A stretch of 64,000 bases of DNA. Source: Lepidodermella squamata (Eukaryota; Animalia; Gastrotricha). Each line of letters opens with the position of its first letter. The first letter of the stretch is position 1. The notes under the pieces are model-generated. The model searched no databases. It was given only the letters and a program-made list of their open reading frames with translations, and had not been told where the DNA came from. The stretch is taken from positions 2,294,001 to 2,358,000 of the forward strand of contig JBLDXI010000020.1 of assembly GCA_047495785.1 (NCBI GenBank), written 5' to 3'. Shown piece by piece: positions 1 through 64,000 of the stretch. Position numbers and translations under genes: made by a program.

Positions 1-1233
1 GCCACTACCTGAACACTAAACGGACTGAGTTGCCGTTAGCGATGGTCATTGCTACCGAAAGTACCGCTCGCTGCGATGATTTCGACCATTGGGAAACGAT
101 TTCTGCGATCGATGATGATGCTTTCATTTGAGTTTTTTCATGTTTTCGCAACCGATTCTGATCTTTTCCGACTAGCGGAGTCAGATCGGTGGTTCCTAGA
201 CGGCACTTTTAAGGTGGTTCTTAATAAACTCGGGTTTTATCAATTATTTACGATTCACGTCATTTTCTCAAGAAGGAGATTCGCGACCTGGTTAACCGCT
301 GAGAGTTGCTAAGATCACCTGCGATTTTGAAACCGGCCTTCTTGCAGCTATCAGAGCCAAATTCGTGGACGTCGCGATAAAAGGCTGTTTATTTCACTTC
401 AAACAGTGCTTGCTTCGATGGGTAAACAACCACGGCTTGAAGACAGAGTATGGGGTAAATGGCTCTTTAGTTCGGCGAGTTGTTAGGCGCACTATGTGTC
501 TCGCCTTGCTTCCCCAGAACTTGTTCCGGCTTTTGAGCAGATCAAGTTGATGGTTCCTGCCAATGCTGATCCGAACCTGAAACTGTTTCTAAGGTATTTT
601 GAAGACTTCTGGATTGAGAAAATTTGCATCGCTGTCTGGAACGTTCATCGGGAAGATATTCGAACGAATAACTTCGTCGAAGGTACAAGATTTTTTTGCT
701 ACATTTTCGCCTACTAATTTGAAAATTCCCAAGGTTGGAACTACCGTATTCAGAAGCTGGCTAATGGCATTCACCTCGGCATTTGGCGCCTATCAGAACT
801 CCTCATTCGTGAGGAGCAAATCACCCGAGCGAACCTATCCAAACCGCCGAAAGTCCGTCGCCGCCTAGCTTACATTCGTGTTCACGACCGCCTTAACAGC
901 TTATTCGATCAACTAGATTCGGGCGAATTAGGCTTCATGGCCTTTCTCGATTCTACGAGCTACAGCATGGCCGACATCAAGGAGGTCCTACCCGACTCGG
1001 AAGAAGATTGGGACATCGCCGCTGCTCGGGTGCAGGCTGCAATGGCCGATGATGGCTGGGTTGAGGCGATCGAAGAAGTCGAAGCCGCTTTTGCTGCTAA
1101 TTAACCATATTTTACATATTAGTTGACTAATTAGTAATTAATCACTGATACATTTCAAGGTAATAGCGATGGCAATAAAAATGTGCGGAACTTGGGTTGT
1201 GCGGAAGTACCTGTGCGGAAGTACCTTGACACC
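1..1233 (+). mobile_element. Mutator-like (MULE) transposon, 3' part, with disrupted spliced transposase
   Basis: MULE motifs in order: WFLDGTFK..FYQLFTIH, CDFE, GCLFHFKQC, and RTNNFVEG|WNYRI across a GT-AG intron at 683-733. Frameshifts and stops are present. Subterminal GTGCGGAAGTACC-like repeats at 1183-1225 end at GACACC (1233). Confidence 0.85.
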
Positions 1234-1445
1234 GATGAAAAGTAAAAAGTGGATTTTGGCAAATTTTCTGAATTTTCCGTAATCTCGAAATCTCGATCGA
1301 TGCTTAGCCATTCCCATTTGCCGAAAAATTGTCAAGTAAATTTTTATTTCCAAGCCTTATAGGCTCAAATGATCTTCCTTAAAGACAGAAAACGTCTTGC
1401 CACTTTTGGTAAGATGTGGGACAGTTCCATCGAAATTTTTGAATA

Positions 1446-1884
1446 CCGTAATTCTCAGTATAAAGGCCGCGGCGAGTAATTTTCCTGTTTTTCGAGAAAT
1501 GGGTCAAAATTGCGGCGATTAATCGGGTGCGGTCTTTATTCGAGTGCGGCCCTTATTTTTTCCAAGTTTTGATTTTAATAAGCAGCATGGTATTTCCCCT
1601 AAAACTTAGCTTGCAGGCGTATGCATTAAACAAGGATCACATGATATTTGGTCACTTTCCGACTCATCTAAGGTGAATTTAATCTGTTCGCATACTTGAG
1701 GGTGTCTGGAGTCTATAAAGGATGTCAGCGGGCCGCTTAAGATCACTGAGAGCTAATCGCTTGAACCGTGCGGTGATTAAACATCCATTTATTAACATCC
1801 AAAGTTGGTTTTAAGGGTGATTTTGCGGCGATTATTCAGGTGCGGCCTTTATTCGGGTAGCGGCCTTTATACTGAAAATTACGG
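1446..1884. mobile_element. Tc2/pogo-type MITE
   Basis: TIRs CCGTAATTCTCAGTATAAAGGCCGC and GCGGCCTTTATACTGAAAATTACGG, TA on both flanks, internal TGCGGCC repeats. Confidence 0.85.
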
Positions 1885-2645
1885 TATATAATGAGATTGC
1901 CCCAAAAATCGAATAAAAATTGGGGGAGAATATAAATAAAGAGGCCTCTTGGACCCAGGGTGACGTCACGGTTCTTGTAAGTGTTCTGCAACAGCCATTC
2001 CAATGAGAAAGATTCATTCATGGGCATATTAAACAACAACGACCCTTCCGACTCTCAAAGATTGAAATTTAGCGATTCAAAGATTGAAATTTGGCGATGG
2101 AATAGTTCAACTCCGGACCGGGAGCGTGACCGCAAGCAAATACTGTCGAAAATGAACCGTATGGGAATCGCTCAAGTCAGCGAATGTAATGCTAAAACAT
2201 ATATTTCGGGGACCGTGGAAATTTGTACTCTCTCCCTCTTTGCCGAGTTGGTCCCGCAATATGAGCCCTTCCTATCGATAGCGTCGATGATATCGGTGAG
2301 GCTCAAAATGTACCACTAAATCTATCTTGTCGTAAAATCCATGTCGATCCTATTCACGAATTACAGATGGACGTCCTAGCTATGAAGAAGACGACTTGGG
2401 AGGCTGCAAATTTGTAAAAAGACGTGCACTATGCAAGATTTCAATTTTTCAATTTTCGTTGGTTTGAAGCCTATCCACTTTAACATTCGCAGCAGACAAC
2501 TATTAGCCTCGCAAAGATATCCACTGAATTCTACCTCATATGTTAAAACTTTGTTAAACCCATCTCTTCACTTATCAATAGTCGATTAAAAATTAGTGAA
2601 TTTCGGCAAAATGTTCATGTTCGGGTTTTCAGCTGTGATACTTAC

Positions 2646-4177
2646 CCGATTCCTTTGGCGAGTTGAGCCAGGTCGCGAGTAAATAGCGAATAGAACAAAC
2701 TGTCGGATGGTGATAAGGCAGGCGAGGGGCCGAAATAGTAACTTAAGCACCACTGAAGTAAAAATACAGTAAAAACTATCGATTAATGGCTAATACACGC
2801 CATACCTTTGCGTGCTTCGTCAAATCATTAGCACTCTGCGGCGTTTTAGTCGTCGGCGTCCTCACAGCTGTCGTTTCGCCGCTACTACACGTGACGAACG
2901 GGTCGATGTAGAGAAGACGCGGCACCAACAACTGGTACCAGGCGTCGCAGTGCGGCTTCAAATCAGCGAAGGCCGATTCTCTTCCGGCGAGTAGTTCAAC
3001 GACAACAAGCAGCCGAGCCGCCCAGTCGCCACTCGATTTTTCGCCATTCGACGACATTCTCTGCGCGATAACTCTCGCTGCGTCCGTTAAGCTGTGCCAC
3101 TGGTTTTGCAGGGCCGTGAAAACCGACCGGGATTGAGTGCCAAATGTTGGCGACATGACTGCCGACGCGTTTTGAGCGTCGTTTTCTTCGGCTAGACCGG
3201 CTAAATCGGCGTGAAGGCGAGCGAAAGCTTCGACTAGCTCGACCGCAGCGCCGAAATCCGGCAAGTGACTAGACTCATGAAGTCTCAGTAAATGAACAGC
3301 TCCATACAGATCGCCAACAATGAGCAAAGAGTATACCTTGAAGCATAAAATATGAATCAAAATGAAAATGAACACGAAATTCGAAACTAACAGCTGGCCA
3401 GAAGTGTTCGCACCGATTCGGCGGGGTTACTTTGAGGCAAGCATCACGAAGCTGATCTCCGCATGGCTGGCGCATTTTGATCCATTCGGCAAGCTCATAA
3501 CACAGCCCAGAGCTATTGCCTTGAGGCCGGCTACAGCCGCCAAAAATGACAAACGATGATAACGATAGGAACATTTCAAAAACTTTGAGCTCAGTGCAGA
3601 ACTGTTGATCGCGTTCATCGGCAATATTTTCTGGAAAAAGGCCGTTATTTTCTCAATTTATTCAACGGGGATAAAGATTACCGATTTTTTCTAGTAGCAC
3701 AGTTTGTAAGAGCTCAGAGTATAGCAGACACATTTTCTTGGCTTCATTTGGCGCTATAGCTCTAAATATAAAATTAGACCGCCATAATATACCTACTGCA
3801 ATCTCACAAACCGGTCAGGTTTTACGTCTTCATTCATTTGAATTTGACTGTGAAAATTCGTGAAAAATTCTGCAAAAAAGCGACACTTGAAAACTCCTCC
3901 TTTGAATACAACAAAATTCTACCTACTGTAAGATTCGCAGACTAATCGCCGATATTCCGTGATGTTAGTTTCAGCCAGCGTTTTATCAGTCAGCGATATT
4001 TCCCCCAAAACAGGAACAGCCGAACGATTGCCTGAATGATGATGACCAATAAATTAAATTCAACCGACCGATCCCGCAAAATTACCAACCAGTTCTTCTA
4101 GCTTTAGGGTCGTTGCCAAAAATGACACAGTCCAGGTCGTCCCAGCGGACAAAAGGCTTTGCCGTTCCGACGTTCAT
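2646..4177 (-). CDS. NUP85: Nucleoporin Nup85, 5' portion; the remainder was not found and probably lies beyond the left edge
   Basis: Spliced frame MNVGTAKPFVRW...YRRLVCES...LAEWIK...EHFWPAVYSLLIVGDL..A..LL...HCDAWYQLLVPRLLY...SLFYSLFTRDL, with short GT-AG introns. Last donor G|GTAAGT at 2645. Confidence 0.8.
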
Positions 4178-4671
4178 CTCGATTTTAATTCTCAAAAATT
4201 CTACGTTAAGGCAACAAAATTGAGGAATTCGTACAAAAACCGCGAAGCAAACAAATGTATTCACCAATTATTATCAACTATTTTTTGTACAAATTATCAA
4301 TTTTTAATTAAAAGAGTTGCTAAAAACATGGCAGAAATGATCAATACAGAAATGTAAAACGGAAGTTCGATGAGCAGCAATAGAATGACCGAAATTTGAT
4401 TGAGCAGTGATTAAAAAAACAACCGGCAATTTTCTTTCTTCAGTTAAACACGGGTATAAAACGCCAACAAAAATCGCCGGGTGAACAGGTAGCGAGATGA
4501 GTTATCCAGAAAAAACGATGAGCTAAAAAATTCAGGCTTGATTTTCATTTTGTTGAGACAGAGAACAATATCGGCAGTTTGAGAAAAGTTTAGCTTAAAA
4601 AAATCACCTGTGTAGGAAAACAAGCACGCTTACTCGCATAAATAATAGACAACTTCATAAATGTACAAAAT

Positions 4672-7600
4672 TTACAAATCTAGTTGATACGGATGCCGTT
4701 TTCGACGATTCACTTCAAATCTCGGCCTCAATTGCGGTTGTTGGGCGCCTGGTATCGAAAACGGAGCCGCTCCTCCACCAGGTCGAGGTTGGCTTCGACT
4801 ACAAGTTGCGTGATGGCTGTGAAGAGCTGCCAGTTTCTTCAGCGCCTCTTGAATGCTGGTTGTGATCTCGCGCAATGCCTGCTCTTGCTTAGCTCCTTTT
4901 TGCTTGAAATTGTCCAAATCGCTCAAGACCTGAATCTGCCGACCCCTCAGCCGGCTTAATTCAGTCGCTAAAGACGCAGCGCGGGCCGCTAGTTTACTCG
5001 CAACACCCTGCGATGCGTTGAAAGACGGCCCCAACTCGCCGGGTTTTCCGACTTTCAAGCGAGTTGCCAGTTCATTAAGGCGGGTTTTGTACTCCGTCAT
5101 ATTCGCATGGGCCGTTTGATTGCGCCGATTTGCATTCGCAGACTGGGTGTCAAGCCGGGTAATCGAATTCACAGCGGCAACATATTCGCCATGCAACTGG
5201 GTCGCCTCCGCCTTCGATGCATCAACCTTGCGCTCAATTTCTGAATTGCGATCATTGATATCGGCCAAACCTGAAGTTTGAAGCGGTTTCAACGTCTCGC
5301 GAGCACTTGCTAGGGTGATCAAACTGTTGTCGATATCACTTTCCATATCAATTTGCGCCTTCTCAGTGTTAACCATCTGATCAGCTAGACTGTTGTACAG
5401 ACCCGAAACTGAGTTCGTGTCATTTTCCAGTGCTTCAGCTAGCAGTTTCAGTTTCTCAGCGGTTTCAAGATGTGGCTCTGTCTCGGCCAACATTCTAGAG
5501 ATATCAGTGTCAGACGTTATCGTTTTCGCTGCTTGGGTCAGGTTTGAGATCAGCGCGTTCAATTCGTTATCCTCAACCACCATCTTGATCTCGTCGAGTT
5601 TGCTAACAATCATTTGCAGGTCTTCAGCCCGAGCTCCACACTGCAAGTCCTCGCGTTCGGCCTTACTGCATTGAAGCAGTAAGGTGGCTTCCTTCAAAAT
5701 CGCCGAAACGTCCGATTTCGACTGATTTAATTTCCCACAGACTTGCTGGCCAAGGGCAAGGTAATTCGTGGCGGCTGTACTCATTTCGGACAATCGGCCG
5801 ACTTGCGTGTTGAGGACAGTCAAACGGCCGTCTGCCTCGGAATTTCGCTGCTGAATCAAATTCCTAGCGTCTTGCAGTGCGGTCTGCGCGTTTTTCATGT
5901 ACAAACTGCATTGCTGCGACTCGCCGAGACACAACTTGCTCGAGGCGTTGCCTAGATTTTGCTCGAAATTAGCAACGTCCTTTGACAACGAGTCAATATC
6001 GTTAGACAGCGACTGGGCGTTGTCGACAAGACGCGACTGGCTTTGAGAGAACCAGTCTTCCAACGGAATGCGCTTGTTCCTAGCTTGATCTTCGCGACGA
6101 TTCTTCAACTGGTTGATAGCATCGGCGTCCTTTTTCGCCAGATCAGCCTCTTCAGCGATGGTTCGATTCGCACCAGCGTCGGCGGCGTCGAAAATTTTAG
6201 TCGCGTTCAATTTGTAACTTTTGGCCTCTGACTGCATATTTTCAATCCGAGCAGCTATTTCCGTGACAGTCCGGCCCCAAACGTCGAGTTCACCGAGCAA
6301 CGTCGTCTCTTGCTTACCGACGAGACACAATTTCAGGACAGTAAGCTGCTTCGCGGGGGCGACAGTGCTGGTACTGGGCAACAACGGGTCTTCTTCATCA
6401 TCGCTATCGTCACACCCATCTCCATTCATCAATTCCCCAGCCATAGCTCCGATCCTTTTTCGAAGAGATGCGTAGTCGTTTTTGAGAACAGGCCATGCTG
6501 AAATCGCTTTCTCCGCGTTTGAAATAGCATTTTCAGCCCCGGAAAATTCGGCGGCAAAAGCTGTGCTAACGCCAGTACGGCGGACTCGTTCGGCTTCGAC
6601 GTACAAATTCGAAGCGTTGCCTTTTAATTGGCTGAGAGATGCGTCCCAGTTGTCGAAACACTCGCCACACGGCTTGCAATCGCTCGGGTTGTCGCCGGTA
6701 GTGCCGCGGGCACAACGATCGCATCGACGGCCGGTGATTCCGGGTCGGCATTGACACTGACCGGTCTGTTTTTCGCAGAACGTATTCGCTATGGTTCCGG
6801 CCGGGTCGCAATCGCAATCGACGCATTCATTCGCATGCGGATTTCCCCACTAAAAACGAGAAAAAATTCATTAACTAAAAACTTGATAAATCACGAGCCT
6901 TGAGAAACAATTTTGAAAGTCAATTTTGAGAAAGATACCCAGCTGATCTGAATATAAATACTCATTTCAATCACTAAAATTGACTGCGCTAAATTTGTCA
7001 GATTATTTGCGATTTAGAATTCACTCCTACAAGCAGAAAATCACGAATATCACTTAAATTACACTTAAATTACACCAGAGGTTGTGGTTTAGCCGAGATC
7101 GGTACGGCATTGTGAAATGTTCTTTACGGGTTGGATGAGCCAAGTTTTGAAGAAGTCGCAGTTTGGGCAGATAATTGTGGGGCACCAAATAAAAACAAGC
7201 AGACTGGTCACGATTCTCAATGCCCTTCGACAGATTTTGATGTGGAGCATAGCTCAATCAAGAGGGCGATCAATTTCAAGGAACTCTGGTAAACTCAACC
7301 AGTCGAGACGGTTCCGCGAGGAAATACGAATTTGAAATATAGAATTGGCAGGAGTCGTTCGACATGAAAAATCTGGCCGAACAGCCCAGCATAGGTGGTC
7401 ATTCGAAAAGAGTTGATGTATGTGCTTGTAAGGCTAAAACTGGAGATTTGTTTAATTTTAATGTAAAACCCGTATGGCGTTTTGCGTCTGTCACATTCTT
7501 CGAAAATTCTGCATCGAACAGTCAAAATTCGGGCGTTAGGCGATCAACAATTGATTTTATATCGAATATAAAGTCACGCAAACTCAAAAAAACGCGATGA

Positions 7601-10600
7601 CGTAGTAGAATCCGAATTCCTTTAAACTATTTCGAAATTTATTGGAAATTTACCAAAATATATCATAAAATGATGATACACGCGTGGGCGACCTGACCAT
7701 TATTTGGCCGTCTTGCGCTTCGTTATTTAAGTAACAAGCTCAGCTTATAGTCAGCTCAGCTTAAAGTCAGCTCAGCTAAACCATGAACAAGCTCAGCTAA
7801 TTCAGCTCAGCGTAATGAATAACCAGCTCAGCTCAGCTTGTCAGCTTAGATTCATAATGTCATTAATAAGCTCAGCTGACAAGCTGAACTTGCGATCGGA
7901 GACAAACCAGCTCAGCGTACAAGCTCAGTCTGTTCAACTATAACCAATTTTCAGAAGCTGAGCTTGATACTTAAATAACGAAGTGTCAGAGGGCATTATT
8001 TGAGGCCTGACCTTTATTATTTCGAATGACCCTTGGACCCCGTCTTATATTTGAGGCCGACTCTTATACGAGGCTGACTAACTTTTCGGGCAGTACGGCA
8101 CCTTCAAACTTTTAGAAATTTAGAAATTTCGCGTGATTTTTTCGGGAAAATATGGAAGCGGGGTGGCGATGTGAAATTTTAGAAAATATTCGGCAAATAC
8201 AGAATGATATAATAGTTCTTGGGCTATAGAATTGAGCTCTGGGTCATCGCTAAACTAAGAGACAGCCTATTTCTTTTCTACCAAATTTGCCCAGGAAGCA
8301 TTTTTAGATGTGCTGGAGAGGCAACCCAGAAATGCCGAAGTAGCTGTCGAATGTAGGAGGTGTCCGAAATTAGGGACTACTCTAGCATGGGTTAATCTTT
8401 TTTCATCTTGCCAAACATCGTTTTCCATCTTGCCACGTGTTTCAATTGCTTTCTTGCGGTCACTACGAAATCGTCACTAGCCTACCACCCAAGGGGTCGG
8501 TCATCGTGTCCTCGCTTAGGGAGAAAATCTATCTCTCGATTCGGTTCCTCAAGCCAAGGCCATCCGTGGACCGTGGATCAAAGCCTAATCTTTGGGAACT
8601 TCGAATCGACCAGGGATAGCACGGCCGCCAGGTATCGCACGAGGCAATCATTGTCGCGTATGGAAGAGCAGACGTAGGCGTGAAGACCGTGGCCGTCGTG
8701 CTACTAATGGTTGCTGAAAATTTCCCGAGGATTTAGACTGACAGGAAACCATCGAAGGAATATGGCCCGATTGAAAAATGTGTTAAATTTACTTGGTATA
8801 TTGATAAATATGTTGGCAATTGGCAAGATAAAAAAGATTTATCGCAAATTTACACTAGGTTTAATAATTTAATGATTTTCCAGAACAAAATTTTGGTTAG
8901 ATAGAAAAAGATGTTTGGCAAGATGAAAAAAGACACAGCCTCTAGCATCAAGCAAATGAGGAGATAAACAGAATTAGTGCGCGAAGTTCGGGCACGAATT
9001 CGGCGATGGCCGCGGTATGGCCAAACACAAATGTGGCAAAAACTGCAAGCCCAAGTCGACCAAAAAGCGACCGATTAGTAATTTTGTTACGACTGGTTCT
9101 GGGTAAACTTGAATAAAATCTTCGGATTAGGAAGTAGATTGGACAGAAATGCGTGCGTAACGGCTCAATTTCATTTTGGAGAGGGTATTACACGTAAACT
9201 TACAATGGGAGGGCTGAAGACGCCGATTCCGTTTACCGTTTTTTGCCAATAAGCCGCGAGGTAAAAATTAAGATAAAAACAGAACAAGCAATTTATGAAA
9301 TTTCGCTTTCCCATTTTTAGGTCGCGACTGCCGCGAAGAATGTTAATGACAAACTAATAGGTAATTTTGCGCACAAAATATTAGAACTGCTTCAAGATTG
9401 GACAGAAAAAACGGAAATGATATGATCGAGTACGCACTAAAAATTTGCCTCGAAAGAATCAGCAAACGTCTACGCGTCTTTGAGAGTCGTAAATTGACAA
9501 AATTAGAACGCAAAATATGTCAAACAATATTATTCAAAAAAATTGAATAATCCTCATGCACCGAATGGTTCAGCATCATCCAGGTGGCAAATTTCGAGAC
9601 GACTTTGGGATCACATAATATACTGACCAAGAAATAAAAAAATCAGTGTTTGTCACGATAACTGTTGCTATCGGCGATCGATAACTTGGCTACTCGCGCC
9701 TTTGAATTCACAAGCTATTTGTGAAAGGCTAAATTATGGATTTCATAACTCTAAAAATTAATATAAGATCAACCACTCATATAAATTCGTAACCTTTATT
9801 CCATTTGATGCAGAATTTTCAGCTCTTGTTTTGTATGTCTCCTGTTATATCTTATTTTGAGGGCCTAAAACAGCGGTTCCCAAACTTTTTGTCTCGTATG
9901 ACACAGCAGTGCCCTATGAGAATGGGTCGTAGGACACCTTAGTAAAATGGCTATAATTTGGCTGGGAATGGGTACAATTTTTTGAGCTAAAAATTGATTG
10001 CTAGTTCTAATTGGTTTTTGATGACAACCTAGCTCGAAATTGATAAAATTTGTGCTTATTTGAGTGAACGCAAGCAACAGGTTGTTGTTAACAATAATCG
10101 TAGCCGACCTGCTAAAGTTCTGAGTGGTGTGCCTCAAGGCTCGGTCTTAGGACCATTATTATTCTTAATTTATATTAATGACATTGTGCTTAATCTTCCG
10201 AGTGGTGTCCGTATTAAATTATTCGCAGATGACTGTAAAATTTATATCGTTTTCTCGCTTGATAGCCTTGTAAATATCTTCAACTTAGAAACTGCTCTTG
10301 AAAATATATTCTCTTGGATAAACACTTGGCAACTTAAACTTTCCGTTGATAAATGCGCTGTCTTACATCTCGGATCTAAAAATCCTCGTTACAATTATTC
10401 TCTAGGTGGAAATATGCTTATTAAATGCACTAATTATAAAGACCTTGGCTTGTTAGTCGATGAGAACCTATCTTTCAAGTACCACTGTAATACTGCAATT
10501 GACAAAGCCTATCACCGAACTAATGTTATTCTGAGAGCCTTTAAAGGCCAAGATCCTATGACGTTAAAATGGGCTTATTGTGTCTATGTGCGTCCTCTTT

Positions 10601-13600
10601 TAGAATATGCGATTAGTGTGTGGTCGCCAGCCCAAATTGGTGATCTCCGCTCGATCGAAAATGTCCAGAAATATTTTACACGACGTGCCTTAGGCTACTC
10701 CGATCTTGATACTAATCGTCCAAATCACGAAGCAAGGCTAAAAATGCTAAACATGCAGTCACTAGAAATCCGACGCCTTCAAATAGACCTTTGTTATGTG
10801 TTTAAAATAATGAATGGATCAATTAATACCAGCCTGATAAATAATATAATTATGAAGTCTTCTATTACCCGAGGTCACCCATTTCGTTTCGATGTTGCTC
10901 ATCCTGATGGTTCTTTTAAATATGCTACTTCTGTTCCCTTTCACAATTTTTTCCTTAATAGAATTGTGAATGTTTGGAATGACTTACCTCATGACGTTTT
11001 TGCAATTGACAAAACGCTTCCTCTTAATGTACAGAATGAGTTATTCAGAAAAAAGCTTATGTCTAAAGATTTAACGCGATTCCTTCAACATAAATTGTGC
11101 TGGGGCCGAAGTAAGTGGTCTGCTGACCCTTTCTGTCCTCAAACTTGATTTTAAAAATAAAATTATTATTATTATTATTATTATTATAAAATCCCAGGTG
11201 AAATTGAAACTAAACGCGAGCGAAGCGAGGAAAATGTTAGAAGTCGACACTGAAAAACGACGCATAACATCTTAAAAATGAGGCAATGCCTCGGGATTTT
11301 CCCAGAAATGAAATTTCGATTAATCATGTCGCCAGTTACATTCTGTAACGTGCTTAAATAACAAGGTCGGTTTCAAAAATGGATTATATAATTTAATATC
11401 GTCTCTCAATCAAATTACTGAAAATTTTAATGCCTCTCGAAATAAGGCACAAAATAAATGAAATGTTTTATCATTCACTCTAAAACACGATCGATGAAAC
11501 TGTAAAAAATGCAAAAGCAAGCTAATCATGGGTCGGGGCGCAAATGTCAGAGCGCATACTGTATGGGCGCAAAAGTCGGGGCGCAAATGTCAAGGCGTAA
11601 ATTTATGGGCGCCGTAGTCAGAGCGCATTTTTGTGGGCGCAAACACGCTGGGCGCAAAATACTGGGCGCATGTCACCATAAACCACCATCATTTACCATT
11701 CGAATAGTGAAGTGTAAAAGCGGCTAATGGTTTTCGCTCGCTGAACGTTCTGAGCATTAAAATTTGGTAAATGATGGAAAAATACCTTGATTTTTATCGG
11801 GAGGGTGATAGCTGGAGCTTTTAATTCAAAATTCATTCAGATCGAGGAGTGATTGATTGCAAACTTTCTCAGCATTTATACTTTATGCCGATAAAGTCGC
11901 GGCGACACTGTGGAGGTCAAGATTCTAGATTGTTCTCTTTCGTTGTAAACCGAAATAACTGGTTGAAAATCACCTCTCCCTCAATAGGTTGCTTTGATTT
12001 GCCTGTTGGAGCGAAATTATATTAAAAAATGTTCCCAAGAAATCAAAATTGAAGAGAAACTGTTGGGCGTAAATTCCTAACAATTTGCCCCAATGTATTG
12101 CAATATTTGAAAATTTTCCCGAGGTTAATAAGCTTTCCGCGTTAGACTGCGATGAAAAGGAATAAAAGTTCAAGTTTCGTTGAAACACATTCAGTGTAAT
12201 TAAGAATGCACATTCAGTGACGCTGAGACTTTTTGAACACACCCATAGGACACCAGTGTCCTACACGCTTCTACAGGACACTTGAAAGTTGGCATAGTAT
12301 ACGAGTGTCCTATAGGACATGGTTTGGGAAACGCTGGCCGAAAACACGGTTTGGAAAACACGAATAATTATTTGTCCACGAAACTATTTCTACTGAGGGT
12401 AATTACGGTGCGCACCATCGCCTTAAACAGGGTCATGACCCAAAGACGAGAAGTAATACAAGTATTCATTACGAAATCGACCCTGTAGTCTCGCTCGGAA
12501 AAGGTTGTTATTTTCCTTTTTTATTTTGAAGTTCGGAGAGGAGCGAGCCAAAGTTCCCCTGGGCCAGGAGAGGCGTTTGATGTCCTCTACTAAAGCGGAG
12601 CTCGAAGGATGACAATATACACTCGGGTGACCCGCAGTTCGGTGATAAACTGATAAAATAACGATAAAACTCACAAATAACCACGATTTTGTAAATGTTA
12701 CTGGTCATTTGGCAATAGGTGCGAAAATTACGATTATCGAAAAATACTTCGAACTACGATAGATTTTGTAAAGCGCCTTACTCACAGCAATTTTTACTCA
12801 AGTGATGCATATTTTTGGATCAGGGAAATCCAACAAATTAAAATGGATAACGTACCTTTCCATCAGCACACTGATTGCATCGAAGACCACCGAATCCTTC
12901 CTTGCAGGTGCACACGCCTTCATCAGTACATTTCTCGCCCTCAGCGCCGACCGGATCGCATTGACACGGCAGACAGCCAGTACCTGTCGCTAGGCCGTAA
13001 TGCGCAGGTAGACACTGGTCACACTGGTCGCCGGTAACATTCGGCAGGCAACGACACCGACCGGTCAGCGTTTCACAAGAACACTGACCGTAGCCATCGC
13101 GCCATTCGCTTGCACTCGGGCAGTCGACGGTCACGTTGACACCGAGAACAAAACACAAACAGGGCTTGCAGCGATCGGCAGGCGATACGTTCGAATCGAC
13201 GGCATTTCCCCAGAAAAACTGCGCGCATTTCTCGCAGCGATCGCCGACGGTTGAATGAAGGCACTTCAAGCACTTGCCATTCGACGGATCACAATTACCC
13301 GGCTCGTTCAAATCAATGTGGTTGTTACAATCGCACGGACGGCACGCGTCTTCTGGGTTGGTGCTAGCTGGTTTTCCGTAGTAATTCGGCGCGCACTGGT
13401 CGCAATACTGACCCGAGTAGCCCTTGTGGCAATCACAGGCAAAATCTTGCGGCACGACACTGGTCGAAGAAGACCCGCCTGGCGAGTTGGTAACCAGCGA
13501 GCAAGAATCAGCGTGTTGCGGACCGTGGGGTGGTATCCCGGGGCAGTTACATTTCCGACACGGCGTATCCCAGCCCATTTCACGATATCGCAACGGGTCG

Positions 13601-16590
13601 CCATAGAATGTAGCATTACAAGTCGTGCAATGGGGCCCGGTCGTATGTTCTCGGCAATTCAGGCAGACACCGTCCGGTTCACTGCATTGCTCAGCCAGGC
13701 CGTTGCAGGCGCACTCTTGACATCTCGGGAAGCCGAAATAGCCGATTTGGCATTTATCGCACGTCCGGCCTTCAACCAGGTCATGACACGGACATTGGCC
13801 AGTCGTGTTGAAACAAGATCGGTGTAACGAGCCGAGGTCTGAACAACCGCATTCGATACAATCGATTGAACTACCCAGACGATAGGTATGGGGTGCGCAA
13901 CGTTCACACCGCCGGCCGATGTAGTTTTTGCGGCACGGGCACTGTCCACCTAAATGGTAGCACTCGTTCGACGCAGATCCTAACGGGTCACAGTCGCAGG
14001 GTAGCGCCGGGGTCATGCTGGCAACAACACTGAAAATCAATTTCTGACAAATAGGGCTCAAATCTGAAGCAGGGTCGTTGACATTGAACAGTGTTTCAGC
14101 ACATTTCTCGCGCGAGAATTCGTCTCGAATCGACTCCACCTCTGACGTAGTGACTTGAAACAACGGAATCTGCGATTGAGCCGGCATCAGAACGATCGAA
14201 TCAAGCTCTAGAAACAAATTTGACTCAGGTTGGCTGTTTTCCGGCAGCCGTAACGTCAGTCCGTATATCAGCTCGGGTTCCAGGCAAAATGTGCCGACTT
14301 TCATGCCGAGGAAGGCACCTTTCGTTGGGTTCAACTCGAAACCTGAGTACTCAAGGTCAATTTTGTCTTCTTCCGGCTTGACATTCGAGCAGATTCCAGC
14401 GCCTTCATAAGCTGGTTGAGTTCGATTCAGCTTGATTTCAAGTTGCCGCCATGGAAAACGGCCCTCGAGTTTGTAGCGAAGAACTACGTCGTAATGGGTC
14501 GGGAAAGGCACTCGGACATCGTTGAATTCCAGCGTAGTACCGTCCCAAATCAAAACATGACCAGTTCCAGTGTGTTGAGCTCGAACGCCCAGGGTATTTG
14601 GGCCAATTTCAACAGTTTTCGACCTGCCCTTTGTCTTCACAGCGTCTTCAGCCTCGAGACGTAACGAGTCAAGACTCGGGAGCCAGTAGCTTGATTCTGT
14701 CCGATTACAATTCCGACCGACAATATTAGGCCTGCAGCCGCATAGACCGGTGGTTAGATCGCATTGACTACCAAACGCGCCGCCCAAATCACAGTCACAA
14801 GGTAAGCAACCCTCGGTATCTTGCGGCATCGCTGTTTCTTCTGGCGGTTTCCAGTAGTGGTAGGAAACGCATTCTTGACACCGCTCGCCCATTACATTAC
14901 GTTTACAGGTGCAAACACCGGTTACTGGGTCGCACGGGGGAAGTTGAAGATCGTCTGACTCGCTTTCGCCTGATGAAGTCGCTGTTTCGAGCTCGGAAAT
15001 TCGCAGAACACCAGGCCAGTGGCAGTCACAGGCCTGGCAACCGTCCGCATTTTCCCGCGTCAAATTGTAAAAGCCACCTTTACATGTGTCACAACGAGGC
15101 CCGCCTACATTCGTCCGGCAATAGCAGCGACCAGCCTTGAGGCCCAGGGCTAAATTCGTCAGCCAATCGCATTCCTGTGACTGTCCAGCCGGGTCGCAAT
15201 CGCACGGTTGGCAGGCATCTTTTTCGAAGATTTGCCGTCCATCGACCAGGTAATAGTGCGGTTTACAGCGTTCGCAATGAATACCCTCGGTATTATCGCC
15301 GCAATCGTCGCAAACACCGCCGGACGTCAACCCACTAGCAGCATAAACTGAAGCATCGAAGTGACAGCGAGATGCGTGCTGGTTACAATTGCACTCTAGA
15401 AAATCCATCTTAATATTGTTTCAAAGCAATTTCGTTCAACTTACTTTTGCACTCGTTTGGATTAGCACCAATAGCAGGTCTCCAAGGCGCATCCCAATAG
15501 AAATCAGCGCATTGCTCGCAATTATTTCCTCGAGTATTGTGGGTACAGTTACAGCGGCCATAGACCATATTCGGCGTATCATGAGACAAGTTTTCCAGCG
15601 GAACGCAATTAGCAGCGTGACCGTAGCAAGAACAGCTGCCTCGGACGACCATGTTGTAAACGGCGTAGTAGTATTTCTCTTTCACTTCGCGTCGGTTATC
15701 GAGCAAATCGTCGCCGAGCGTGCGAAGTTTGGTGAAATTTATACGTAAATTAGTAATTTTCAACAAATTTTGCACTTCTTCAGCCCATGGGTTGCTCAAA
15801 TTTGCAGATGGTAATGCGCGAAACACAACTTCGCCATTAGATGACGGAGTTTCTGCTGAGTATCGCTCGTCGCATACAACCTCGGCGAAACTTGAAGGCT
15901 GCCCGACACGAACTCCAGGCCAAAACGCAGTGCAATTATCCGCAAAATACCGATAAACTTTCCAATTCCTGCCAAAATCTGAAGATCGTTCAATCAGCAT
16001 TGATTGAGGCCGAAAGGTCTAAAATTTACACGAAAAATGCACATCAATATGGGGGCAGTTGAACTCTGTGCATACCTTAAACCGCATCATCAAGTGAGTA
16101 AAATGAAATTCAGCCTCGAGGTCAAGTTGAACAGCAACTATTTCAACACCATTCTCTGACTGCCACCATCTATTTGGGTCTTTCTTATTTGGTGTCACAA
16201 TATTTTCAATCCGATGACTTCGCGTATTTCTCGAACTGTGATACGGCTTTGTTGAGTCGCACTGCATGCACTGTGGAGCTCGATGAAGCGGCTCCGAGCT
16301 GACAGTGCAAAATCGTTCTGGGCCATTCAGACCACACGTCGATGTGCTTCTTAGTTGTCTTTCGCGTCCTATCAACAAATCGCCGGTGGATGGGTAGCAT
16401 TGTTCGGCTTCGCAGCTTTTAGGAATCCATGAGGAGCGCGCGTGTAATCTACTGCCTACAGATCAAGGGAAAATAATTAAATAACAATTAAAAATGTGCG
16501 AATAAACATACCAGCTAATATCGAATCGAAAAGTGTTAAGAACACAATACAGCAAATCCACGTTGGTCTGTGTGTTACTAGATACAACAT
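4672..16590 (-). CDS. LAMB1: Laminin subunit beta (exons ~16590-16512, 16455-16076, 16018-15445, 15395-12856, 6849-4672)
   Basis: Signal peptide, LN domain (CYPSTGDLLIGR, WWQSENG, LDLEAEFHFTHL, YYYAVYNMVVRGSCSCYGHA), LE repeats, LF domain, coiled coil ending HATC. Splicing across the 6-kb intron joins CADGK|WGNP in frame. Confidence 0.95.
7718..7983. mobile_element. Foldback MITE with internal AGCTC/CAGCT repeats
   Basis: TIR CTTCGTTATTTAAGTAnCAAGCTCAGCTT at both ends. It sits between fragments of the pogo-type MITE family also seen at 32719. Confidence 0.8.
7990..8098 (-). mobile_element. Partial pogo/Tc2-type MITE (family of 32719-33097)
   Basis: Ends TTTTCGGGCAGTACGG and carries ATTTGAGGC repeats matching the reverse complement of 32719-32830. 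Confidence 0.65.
8389..8940. mobile_element. Non-autonomous DNA transposon with 8-bp TSD and GG termini (Merlin- or MULE-like)
   Basis: TSD TCTAGCAT at 8381-8388 and 8941-8948. TIR GGnnnnnTCTTTTTTCATCTTGCCAAACATC. Confidence 0.85.
10050..11185 (+). mobile_element. 5'-truncated CR1/L2-group LINE with uninterrupted C-terminal RT ORF (10060-11148)
   Basis: GVPQGSVLGPLLFLIYIND, LFADD, VRPLLEYA, RGH, FFLNRIVNVWNDLP. (ATT)n tail. Possible TSD ATAAAAT at 10043 and 11186. Confidence 0.95.
11533..11682 (+). repeat. ~15-bp tandem array (GGGCGCAAA core), probable transposon subterminal repeat
   Basis: About 9-10 degenerate copies of nnTGGGCGCAAAnnn. Confidence 0.7.
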
Positions 16591-16695
16591 GGAAAATGCT
16601 AACACCTAAGCAAAGAAAATACGTTGAATCATGACATTTAGCGATGAGCGATTAAACCGATTTACTCGGAACAAGCAGCAAAAATACTTAAAATC

Positions 16696-17463
16696 CTAAA
16701 GCATTCTACTCTTGGCCATTCGACGTTTTTCCCTCAAAGAGGCTTCAGACGAGCCATCGTTTTCATCCCAACTTTTTCCCATCAGAAGGTTGTAATAAGC
16801 GGGTTTGGCGAAATATTCTGGATCGAGGTAATAGTAGCTATTTCGAATTTTAGCAGATCCGGTGTATAACGCGGAAAAATAGCTCGAGTTCGGAAAATGC
16901 TTCACATCTTTCGGAGTAAACGAAATTCGCTGGTGACTTAGAAACATGGACAATTTGATCAGTTTAAACTCATTCGAATTTGGGTTAAGATATATCCGCA
17001 GAGGCGAGCGGCGAAGAATTCCTCTAGTCGATAGTACAACAATTAGTGAGAAAATACAAGTGCAAAATGCGGCCGGTAACGGATCAACATCGATGTCAGC
17101 GAATGACGACAGCAGATCAGCCGAATGAACATAGACATAATGCCCACACAGTCCTAGCAATAGCAAACCAAGAACTTGCACTGACAAGTAGGTAACGACG
17201 AGGCGGGTGCCGTTGGGGGCACGATAAATCAGGATATTATCAGCTGATACATTATCCTTTAACCGCAATTTTTCAAGCTTCGAGTCTTTAGCAAGAAACT
17301 TCAATTCGGGAAACTCATTTGTAGCTTCGCCGTCGCCAGTGATTTTCTCGATATTTCGAAACTTCGGCGGTGCACACTTAACAGCCGACGAAGACAGTGG
17401 GGTAGCCCAGATGCGATTAAAACCACCGCATGGCAAACGGAAAGATCGCAATGCTAACAACAT
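16696..17463 (-). CDS. Intronless two-TM mitochondrial-type protein, TMEM70/186/223-like
   Basis: Arg/Ser/Leu-rich N-terminus resembling a presequence (MLLALRSFRL...), two hydrophobic helices, IYRAP and PLRIY motifs, C-terminal YLDPEYF..PAYYNLLMG similar to TMEM70-clan tails. Confidence 0.6.
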   Translation of the reverse strand: MLLALRSFRLPCGGFNRIWATPLSSSAVKCAPPKFRNIEKITGDGEATNEFPELKFLAKDSKLEKLRLKDNVSADNILIYRAPNGTRLVVTYLSVQVLGLLLLGLCGHYVYVHSADLLSSFADIDVDPLPAAFCTCIFSLIVVLSTRGILRRSPLRIYLNPNSNEFKLIKLSMFLSHQRISFTPKDVKHFPNSSYFSALYTGSAKIRNSYYYLDPEYFAKPAYYNLLMGKSWDENDGSSEASLREKRRMAKSRML

Positions 17464-18699
17464 TCGAAGATTCAAGTCTAGAAGACAAGATGGAAAACGT
17501 GCAGCAGCACTTAATTATCGTTATAAGAGTGAAAAAAGGGGAAAATAATAGAAATGAAAAGAGTGAGAGATAATCACAAAAAAGACTTACGAAGTAAAAC
17601 CGTAGAAACGTTCTTAGAGATTCTTTCATCCGACTTGTGAATAAAATCACAGACAAAAGGAAACTGCCCAGAGCTGAGCAGCTGGATACTGAGGAATATA
17701 AAACTTACAGAGACGAACAACAGAGCAAAGATCAAAGATCAAATTCTATCTTTATCTTGAGTCTTGAGTAAAAAAATAATTCCGCAATCTTCAATGTTGA
17801 CATTAACAAAACCACATCAGTGGCAACCGATCTTTCAGGGCTAGAAATCGTGGCATATAACGTGACATTTCGCCATGCTTCCTAAAGGCTAGAAGCTAAC
17901 GTCTTCGTGATGAGAGCAGGTGACAGTCTTTGGTCGGGATCTCAAAAGTTTAAGAGAAAAACCCCCACAGCTGCAAGGTCCTCCGAAAACCCTTTTAAGC
18001 GCGCGGGTTTTCGAAGTTTGAATTTTTTCGCTAAAAATTATTTATTGAAAATATACCACAAAATGTAATTATAATTTTAAATTAAACTAAAAAATTGCCA
18101 CTTACTTATGATTTTTTCCGCATGCTTTTCCAAGGTCAAAAGATAACCAGAATCTGACTCCGCACTGAGACAAACGTGTTACTAGAAAAGAGAATCCCAA
18201 TGAAAACAGCTCCGCGAAGGCTTTCAGTCGAAGAATGAAGAGGTCCGAAACCTGTTCTGGCCCAACTATACAACGGCATCAAATCTCTGATGGCGCTGAC
18301 GCCCCCATCCTCATACCACTCGCCATTCTGAGCGGCGATTATGCTAATCCTTTTACGATAGCCCTTAGTAACTAAATGCTAAACTCGTTTGGAGTCAAAT
18401 AATGTGAATACTTGTTTAGTACTTCAGTCCTTCTGCAAGGATTCGCTATAAGTATATGGCTCCCGCACAGCGTGATGTTCTTGCCGAATGAGTAATTACT
18501 TTTTGCTATTGCTATTTAGTGTAATATTCAAGGTACTAACTGCTTGACGATGTTATCTAGTCTTCTCATTCTTCAAAATACTTGATTCTGCTGAACAGTG
18601 AATTCGTCTTTAAATTGTATCTCGGCTAACGCTGGCTGAAAAAGTCAGTTTTAAATCTAAATTGAATGAAGGTACCTGGCTAACTGACCCTTCGTTACT

Positions 18700-19410
18700 G
18701 GCTGGGTGATGGGTGACTGGGCTTTAAATCCATCGGCATATATCCTCCTATTATGAAAGGTTAACTCCGGTACTTGCGGCGCTGACACCTCCTGTTTACT
18801 AATTACTGTTTACCTTCTTCTCAAGTTGATTTGGCCGCTTCAAGAATAATTATGTGGCGTGCCAGTCCACGTCTTCTACTATTATTTCAATCGAGTTTGA
18901 CCCATCTTTCTTGGGTCGTCCTCGAGAGCCGTCGGTTTTTTTCTTAATAGTTGTTTTCGATGTGAGGCTTACTTTAATTAGGCTTCTTTCTACGCATTTC
19001 AACCAATAAATTTGAGGTTTTCCTACTGGCCTGACCCAACCTTCTAGGGTCTGCCATCTATATATGTCGTACACTGAGCCGGGTTCGAAAGGCTTTCCGT
19101 TTTTGTCTACATAGGTCTGAATCCTCATTATGTGACCAGAATAATTTAGACGTTGTTTTTTTATTAATCTACTCACTTCTATCACGCCGCTATCATTGGT
19201 TTGAAGATCCTAGTGTGTCTAACTCACTGAAAATATCTATTTCTTGTTTTTTCTGTAGTCGTTTAACCATTTTGTTTCTAACATTTCTGATTTTGGTGTA
19301 GTCTGCTTTGGGAATTAGCCCTTTTTGGTATTTGGCGAAACTTTCTTTTGTTGCCTTACAAATATCATATGCCTCTGAATGCCACCAGGGCGGTTTTTCT
19401 CTCAACTGCC
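18700..19410 (-). mobile_element. RTE-like LINE remnant, internally deleted
   Basis: PPWW linker segment followed directly by the C-terminal RLNYSGHIMR...GWVRPVGKP..W...VERSL region. The RT core is missing. Confidence 0.75.
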
Positions 19411-19419
19411 CTATCTTTT

Positions 19420-20560
19420 TTCACCTCACGCTTTCCTTGCCGCATCTACAGTCGGAGAGAAAATCGCCAAATCCTTACCAACGCCTACAATGAAACACCG
19501 CGCATCTAGTATCGATTGTGCCTTCGAGTTTCGCAAAATCACGGAAGGAGATTTGATTGAAAGTGCGAACCCTCGAACAAGAAGACTGCTGGCAACGATG
19601 GCATTCCTGAATTTGTTCTACGAGACAGCATTAATGGCCCAGCCATGAACGCCGCCTTGGTCTCCCTGTTCAACGGCACTCTCAAAGGTGATCCACTTCC
19701 AGAAGACTGGAAAACCAGTGTTGTAACACTAATCTATAAGTCTGGCGAGAAACAACTGCCTGAGAATTACCATCCTATCTCGATCCTACCTGGATGCCTG
19801 AAACTCTTCGAACGTTGCCTCGGTGAACAACTGAAACCTCACCTGAACAGCTTCCTGTCAAAATACCAGTCCGGCTTTCGCAAACACCACTCGACAAGCG
19901 GCTGTCTGGTATTGCTTGCTGAGAAGTGGCTCGTAAACAAGTACGTCGCCACTGCCATCAAAGGCGTTCGATTCGCTTGACTCTGCTGGCGCTTCCGAAG
20001 CGCCAGTCGAGCTATTCAAGCCGAGAACAGGAGTCAACCCCGGACTCAGCAGTGCCGATAACGGCAGCCTCAAAGATACGCTGTCCGACAGTGCCACTGA
20101 AGATCGAACCGTCATCCGTGGTTCAAAGGCCAGGGGCAAGGCCGACCCCTTCATCCGCAAGCTTACCAGCTCAAAAGCCTGTCGCAAAGCCGCCTACTTG
20201 CTGCAATTCTTCATCGAGCAGGTGTCTGAATGGACCAAATAGAACCTCTATTTTTAATTTATTTTTGTATCACATTTTGCCATCTCTGCGCCTAACATCG
20301 AATTATCGGTGACAGGCCAAACTTTCAACCCAAGAATCACCAGAATTGGTGTCAGGGTCTAGCATCCATCCTTCCATCAACATCTATCTAACATCGATCT
20401 TAAAATCAATAAGTTTTTTCTCAAACCTAATCTTCCTTCTACTCGACATCATTTTTGTAAGAAACTAACTGTGCCTCAACATTCATCTTGCCCTAGGGGC
20501 TTCAGCTTTGCTGTTAGAAAAGCCAAATTATGGCATCTATTGGGAAAAAGGCGAGCCCTT
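19420..20560 (+). mobile_element. L2/CR1-like LINE remnant, internally deleted
   Basis: GNDGIP, DWKTSVVTLIYKSG, NYHPISIL, QSGFRKHHST, then a jump to degenerate 3' sequence with no YADD region. Confidence 0.8.
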
Positions 20561-20872
20561 GCAAATTCGGCCTCAATTAAATGAAAAGTATCTTATCTAA
20601 TGTATGCATGTCTTGGGCGCATCATCCCAGAATAACTATACACGGGTATACTTTCACGGTCGCCCAACTTCTGCGCTCGATCCTCATGTTGCTAATTTAT
20701 GTTTCCATTGACGAATGCTGTTCTTCTTTTATACAATTTGAAAACCTTCTTCTCAAGTTGAAATGAAGGTTTCAAGAATGTGAATCAACAATTTATGCTG
20801 CTCTTCAATCATTCCATTCGATTTTGATGTTTAGATTTTTACTCGACAAATCATTTGTGCAGCTGGAGGTGA

Positions 20873-23800
20873 ATGGAAAATTCTGCATCTAAGGGAGCTG
20901 ACGGACAGTCAGCCTACGATTCCAATTACCCTCCTCTGAGTGGATATTCGGGTCCTCCCCAAGTTCAGGGTAGCGATAAATCTGTGACATCGATTACTCC
21001 GTGGTCATCCGCTCCTACCTCTGCAAATCCCTACGCGCCTCAGCAGTCGTGGTACGATACGTATTACTACCAGCAGCAGCCGATTGGAAGTGTTACATCT
21101 GATCAGAATCTCATGCAATCTGCAAACGAATCAGGTATAATTTCTAGGCCCAGCTATAATAATAATAGTTTTATTTAAGCCTCTCCATGACTGAAGCGTC
21201 ATTACCGTTTCCGGTTTTGAAGAGGGCGAAGGCAGACAAAGAGAAATTCTTAGCCACCCCCACACTTGAAGATCTTGCTTTTTCCGAAAAATTCATAGTT
21301 TTCAATCGAGTTAACAATCATGCGCCATTCATCTTTTTCAAAAGACACCATTTCAGCTATTAGTTGAAAATTGGGTATAATTTTAATTTCAAACTCCTTT
21401 TCGCCGGATTTTCCTTCCCTTTATTCTTTGGCGTTTTGCCCTTCTTATCCTTGGCCTTATTCTCAGTGCTAGTTTTCTTTTTCCGGCGTAATTCCTTAGT
21501 CACTCCTACTTTAATCAAGCTTCTATGCACTCCGTGGATCCATCTAGTTCGGGGTCGTCCTCTACAGGGTGGCCAAAAAATTGGGCAGAAGGCGAATTCG
21601 ATGCGCATCAATTTAATGAGGATTTTCAAGAAATTGAGGAGTTCCATTGGCAAAAGAATGCTTGAAATTCTTCAACTTCTTAAAACTCCTCATTAAATTG
21701 ATACGCATCGAATTCGCCTTCTGCCCAATTTTTTGGCCACCCTGTAGGTGCAAACCATCCCAACGGAGGCGTCCAAATATAAATTTTGTTAATTAGTCCT
21801 TCCTCGTCGTAGTCACGTGTTTTTCAACTGCGACTCATTTCAATGAGACCTCCGCATAGAGCCAGCCTTATGTCTATGTTAGGAATGTAGTCCATTAGGT
21901 GGACGCCTACTATTGATCGGAGCCAACGATATTCTATAGTATTTAATCTGTTTTCTTGGGCTACCGATATGTTCCATGATTCGCACGCGTAAATGATAAG
22001 GTATTATTACACATGTCAATACCTTCGGCTTTGTTGCTATGGAAGCCTGATTTTTGTTGCACATAAATTTATTCATGTCTCCGAAAACACTGCCCGCTTT
22101 GGAAATCCTATAGTTCAGTTCCTCGTCGATTTTGCCGTCACTAGTAATAATACTGCCTAAATATTTGAATTTCGTCACTTTTTCAAGTTTTTTCCCGTTT
22201 AGTTCCAATTCGTGATTTTGTGCAGCCGACTCGTCCTTGGAAATAATCATATATTGAGTTTTTGCCACGTTGATTTTCAAACCCAATTCGGTGCAAGCCA
22301 AATCGAAAATATTATGTAGTCGTGAAATTTCGTTATGGTTCATGCCTAAAAGTGTCCCATCGTCAGCAAAAGCTAGTAGATTTAAGAAATCGGTCTCTCC
22401 CGTGGCGGTCTCGCCAATAGGAAAGCCTATTTTTTCAGCAGCTATTTTTTCGCAAATTTTGTTGAAAGTCGCTATGAATAGCAAAGGGGATAGCGGGAAA
22501 CCTTGTCTTAAACCCCTAGTTACATAGAAGAACTCTGAGAGCTCAGAATCTACTCTAACAGCGATTTCATTAATTTTATATAGACTTTGAATAGGTATAT
22601 AGATCAAACTGGGATCTACGCCCATGATTTGGAGGGCGGCCCATACTTTTTCTCTGTCGACCAGATCATAGGCTTTTTCGAGGTCTATGAAAACTAAATG
22701 TAGTTCTTTCTTAAACAACATAATTTTTTCGCAGGACATAAATGCAGTCTCTGGTGCCCTTAAGGGGCTGAAAACCGAATTGGAATTTAGAGATTTTTGA
22801 ACCAATCAAAGCTCTTAATTTTTGTTCAAGGATAATGGCATACAATGGCCTCTGTAATTTTGACATTTTGATGTCTCACCTTTGTTTTTATAAATTATCG
22901 CCGTTGACCATTCTTCAGGGACCCTCTTATTCTTATCAGTCCAAGCTCTATTCAGAATTTCCTTGAGCCATTCAATATTGGCCTCGCTTAAGGCCTTAAT
23001 CATTTCGGGTTTAATTTCATCTATCTCCGGGGCTTTACCGTTTTTCATGTGGTTGATAGCGTTTTTAATTTCGGTGAGAGTAATTTCAGTTAAATTTGGA
23101 TTTTCACCGAAGAAAATGTCGCTATCGGGGTTATTGGGTTCGTTTTCAAGCCCTTGCAAAATATCCATAAAATAAGATTTTATAACTTCCAAAATTTAGG
23201 CCCAGCTGTTGTTGATAAAGCCTTAAATTTTTTTCGTTGCTTCCAGATCAGTCTCGCTACAATCCTGTTGGCTCGCAATCTCAACAGGGGAGAGCAACCG
23301 GTGGTAGCTTTCTGCGTGGCCGCGGACGTGGGCAAATTCAGTTTAATCTGATGTCAACTAAAGCTACTAAACCCACTTCCAACGCCCCGAGCGTCTTCGA
23401 GCAACCAAGTGCAGCGGAAGGCTCCTCGCCTACCCCGGGAAATAACACAGCCGATGAATGGGCCAATGCTGTAAACAAACCTAAACGGAAATCGCGTTGG
23501 GCTGAAGGCAGTACCCCACCAAATGCTCAAGCCCAACAATCGAACTCAGAGCAGACTACAGTTGACAACAGCGAAGCTTTGAGTAACTATATGGTCCGAG
23601 TATTCGCCGCTTACCCAAAGAAGGAAGATGCCGATAGAGTTCAACAGATTTTAATGGACAAAATCGACGAAGCTTCACGCAATGGAGTTCTCCAAAAGTT
23701 GGACTTCTCCAAAGACCCTTTCAACATTCTTCCAAATGTTTTCGAGTCCACTTCGAATTTCGGCTCAGCTAGCCGCGGCAGGGGTAGAAAACTTGGCCGT

Positions 23801-25507
23801 GGTGGTGTGACTGTTCCTACCCCGAAAGCTGTTCTATCATCATCGTATTACGACGATGATCGTTTCAATGTTGGTCTAGCTAAAAACCGGTCAGAGGCTG
23901 AAACCAATCGAAATAGGGGCCGAGGTCGTTTCCGAGACAGCAGCTCTGAGAGCACTGACACTCGAAGCTCCACCTCCAGCTCTCGCGAGTTACCTAAAAG
24001 GTTAATTTCTGTTTTAAAATGTTCGCTATTTTAATTCAAATTTATGTTATCCAAAAAAAGATCTAAAAAAAGCGCGAAGTCGAGTCGATTTATGGCTGAT
24101 GACGAAAGCCCCGATAGGGATCAACCTAAGTCGGCGCGGCAAACTAAGCGCATGAGAAAGCAAGATTATTTTACCAATTATTTAAACACCTTTTAACTTT
24201 TTGCAATTTCAGAGTTGAGCAACAAGATTCTTCGCCATTCATGCTATCATCTGGCAAATCTCTCTCAGCTCCCAATTCAGCCGAAGGTGCTAGGGCTCGT
24301 CTCAGCCATGGTATTTTGCAACCGCGTGGTGCTGGTCGCGGAGGTCGGGCGAAAGGTTGGCGATTGACGCCCGAAGCTCTTGCCACTCACAATACTAATC
24401 TTTCAAAACGCGCGATGCGGTTTGCGGGATGTGCTGATGCGGACGACGCTTTTGACGCCCAAGGCAACGAATTCAGCATTGAACTGGCGTTATCCACCCC
24501 AATCATCGGTACCTGCGTTGATCTCGAGAAGCGCTACTACCGTTTGACAAAAGCCCCGGAAGCTGCGACAGTTCGCCCGGTTGAGGTGCTTAAAAAATCT
24601 GTGGAATTGGTGAAAAAGCGGTGGCTAAGCGACCACAACTACTCGTATTGTTGCGAACAACTGAAATCGATTCGGCAAGATCTGACCGTGCAATGTGTTC
24701 GAGATGAATTTGCCGTATCTATCTACGAGCTGCACGCAAGACTGGCACTTGAAAACAAAGATCACGAAGAATTTAATCAGGTTTTTATTTTTTATAAAAA
24801 TTGCGAATTTATGTTGGATTTACTAATTTTTTCTTTTATTAGTGTCAAACTCAACTTCGAGCCATGTACAAAGATGGAACTGGGAGTCGCCATCGATTGG
24901 AATTTACTGCCTACCGGTTTTTGTATTATTGTTTTACTAATAGCCCGCTCGGTTTGTCGAAATCATTTATTTTAAGGTGGAATTTTTATCGATTTAATTG
25001 CAGATATTATTCACGAAATGGCTGTTTTGACGGAGGAGGAAAAGAAGGATGAGTGCATTTCCCATGCCCTTGAAACGGTTTCTGCGTGGAATACTCAGAA
25101 CCACACGCGGTTTTTCAAGCTTTATAGCAATGCCCCTAAAATGTCGTCATTCCTGATTGGTTGGTTCATCGACCGGCAGCGGAGAAAAGCTCTCGGAGCT
25201 ATCGTGAAAGCGTACGTTTTATTCTTGGGGTTCTTTGTGCCCCTCTGAGATTTTTATCAAAATTTTTGATTGACGATTATATTTTGACGAGTTTTTTTTA
25301 TTTTATAATTGTATAACTTTTTCATGTTTTTGTGCCCTTATGCGTATGCCGCATGTCAGTTTTCGGCCAACCCTCGGCGTTGACTTGATCAGCCAAAAGC
25401 TGGCTTTCGATGACGAAGACGCGTGCCACGCGTTTCTTGTTGAAAATAACTGCGTCTTCACGGCCGACGGGCGCAGCGTAGATTTGAAGCTGAGTGATAA
25501 AAAATGA
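20873..25507 (+). CDS. LENG8: LENG8/Thp3-like SAC3/GANP-domain protein (exons ~20873-21134, 23247-24000, 24061-24159, 24213-24780, 24843-24950, 25003-25211, 25359-25507)
   Basis: [70 protein letters not shown]-rich N-terminal half. Confidence 0.92.
21156..23196 (-). mobile_element. 5'-truncated RTE-clade LINE in the first coding intron of LENG8
   Basis: [39 protein letters not shown]. 11-bp TSD TAGGCCCAGCT at 21145-21155 and 23197-23207. Frameshifted. Confidence 0.95.
21565..21744. mobile_element. Tc1/mariner-type foldback MITE nested in the RTE
   Basis: Near-perfect long inverted repeat CAGGGTGGCCAAAAAATTGGGCAGAAGGCGAATTCG..., with TA on both sides. Confidence 0.92.
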
Positions 25508-26221
25508 GAAAAAATTGAAAAATAGCCACCGCAATCACCGTCAAGCAGATTATGCCACGCGCTTTTGTTCTGCCTCGTTTATTCTTTTATGAAGCAAAAT
25601 TTGGCCCTCAATCGATTGGAAGTATCCGGTTATCTCGAAAGTTCCACCCTAAAGTCGTTAGATAATCAACTAATCCATCCTCAATAATTCCACCAATTAC
25701 CTGTCTCGATTTGGAGTCCAGAAAATCAATTTGTTACAGAAAATTCCAGGTAGCAGGTTCCTGTCCAGCGGTCGTCCGAATCCTCCTTAAATTTTTGACA
25801 AGTTTTTGCGTACAAGAGGCGTGTCGTTGTTCTGCGTGCGAATGTAAGATTTTGGCGTTTTTTACCATCGAGTTCCTGAACGTCGACAACTAACCGACCA
25901 AGTCGTGTGGCGATCTGCATAATATCAATAATAATAATTTGGTAGAACGAAAAAATACCGGCTGCGATGATCGAACTTTAGTCTTCTTTCTGCTTAACCA
26001 CCTGTTCCCCGTATATGTTGTACAGTGCGTGTTTTAAATCATCGAGCCATCGGTATTTACGTTCATCTTTGCGTTTTACTACGTTATGCCTAACTATAAT
26101 TATTATAATTAATATCGACAATTCATTTTGGAGATGATGATATAAACAGTTTTCGGTAAATAAAAGACTGAATTCGCTACATTGAGGTGTCTCGTTTTTT
26201 CTAGAGTGATAATTTTGGATT

Positions 26222-29200
26222 ATGGAAGTTGTTAGCGGAAAACGACCTAGCAGTGCTTCGCCAGATGAAGACGCTGAAAATTACCCTGTGGCAGAAGAAA
26301 AGAAGAGGCCACGGCCCGTTGACCGGGCTCCTCTGTGTAAGTTAGGCGGAAATGAAAATAAAATGCAATTTGAAAATTTACTTTCCAAAATTTAGCCAAT
26401 CAAGCTAATTACATGACGGTGTCCGTTCCTGATGACGGCAGAAGAACGCGTATTAGCGTCCGTAGCGTGGATAATTTTCGTGAAGATCGCTATGCGGAGG
26501 AGAATTTTCTGGTCTGGACGTGTTCGAAATCCTGGCGTGATTTGAAAGATGTTGCTACAAGTCTGGTAATTACTTATGGGTCTTAAATTTACTGGAACAA
26601 AATTTGACAGGAAGCGGAACTAAATTATGAATAATTCGCCCTAAAATTCCTTTGAAAAATTTCCGAACATTTATGATTATTCATTTAACCCTACGAGGAC
26701 TGAAATCTGGGCTCACATTCTAAGCTGAAGGGGCAAATTCCAACCCCAAAAACTAGGAAAGAAAACCCAGAGCAACGGCATATTATTTATGGGTTATTGT
26801 TGTTTTTAGAACATTATGAGGTAAAACTACGATGGCCAACAATTTTTTTGATTATTATTTTTAAATGCTCAAAAAGGGTAAAATCGTAAGGGTAAAAAGG
26901 GTAATGGGCAACAAAGGATGTCCCGATGTTCTTGACTAGTAAACTCGCTGCAAATGAATCACCGAATGACTTAATTTCGGTCCATTTTTCATGGGCAGAG
27001 GGATTATCGCCCGTTCTTGGGCCATCAACTTCGGCAAGTCGCGGCTTCTTGGCGAGCATTTTGATGCAATTCAGGTAAGTAATACAGGTTCGCGGATTGC
27101 TCTTGTTTGACCAACGTACATCAACAAGCAAAGAAAGGCCATCATTTCGGTTTCGTCGGTTGAAGTGTGATCGCCTCCGATCGTATTGCTGTTCGTTCGC
27201 GAAACAATCGATTCATCGGTGGCGATCACACTTCAACCGACGAAACCGAAATGATGGCCTTTCTTTGCTTGTTGACGTCGTATCCGGTCCGCTAACCGAG
27301 TTCCACATCGCGAAAGGCCGCCAAGCATCAACTAAACAGACGCCTCTTAGAGGACAAGCAACTCGATCTGATGCCTTTTGCGTAGGAAACGTAGCCCGAA
27401 AGCCGACTCATGGGCCGACCGTCGGCGGTAATGAGTAGTCGGCTTCGGCCTGCGTTTAGTTCCACGAGGCGCCGGTTTAGTTGAAGCTTGACGGCTTTTC
27501 GCGAAGAGGAACTCGGGTAGCGGGCCGTTGATAGCAGCTTGCCCGTCTCTAGGATCGTCTTCGCTGTCGCAATCCGAACCTGTCCCGGTGTCGGTACTAT
27601 CCATCTCGGCGTTTTCGTCGTTTGAGTATTCGATCCGAGTCAGATCCGGACATCTTGAAGTCCAGAAATCGGATGCAATCTAGTAGCCGTGTAAACCAAT
27701 CCCGTAGGGACATTTGTAATTGGTAACATTTGGTCAACTTGATGGATAACATTTTCGGTAAATTAGTAAAACTGTTAGAGTGGTGATTTCGGCATGACTT
27801 TGCCGCACATTCATCGTTCTGGTAACCCAGTAGATGTCGCTGCTGAATGGTTAACGTAATTATTGAGCAATTTCCAATACTATCCATAATAAACGCATTG
27901 AAAATTATGGGGTCGGGTTTAGCCCCTTCAGCTAGAAACGTGACTAAAAATTAAGACTCAATTTGTGAGAAAATTATCAGCGGTAGATAAATGACATTTT
28001 GCAGAATTCTTTCTCATGTCCTAACCTCCCTAGTCCCTAGATCTGAAAGGAATTGGCTGAAATCGATAAGGTTGCTGAACCGTTACAGAAAAACGCGTTT
28101 TTCTCTCCTGGTTACTCCAATTAGTCCTCGTAGGGTTAACTCCTAGTCAATTACGATGAATTTAAGTTTGATCAATCGATTCAGTGGACTTCGGACAGCG
28201 AAAAAAGTAATTAACTTTGAATGTTTCAATTTGTACCACAAATACTGTAAACCATCCCATATTGGCAATTGCAAACGTTTTGTTGGCAAATTTTAACGAT
28301 TTTGGATGAGTTTTAGACGTAAAAAGCAATTTATGAGTCATCTGACAGGCTTAGTCTTAACGCTATGGAGACTCCACTCAAGGAAAATGCTGTTAACGCT
28401 AACACGAAAACCCATAAAATTAATAAGTGGTCTTTTATATAATTAGCAATCCGTTTTGTGAAGGTCTATTTCAGAAGTCGCAAAATTTGCAGTTTGAGAT
28501 CGACAGGTATATGACTGAGAAAAACAGTCAACAGTTCTCTCTGGAACTCGGGTTGCATAAACCTGTTGCGATTTTCCGCCTCGCAGTTGACTTTCATAAC
28601 GCCGATGAAGTCTCGGTGAGGGTGAGCTAGGCCACCTCGAGAGCGAGTGAATAAAGTCCGGAATGCTGGTCAAATTCCAACCGGCTGGCTCCTGCTCCAG
28701 CCGAGTTTTCGAGTGATTTAACCAGCAACATATCGGAACGATTTCGGGTTATGGATGAGTTTTCCCGGCACACCCTTAGACAATATGTGATTGTGCTGCT
28801 TCTTCTGCTTGTTTCGCCGAATCGTAATGAACCGTGATTTTTCTGATCATGCGAAATTCCGTCTCGATGTCCGAGTCGTAGGCATGTTGTACTAGCGCCC
28901 ATTTCCATTCTGCGCCGCCAGGAATGTTGAAGCCGTCTTGAATCAGGCCATTGCGAACACACTGGGACAAAAATACGTATTGTAATTAAATTCAACAAAA
29001 TTCTCTAAAAGCTAAAATTGTTGAAAAAATATGCACTCGCAGTTCTCAACAGTCGCCGCACGGGGCGGAAACAGCTTCACGAACAACAGCGAGAGCATCA
29101 GCATTCGGTTTCACCGGGCCGCCGCGGCTCAGAAAGCCGTCAGGTTGATTGTTGTCGGGTTTCAGGTTAAAATTCCGGGTGATGTAGCCTGCAATGTGGG

Positions 29201-32200
29201 CATTCGACCTTTTATCGTTGTTCAAGTCGACCGTTAAAGCGACTCGAAACAACGAGGTAGTAGTCACGAGGTTTTTCAACCGCCGCGCTGTAGAAAATGT
29301 CAGCGACTTGATCCGATGGCGCTTAACGTTGGCACCCTTCAAAAACCGAAATAGGCCCAAATATCGAATATCGAAGAACATATATTTCTTGAAGCAGTCG
29401 AGTCATTGAGGTTGAACTTGCTAATTTCCAGCGCCACGCCCAGGCTTAAACTCAACTCAGCAGAGCCCGGCCATGGTTTCGCGGCGAAGGCTGCCCGAAT
29501 TTTTAGCGAATTGTTGCGCCATTGACGAGGTTCGTCGGGTTGAATTTTTTGTACATTCGATGTTTTAAACTCGAATCCGAGCGCCTTCGTTTACGGCAAC
29601 TTCGTCGATATCGACGCCGGAAAAACGAAATGGGCGCGGGTTTTCTTTGATTTCTTCGATAAGAGTAGTCATGGTTGATTGATGCAACCCAGCCGCATAT
29701 TTGAACGGCACCTCCTGTTGCAAAGTGGTTGTTGATTCGTTGCTTTTAGTGACTCAGGCGTGTCAAATTTGGTGATTTTTATTCAAGTATTCGGGCTTGT
29801 TAGGGCTTGTAGTTGCTGGCAGACCTGATCTTCTGTCCCTACGCCGAGGTGAAAGAAACACGGTCGAGGCTGTGAAAGACTCAAAGTTTTGAGGCTTAAA
29901 CCTCATGCATACATACATGCGTTATTATAAATTAATGTTAATTAGATTTTACTTGAACATTTAATTATGATACGTATTTAAATTGAATTTTCATAATTTT
30001 TTTCCTTATTTAGGTTGCGAAATCTGACCAAACCCCGAAGGCTCAGAGCACTCAAAGCATCATGAGTAGAGCTGCTGTGAACACGGAATTATGGCTGCGA
30101 AAGTACGCCCCTTGTTCCTACATGGACCTAGTCAGCGACGAAGCTACTAATCGCATTGTCCTCCAATGGTTAGCACCCTTGAAATTGTTTCATTTCATCT
30201 CTTAATTACAATTATTTCACGTTTTTAGGCTTCGCTTGTGGGATAAAGGAGTTTTCGGTAAAGAAAAGAAATCGAGGCTGAGTTTTTCAGGGCGAAACGA
30301 TCGAAATGACCAACAGCAGCAGCAACAACAACAGCCGTACCAACATCAGCAAAACCAGGGTGGGCAGTTCAACAAATGGCAAAATCGGAACCCGAACAAC
30401 AATTTTAAGCCGAACAACAATTTCAAGCCGAAAAACACGATTGTGACGCCAATGATGGATCAAACTGAAACTTGGCCAGCTCAACGAATTCTGCTGTTAA
30501 CCGGCCCGCCGGGTCTAGGCAAAACCACCCTAGCCCACATTGCAGCTAGGCATTGCGGTTATGAAATGATTGAAGTCAACGCGAGTGACGACCGATCTGC
30601 CGCTGTTTTCCGCGATTATTTAGAGTCGGTCGTCGAAACCCGGGGCATGTTGAACGTCGCTAGGGACGGCGATGGGAAACCGGTTTCGAAGCCGAAACCC
30701 GCCTGTCTGGTGCTGGACGAAATTGACGGAGCACCGCAAGCTGCAGTCGATGTTTTGATTAGTTACGTAACCGGCGGCGGTGCCGCCGATGATTCATCGA
30801 AAAAATCGAAGAAAAAAGGCGGAAAAAATAGTCATGAATTACGCCGGCCTGTCATCTGCATTTGCAACGATCAATACGCGACTGCGTTGCGTAATTTAAG
30901 GCGGCACTGTTTCGTCGTATCTTGCCTGCCCCCACCGCCGGAGCGTCTCGTGTTCCGCGTTGGAGATATCGCTAGGAAGGAGAAAATGGAAATTGAATCT
31001 AAGGCGGTTAATCAAATCGTCGAATGCGCCCATGGTGATATTCGCGTCTGCATCAACATTTTACAGACCCTGAAAGTCGCGTGTTCGAACCCGGGTCAAA
31101 ATGCTGATTTGGCGACCACGCAACGCCGCCAGCAGCGTGACGTGACCAGGGTGACTAATGACCAAATTGCGAAATTGCCGAAAATGGGGTTTAATAAGGA
31201 CGTTGAAAAATCAATGTTCGACTGTATTCAAACAATTTTCAAACAACAACCTGCCACAGCCCGTACGAGCCGGTATGACTTGATTCAAAGCTCAGTTTCG
31301 ATGAACACCGACCACGAGTTGTTGGTGAATGGAATTTTCGAGAATTACCTCAACACCAGGGTCCGCGATGATTTTTTGATCGCAGCCTCGCAAATGGCTG
31401 ATTGGATGGCCTTTGCCGATACGATTCAAAGCTCGGCTATGTCGATAGCCGGCGCGGAAATTGGCTATGCTATGACTTATACTACGACGCCCTTGATCTC
31501 AACCGCCTGCCATTTGATGTTCGCCATGCCGCAGCCTGGTCGTTTGGCGTTTCCGAAGACCAGTATGGACATGCGCCAGTTGATTAGTCAGCGGAATAAC
31601 CAGTTGACGGGCTTTTTGGCGGGTATGACGCCCGGCGAGCGGGTTTTCTTCTCCTCGCCGCTGTCGATTGTTTTCGATTTGCTGCCGTCTCTGCTTGATA
31701 TCATTCAACCGACGCTGCGACCAGTTTCCGCGCAGCTGTTCAGCGCGGCTGAGAAGATGGAAATCGGGCGTGTTGCTGAGGTTCTAGCATCGCTTGGGTT
31801 GACCTTTGTTCAGAGGTTGAATATCCAATCGGAGCAAAATCAGTGGCAATCTCGTGGTGCATCACTTGGCTTCTACCTTGAGCCGTGAGTTGAAATAAGT
31901 TTTTTTTTCCATAAAATCGCATTTTTGCGAAATTTCTTTACTACAAAAATAATTGTTCTTATTGTGGAGGAGACCGAATGTTGATTAAGAAGTCGTTTGA
32001 GTTCAGAGAGGCAGTGAGCGAACAACCGAGAAATTCGAGTAAGCCCAGCTAATTTTTACCCGATTCATGACTTTTAATCAGTCATTTTCGAGTCGTAGTC
32101 TTCTCGAGGAATCGCGTAGTCATAAGCCGCCGCAGTTTTAACCCTCGATTTATGCAAACCACTGCCATGGGGCCCGTTGTTGCTAACCCGCTCGAAACGC

Positions 32201-35200
32201 TCGGAAAACTAAACACGGTATTTATGTCTAATAATAAAAATCAATCAATTACTCACGATTTTCCCTGAGACATGATAACTTGCATGATCTCTTTCGCAGT
32301 CATTAAAGTGGAGCTTCTGATTGTCGTAGAGAACGAAGTGATAGTAGAGAATACTCGCTTATTCGCTAAGCTAGCGCTAAAGATTACTCAAAATTTGTTT
32401 AATAATTTTTGAGCTGGACTTTTTTAAATCGGTTTCCATGTGAACATGAGGTATTTTTCATAAATTTTCACGTTATGCCAGTGGGTATTGTCCAAATCTA
32501 ACGCCACTTCGAACATTTGCCCATTAATACGAAAAGATGTTATAGAAAAAAATGCATTGAGCAGCGAGGAAAATTGACACAGCTAGGGCTATGTGAAATA
32601 GGCCTTCCTTGTTGTACTTCAATGAGGCTTTAAAGGCCGAAATTCACTACTAGGGTGAGCATTATCATTTCAAAATTGGAAAATTCGGGCTCCTCAGCTT
32701 TGATAAATCGTATGACTACCGTACTGCCCGAAAAAAAAGCCAGCCTCGAATAAATGGCAGCCTCAAATAAATGTCAGAGGTTAGAGGTCGTTCAAAATAA
32801 TAAGTGTCAGGCCCGAAATAAATGTCAGGTCAATGGCAGGGACTATACTGAGGATCACTATTGAGGTCATTGTAGCCATTCTGAATGGAGATAATTTCTA
32901 CTCTTGGCACATAGAAAGGTCAGGGACCACTTTTTTGGGTCTAAATACGTAGAATCTCAGGAAAATGGATGCCATTTTGGTACCTAGGCAAGTTACTAGT
33001 TGGTTCGAATAAATAAATGTCAGGCCCTTTTAAATGTCAGGGGTTCATCAGCGTTTGAAAAAAACAAATGTCATGGTTTTTGTTCCGGGCAGTACGGTAT
33101 TCATTCCAAATTTGTGGACCTTTTGTCAATTATCATTCAATCTATCAATCAATTTATTTGCAAACTTCGTTCACAGGACTAGAAGGGCACGCAGGCCTCT
33201 TACACTAACCCGAGGCAATAAGATTTCCTTTACAATATTTCTTCAGATTTAGTGAAAAAATAACAAAGTACCGTATTTTACGAATTATAAGACCCTGCCC
33301 TGTATTTTTTTCAAACGAGGTTCAAGTCCTGCCCTGTATTTAAGGTCTGCCCTGTATTTCGGCTCTGCCCTTTAATTTTTTCGAACCTAATCAGCCACCT
33401 GAAGAGTACCTAGATCAACAGTGAAAACCGCCGAATAACCACTATAGCTACTGCCTTCCACCTGTGACTACACACGTGAAGTGTTTGCTCAAGTGGATTA
33501 AGGTAGATGAAGGACGATTATTGCACTTACCGATGAAAAATCGCAACCTATCCAACTTTAACCACTTACCCAGCAGGCGCTCATATAATCCACTTCATAT
33601 AAGGCCCTGCCTATTAATACGGTTCTGCCCTATATTTGGGTCCTGCCTAATAATTCGTAAAATACGGTAAATACTATCCTATTAGCCCTAATTTATTACC
33701 TATATCCTATACGGCTGCTTTTTTAATTAGTTGAGCAAGTCGAGGCTATACGGTTTATAGAGCAACAGCTGGCCGAAAATTCCTTGAAGCGCCAAGTGAA
33801 GCGGTTTACCCAAGACATTTTTTTAGCGAAAGTTAGTTAAAAAAGCTGACACAAAACGCGGAATATTAAATATTAAAGGTGCCATTTCTGGTATAAATGT
33901 CTATACTTAATCATGACCACGAGCGATGGTCATGCCTCATACTGAAAATCAAGGAGAACCTTACTATCATTTATTTCGCTCTTTTTCGCATTTTCGGCCA
34001 AATGGTTTCTCGAAATTAGGTTTCGCAATTTTGGCCGTAGATGTCTTTCTTGAACAAGAATATTGAAAAATTACTCGTACAAATCGTGAAATTGTGTCGC
34101 TCTCATTATTGCATCTTTACGCGGTTTCAAAACTTGCCCTATTAGAATTTTACTTTTCCTTGAGCATCTTCCCCAAGAACCTGCCGAATACTCAACTTTA
34201 CCGAATTGTTCCGCTCTTGCCTGCTCTTCACCCTCTTAGAGATTGGGCAGAAATTTACCAAATTCCGCGCCAGTCGGTGTAATTCCTTTTCTTTTGTGAT
34301 CTCATCTGAAAACCTAACAATATGAAATTTCCATAACATGACTACACAAAATACCCCCTAAGGCTATTTCAATTTCTGAAATGTTTGTTTGATATTTTTT
34401 TCTTAAGTTATAACATTAGTAAATCGTTTATATCTGAACTCGCCGTACTCGTTACTTATCGCAACTCGCCTCCGGCTCGTTCCGATTCGTAAATCTTGGA
34501 CGGCTCCGTTCAGATATAAACTTTTTACTCATGTCATACCATACAAATATAAACTCTTTTACAAAATTCGTCAAATTAGAAGGATAGTTCGCTGTTTCTT
34601 GGAAGAAATTCCTATCGATAGCCGATCGCGCAATTCGTCAATGGCCAACAGATCATGCCAAACAGAAGATACCCATTGGTGCTATCAGCGTTCGAAAAAT
34701 CGCAAATTTTACCCACAAAAACAATGCAATTTGAAAAATTCAAATTTCGAAAAAGTTAGGTTTGAGTTTTTCATTTCAAATTAAGAATTTATAGCGGTTC
34801 AAAGCCAGGTCGCGAGTGTTCTCTGTGTGTGTGTGTGTGTGTGTGTCTCAATTGTGATCGAAAATTGAGCCCAATTCACCCAAACTTTGACGCGTGATAT
34901 CCGGATTTTTTTTCCGAACTCGAAAATTAGAGAAAAAATTGGGAAAAACATGATCCGTAGCATTTCATTATATTTTGGGTCTTCCTGTTAGCGGAACCAA
35001 ATTTGCTGTATCGGAACCAAATATGCTGTAGCGGAACCAAATATGCTGTTAGCGGAACCAAATTTTAGAATTTTCTAGTGGCCTGAAATCGCTTTTCGGA
35101 TATTTATTGCATGTCAAAATTGGTCCCAATAATTCTAGAAAATTCACCAGTGAATTCAGCGCAACATCCTCTATAAGACGCAGTGTTCAATTCAGAATTC

Positions 35201-38186
35201 ATGCTTAGCCTAAAACTCTTAGAAATATTCAAAAAATGACTCTTGGCATATTTCGAGTTTGGTTCCGCAAAAAGCAAATTTGGTTCCGCTACAGCAAATT
35301 TGGTTCCGATACAGCAAATTTGGTTCCGCTCACTGTAAATTTGGTTCCGCTAAAAGATATTCCCTTATATTTTTGAGTAATTATTTCGATACATTTTTGC
35401 CATATTTTTGTGATGGTTTTACACAAAATAATAGATACAGAAATCGTGATTTTTTCATATTTATTTTAATTAATTCCAAATCGTGACCATTCCATACGCA
35501 AATGACTAATCACTACTGATTCTTAGAAAATGGCCTGAGCGCTAAATTTTCGCAAATTAGTTTTCTTCGGAGGAGTCAACATCATCATCATGAGCTATCG
35601 TGGCGGCCAGTTTCATCATTTCATCGCGCAGATAGCTGAAAGCTCGAAGATACAGTTCTTGCGATTTGTTGGTCATAAGGATGTAGCAAGCCGGAACAGC
35701 GAACCTATTTTTGACCAAGGTCAGGAACACGAGGAGTTGGTAAAAAATGACCGGAGCGCATTTGAAGGCCCGATCCACAAACGATTGCAATTTTCCTAAT
35801 TGGTAATCGAATTAACGAGCTTCAAGCCATGATCTTCAGCCAGGACAAGAAAGTTAGTTTGACGCGAGATTTCCGGAAGCCAGTAATGGCGATAGTTTGC
35901 CTAAATGAAGGACGGCCAACCTTCGTCGCTAGATCGTTGCCGTTAGCAATTGTTTTAAGACGACGTTCGCCAGTCCATATCCAGGCATGTATCATTAGCA
36001 CATTTGTAGACGTCGGGCTTTTTAAAGCGTTCCTTAGTTGGTAGTGTAAGGTAGAATTGTCGGAGTCTGTTTTTTGGCCATCACCGGAAAACTTTTCCGT
36101 TCTCTTTGATCGTAATTTCACGATTTTTCGCCCCAGATTGATTGTACCAGACAAACTGATTGATTTCATGGCGTTCTAAGGTGCCATTTTCGTATTTTTC
36201 CTGAGAAATTTTCTTCTCAATCAGATGAAAAAAGGTCATTGAGCTACTTATCTACAAGGCGTAATCCAGGGTCAACCGGCTTACGACGTAGTTTTCTGCT
36301 TCTCGGCGTCCAGCATCGTAAGTCGTTTGCCGAACAGGTTGCGCTACAATTTTGCGGCGGCCAAAATAACCGATTTAGGCACCTCCGGCAGCTGCTTCAT
36401 CAGCACCTAGTCCCAGGCATCTCGTTGGCCAGCCCTTGTCACGTGATTCACGACATTAAGGAGCAGATAGTCGGCCGTGGCCGTGAATGGGCGCAGGAAA
36501 AACAAGTTGGAAGAGCCCGATATTTTAAGTCAGATATTTTAAACAATAAATAAATTGTATTTCGATCTCGACAATTCTATTATTTCCTTCTCCTCATCGA
36601 GGTGCCAAGGAATAGCATGGTGGTTGTCGTTATTGATATTTGGATTGGACTGCTCTTAACGCCGAATAGGAATCAGAGCATTATGACAAATATTCTCAAA
36701 TTTTTGGTGGTAAAAAATGACCCAAAGATATTCATTATCGTCGGAGCATTTCTGATCAATTTCTCATTTATATCCTTTACTTTAGGCCCGTTGATTCTCT
36801 GGTAGTGTTTGAAAGGCGCGCGATTCAAAGCGATTTGATACAGCGAGCCAACCCGGAGGAAAACGAACGATCTCAGGCTGCAAATGTTTGGCGCTTGCCG
36901 CAATCCATCCGGCAACTTCTTGCTACCGAGGTGAGTGGATTTTACTTTTTATCTGTCCATCCGGCATCGTCGATTTTTCGAGAGATTGGATTGTTTAGTG
37001 ACACCAAATATTGTCGAAAGCGGAAACAAATTAATAGTCGAAGAATAATTTGCCTAGCATTTTTGATAATTTCCCGCATAATTAAAAAATTCCAAATTCT
37101 AAATATTTACCACATCTTCCCGATTCCCGTGATAAACTGGTTTTATTTTTAGCATTGGAAAATGCGTTTAAATTTTGCAGTGGTCCATTATAAATTCAAT
37201 AGCTTGATGAGTTTGACCAGTCGAACATACAGCGTGTCCCATGAGTTGTGCAACCATTTTTTAATTTTGCGGATTTTTCAAGGAAATCAAACTAATTTAC
37301 TAAAAATTTTTTAAATCAAGCCTAATGGGGGTAATTTTCCATTCTTTATCCGCGATTTTACCGAAGAAATAGAAGATTTACCGGAGAAAACCCTGAAAAC
37401 CCCGATTGTAACTGGTTCGGTAATTTTCGGTTTTTACCTGGTTGGATCAAATTTCTTCGGATTTATTTAATCCCATTCACAAGAGACATACTCGATAACT
37501 ATTCTTATGGCAAAATCGATTTTTCTAAGATTTTTCTGGCAATGAGATATGATTTCCCCTCTCATTTTAGAATTTCTGATCCCTTTTCCGTGCATTTTCT
37601 TGGTTTGCGTTATTATGGGACACGCCATAAGATGCGCCAAATTTGGGATTCAAATCAAAGCCATCGGCTTTTCCGCCCCACCATCGGTTGGAATATCAAT
37701 ATAAAATGGGAAAGCTCAATTCATTTGGAATTGTTTAACTATAGCATGTCATCTCGCTTCGATTAATCTATTTTCACTTCTTAGATTACAATGTACCTTG
37801 CAAGACGTGCTTCGGTGAAATGTGGCCCACTGAACCATGGCCCCAACGACCTGCCACTGCCAAGCGCCAATGATCTGAAAAAAGCCCCCGTAATGAGCTC
37901 CACCGCAATTGCTGAGCAGGAAAAGGCGCACGCTCAGTTCATGAAGCAACTCGACGATGGGCTAAGTCAAGGCGAGCAAAAAGTTCAAACTGCGATCTCT
38001 TCATTTTTCACGCGATCCTCTACTGCTAAGAAGAATAGCAGTAAACAAGCTGGCGGAAACGGTGCTTTCAACGCGCTTTTGCGCTCGCCGCCGAACAGCC
38101 GATCTCGTGATAAGGTGTGGTACCGATTCAACGAAGGCTACAGCAACGCTGTTCGGCGACCGGCTCGAGTCAAGCAATTTCTGTGA
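26222..38186 (+). CDS. CHTF18: Chromosome transmission fidelity protein 18, RFC-like clamp loader (exons ~26222-26336, 26396-26565, 30014-30168, 30229-31883, 36786-36930, 37784-38186)
   Basis: LWLRKYAP, WLRLWD, Walker A GPPGLGKTTLAH, EVNASDDRS, Walker B LVLDEIDG, RRPVICICND, C-terminal VWYRFNEGYSNAVRR. Confidence 0.95.
26689..28135 (-). mobile_element. Internally deleted and rearranged piggyBac element
   Basis: TTAA on both flanks (26685-26688, 28136-28139). TIR CCCTACGAGGACT. Subterminal inverted repeat AGCTGAAGGGGC at ~26724 and ~27920. Transposase-like relic EMMAFLCLLMYVG and an acidic N-terminal fragment on minus. Confidence 0.9.
28430..29720 (-). pseudogene. P-element/THAP9-type transposase relic
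   Basis: GVDIDEVAVNEG (first catalytic D region), QCVRNGL..GF...KW..V..AY.SD...FRMIRKIT (insertion domain), HIAGYI...LSRGG..KP (C-terminal motif). Multiple stops. Confidence 0.7.
32719..33097. mobile_element. pogo/Tc2-type MITE
   Basis: TA-CCGTACTGCCCG ... CGGGCAGTACGG-TA, with internal AATAAATGTCAG repeats. Confidence 0.85.
33271..33667. mobile_element. pogo/Tc2-type MITE, second family
   Basis: TA-CCGTATTTTACGAATTAT ... ATAATTCGTAAAATACGG-TA, with internal CTGCCCT repeats. Confidence 0.85.
34405..34545. repeat. Short foldback element with CTCGCCTCCGGCTCG core
   Basis: Arms GTTTATATCTGAAC and GTTCAGATATAAAC, plus an imperfect outer extension. Confidence 0.55.
34824..34846 (+). repeat. (TG)n microsatellite
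   Basis: About 11 TG units. Confidence 0.9.
34990..35351. repeat. Two inverted arrays of a 20-bp unit (AGCGGAACCAAATTTGCTGT), likely MULE-type terminal arrays
   Basis: 4 copies at 34990-35063 and 5 reverse-complement copies at 35259-35351. Confidence 0.8.
35557..36330 (-). pseudogene. MULE transposase fragment
   Basis: FVDRAFKCAPVIFYQL...PACYILMTNKSQELY, resembling DGTFKxxPxxFYQL...PxxYxLM..K....Y. Confidence 0.7.
37230..37627 (+). mobile_element. Tc1/mariner-type MITE; further copies at 48784-49150 and a reversed fragment at ~50650-50730
   Basis: TA-CAGCGTGTCCC ... GGGACACGCCA-TA. Internal ATCCGCGATTTnACCGAAGAA...GTAACTGGnTCGGTAATT shared with the 48784 copy. Confidence 0.8.
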
Positions 38187-38482
38187 ACATCATCTCATTC
38201 AGCTTTTTTCTTATTAACCGTTTTATCGAGCAATAAAAAAGCATGACGTTGAGTTAACTAAAATATATTTTTATTCCACGTCTGCCAAAGTTCAGTATAA
38301 AAATTTCAATATGAGCATTAGAGAGATGAAAGAGCAGAACCACAACAATCGATCTCAAGAATTGCATCCCTAAAAATAACACTGCGCTTTCCTATACGCT
38401 TAAAAAGAAGACAAACATGTCCCTATGATCCTTATCCTATCTACTCAAAAACGCAGTGGTTGTCCTATCCTATCGTTCGCAA

Positions 38483-41178
38483 TTAAAGTTCGTCCAGAAA
38501 TTCCTTTAGAGGCGGGATTTCGGGCCGAAGTCCCTTTCGTTTCCGGGTTTCGGTGACGATTTGCCCTGCTTTCGAGGTCGTATCCATCGGGTCTTCGTCA
38601 ATCACCTGCCAGTGGTCGAAGGCGAGTTGAGGCGACGCCTGGCCGCCCGAGCTCAGTCTCAAGGCCGTCGTGAAGCCAAAAGACTCATTAACAGGTAGAT
38701 AGGCCTTGATGATGAACAAGGGCGTTCCGGCAACCTGAGTTTGCTCAAAAATCTTTCCGCGTCGCTGGTTCAAAACTTTGTAGACGCTTCCGATCGTTGA
38801 ATCAGTGCACTGAATTTCGACCATGTAGATAGGCTCCAGAAGTCTCGGGTTCGCTGTCAGCATTGCGGCTGAGAAGGCCCGCCGCGCGGCTGGGATGATT
38901 TGGCTACCGCCTCGGTGGGCTGGATCAGCATGCAGCTTGGCATCGGTCAAGTCAAAACGAACACCCCGCATAGCCTCGTTTGCCAGGACACCTTCTTTCG
39001 ACGCCCAAGCGAAACCTCCGACTACACTGTCTTTCACTTCCTTCAAATACTGGACACCTTTCGTCACATCGAAAACTATGTTAGGTCCAGTTATGTCGGG
39101 TCCGAAACACCAAAGTCGCCTCGCTTCCGTGATATCGTAGTCGAACCGTTCGTTCAAAAACTTTGCTCGCAATTTGAAGTCCTGATTCGGGTTGACGTCG
39201 CCCTTTTCGATAGCCTCGGCTAAACCTTCGGGCATTGGTAGGGCTTTCACGTACAAACGGTTATGGTTGTTGCCCGATTTCGCGAGGCAGATTCGGCTCG
39301 ATTCACTTGTTACAGTTTCGCGATATGAAACAACAGGCTCCGATATTTTCAAAGGAACTTTGGCGTGATCCTCTTCCAGGTCTTTCAAGCAGATTTCAAG
39401 GTGGAGTTCACCAGCTCCAGCGATGACATGTTGGCCTGTTTCCTCCGTCAAACATTGCACAACAGGGTCGGACTTGGCAAGGCGCTTTAGACCTTCAATG
39501 AGTTTCGGAAGATCGGCCGGGTTTTTGCATTCGACAGCAACGCGTACGACAGGGCTGACACTGAACGCCATCTGCCGCATGTTATGCGCGTCTTTGTACG
39601 TCGAGATTGTCCCGGTCTTTACTAGGTACTTGTCGACCCCGATCAGAGCGCAGATGTTACCGCAGGGGACATCGTCCATCGACTCGACATGACGCCCGAC
39701 CATCAAGCATACACCCTGAATTCTTCGCTCGTACAAGTCATCCTTGTAGCCGGGTTTGTAGTTCGGCCCCATGATTCGCACCTCAGAAGGCCTGACAGTT
39801 CCGGAGAAAACACGGCCGAAAGCGTAGAATCGGCCACCATCGGCTGATGACGGTACCATTTTGGAAACATACATCATCAAAGGCGCCTCGGGGTCGCAAT
39901 TCCGAATACCCATTGCAGCTTCATCGTCATTGGGCCCCTCGTACAAAATTTCCATTCGGTAACGTTGGGCAGTTACCGGAGAAGGTAAATGAACCGTGAT
40001 CAAATTCAGCAACGCTTCGCCAGCTGGAATCCAGTGCCGCATTATCTCTTTCAGCAGCTCCTTAGTCGTCTGTTCGTCCTCACTTTTCCGAAGTTTCACG
40101 CCCAGTTTTTCCGCGAGTTTCAATACTTCCTCTTTCGACTTTTTCATGCAAGTTTCAAACACCTGGTAGATGGGCTCTAGAACGAACATGCAGAAGCCAC
40201 GTTTGCAGTCTTCACCCCGTTCGGTTGTCCATTTCTTCGTCTTTGTGTTGTAGAAATTGTCGCCCCAGAAACGGCGCATCAGAACTTCCGGCGAAATGTT
40301 GAACTTGCTTGCGTACATCTCCGCGAAATCCCTCAGCGTAAAGCCCCAGCTTTGCAGTGCAGAACCAAAGCCGACGTTACCCTTCACTGGGTCTATTTGC
40401 AAGTCACCCATAGGGCCATCTTCCTCGCCGTAGGTTGAAATAACAACGTTGACATTCTCGATAATTCGAACCAAATTTCGGTACAGAGCTTCGGGTTCCA
40501 GTTGCAAAGTCAATACCGCCAAATCCATTTTGTTCATAAACAGCACGGGCTTGACACGCTCTCGAATAGCTTGGCGCAAAACAGTTTCCGTTTGTACGCA
40601 GACACCTTAACGCCAGAAGATTAATATCGATATTAACATTTTAAGGAAGTTTAATACCTGCTACGCAGTCGACTACAACCAAGGCACCATCAGTGCACCG
40701 CAACGCCGCTGTGACTTCGGAACTGAAGTCGATATGGCCAGGCGAGTCGATCAAGTTAACTAAAAACTCGTTTGAATCGCTGGCTCGTTCTTGCTTTATG
40801 CAGGACAATTGCTCCTCGCTGAGACGGTAGAAGAGCGAGACTCCGGTCGACTTGATCGTTATGCATCGATCTTGTTCGTCGTCGCGGGTATCGGTGACGC
40901 GCATATTGCCAGCGCTACCCTCGGCTATCAAACCTGATTGATAACGTAAAGAAGTAAAGAAATTAAAGAATTAAAGATATAAAGAAAGACCTGCTCTTGC
41001 TAACAGAGAGTCAGTCAGGGTTGATTTTCCGTGGTCAACATGGGCGATCACAGAGATGTTCCGGATGTTCTCCGGTCGGCTCATAGCCCGGCGTTTTTCG
41101 CTTACGGACAGTTTCATCTGGTTCAAATAAATGAGGTAATCACAAAGTAAAAGATAAACAATAAAGCAGTATTACCAT
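38483..41178 (-). CDS. EEF2: Eukaryotic elongation factor 2, divergent copy (exons 41178-41176, 41117-40991, 40933-40658, 40605-38483)
   Basis: [71 protein letters not shown], diphthamide loop HADPAHRGG. An intron directly follows the first ATG. The frame is open throughout. Confidence 0.95.
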
Positions 41179-41272
41179 ATTAGATTCTTGTTGAAGTCTA
41201 AGAAATTTTAGAATAAAAAGCGCTTATCAGCGCACCTGTGTTTAAGTTTCTGAGCTTGCAGGCATAAATTGC

Positions 41273-41308
41273 CAATGAAAATTTCCGCTCTTCTGTGCTG
41301 CTTATATA
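41273..41308 (-). promoter_or_regulatory. TATA box plus initiator upstream of the eEF2 copy
   Basis: TATATAAG at 41308-41301 and an Inr-like TCATTG at 41278-41273, about 32 nt from the TATA start to the Inr A. Confidence 0.55.
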
Positions 41309-42845
41309 GCCTCTGCTAGTGGGTGTGGGTTTGACACGCATTTCGCACGTGGACACAAAGCCAGCGTTTTTTCATCGCGCTGTGCCGGCGCATTTATCAT
41401 GTACTCTATTTTATCCGTTATACATTTAGCCGAAATTGCATCATCTATGATTCATCGGCGCCGCGATATAAATGCAGCACGTTGACGCTTAAGGAACCGC
41501 CGCAAAAGTTGGCATCTCGCATGAATAATTATTGTTCTGAGAAGCGAATGCTCCGAGGCATAAAAAACGATGATAACGTGTTCGTATTAAAATTTATGGC
41601 GTTCGTTCTCAGGTGCTTCAAAGATACATCAGTTATGACTCATAGAAGATGAATGGTGAATCACGCTTTGAGCTTGAGACGATTCCTTTCTGAAGTCTCC
41701 CGTTCTTCCGGTTTTGCTTTTTTCATAGTTGAATACTCTGAGCTGAAATTAAAATATTTCGCCAAGCGCGCAAAAGTGCTCATACCGCCAAAAATGACTT
41801 GTTGACGGATTCGTAATCTACTCATCGCGATTTGCAATAATTTGAAAACCCGGTTTCAGCATTCATCAGGGATCAAAAGAGCTATGTCCACTGGGATCGT
41901 CGTTTAACGAGGTCAATTTTCGCGGCCCAAGTCCACAGCATGCGGAGTTATGTCCACACACAAAAATAGATGTGTCGTAAAAATTATTGGTATTTTTTGC
42001 AATTACTCATATCAGTATTCACAGGTGAATGATTCATAGCTAATACACACCGATAAGCGCGAATTTGCCCCATTCATAAACCGCCTTGGCACTTCACAAA
42101 TTAGCTCAAAATTTGCAAACGGTTTCATCAGGCTCCAAAACGATAAAAAATAAAAATTGAAAATCCGAGCATTGAATTTTTCGGAGCCGCAACGAATCGA
42201 ACCCGAGGCGTCCACAAACCGCATGCGAAAAACCAATAATTCCATGTCCGTTTTTACCTGTAGCGCTAAAAGTAAAAATTCTAGGTAAGTTCGGCAGTTT
42301 GCGATTGAGGAGCTCAAACTTTGCAAATGGATTCTTTCTTTTTATATTTTCATTTTACGCACAAGAGGTTCCAATTTCGATATTACGTACTAGAGGCCAG
42401 AGTTTAATGAGCCATTCAAAATTATCCATGCATGGATTTGTAGCTGTCCACATGCAACTTCTACTTGAAAAAAAAATAAAAAATCCTATGGAAAATCAGC
42501 CGAAAAGAAAAAATTAAGGAAAAAGGGACAGACACCTGAATGGCAGACTCGATGAGGAAACCTAGGCAGTTACCTATATTCAAGGGAAGGTTCCTACCGC
42601 CACTCATCGTTCGAGATATGGATTTTGTAAGCGGACCTTGCTTGTTGAAGGAGCACATAGCAACTTGCAACGGTTTTACGATACTCCCTTCAACTCGATT
42701 ACTCATTCGAATGGCGTTTATGCATTGCATGGATGTATGGATGTTTTGAATGATGACCTGGCCTGAACTGACTTCGATTCTCTGCACGAAACATTTTAGA
42801 AATGCACCTTTTCCACGTCGAGCTCTCAACTATGGGATTATGCTC

Positions 42846-42847
42846 AA

Positions 42848-42878
<31 letters not shown>

Positions 42879-42880
42879 AT
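42846..42880 (+). repeat. (AATA)n microsatellite, possibly the tail of a decayed LINE
   Basis: About 8 AATA units. Confidence 0.8.
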
Positions 42881-43784
42881 TGCGTAATTGAAACCTTCTG
42901 CAAATTAACTGACAGTTGTATGCGAGACCTGTAGCTGAATAACATAAATCCAACCGGATAATCAGCCTCTCGGAATGTATTTTCAACATCAACAGATGCG
43001 AAATGGCGGCGGTGAAAAAAACAACGCAAATACCAAGTAACCGAGTTTTATTGTTCAGTTATCATCACTGAATCGAACATCAAGGTGACACATGAAGAGG
43101 AGCTGGAAAAAATTTGACAAAATTGTCTGCAAACAATCGCATGTCTTGAAATTAATTTTACAAAATTTCCGCCGCGGCAACTCAGATGCTGTTTAACAGG
43201 TTCTGGAAATGATCTCATGACTGTGCCGCGCGTGTGTATGTGATGTGGGATGCGATTCACCTAAGCAACGCAGGGACAGCCCAGCTCGGGAACGGTACAG
43301 CAAACGGCTCACTCAGTTTGCTCCCCCGCCCGTTGTCTGGTACCTCGCACAGCAATGAATGACAATGATTCAACTCAGTCTCAGCACTGCACAGCTACTA
43401 TAGTGCGACACATTGCTCTTAGATAAGATCAATAGTATCATCAAACAGCCCACAGCTACCGGCCAGCATCAGCGCTGCAATTTAGAGCCGGATTGACTGT
43501 ACAAAGGTACACAAACGGACAGGGTTATATAGATTTAAAATCATGGCCTAGACTATCACTATTACTATTATGTATCTTAAGCGACTCAAACGATGCGGTA
43601 CCACTGGATAGTCACCCCCAGCGAATAGAATATCGGTTCATAATTATTATACTTGGTCGGATCTAACTTATTCTGTACACACCTCGTGATTCGAATTTTA
43701 CCGCATAGAATGATGTGAAGCAAAGATTCAGAAGCAGGAGTCAATTTTCAACGTTCAATATCCAAGCATCCGAACGAAGTAAGA

Positions 43785-44465
43785 TCAACGGGATCGGCTG
43801 CGGGATCCGTTACGGCTCGCATCGTCGAATGCGGCTCGCTCACGGCTGCGTGATCGTGACGCTGACCGGCTGTAAACAGCAACATATAGCGTAGGTAACA
43901 ATAGCAGCTGTTATCAGTTATTTACCTCTTGTCGTCATCAAAGCTGCGGCCCTTGGCTGGCGGAGATCGGCTTCGGCTGCGCGATCGGGATCGGCTGCGA
44001 TCACGTCTACGATCGCGGCTACGGCTGCGGCTACGACCACGTCCTCCTCGACCACCGTAGTAGTCATCTTCGCCGTAACGGCCACCCCTTCGTTCGCGGC
44101 CGCCTCGCTCATCACTCCTTCCGCCAACCGGGCGAGGATAGCGAGCCATGGTTACTGGAAATATTGAATATATTATTCTACTAACCAGCACGCAGCAACA
44201 TACCTCTGATTTCGCGACCATCGATATTTTTGCCGTCCATTCGATCCATGGCGTCTTCAGCGTCATGCCTGTTGTTGTAACGAACGAACGCAAAACCTCG
44301 GCTTTCACGGGAGCGAGGGTCACGAGGGATATAAATATCTCCGACGCGCCCATACTTTTCGAAGTATCGCAAGAGCTCCTCGGAAGTTGTTCTGTAGGAG
44401 ATGTTGTCAACCTTCAGAGAAACCATGCGGTCAACATCGCGCGGAGGGGGTCCAGAACTTCCCAT
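43785..44465 (-). CDS. SRSF2: Serine/arginine-rich splicing factor 2 (SC35) (exons 44465-44204, 44154-43926, 43869-43785)
   Basis: [52 protein letters not shown], followed by an RS domain. Confidence 0.95.
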
Positions 44466-44890
44466 CGTAAGCTAGTACTAGAAATTAAGACCTACTGAAA
44501 AGGGATGAATACATTTTAATAATCTGTAAAAAGCGGCGCCCGAAACCCGGCACAAGGCACAACCCTCATGACGCGCTAAACACCAGCTTCCCACTTCCCA
44601 AACATTCTTCGTTACTATATTAGCAGTGCAAATTTGTAGGTTAAACCTCGGACGTGCTGAAATGCGTTGGTGTCAAATGCAATAATTTGTGAAACACCTG
44701 AAAGCTGCTGAAGACATTGTGGTTGGTGGTTTGGACTCAGGTTCCAGAAAAAAATCACGCGAACTATAAAACGGAGCTGAAGATTTTCTGGCCCACGTCA
44801 TATGGCCGACTTTGTTTGACATTTATATTGTTTTATTATTGATAAGGGAATTAAGCATTAAATTTATAAAATGCTCATAATTACTTTATT

Positions 44891-44906
44891 TTTGAATTTG
44901 CCGCGC
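44891..44906. promoter_or_regulatory. Adjacent CHR (TTTGAA) and E2F/CDE-like (TTTGCCGCGC) motif in the divergent SRSF2/CKAP5 promoter region
   Basis: The sequence TTTGAATTTGCCGCGC lies upstream of a mitotic gene. Confidence 0.4.
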
Positions 44907-46428
44907 AATTTGTTTGCCCGCGAATCAATCATCGGATGTAGTGTAAAAGCCTGTCTTTTTTGGAGGGGGATGTAGCGAAGAGACGAAGGAGAAGGGCGTA
45001 TGGTCTACCGCCAGTCACACTGAAAGATGGTTAATACCTAAATTGCTAATCTAGCGTCCTTTCGAGCAAAATGGGCATGCGTTGCTTCATCCTTTTCGCT
45101 GGGATATTCTTCATTGATCAGCATTGTACCGAAAACCGAAAGCCCTGAAATTACCCATCGAAATCAATAATTTCCGCAATATCCTGTGTTTCAAGTATAA
45201 TCATGTCTCGCCATAATTGCACATTACGAAAGATACTTACATGAATTTGCATAGGTATCGTACTAAATTCAAGTCATCAGTGCTCGGTACCAATCGTTTT
45301 CATCAACGGAGCACGAAGCTTTTTCGCCAAAGCTGAATTATCTTATAATTCAAGTCGCTCTTTAACTGAAGCCCGAAATCTCATGACCCTAATGTTGCCT
45401 TTTTCATAGTGTAGTTAGTGATCGAGAAAATAGTTTCTTTGTGGTGTTCTTCTATCAACGATTAATAATACATATCATGTGATCCATCTTTGTACTTGCA
45501 GTGTTTAATTATAATATGGGCCTTGCTGCATCCCAAGCTCCTTGTTCTTTGTATTCTTTGTTGAATTAGAATTAGCGCAGCATTCATGTAACATTGATGC
45601 TACAAGTAGTTAGTAATTTGGTTGATATCTATCAAACTGAGCTTCTTGAAACCATGCCTCCGAAAGGTTCAGGAATTTCACTTGAAAAACTATAATAAGG
45701 ATCTTTTTGCTAGTTTTTGCTAGTTTTTTTTACATGAGTTTTGCTCAGTTTATTAATATATGCGATCTCTTTGCTGTGTGTTTTTGTGTTAATTCTTGGC
45801 GGAGAGAATCCTGCTTTAGTTCTATATTGCGCATTTACTTGAATCTTCTCACTGTAACTTCAGTTTACCCTTTGAGCTTCACCAGTTTAGCTGAGCTATT
45901 TTGAGTCCTAATTTTCCCGTTTCTCCAAATTCATTAGTAGTGATTATTTCTATTTGTGACAAAAGTCAGTGGGTTATCACTCCGCAATTTATTCAGAAAA
46001 CTCCATCCGGCTCTCCAGCAGCATATCTTCCGTAAGATATTTTATTTCCCAAGCTTATTTGGTAAGATATTGAGCTGCATGTTTAAACGTAGTAATTTAT
46101 ATATCTGAAAGATCCAGAATTATGATAATTCCCGTTTGCATCGTGATTACTTGAAGCGGTGATGTTCTTATAATCTCATTGTTCACTTCCATCCTATTTA
46201 CAGAAATGATCAATATTATATATCAGATCACTTCTTCTGCTCTATTCATTAAGCTGATTTAGATATCTTTTTGCGGTAAATTGATGACACTATGCTATCG
46301 AGGTTTAGCTTTTGAGTAATATTAGCCCATGATTACATGCATGCTCATCGATTTTGTTGTTTACGTGATACTATACAATCCAAAGTAACTTAACTGATAT
46401 AATTATGTCTGCTAGATAGTTTTCAATA

Positions 46429-49400
46429 ATGGGTGACGAGGATGACTGGGCTAAACTTCCCAGCGATCAGAAAGTTGCACATAAGGTAATCTTTGCATTA
46501 TTACACAATGAAGTATTTGATCATTGGAATATTGTAATCAGAACTGGAAAGCTCGCGTAGCTGGTTACACTGAACTGCAGAAACTTTTCAATGGTCTTGA
46601 CGAGAAGAGTCCTGAATTTCAAAAGTACGGACCTCAGCTCAAAGGCTTTATTGCCGATTCCAATGCTGCTGCCCAAGAAAAAGGCGTCGATGCCGCCGTT
46701 GCTTTTCTCAACAATGCAGCTCAGACAATCGTGGCAAAATGCGCACAAGAAGTTGCTGGAGCCGCGATTACCAAAGGCCTGGCTGCGACTAAACCCAAAA
46801 CTAAAGAGCAGTCACAAGAGATTGTCATGTTATTGATTGAACGAGAAAAGCACGAATTGGTTATGGTTAGTTTCTGGTTATGAGTTTTTGTACATTTAAT
46901 CGATATTTGTCATTTTCATAGGAGGAATTAATGACGGCACTCGAGAACAAACAGCCGAAATTCGTCGCCACTTGCGCTACAGTCCTCAGGGACGCGCTGA
47001 AAAGCTTCGGCCCGAAAATTATCAACATTAAAACCGTGCTGAAAACAGCGCCTCGCCTACTTGAAGACCGCGATCCCACTGTTCGAGATGCTGGAAAACA
47101 GCTGATTCTTGAGATGGTAATGTGGGTAGGCCGGGCAGCGATAAAACCGAATTTAGCCGCCTTAAAACCTGTCCAGCTGCAAGAATTAGACGCGGAATTC
47201 GACAAAATTGAGGCGAATCGTGTGCAGCCAGTCCCGACGCGCTTCACGTTGACAGAACAAAAGAAACGAATGGCGGCTGGTTACGTAGGCGACGCACCTG
47301 CCGCTGCTGGACCAGCCGGCCCCGCGGCGGCGGGCGCGGCGGTCGCGGTCGAAACAAAGCAAATCGACGCGTGGGATTTGGCTGATCCCGAGGAGATCAT
47401 CTCGAAATTTCCGTCAGATTGGCACGAAAAATTAGAGTCGAAAAAGTGGCAAGAGCGTAAAGAAGCGCTTGAACCCTTCGAAAAATTGACTAGCGCTGTT
47501 CGGTTAAAACCGGGTGAATACGGCGATTTACTCCATGCGCTGATTAATGTAGTTAAAAAAGACGCAAATATCGTTGTTGTCCAGCTAGCTGCTAAAATTG
47601 TAACTGGTTTAGCCCTTGGTCTTCGGAAACATTTCTCGCCCTATGCCCACGCGTCGCTAGAAGCGCTACTTGAGCGTTCCAAGGAGAAGAAACAGTCGTT
47701 AACCCAGGCTTTTCGCGAGGGATGTGATGCAATTTTTGTCGCTTGCAATCTCGAGTCGATGGCTGAACACGTTTTGCCGTTTTTGTCCAACAAAACCCCG
47801 GCTGTTCGCATGGAAACAGCCGCGTTCCTCGACCGTTGTTTCACGGCATCGCGGGGTCCGAAATTGTTTGGCAATAAGAAAATCGTTAAATTATACGTTG
47901 CGCCTCTGCTAACCCTGGTCGGTGATCCGATGGGCGAAGTTCGTGAGGCAGCTTTTGAGACCCTGGGTTGTCTCCACGCATTTGCGGGCGAAAAAGCGGT
48001 TGAGCCGCTGCTGGCTGATGTTGATCAGATTCGTTTGACGAAAATTCACGAGGTATCACAGAAAAAACTTGCGGCAGCCACTGCGAATGGGCCGGCCCCT
48101 GCTGCAGCTGCTGCTGCCCCGCCACCTCCTGAACCGGCTAAACCCGCCGCTGCTGCTCCAGCGAAAAAACCAGTTGCCCGACCGGCCACTGCTTCATCAT
48201 CGAACGGAGGTTCAACCTACGGCGATGCAGTTGATGCTGGACCAGTCCCTGCCGTTAAAAAACCCGCGGCGAAATCGGCCCCGGCCGGTGGTCGAAAACC
48301 AGGTAGTAACAAGCCGAAAGTTTTCGAAGAGTCTGAAATTTCGGAAGATGCCGCGATTTTCGAGTGTTCCAACATTTTCGGTGGCGAGGAAATTGTCAAA
48401 CAATTACAGTCGTCGAACTGGAAGGAGCGGCAAGAAGCGGTTGATAAAATGATTAATACTTTGAAGCCGATGTCTGCGGAAAGTATTCCCGTTCAAGCGG
48501 TTATTCGACTGTTGGCTGCTAAAGCTGGGCTTCGAGACAACAATTTGCCAGTTATGAAGCTGAAACTTGATTTGGTCGCTATATTGGCCTCGGAAAAGGT
48601 ATTTATACATTTTATTGTTAAAATGAATTGAAAAATTCAAATTATTTCCACTGCTAAAAGTGAAGGTTTATCACTAAATTTGAGCCTTATAAATCTCAGG
48701 AATTGCATGTTTTGGGTTTTTTGTATTTTCCCGATTTGTTAATTCAAATTTGCCGCATCTTCGTATCGGATCCAGGTCTAATGCGGCGTGTCCCAGAAGT
48801 CGCGCAACTATTTTTTTAATGTGGCAACATTTTGTAGGAAATTGAACCAATTTTTGTAAATTAAACCTACCGAGAGAATATTTCATCCGCGATTTAACCG
48901 AAGAATTAGAAATTTACCGGAGTAAACCCGGAAAATCCCGATGGTAACTGGATCGGTAATTATCGGTATTTTACCCAGTTGGACCAAATTTTTCCGGGAT
49001 TTTTTAATTTTATTGACAAGTGACATGCTTTATTACTAGTCTCGTGATATTTTGAATTTTTCTAAAAATTTTCTGGCCCTGAGATGTGACTTCACCTCTC
49101 ATTTTAACGTTTCTGAACGGTTTTCCGTGTATTTTCTTTGCTTGTGTTGCGTTGATATTTATTTTCGAATAACTATTAGGATGAAAGCTGATAATTCGTG
49201 CCTTACTCTTAACTTCGGGTTATAGGTTGTGCGAATCTTGGTCTACCCCAAATTTAATCATCCTATTATTTTTATCAAATATTGAGAATGACCTTTCAGC
49301 GCTATTAAATTCATTTTCTTTCCAGGTCGGAAGTCGTTTCTCGAAAACGTCTGCTTTCGCGTGCCTAAACGATATTATCGACAAAATCGGCGACGCTAAG

Positions 49401-52400
49401 AACGGTCCAACCGTCCAAAAACTCCTATCAGACATGGCCGACTACTGCGACCCGATCGGACCAGAATTCCTAGTACCCTACGTCCTATCTCAGGCGATGA
49501 GCAGCAAAAGCCCGAAAACTCACCAGGAAGCCCTGAATTGGGCCGCTAGCGTTATGAACGACTTCGGCCTTCGTTTCACCCCGAAAGAAATCGTCCCGCT
49601 GATGAGGCAGGGCCTGCAATCAGCGAACGGAGCAGTCCGAACGTCGGCTATTGCCGCTTTTGGGAAATTGTTCCAGTTGACTGGACCCACCTTAAGAATG
49701 CTACTCGAGGACGAAAAACCGGCCTTGTTGCAACTCATCGACGCAGAATTTGAGCGGGTTAAAGATCAACCCGCCCCGAAGGCGACGAGAGGAATTCGAA
49801 AATCAGCCATTCCTGAGGGCGATGAAGTTGACGCGGCCGAGGCTGAGCAAAACGCAGCTCAAGCCGCTGCAGACGCTGAGGCGGCCCTCGAAGCGCTGCT
49901 ACCTCGAGTCGATATCAGTCAAAAATTCCAGGGCGAATTGATGGATCAGCTGGACGATAAGACTTCTTACAAAGTTCGAAAGGAAGCGATCGATAAGGTC
50001 CTTGAAATTATTAAGGAGGCTAAACTCATCCACCCACCCCTTGGAGATCTGCCGACAATTTTGGTGAAACGGTTGAAAGAGGCGAATAAAGTGCTGGTTC
50101 AAAGCGCGTTGACGGTTTGCGAACAGCTAGCAACGTCGATGGGCAAGAAAATTGCAGAACATATCTCAATTCTTGGCCCGGCGATTCTGATCAGTTTCGG
50201 CGATAACAAACCGCAAATTCGGCAACAGGCAACTGGCTGTATGACGGTTTGGCTGGAGCAGTGCAACAAAAATTTTGCGCCTTTTTTCGAAAATTTGCTG
50301 TTCAGCGCAGCGCTTCAGGCGGGTAATTCTACCCTGAGGGCTGAGTTGTTGACATGGCTGGGCAAGAATCTACCGCCAGCTATGTGCAGATTGCCGAAAG
50401 ATGATATGATTGCGTCGATTCCGTTCGTTTTATCGGCTATGGAAGATCGAAGTGCTGAGGTTCGGAAAGCTGGTCAAGAGGCTTTGTTGCCTATGATGAT
50501 CCACACAGGTATAAATAGAAACATAATTGTAAATTGAATAGATTCCGATCCTGCTTTTAAAATCAATTAATGAAGAGTTTATATGGCTAAAAAAAGATAA
50601 AATTGAATTCTTATTTTAACAAATGTACGTTGCCGATGGGAATAAAATCTTACGGAGAAATTCGGTCCAACCGGCTAAAATACGAAAAATTGTCGAAACA
50701 GTTACCATTGGGGTTGCTCTGTTAAATTTCGAATTTCTCAGGGGGAAATTACAGATGAAGGATGGGTGGTGTTCGACATATTTATTCTGTCACGAACATG
50801 ATCGGTGACGATGCCGATGATTTAGACGGGCGGATGTAACCTTTCAAGTAATTGCGAACACTTCCAGCTCTGTTTCGGAGTAGCTGTAGGGCCGAACGGA
50901 GGAACGGATGGGAGGCCAATAGTCTTACAGCACAGATCTTCTATAAACAGCCGGCACATAATTAATTGGCAAGCTGCGTTTATAAACTGCGAAAACATTG
51001 CGCCCTGAAACAGTCACCGTTACCTTACTAGGCGACTTAGCAGACAAATATATGGAGTAGAGATAGCGAAGAACCACGTCTTGTCGTCGCTGAACTGAAT
51101 CTGGCAGGAAGAACGTGTGAACGTCTGCGACGAGATCTTGTTAGCACCTATAACAGAGACCGACATGGTAAAATCTGCCAATTGGACATCCATGCTGAAA
51201 GCCAAGTGGAGCCTAAGTATGACAGTGAGTCAAGGGACATCAAGAGAAGAGAAACCGGGAGTAGTCTCAATAGAGAAAAAAGCGCCTCTAGCCTTAACAT
51301 GAACCGAATATTCATAGTCGAATACTTCGTCATTCCAAACAGCAACGTAAACTTAGGGTGTAGAAGCAGAATCAGACCAACCAGCAATTGCAGCAGTGTA
51401 GCAGGCTGCCAAATCAGAGGACGGGAATTTACATAGTGTCAGCGGCTGCGTTTGTCACATTCAGCCACGGAATGGCCGATTCATTCAGTTCCGAAAACCG
51501 AGGCAACGACCCCGGCGCTCGCTCGCACGACCTTGACCAAGTCGCCACGAAGGGCGGCAGCGCGAGCCTTGCGGACAAAGCACCACCTTGCCAGCCGGAT
51601 GACCTGGCCGGCAAAGGTGATGATCGCGAAACAAAGCGAGGCGTACACCGCCGCTTTCTGAGTGTCCACACCAATTCCCGATCGCGGGGGTTGTTCGAGT
51701 GAGGGGCGCGTTCCTTCATTCTTTTGCGTTAAAAAGCACAGTCTAGAAAACAAAACGTATTTGTTTATTGATGTGGAGTAGCAAGCCACGTGGCACGGCG
51801 TCACAACTATGAGGTTATAAACCGGCAAAGTGCCAACGCAAGGGGCGCAGCCGGCGACTACGAGGTCACCAGCAGGCGGGAAAGATCCGTGTGGTAACAA
51901 GTAATAACAAAAAATTGCATCAGTGATGTCAAAAGTCGGAGCCAGAGTCATGCCCAGAGTGACCCTGTCAAGAAAAGTACGCCGGATGTGGGCGCTACTT
52001 CCCATAAACAAATTTGTTGAACGCAGTGTACCACTCTAGCCAGGCGTCCGGGCTGTCCCCAAGCCCGCCAGGCCGGACGTGGTGATATCAAAGCTGCCGA
52101 CCGGCGTCGATGGCAACGCCGGCACGGCGCTCGAAGAAGGCCCAGCACTGTTCCACGGACAGGGGGCCAGGCGGGCGAGGCGTGCGCTTCGCGAAGCAGG
52201 GCAACCTAAAAGTTTGTCGTAGGGACGACGACGACACGTAGTCGAGCGTTCGGCCATGATTCCAAGGCGTGCTTCAACAAGTTTGAGAAACTAGGCAGTC
52301 CCGGAAAAGAAAAAGTAATTAACAGTAGACCATCGGGTAGTGAGCGGTCCGCAAAGCGGCGCTCAGTTGGTCCGTAGGAGCAGAGGTCTCGAGGAAGTAG

Positions 52401-55400
52401 TCCGCCCTGTTTAGCAAGTACTCGGTTGATTTTCTATTTTGCTTGGCTCTTCTTTCCAATCGCTGCTGTATAGCAGATGGACTGCCATCAGGGACCGGAA
52501 ATTTCATTACATTTTCTACAAGGTCGCTGACCATTCTTGAGGGCCCTTCGCCCTTTCATCTGCCTATTGCAAGTTTCAGCTTGGGGTCGAGCACTACCAT
52601 TGTCTTGACAATGCAGTCCTCGAGAGCCTGCACCTGGCTCTACCCATCATCATCTGCGCCAGCCTGTTCAAAAGCCTGCTCATCAAGGATTGGAGCATGA
52701 ACTGCTCGGCGCAGTCTCAGCGATTTGAGCCATCGAAACCAGTCGACAGACGCCGCATCAGAATCGCCACCGCCAGGCTTGCATTGCAAGTAGCCGTAGT
52801 ATATAAATAACGACCGCGTCAAAATGATGATGAGATGCATATCAGCACCGGCGCTCTCGATGCCTTCCCGTGCATAGGACGTCTCAAGTTGTTTTCGTGT
52901 AATTTTAAAAACAGCACAAACCGTTCACTTGCTGGTAGTTGTGCAGCAGCAAGTTTAGCCGAATCTGATCGGTGCCAATTATATCGTTATGATCAGGGGT
53001 CGAGTGGAATTTTCATATTCATTGAGTGGAATTTCCCGGAAATCTTATATTTTAGAGAGGAATTTTCCGCTAGCGAAGTTACAGAATAAACTCGATATTA
53101 ATCATCGCAATATGAGCTGTCCCTCATATCAGCAATACCGCTAGCCCGTGCCTTCATCATCATTGGCGGCCTCAATATCGACCTCATCGAGAAGTAATTT
53201 CTCCGGTTTCAGCTTTTCGACCGTTAGCCAACTCGGCCCAGAAGACCTCGATGCGATCTGTTACGTTCTGGTAGACTCTCTTTCTCGAAATTTTATAGTT
53301 AGCCGCCTTGGCACGACCATGACGGTCATCGGTCATGGCATACGATGCTTGTCTAGCCAGCACGGCAACAGGTTTCAGAATTTTTCGTAAGCTGGACCAG
53401 CTTTAAACCAATGTTCCAATCTTTGGTTTTGTTTTGAAAGCACCAACATGCTAGCATTCTCTTCAGGTCTTGATTCGTCCTTTCCACGCTGGCTCCTACC
53501 CTGGCTCCGCTGAAGGACAAAATAGTATTTTTTTCCTTTCAGGTGCTAAATAATTCTCTCAATGACATAGGAAAGCGTGGGTCATTGAAAGGATTAGAAA
53601 TCTTTCGCATTGAAAGTAAATGACTAAACCATTGAGAGTATTTTCTATTTATAATCGGGAGGACGAGAAAACGAGAGAAAAGTCGCATCACGATGAAATA
53701 TGCGGTTTTCGCTCGCAAAACTTATGTGACATGCTGTAATGTACATTTTAGACAGAATTATGCTTTTGTTGACCGAAAAGTAAGATTTCTCGGCAAAAAT
53801 GTGGCCGATATCCAATATTCTAGGCAGGAAGGGAGCATCTCAGAATATTTGTATTCTTCATAATTAGCCTGGAATAAGTTTTCGATTGTTGGCTGAGGAC
53901 AGCGCAGGTGTAGTAGCAACGTTAAGAATTCTAACAGCTCATTAGAATCTTCGAATTGCAAGTCAAATCATGGAAAATTGTTGAATCTTTTATCAAACCA
54001 GCTTAATCAAAAATTATAAATTCCTCCTTAAAAATCTTTAATATTAAATATATTATTCATTTTTTAGGTTACGAGCCTTTCTCGAAGGCTGTCGAAGCTC
54101 TCAAACCCGCATCCCGCGACCAGTTATCGCCACTTGTTGACAAAGCGAAGAGCGAACTACCGCCACCACCTGCCCGGGCGCAACCAGCAATGGACCGCAG
54201 CCAGACCATGGTGAAAAAACCAGCCGGTAAAGCTCCAGCCGCAAAACCAGCCTCAGCCGCCCCGCCGGTTGAAAAATCGATCAGTCCAACCGAGCAGCGA
54301 CCAGTCAAAAGCGCCGCATCGCCTAAATCGGGAATGTCTAAATCCGCGACTTCTCCTATGAAAAACCGTGCGATGAGTGCTGCTAATTTGAATTCCCCTG
54401 TCGCCCCAGTCGCGCCGGTTTCATCCTCCATCGATGAACCGATCGCGGCTCTATTCGACGAAAAAGCCAGCACGCCGGCGATGAAGGACGCCCGGTATCG
54501 CGAGGAGTCGAAATTGAAACTGCTGAAATGGAATTTCAGCCAGCCCAGCAAGGAATATCTCGACCAATTGAGGAAACAAATCACAAATGCGAATTTCTCG
54601 GCCCTCCTTATCGAAGGCCTGTTCGCGTCGGATGTTCGCCAACACATCAGGGCGATTGATCAAATCGCGGTGTATGCCGAGCGGAAACCAGTTATTGTCT
54701 ACTCGAATATCGATTTGATTTTCAAATGGCTTACCCTTCGATTTTTCGACAATAACACAACACTGCACATTCGCTGCTTCCGATTTTTGCTTGGCCTACT
54801 GCCGCTTTTCGGCGCGTCGAAACTTCGTTTGTCCGACAGTGATGTCGCGTGCTTCTTCCCGTACCTCCTGGTTAAGGTGGGCGACCCGAAGGACAACATT
54901 CGCCGCGATGTCCATGCGATTATTCGAGCAATGTGTGACGTATACCCTGTCCATAAACTCGTGCCATGGATTATTGAAGGCCTGAAATCGAAAAACGCGA
55001 AACAGCGTGCGGAGTGCCTTGACCAGTTGACAACGTTTTTCAACGATTTCGACATGACAACTGTCGGCTGTGACCAGGCTGCGTTGATTTCGATTCTACG
55101 CTCAGTTGCCGGGCAGGTCGCGGATCGAGACGGGTCGGTGCGTAATTCGGCCCTGTCCTGCCTGGTTGTCGCGGCTAGTCGGCAGGGTTTCGGCCCTGAG
55201 GGGGTGCTGAACCATACTGCAGCTGTTATGCAGCCGAAAGAAAGGGCGATGTTGGAGGAACGGTTGAAACGGACGTGCCCGGGCGGGTTCGATACCGAAC
55301 AACCCGCCGGACCGGGTACGGTGGTCAAATCGATGGGAACGCCCAATGTCCCGCCGAATATGGCTGGAACCGCTACTTTGACCAGGCCATCACGAGGCTC

Positions 55401-58293
55401 AGCGACCCCGTTAGCCAGCGGCGATCCTATGGTAAGCCGCGGGTCTGGGGTTATCAGCACCCCGGGTACTAACGGGTCGATGCAAATCGCAGCTAATGCC
55501 GGGCAGAAGACGATAACTCGTCGCAATTCCTCTTCGACCCGACCAGCCCCGCGGGTCGGGCCTGGTTCGAGTTTGCAGATCCCAAGCGCTGAGCCTCCGT
55601 CGGTCACCCCGGATATTATGGGACAGCAGGGTTCGGGCACCTCGACCAGGTCAGCGTCGCCGTCTCCCGTCCGCCAATCCGCCGCGATTCAGCCGCTGCA
55701 GCCCGTCGCGCCTACTCAGCGGTTCGAAGACCCGTTCGGCCAGAACTGGGCCCCGCCTGCCCTCCCGCCCGCTCTACCCCCGTTCACCCTAGCCGAGGAG
55801 TTCCTGAACGAACCGCCTCTAGTCATGCCGACCAGGTCCATCGACCCCAACACCCTGCCTGCTAGTAACAGCATGGTGCCTAGCATCCTGGCGCGACTCA
55901 ACAGCGCCGGGTTGTCGGTTGCGTCTTCCGAAATTATGACACCCCTCATTCATTTGTCGCTGACTGCCGCTAACCGGCGCATCAATCTCGAGCCGCATTG
56001 TGATCAGGTGGTTAGCACGTTGACTTCCCTACTTCGCCGCGTTTGCGACGCCCTATCGCCCGGCTCTGTGCCTGATCTCTACCGAACCGAGGCGAATTAC
56101 TACCAGATTTTGTCGTCGCTGTGCTCGCACCTCGAAGACCTTCACTCGAAATTGTTCCAGGCGAAATCGCCATTTGCGCAGAAAGTCTCGCTGCGAATTC
56201 TCCGAGATCATCTCTCGCTGCTAACCAACCAAATTTCAGCGTTTTCCGTCTATCTAAACCCGATCCATGAGCAGAAGAAGCACGCGCCTGATACGATGAG
56301 TGCGACGCCGTATGACGCGCATCAGGAGGCGCAAACCGCCCTGCTCCATCGGTTGATCGCAATTTTGAAATCGGTTGTCCGATCGGCGAATTGCGGCACC
56401 CTGTGCGTTGTGCTCATCGAATTGTTGCAAGAAAGCGTTCAGAAGCAGAGCGTGGCTGGTGAAAGTGCGATCAATACCGGCGTGAAGGATCTGATTTTGA
56501 AGGCGCTGTGGAATATCACGAGGCATATCGAAGAGCGGCAGAATGAAATTCACAATTCTGCCTGCAATTGGGAGGCGATTGTTGGCGCGGCTCATCGCTT
56601 CTTCGTCGCTTTCCCGCCCAGCTTTTGGGCAAATCAAGGTTTGAAAAATTCAGTGGCAAAATTTTAATATTTTCAAGAATTTTTTTTTTTACAGATTCAG
56701 TGCCTGCTCGAACTGTTCGGACAGTTTTCAACGCCGCCATTGTCCATCTTGGCCTTGGGAAGCATATTTTGGCTTGCTATGAAAAGATTCTGCCCGATAC
56801 CTATAGTCAATCTCAATTTTATGGCTGGATTCTCAGTAAGTTCGAATATATATTACCTGGGATAAAAGAACTCCTATGTCTCAGAAATTTTACCTCTCAA
56901 TAAAGGCTTCCCATAATTAATTTGGTAATGGGAAAGGGTACTAATAAGACGGGACAAATAAGACAAATCCTGATCATAGCCCTAATCCTAACCCTAAGGG
57001 TGTGTTTTTCTATTCACCCTGGAATTTCGGGAAGCTCAGGTGTAGGCACCGATGACAGATTTTTCGATGTAAGCACCAGAGGTTTTCGGGCAGTGAAGTC
57101 TTCTACACAGCTCCAAATTGTCATTTCAATATGAGCTTCAGAAGTCGGCGACCCGAATATAAAAAAACACACCCTAACCCTAACCCAATAATATAATTAT
57201 TTTTTATCTGTCTCATTTGTCCCGTCTTAGTTTTCCTGTCTTAATTGTCTCGTCCCATGTTCCCATACGGGGTAATGCGGCCAAGTCGAATTAAGGCAAA
57301 AATGAGCAGTTTTTTTTTCAAGTTTCTTGAAATTTTGTACAATTTCGTGTTAAAAATATAAATTTTTACGTGTCTGCGTATTTGAATTGACCAAGTTAAA
57401 AATGGGGGTTGATTTTCCAGATCAATGAACGAGGAGTCTAGCGATATCAAAATTATGTTGATAGGCATCAGGGTTGTTGAGAAAATTGGCTTCAAAGTTT
57501 ACCGGTGAAAATTTCGAAAAATGCGCGCTTAAACAATTTAGTTGTTGCAATAAATTCTGATCCTACATTGTTATGCGCTGTCGAGATTTTTTGGGGTTAT
57601 CTGTGATGAGAAATTTAGAGGAATCTTCAAACATGTTGATAGAGTAAAGCTTCCAAGCCAACTTGAATAAATTAGCCTTTCCGGTGACACTTTGGGGTCT
57701 CCCGACTTTTAAGGCGGATGGGAGCCTAGAGGTTGGAAATTTGAAAATTCAAAATCTTCAAGAAAAGCTGAGTGAGAACATCTAGGATTCCAAGAATTAC
57801 GAAGTCAATTTGAAAAGTGTATTTCTAGGAGAAACATGGAGGTTAATGTTTCAAGTTCCGGAGATTTTTGTTATTCATATGAATAATCTTTTATTGCCAT
57901 TTTCGGGACTTGGGCGGAACTTTTATTTTTCTGGAAAAGAATCCAATGCGTTGTCTTGAAATTTCAGCCATTTTTTTCTGATCGATTATCGCCCTCGTGG
58001 TGAATTTAAATCGTATCGTATCGTATGGATTAGGGTTGAAAATTTAATTATTCATTATTAAGACAGATGTGAAAGCGTTTACACTTTCTAACATTTGAAC
58101 TCGGAATTTTTCAGACTGCTATCAAAAGCACAATGCATCAAATGTGAACGGAAACGGTCATAACGGTCATCACAATGGAACAAATGGATCTTCGCAGAAG
58201 GAAAACGGCATCGGAGCCGGCGCAAGCAGCCTGATCGCAACTTCCGGCTACGACACGGCCGTATCGCAAGAAATCGCTCAGTTGAAAATGTGA
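46429..58293 (+). CDS. CKAP5: XMAP215/ch-TOG/mini spindles microtubule polymerase (exons ~46429-46485, 46542-46865, 46922-48598, 49326-50508, 54068-56638, 56695-56835, 58115-58293)
   Basis: TOG1 (HKNWKARVAGY), TOG2 (KKWQERKEAL), TOG3 (SNWKERQ), TOG4 (PRVDISQKF), TOG5 (KLKLLKWNF, WLTLRFFD.N, KNAKQRAECL). Confidence 0.95.
48784..49150 (+). mobile_element. Second copy of the 37230 MITE family in a CKAP5 intron
   Basis: Collinear similarity to 37230-37610. Confidence 0.75.
50790..53500 (-). mobile_element. Highly degenerate Ty3/gypsy-like retrotransposon relic in a CKAP5 intron
   Basis: GC-rich, stop-ridden block. Gag-like segments at ~52320-52790 and RNase H-like RPYSYSETELEVFAI at ~50850-50900. 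No LTR pair was identified. Confidence 0.45.
56925..57270. mobile_element. MITE with central CCCTAA repeats
   Basis: Inverted arms TAAGACGGGACAAAT and ATTTGTCCCGTCTTA flank CCCTAA units. Confidence 0.7.
56998..57174. mobile_element. PIF/Harbinger-type MITE inserted in the CCCTAA tract
   Basis: TIR GGGTGTGTTTTT..TATTC, with TAA duplicated at 56995-56997 and 57175-57177. Confidence 0.75.
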
Positions 58294-58934
58294 CAAACTA
58301 GCGTAGTTGTTAAATTTCTTCTGTAATAAAAATAAAATAAGCAATTTGCCTGCTCAAAGTATGATCAAATAATGAAGTTTACAAAAAAAATTACAATAAA
58401 AATGCAACCGAACAAATGCAACCTCCTCGCTTTTGTCCGACAGTAGTTATATTTCGTTACGCGGCACTGCTTGTATTCGTTTTTCGCTTCTTGGTATTAC
58501 ACACCTATTGCGATGATATTCTTATTATTATATAAAAATTTCCTTCGACTGGTTTTAATGACGATATTGATCTTACTCGCGTGTGTGTTTTAAACTCTTG
58601 TTACTGAAAATCATGGTAGTAGTTTCGCACGCTTTTTCACACGTTTTCACCTGTTATTATTGCTGCATCTCGGTGTGTCCTTTGCATGGTTCGCTTGTGA
58701 AAACTATATGAAATACTGAATTCTATTGGCTGATATGCAATATAGGTGCAGTTGTGTCCTCTTTCGCTCCGGTATATTGGTACCTTCTTCTTATTATTAT
58801 AGCGACATTTTGTAGTCATTTACGATCTTTTGTCAACTGCGACTTTCCGAAGTTATCAGTGCTTCTTTATTGTGAAAGTAAATCCTTGATACAAAACACA
58901 AAAAACGTCGATTTTTAGCGTATAATTAAAAAAA

Positions 58935-59626
58935 ATGCTGACAAATATTGAAATCAAGGCAAAGTTGGACGAATCTCAGGTTGATTGGGTCGTTGATCAA
59001 GCCTACGCTTTGGCCGGGGGCAGCTCATCTCATCCAGCTAAAGTAGAAAATCTAGACCAAATGGACACGTTTTTTCATTGTGTTATCCCGGGGAAGAGAC
59101 TGAAGTTACGAGAGCAGACAATTAATGGCAAGGTATTTGCGCTATAAATAGGTAAATTGAGTAAAAACTATCATCATTTAGCGCGAAAAAGCTGAACTAA
59201 TTGTCTACGCGCGGCCTGATCAGGTTGGTCCGAAATCTAGTGATGTGACGAAAATTCATTTCGATCAATCTGAGGTTGAAGGACTAAAGGTTGATATTTG
59301 AACTTTTTCTAATTTTCAAGCTGCAAATAATTTTTCAGCTTGTTTTGGGTCAATCGCTTGGAATTCGCGGTGAAGTAGCTAAGAGTCGGAAGCTGATTCT
59401 GATCGGTCAAACTCGAGTTCACATCGATAACGTAAGAGGACTGGGCCATTTTCTCGAGCTCGAAGTTGTTCTGCGCCCGGGTCAAACAGCTCAAGAAGGT
59501 CAGGCTACAGCTGAGGACATTATGAAGAGCTTGAAAATACCTCAATCAAGCCTCGTTGGACCGGCCTATGTGGACTTGTTGCTTGCAAAATCGTGCTGTA
59601 AAGAAACAGAGAGTCTCTCCGCTTAA
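58935..59626 (+). CDS. CYTH-domain (CyaB/class IV adenylyl cyclase-like, triphosphate tunnel) protein (exons 58935-59132, 59182-59289, 59339-59626)
   Basis: NIEIKAK (ExExK-like), QMDTFF, RLKLR, YARPD..GPK.S, KSR..ILIGQTRVHID.V.GLG.FLELEV, AYVDLL. Confidence 0.9.
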
Positions 59627-60859
59627 TTGTGAAGGAAAACTAAAAAAAATACGAAAAATAAAAAAGCGATATCACACCACCTGTTGATCGCCTGACACTT
59701 TTTATTATAGTCCCAAGCATCATAAAATAGCGAACCAGGGTGAAACGAATAGCCATCTTCAAGGGAAATTCAGTTAAATTCAGCAGAGGCAAAGCAGTGG
59801 TCATGTTTTTTCTTTCGCAATTTATTATTTTTTCATCCTCCCTTTCGAATTTTAAGTCATTCCTACAATTTTGGTCGGGTGGATATATTCATTTTTTGTG
59901 ATCAATTTTCAATGAACAAACTTATACTAATTGTTTTTGGAAACGTGGGTCGAGCAGCTTCTGTTGGATTTGCCATCTTTACCTATAGTATAGGTACAGA
60001 AATCGACGTTGCAATTTTGCTAAAAAAAACTGAAATGCGCTTCAGAATTTGCAAGGATCAGGTTTTATTTTTCAAGCTGGTGCATGCTTGCGCGCGAAAA
60101 TATTATTTTTCGCCCTAATTTTTGGCAAAAGTGTAACCCTGTAACCTCACCTGGCACTCAGACACAGGATTTTATATTTTATAATCGCCAAGCGGTCAAA
60201 ATCGGGTGTTTTATACGAATTCTTTATGCATCATCGCTCTCTCGAATTGCCAATCCGTATCTTCGGTTTTTTGGCATGTTTTTGTTTTTATGCGAGACAA
60301 ACTTTCGGATTTCAATGCACAGCAATCCATCTACCCTGTGAACTTCATGCAAAACAATGTGCGGAATCCGAGAACTACATCATACACTTTTTTATCCTGC
60401 TAACCGGTGTAATATTTACACGGCCCAGTATTACCTCAGTTGTATTCCCCACTCTTATCAGCTGACGGTCCTGAATTCTAGCTTTTATCACTTTCAATGG
60501 ACTGAAAATGCGAAACGCCGCCACATATTTTGTGGTATGTATAATATTATGTATAATTACGAGTCTGTCTGAAATTTTGAGGCTTTGGTGTTTTCGCTTA
60601 TACCTAGTTATCCAAGATCTTCGGTTCAGGTGTCCGACCAAGTGAAAAAAGACACAGCACCGAATGTTGTTTATGCGTTCATTTTATAACCCAGACAGAG
60701 CTAGGTGCTAACCATTGAATGGCTTTGAAATGCACTGGCGTCCTCAGTCCTTACGGTGTGGTAATTTTGCTCGCGACATATGAATGAGGCCGAATTAGCT
60801 TGCATCATTTTTTACATATTTATTAACAGGTTTTTTAGAGATCATTATTTCCGGTGAAA

Positions 60860-62332
60860 ATGGCTGCTGATAACCTGAGCGTCGTCCTGAAGGGCGTCAA
60901 AGACCTTCAGCTGGAGAATCGGACCACACCCCAACCGAAGGCTGGTGGTTCGTGATAAAAAAATGATAACTAGAAACACCAAAAATTAAAGTGAATTTTT
61001 TTAGAGGTTCAAATTGCTATGCGAGCTGTCGGTATATGCTGTAGTGACGTGAGGAAAAGCAATTTTTGAAACGATTTCGATTATAACAAGTTGATTTTTC
61101 AGGTTCACTACTACCAACACGGCCGAATCGGTGATTTTGTTGTGAAAGCACCTATGGTGATGGGCCATGAGGTGGGAAATTTTCACGCTTTCAAATTTTT
61201 AAAATTTGAATTTCTTTTAAGGGATCGGGTTTAATTACAGCAGTTGGTGAAGGAGTGACCCATGTCAAAGTTGGCGATCGCGTGACGATTGAACCAGGAG
61301 GTTAATGATGTGGATAAAAAATGGAACAATATTAAGGCCTATTTTTCTTTAAAATAGTTACCTGCGGTCGATGCGAATATTGCAAGGGCGGAAAATACAA
61401 CTTGTGCCCTGATGTCGTGTTTTGTGCCACACCCCCTTATGATGGAAACATGTGCCGCCACTACGTCCAACGCGCCGACTTCGTTTACAAGTATGAAAAA
61501 TTATTTATAAAGATTGAAAAATTATTTTTTGTTACAGAATTCCTGACACTATGAGCTGGCAACAAGCCGCGCTGTGCGAGCCTGTTGCCTGTGCCGTCTC
61601 AGCTTGCCGCCGCGCCAGCATCGGAATCGGCTACAGCGTTCTCATCTTTGGCGCCGGGCCAATTGGATTACTGACAGCTATGGTCGCGCGAGCCAGTGGT
61701 GCGTGTCGCATTGTCCTGGTTGACATTGCGCAGGCTCGCCTTGACTTCGCCAAAGAGGCTATGGGCAACGATCCTAATGTTGGCCTCTACCAGTCGAATG
61801 TTAAAACAGCGCCTAAAGACACAGCGGCTGATATTGTCGCCAAAATGTTCGCAGGAAAAGCACCCGATGCAACAATCGAGTGCAGCGGTGCGGAAAGCGC
61901 TATTCAAGCTGCGATATATGTACAGTCAATAATTATTTTTTTAATCGAATTTATTAATATTATTTTTTATTAAGGCAACAAAGAGTGGCGGCGTTGCGAT
62001 GTTGGTCGGCATGGGACCGAATCCTTTGCTCAACATTCCAATTATTGATGCACTTTGTCGCGAAGTTGACATTCGTGGAATGTTCCGATACGCCAATTGG
62101 TAATAATTTCAATTTAAAATTTTTTATTCAATTTTAATGATATTTTCTCAGTTTTCCAACGGCTGTTGCTCTCATTGCTAGCGGAAAGGTAGACGCGCTA
62201 AAATTGGTGACTCACTGTGTCCCACTCGAAGAGGGAATCAAGGCTTACGAATTATCGGCTAACCCAGCTCAGTCGGGCGCAGTCAAGGTCATGGTCAACT
62301 GCGAAGCTGGTGCATCGTGTGAAATTAAATAA
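60860..62332 (+). CDS. SORD: Sorbitol dehydrogenase (zinc MDR family), about 8 exons
   Basis: [86 protein letters not shown]. Confidence 0.95.
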
Positions 62333-63479
62333 TTTATGAATTTCGCATCCGAAGTTTAGCCTTAAAAAACTGTATAACGTTGATTTTTCGATTATATAAC
62401 AAATTTTATCACGTTTTATTTTGATTTCTCCAATGATTTATTATTAATCAGTTCTTGCCGCGCCTTATTGTCGTTGAAATAAAATTTTGGCGTACGTTCG
62501 AAGGCTGGACCAGTTCGTCCCAAGCCCTTGGTATCAGGAAAATACCTCTATGTCTAGACGAGAATATGTACGGTATACCTCCGACATTTTCCCATAGCCG
62601 GTGCGAACGTCTTTTTCGTCAACATTTCATGCGAGATGTTCAAATCGATCTAGAAATTTCCGCGATCCAGACATGAAATTTGACGCGAACATCGAATAAA
62701 ATGACCCACTCATGTGACTTCCCCGGCAAAAAAATCACACGCTCGTTTCGAATTTCTTAAATGGACGTCTCGCGCAAGACTCACGTTGGAAATTCGTCTA
62801 AAAATTCGCTTCCTATAACGTACTCGCCTGGCGGAGGCGAAACGCAGGGTTTTCTCATTTACTTGAAAGTGCTTGATGTCGTTTTTTTACCACGCGCCAT
62901 GTGATGGCGGGAGCTTTCGTGTCATCGAGATCCCCGGCGGTGTGCGCACCCACCTCAACGCGGGTCATCTTACACAAAATAATAACGTGCAAGTGAGAGA
63001 AAAAACCTATATATGAATTGAAAGCCTGTAAATGTTTCGCAGGTGTCGTAATGCGTAATACAGGCCATTATCAAGTGCGCATATTATAAAAATACACAAT
63101 TTTCATGCGGGCAAATTAGCTGCTGTTCAACGCTGTTTCCACCGGAGTATTTTCCATTACGCAAGTGTATACGAAGAGTCACAAGACCGAATAGGGTACA
63201 CGCATGCGCAGCGAATTTTTAATGTATCAAATTAAAATATTGCATCGTCAACCTAGGCGAATGGATGCACCCTATAACAACGAGTGAATCTCAGACACAA
63301 AAAATTCCGGTTTTTTTCATTTTTATTTTTTCAAAGATAAGGACACAAGGTTTTACCGGTACATCGCACTGGTATAGACTAGTTTTCTTTGTTTTTTCGG
63401 CACCGGAAATCCGAGATTGATGGCCCCGTGGCCCATCAAAATCCGTGATCTTGTTTTGTGACCAATACCCTCATTTTTT

Positions 63480-63740
63480 AATTATATTCGCCCGAGTTAT
63501 AGTTGAGATGAAGCAAGTGTACTGAGAATCCCACCTGTCAATAACATCTTGGCACGCGCAATTTAGACGAAAAAAGTAAATCAAAGACAAAACGGTGACG
63601 AATGTTGTTGGATTAATTGGTAAACTGCGGACATGGTTGTCGCAGAACCACGAATTTAAACTAGTGCAGTCGTCAACTGTCGCAAAATGACCAGTATATG
63701 AAATATCACCAGCGCATGTGACAAATCCGGACATACGGCG
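63480..63740 (-). pseudogene. Possible ancient LINE RT fragment
   Basis: CAGDISY...DCTSLNSWFCDN..LPINP loosely resembles YADD..Y...DL..L..W...N.L.LNP. Confidence 0.3.
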
Positions 63741-64000
63741 GGGAAATGATTGATCCCTTTTAGCCTTGATGCGTTTTAATATATATTATTACGACAAAGG
63801 CTTTTTAATTTTTTTATACATTGAAATACACAGGGTCATGTGAAAGTCGCTTTACGAAATTCGCTTACAGGCTTATCATCGTATTATTACTGCGCTCGTG
63901 CGTCGACAAATTGCACGTGTCATCACGTGGTTTTTGGCTGCGGCGGCGTCTACGATTACCGAAAGAGGTGTGATAATACAGCTGAGCTGTTTACGAATAA

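What the first reader, a model, noticed from the sequence alone, without database searches (positions are those of the whole stretch)
38483..41308. Intact eEF2 with changes clustered at its regulatory and toxin-target sites: a candidate specialised translocase
Seen in the sequence: the ORF is complete, but usually near-invariant motifs differ. The diphthamide loop reads [19 protein letters not shown] (canonical DVTLHADAIHRGGGQIIPT), so the His is kept while A713P, I714A and G719S (human numbering) surround it. KSPNKHNR reads KSGNNHNR, losing the proline after S595. The T56 context AGETRFTDTR reads [10 protein letters not shown], and LRSNTGGQAFPQC reads [13 protein letters not shown]. Established (from memory): DPxHRG occurs in archaeal EF2, residues around H715 affect diphthamide formation and ADP-ribosylation by diphtheria-type toxins, S595-P596 is a proline-directed site promoting eEF2K phosphorylation of T56, and P596 affects translational fidelity. 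Inference: this is a second, condition-specific eEF2 that may escape eEF2K shut-off or toxin ADP-ribosylation, or change frameshift fidelity.
Basis: partly seen in the sequence, partly recalled or inferred. Interest (0 to 1): 0.8.

Follow-up and report, generated by a model that had tools for sequence, protein, structure and literature searches.

The report
Fast-evolved second eEF2 translocase gene
This small invertebrate has a normal gene for the ribosome-moving factor eEF2 and also a second, expressed and selectively maintained copy in which the tip that reads the codon-anticodon pair has been rebuilt at the positions where laboratory mutations cause frameshifting, block the diphthamide modification or give toxin resistance.

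Summary
The gene lies on the minus strand, has 4 exons and encodes 842 aa. A spliced RNA contig confirms all three introns, so the gene is transcribed.

It is not the only eEF2. A canonical copy with the standard motifs lies 1.7 Mb away on the same contig, 72% identical in protein. Snu114 and EFL1 orthologues are separate genes.

- **Divergence:** at 416 columns at least 98% conserved in 112 eEF2s, the window copy differs at 58 and the canonical copy at 3.
- **Where the changes fall:** radical changes concentrate in domain IV, especially its tip loops (P580G, K582N, N657K, V691A, T692K, A697P, I698A). The GTPase motifs and the RNA-contact residues H583, H694, D696 and H699 are kept.
- **Selection:** allelic or strain differences are 22 synonymous to 2 non-synonymous, so purifying selection acts now.
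- **Relatives:** it groups with its own lineage's canonical eEF2 on a branch about 7 times longer. I found no orthologue in public protein or metagenome data.

G719S and the E-to-N change are lineage-wide drift, and F-to-V next to T56 lies within normal variation. I detected no eEF2K orthologue, so escape from eEF2K is unsupported. Altered diphthamide, toxin or frame-keeping behaviour is plausible but untested.

The parts
41301..41310 (-). TATA-like box (TATATAAG) upstream of the transcript
   Evidence: Read directly. RNA contig coverage begins downstream of it (depth table).
41176..41241 (-). Exon 1: 5' UTR (minimum extent) ending in the ATG at 41178-41176
   Evidence: RNA contig record 6 of X1 extends 66 nt beyond the joint 41117/41176. 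The canonical copy has the same ATG-only first exon.
41118..41175 (-). Intron 1, 58 nt, GT..AG, phase 0 directly after the ATG
   Evidence: Skipped in the X1 RNA contig and retained in the X2 DNA contig. Splice sites checked.
40991..41117 (-). Exon 2: codons 2-44 (part), P-loop AHVDHGKST
   Evidence: Pfam GTP_EFTU hit; translation.
40934..40990 (-). Intron 2, 57 nt, specific to this copy
   Evidence: Skipped in the X1 RNA contig. The canonical copy has no intron here.
40658..40933 (-). Exon 3: switch I ([10 protein letters not shown] at 40878-40916) and G3 motif DSPGH
   Evidence: Pfam GTP_EFTU hit; motifs.
40606..40657 (-). Intron 3, 52 nt, same position and phase as an intron of the canonical copy
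   Evidence: Skipped in the X1 RNA contig; compared with the canonical copy.
38483..40605 (-). Exon 4: rest of the G domain and domains II-V, with the stop codon at 38485-38483
   Evidence: Pfam D2, EFG_III, EFG_IV and EFG_C. Best PDB matches are eEF2 at 1070 bits.
39254..39286 (-). Domain IV tip loop, codons 576-586 (KSGNNHNR): P580G, K582N, H583 kept
   Evidence: The role of K582/P580/H583 is from PMC6143161 and PMC8674143.
38894..38947 (-). Diphthamide loop, codons 689-706: V691A, T692K, A697P, I698A; H694, D696, H699 and R700 kept
38612..38665 (-). Domain V segment, codons 783-800 ([13 protein letters not shown]): F793S, C796L, V797A
38253..38482 (-). 3' UTR with AATAAA at 38275-38270
   Evidence: Sequence. 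X1 contigs break at 38253.

Best explanation
This is a functional, lineage-restricted second eEF2 that arose by an old DNA-level duplication of the canonical gene, evolved about 7 times faster, and is now held by purifying selection. It keeps everything needed to bind the ribosome as a GTPase: the G1, G3 and G4 motifs and all five domains. It also keeps the four tip residues that grip the codon-anticodon duplex (H583, H694, D696 and the diphthamide-acceptor H699). The residues that shape and support those loops have been replaced. The tRNA-contacting K582 and the P580 that positions it are gone. A697P and I698A sit directly before the acceptor histidine, and the third tip loop carries N657K. 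My inference is that it still acts as a translocase but as a specialised, probably minor, isoform. Its remodelled tip would change reading-frame maintenance and probably make it a poor substrate for diphthamide synthesis, and hence for diphtheria-type ADP-ribosylating toxins. Shown here: existence, expression, splicing, selection, paralogy, and the location of the changes. Inferred: retained translocase activity, the altered tip behaviour, and minor-isoform status.
For: - **Second copy:** a canonical copy exists at G000:C20:~607.6-610.4 kb with the standard motifs.
- **Family:** the domain set is that of eEF2. PDB best hits are eEF2 at 1070 bits, against Snu114 at 493 bits. Separate Snu114 and EFL1 orthologues exist.
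- **Expression:** a spliced RNA contig skips all three introns.
- **Divergence:** 58 versus 3 departures at 416 columns at least 98% conserved, and 30 versus 1 at 243 invariant columns. The conservation gradient is nevertheless kept, with 12% changed at invariant columns against 73% at variable ones.
- **Location of changes:** radical changes concentrate in the domain IV tip loops, p = 2e-4. GTPase motifs and contact residues are intact.
- **Selection:** polymorphism is 22 synonymous to 2 non-synonymous, p = 1.6e-12.
- **Phylogeny:** it forms a clade with its own lineage's eEF2 (100/99 support), with a branch of 0.85 against about 0.11.
- **Origin:** two of its three introns share position and phase with the canonical gene, which argues for DNA-level duplication.
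- **Literature:** I698A and P580H cause -1 frameshifts in yeast (PMC6193676). K582 contacts tRNA and is positioned by P580-H583 stacking (PMC6143161, Drosophila numbering K584/P582/H585). Ile714Asn blocks diphthamide synthesis while function is kept, and gives dominant toxin resistance in heterozygous CHO cells (PMC2816718).
Against: - No biochemical or stage-specific expression data exist.
- Only one sequence of this paralogue is known, so positive selection cannot be separated from a past phase of relaxed constraint. An MK-type contrast loses significance once synonymous saturation is allowed for.
- Loss of K582 could mean that translocation is impaired rather than tuned.
- The substitutions here (I to A, P to G) are not the same residues as most of the characterised mutations, except yeast I698A.
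- Minor-isoform status rests only on lower GC3 (0.58 versus 0.69) and on a depth spike that may be cross-laid canonical mRNA.
Confidence: 0.6

Rival explanations
1. Toxin-insensitive back-up translocase. The copy exists specifically because it cannot be diphthamide-modified or ADP-ribosylated, so a bacterivorous animal keeps translating when bacterial eEF2-targeting toxins inactivate the main factor. This is a more specific version of the best explanation.
For: The changes sit immediately beside the acceptor histidine (A697P, I698A). In CHO cells one mutant allele at Ile714, Gly717 or Gly719 beside a wild-type allele gives dominant resistance with translation kept (PMC2816718). This is the same two-gene arrangement as here. 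The diphthamide pathway (DPH1, DPH2) is present, so the canonical factor should be a toxin target.
Against: The acceptor His and HRGG are kept under selection, which is unexpected if avoiding modification were the point. Many changes lie far from the toxin site (58 conserved columns across all domains). I have no evidence on the animal's diet or toxin exposure. The toxin contact residues were not checked against a structure here.
Confidence: 0.2
2. It is no longer a translocase. It would be a ribosome-binding GTPase with another job, such as parking on dormant ribosomes, rescue or quality control, in the way EFL1 or the archaeal aEF-2p paralogues left translocation.
For: The tRNA-contacting K582 and its positioning proline are lost, and all three tip loops are altered (PMC6143161). 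The branch is very long. Archaeal EF-2 paralogues with degenerate tip loops offer a precedent (PMC6143161).
Against: Unlike aEF-2p it keeps H583, H694, D696, H699, R700 and E658. At 72% identity it is far closer to eEF2 than EFL1 (32%) or Snu114 (40%) are. Domain III and the G domain are almost unchanged at conserved columns.
Confidence: 0.13
3. It is a redundant duplicate drifting under relaxed constraint with no distinct function, and the clustered changes are simply tolerated.
For: Conserved-site changes are elevated throughout. Codon bias is weaker than in the canonical copy. No orthologue was found elsewhere.
Against: The synonymous to non-synonymous ratio of 22:2 shows constraint as strong as on the canonical gene, whose omega is 0.03. 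The duplication is old, with synonymous sites saturated, yet the frame, the splice sites and expression are intact.
Confidence: 0.05
4. It is an eEF2 that escapes shut-off by eEF2 kinase.
For: The proline after S579 (human S595-P596) is lost, and the residue before the phospho-threonine is V instead of F.
Against: Both threonines are kept. Other eEF2s carry F, A or I at that position. The whole-genome Pfam Alpha_kinase search finds only two genes of about 300 aa that begin directly with the kinase domain. They match human eEF2K only at E = 4e-7 over 50 residues. There appears to be no eEF2K to escape from.
Confidence: 0.02

Closest known systems
Canonical eukaryotic elongation factor 2 (this genome's copy at G000:C20:~607.6-610.4 kb; yeast EFT1/2, human EEF2)
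   Same: Same five-domain architecture and the same length (842 aa). Same GTPase motifs, the diphthamide-acceptor His699, the HxDxxHRG frame and H583. Two intron positions are shared.
   Different: 72% identity only. It has 58 departures at near-invariant columns against 3 in the canonical copy. It lacks P580, K582, A697, I698, F793 and C796. Its tree branch is about 7 times longer, and it has three introns instead of five.
Yeast eEF2 domain IV tip mutants (I698A, P580H, H694N) and the human SCA26 P596H variant
   Same: The same positions are altered (I698 to A is identical; P580 is altered). In yeast those mutants are viable but raise -1 frameshifting (PMC6193676).
   Different: Those are single laboratory or disease mutations in the only eEF2. 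Here the changes are combined, naturally fixed, under selection, and sit in a second gene beside an intact one.
CHO eEF-2 alleles Ile714Asn, Gly717Arg, Gly719Arg and Ser584Gly (diphthamide-deficient, dominantly toxin-resistant)
   Same: Substitution at Ile714 (here Ala) and at Gly719 (here Ser, shared with the canonical copy). A resistant-type gene coexists with a normal one (PMC2816718).
   Different: The replacing residues differ. Lack of diphthamide and toxin resistance are not shown here.
Archaeal EF-2 paralogues aEF-2p (Asgard, Korarchaeota; PMC6143161)
   Same: A second EF-2 family gene with altered domain IV tip loops and GTPase motifs kept.
   Different: aEF-2p lacks the acceptor His and both loop motifs, and occurs in genomes without dph genes. 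This copy keeps the His and the contact residues, and the genome has DPH1 and DPH2.
Drosophila nasuta 'eEF2-like' protein (P0001)
   Same: An independent divergent animal eEF2 paralogue changed at several of the same near-invariant positions (M22I, P580R, I698V, G703S, T708A, C796S). Overlap is 8 positions against 3.9 expected, p = 0.03.
   Different: It is an insect gene with a separate origin and fewer changes (28 against 58). Its function is likewise unknown.

Membership tests
eEF2 (eukaryotic translocase) | Domain set GTP_EFTU, D2, EFG_III, EFG_IV, EFG_C | tested here: met
   Pfam hits on all exons.
eEF2 (eukaryotic translocase) | Closer to eEF2 than to the sister families Snu114/EFTUD2 and EFL1 | tested here: met
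   PDB search gives eEF2 at 1070 bits against Snu114 at 493 bits. Separate Snu114 and EFL1 orthologues lie in the genome. It forms a clade with its own lineage's eEF2 at 100/99 support.
eEF2 (eukaryotic translocase) | Intact GTPase motifs G1, G3 and G4 | tested here: met
   [14 protein letters not shown] and NKMD are identical to the canonical copy. G5 carries G218A.
eEF2 (eukaryotic translocase) | Diphthamide-acceptor His in the HxDxxHRG loop | tested here: met
   H694, D696, H699, R700 and G701 are present.
eEF2 (eukaryotic translocase) | Near-invariant tip loop SPNKHN (P580, K582) and DAIH | tested here: not met
   It reads SGNNHN and DPAH here. KSPNKHNR occurs in 218 of 220 homologues and DAIHRG in 219 of 219.
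eEF2 (eukaryotic translocase) | Catalyses ribosomal translocation | not testable with these tools
   Needs complementation or in vitro translation.
eEF2K-regulated eEF2 | Phospho-acceptor threonines (human T56/T58) | tested here: met
   RVTDTR keeps both threonines.
eEF2K-regulated eEF2 | eEF2 kinase encoded in the genome | tested here: not met
   Only two small alpha-kinase genes were found. They show weak similarity to eEF2K (E = 4e-7) and have no N-terminal or SEL1-type extension in the open frames read. The six-frame search gives a lower bound only.
Diphthamide-deficient / toxin-resistant eEF2 variants | Substitution at a position known to block diphthamide synthesis (Ile714, Gly717, Gly719, Ser584) | tested here: met
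   I714(698)A is specific to this copy. G719(703)S is shared with the canonical copy. S584(568)T is also present (PMC2816718).
Diphthamide-deficient / toxin-resistant eEF2 variants | Lacks diphthamide and is not ADP-ribosylated | not testable with these tools
   Needs mass spectrometry and an ADP-ribosylation assay.
aEF-2p-type non-translocase EF-2 paralogue | Loss of the acceptor His and of both tip-loop motifs | tested here: not met
   The His and the contact residues are kept.
Processed retrogene or pseudogene | Intronless, or a disrupted frame, or neutral evolution | tested here: not met
   It has three spliced introns, two shared with the parent gene. The frame is open, and polymorphism is 22 synonymous to 2 non-synonymous.

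The most novel reading that the evidence does not exclude
An animal carries a naturally evolved alternative translocase whose codon-reading tip works without normal diphthamide chemistry. It would be either a built-in toxin-immune eEF2 or one half of an alternative factor set (this genome also has a divergent eRF1 beside a canonical one) that translates some messages with different frame-keeping or recoding rules.
Probability: 0.15. Interest if true: 0.85.

Novelty: new variant of a known kind. Interest (0 to 1): 0.55.

Why it matters
eEF2 is among the most conserved proteins in eukaryotes, and its domain IV tip is almost invariant. What we know about that tip comes from laboratory mutants in yeast and CHO cells and from a human ataxia allele. 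This gene is a natural experiment. It carries a combination of changes at those same positions, including the tRNA-contacting lysine and the two residues before the diphthamide histidine. The gene is expressed and held by selection next to an intact canonical gene. If it translocates, it shows which tip features are dispensable, and it offers a test of what diphthamide and the SPNKHN loop contribute to frame maintenance. If it resists ADP-ribosylation, it would be a natural counterpart of the dominant toxin-resistant alleles selected in cell culture. I found no paper describing a specialised eEF2 paralogue in animals.

Tried and rejected
- **Orthologue searches:** the word-index protein search with the large exon and the same search restricted to the divergent domain IV/V part gave nothing above 70% and 68% identity. 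The best hits are canonical eEF2s of relatives. The JGI metagenome scan gave nothing above 66%, and the copy-specific peptide patterns found no close relative. Public data for this animal group appear sparse, so this absence is weak evidence.
- **Recent duplication:** the AU test of a tree that places this copy next to its own canonical gene gave p = 0.036, a marginal rejection. The branch is long, so the timing relative to the two metatranscriptome relatives is not firm.
- **MK-type test:** it is significant with raw counts but not after allowing for synonymous saturation, so I do not use it.
- **Gene conversion between the copies:** rejected. The maximum local nucleotide identity is 79% over 35 codons.
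- **Retroposition:** rejected, because introns are shared.
- **Toxin contact residues:** the one open paper I queried (PMC10015456) did not list them, so toxin contacts were not checked.
- **Relative expression:** the reads tool was used once and cannot rank genes, so the relative expression of the two copies is only hinted at.
- **Joined model:** all database searches used single exons by reference. I built the joined coding sequence only inside local scripts (alignment, tree, dN/dS), and it was never printed or sent to a search or fold tool.
Full report
**Gene structure and expression**

The finding lies on the minus strand. A 698-codon open frame (38483-40579) is preceded by two shorter coding pieces. 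Joining them at GT..AG sites gives four exons:
- exon 1 ends in the ATG at 41178-41176 and contributes nothing else to the coding sequence
- exon 2 is 41117-40991
- exon 3 is 40933-40658
- exon 4 is 40605-38483

The introns are 58, 57 and 52 nt, and the product is 842 aa. In public run X1 a 1382-nt contig skips exactly these three introns with CT..AC ends on the plus strand. Run X2 keeps the introns and is DNA. The gene is therefore transcribed and spliced as modelled. A TATA-like box lies at 41310-41301 and an AATAAA at 38275-38270.

**Family**

Pfam finds GTP_EFTU, D2, EFG_III, EFG_IV and EFG_C. The best solved-structure matches are eEF2 at about 1070 bits, well above Snu114 at 493 bits.

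**Is it the only eEF2?**

No. The whole-genome search covered 121 Mb in 151 contigs. The window is C20:2294001-2358000. The search finds a second eEF2 on the same contig at about 607.6-610.4 kb. I modelled that copy as six exons and 842 aa. It carries the standard [37 protein letters not shown] and LRSGTGGQAFPQC, and it is 93% identical to a metatranscriptome protein, P0003. The locus on C32 is the Snu114/EFTUD2 orthologue and the locus on C9 is the EFL1 orthologue. The genome therefore has one canonical eEF2 and this divergent one.

The two copies compare as follows:

| Measure | Value |
|---|---|
| Protein identity | 71.6% |
| DNA identity | 68% |
| Third-codon-position identity | 41% |
| Highest local DNA identity (35 codons) | 79% |

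The duplication is old and I see no sign of gene conversion. Both genes have the ATG-only first exon and the intron inside the VDCV.G|VCVQ codon in the same phase. The window copy has one private intron and lacks three of the canonical copy's introns. This points to a DNA-level duplication, not a retrogene.

**How unusual is the sequence?**

I aligned both copies with 112 full-length eEF2s from the protein search and counted departures from the consensus:

| Column class | Columns | Window copy differs | Canonical copy differs |
|---|---|---|---|
| At least 98% conserved | 416 | 58 | 3 |
| Fully invariant | 243 | 30 | 1 |

Among 220 homologues, DAIHRG is present in every sequence that has the motif, and KSPNKHNR is present in 218.

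The F before the phospho-threonine is naturally variable.

Twenty-six of the 58 changes are radical (BLOSUM62 score of 0 or below), and 12 of these lie in domain IV. The share of conserved columns hit by a radical change is 16% in domain IV, 13% in domain V, 2% in the G domain and 0% in domain III. The two a priori tip loops carry 7 radical changes in 23 conserved columns, p = 2e-4.

In the copy's own numbering, which coincides with yeast numbering at these sites:
- Changed: P580G, K582N, N657K, V691A, T692K, A697P, I698A, T708A, Y714S, F793S, C796L, V797A.
- Kept: the G1, G3 and G4 motifs, H583, E658, H694, D696, H699 and R700.

**Selection**

The two runs and their allelic bubbles differ from the window at 24 coding positions. 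Of these, 22 are synonymous and 2 are not, whereas 23% synonymous would be expected by chance (p = 1.6e-12). Present-day constraint is therefore about as strong as on the canonical gene, whose omega against P0003 is 0.03 at dS 1.35.

Against the canonical copy, dN is 0.20 with synonymous sites saturated. The copy also keeps the normal gradient, with 12% of invariant columns changed against 73% of variable ones. It has been constrained throughout, more loosely or differently in the past and tightly now. An MK-type contrast is not robust to saturation.

**Phylogeny and distribution**

In a careful maximum-likelihood tree the copy forms a clade with the canonical copy, P0003 and P0004 (support 100/99) and is sister to those three (98/95). 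Its branch is 0.85 against about 0.11 for the canonical lineage. Forcing it next to its own canonical gene costs 7.8 log-likelihood units (AU p = 0.036).

The duplication therefore happened within this animal's lineage, probably before it split from the two relatives known only from metatranscriptomes. No orthologue turned up in the 5.8-billion-protein index, whether I searched with the large exon or restricted the search to the divergent part, or in JGI metagenome contigs.

Earlier notes of this scan guess a gastrotrich or a rotifer, and I did not test that.

**What the changed positions do elsewhere**

- Structures show that diphthamide 699, H583, H694 and D696 hold the codon-anticodon duplex during translocation (PMC8674143, PMC4896748). 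All four positions are kept here.
- The lysine of the SPNKHN loop contacts the tRNA and is positioned by Pro-His stacking (PMC6143161, Drosophila numbering K584/P582/H585). Both the lysine and the proline are lost here.
- I698A, P580H and H694N raise -1 frameshifting in yeast (PMC6193676).
- In CHO cells, Ile714Asn, Gly717Arg, Gly719Arg and Ser584Gly block diphthamide synthesis while translation continues. One such allele beside a wild-type allele gives dominant resistance to ADP-ribosylating toxins (PMC2816718). Ile714 is position 698 here.
- DPH1 and DPH2 are present in the genome.

**eEF2 kinase**

The Pfam Alpha_kinase search of the genome finds two genes only. Each is about 300 aa, starts directly with the kinase domain, and matches human eEF2K only weakly (E = 4e-7 over 50 residues), no better than it matches TRPM7. 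I conclude that an eEF2K orthologue is probably absent, so the idea of escape from eEF2K has no basis here.

**Interpretation**

The evidence best fits a functional second eEF2 that still binds the ribosome as a GTPase and probably still translocates, with a rebuilt anticodon-mimicry tip. The likely consequences are altered frame maintenance and reduced or absent diphthamide modification, and hence toxin insensitivity. These are inferred from mutants at the same positions and are not shown here.

It may be a minor isoform. Its GC3 is 0.58 against 0.69 for the canonical copy. A roughly 100-fold depth spike in one bin coincides with a 32-nt stretch where the two copies are 91% alike, so canonical mRNA may have been laid there. 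This is only a hint.

Rival readings, in order of weight, are:
1. a dedicated toxin-immune back-up;
2. a non-translocase ribosome GTPase;
3. a drifting redundant copy, which the polymorphism data argue against;
4. escape from eEF2K, which is unsupported.

**Context**

The neighbouring genes are ordinary: a CHTF18-like AAA protein and a ch-TOG/XMAP215 protein. An independent divergent eEF2-like protein of Drosophila nasuta is changed at several of the same near-invariant positions, with 8 positions shared against 3.9 expected, p = 0.03. The genome also holds a divergent eRF1 beside a canonical one (following earlier notes of this scan), so more than one translation factor has a divergent twin here.

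**Method note**

Database searches used single exons by reference. I built the joined coding sequences of both copies only inside local scripts, for alignment, trees and substitution counts. They were not printed or sent to any search or fold tool.

Noticed in passing
G000:C20:~607600-610400 (L011:2107-4980, minus strand): The canonical eEF2 of this genome and its two closest database relatives (P0003, P0004) carry HRGGSQ (Gly719/703 to Ser) and AGNAR (Glu to Asn). Both are rare among 220 eEF2s. Gly719 is a position where Arg blocks diphthamide synthesis in CHO cells.
   Followed up: partly
protein P0001 (Drosophila nasuta eEF2-like isoform X2): An independent divergent animal eEF2 paralogue is changed at M22I, P580R, I698V, G703S, T708A and C796S, overlapping this copy's changed positions more than expected (p = 0.03). 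The annotated product is 1178 aa and also carries a PAP/25A-associated domain, possibly a fused gene model.
   Followed up: partly
G000:C20:2246649-2247680 (about 46 kb before the window) and G000:C24:1703750-1704603: These are two paralogous small alpha-kinase genes of about 300 aa that start MGGTYSHETLYS, a possible N-myristoylation signal. They are the only Alpha_kinase hits in the genome and are not eEF2K-like.
   Followed up: partly
G000:C21:2418406-2418804, G000:C21:391022-391465 and G000:C17:2918279-2918665: There are three eRF1_2-domain loci. One is strong (170 bits, probably canonical eRF1). One is weaker with internal stops (124 bits, the divergent eRF1 noted earlier in this scan). 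One scores 90 bits (perhaps Pelota). A normal eRF1 therefore probably exists beside the divergent one.
   Followed up: partly
G000:C1:721821-722144, G000:C7:123849-124172 and G000:C17:385491-385814: Three strong eEF1A-type domain 3 loci were found. Two score identically and the third differs slightly, so eEF1A may also have a variant copy.
   Followed up: no
window:39446-39506 and 39611-39692: Both runs hold two haplotypes at about half depth each. They differ at 4-6% of bases, all at third codon positions, so heterozygosity at silent sites is high.
   Followed up: yes
window:39328-39471: Run X1 shows a summed contig depth of 7379 in this one bin against about 70 on either side. A 32-nt stretch at 39363-39394 is 91% identical to the canonical eEF2, so this may be canonical mRNA laid in part. 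The contig itself was not listed.
   Followed up: partly
window:40944-40989: Intron 2 is a T-rich stretch of short repeats. In X2, and in one X1 contig, it shows single-base deletions and alternative inserted letters, so its length is polymorphic.
   Followed up: no
window:30236-31888 and 46931-50537: The flanking genes are a CHTF18/RFC1-like AAA ATPase and a multi-TOG XMAP215/ch-TOG protein. Both are ordinary cell-division genes, and nothing links them to translation.
   Followed up: partly
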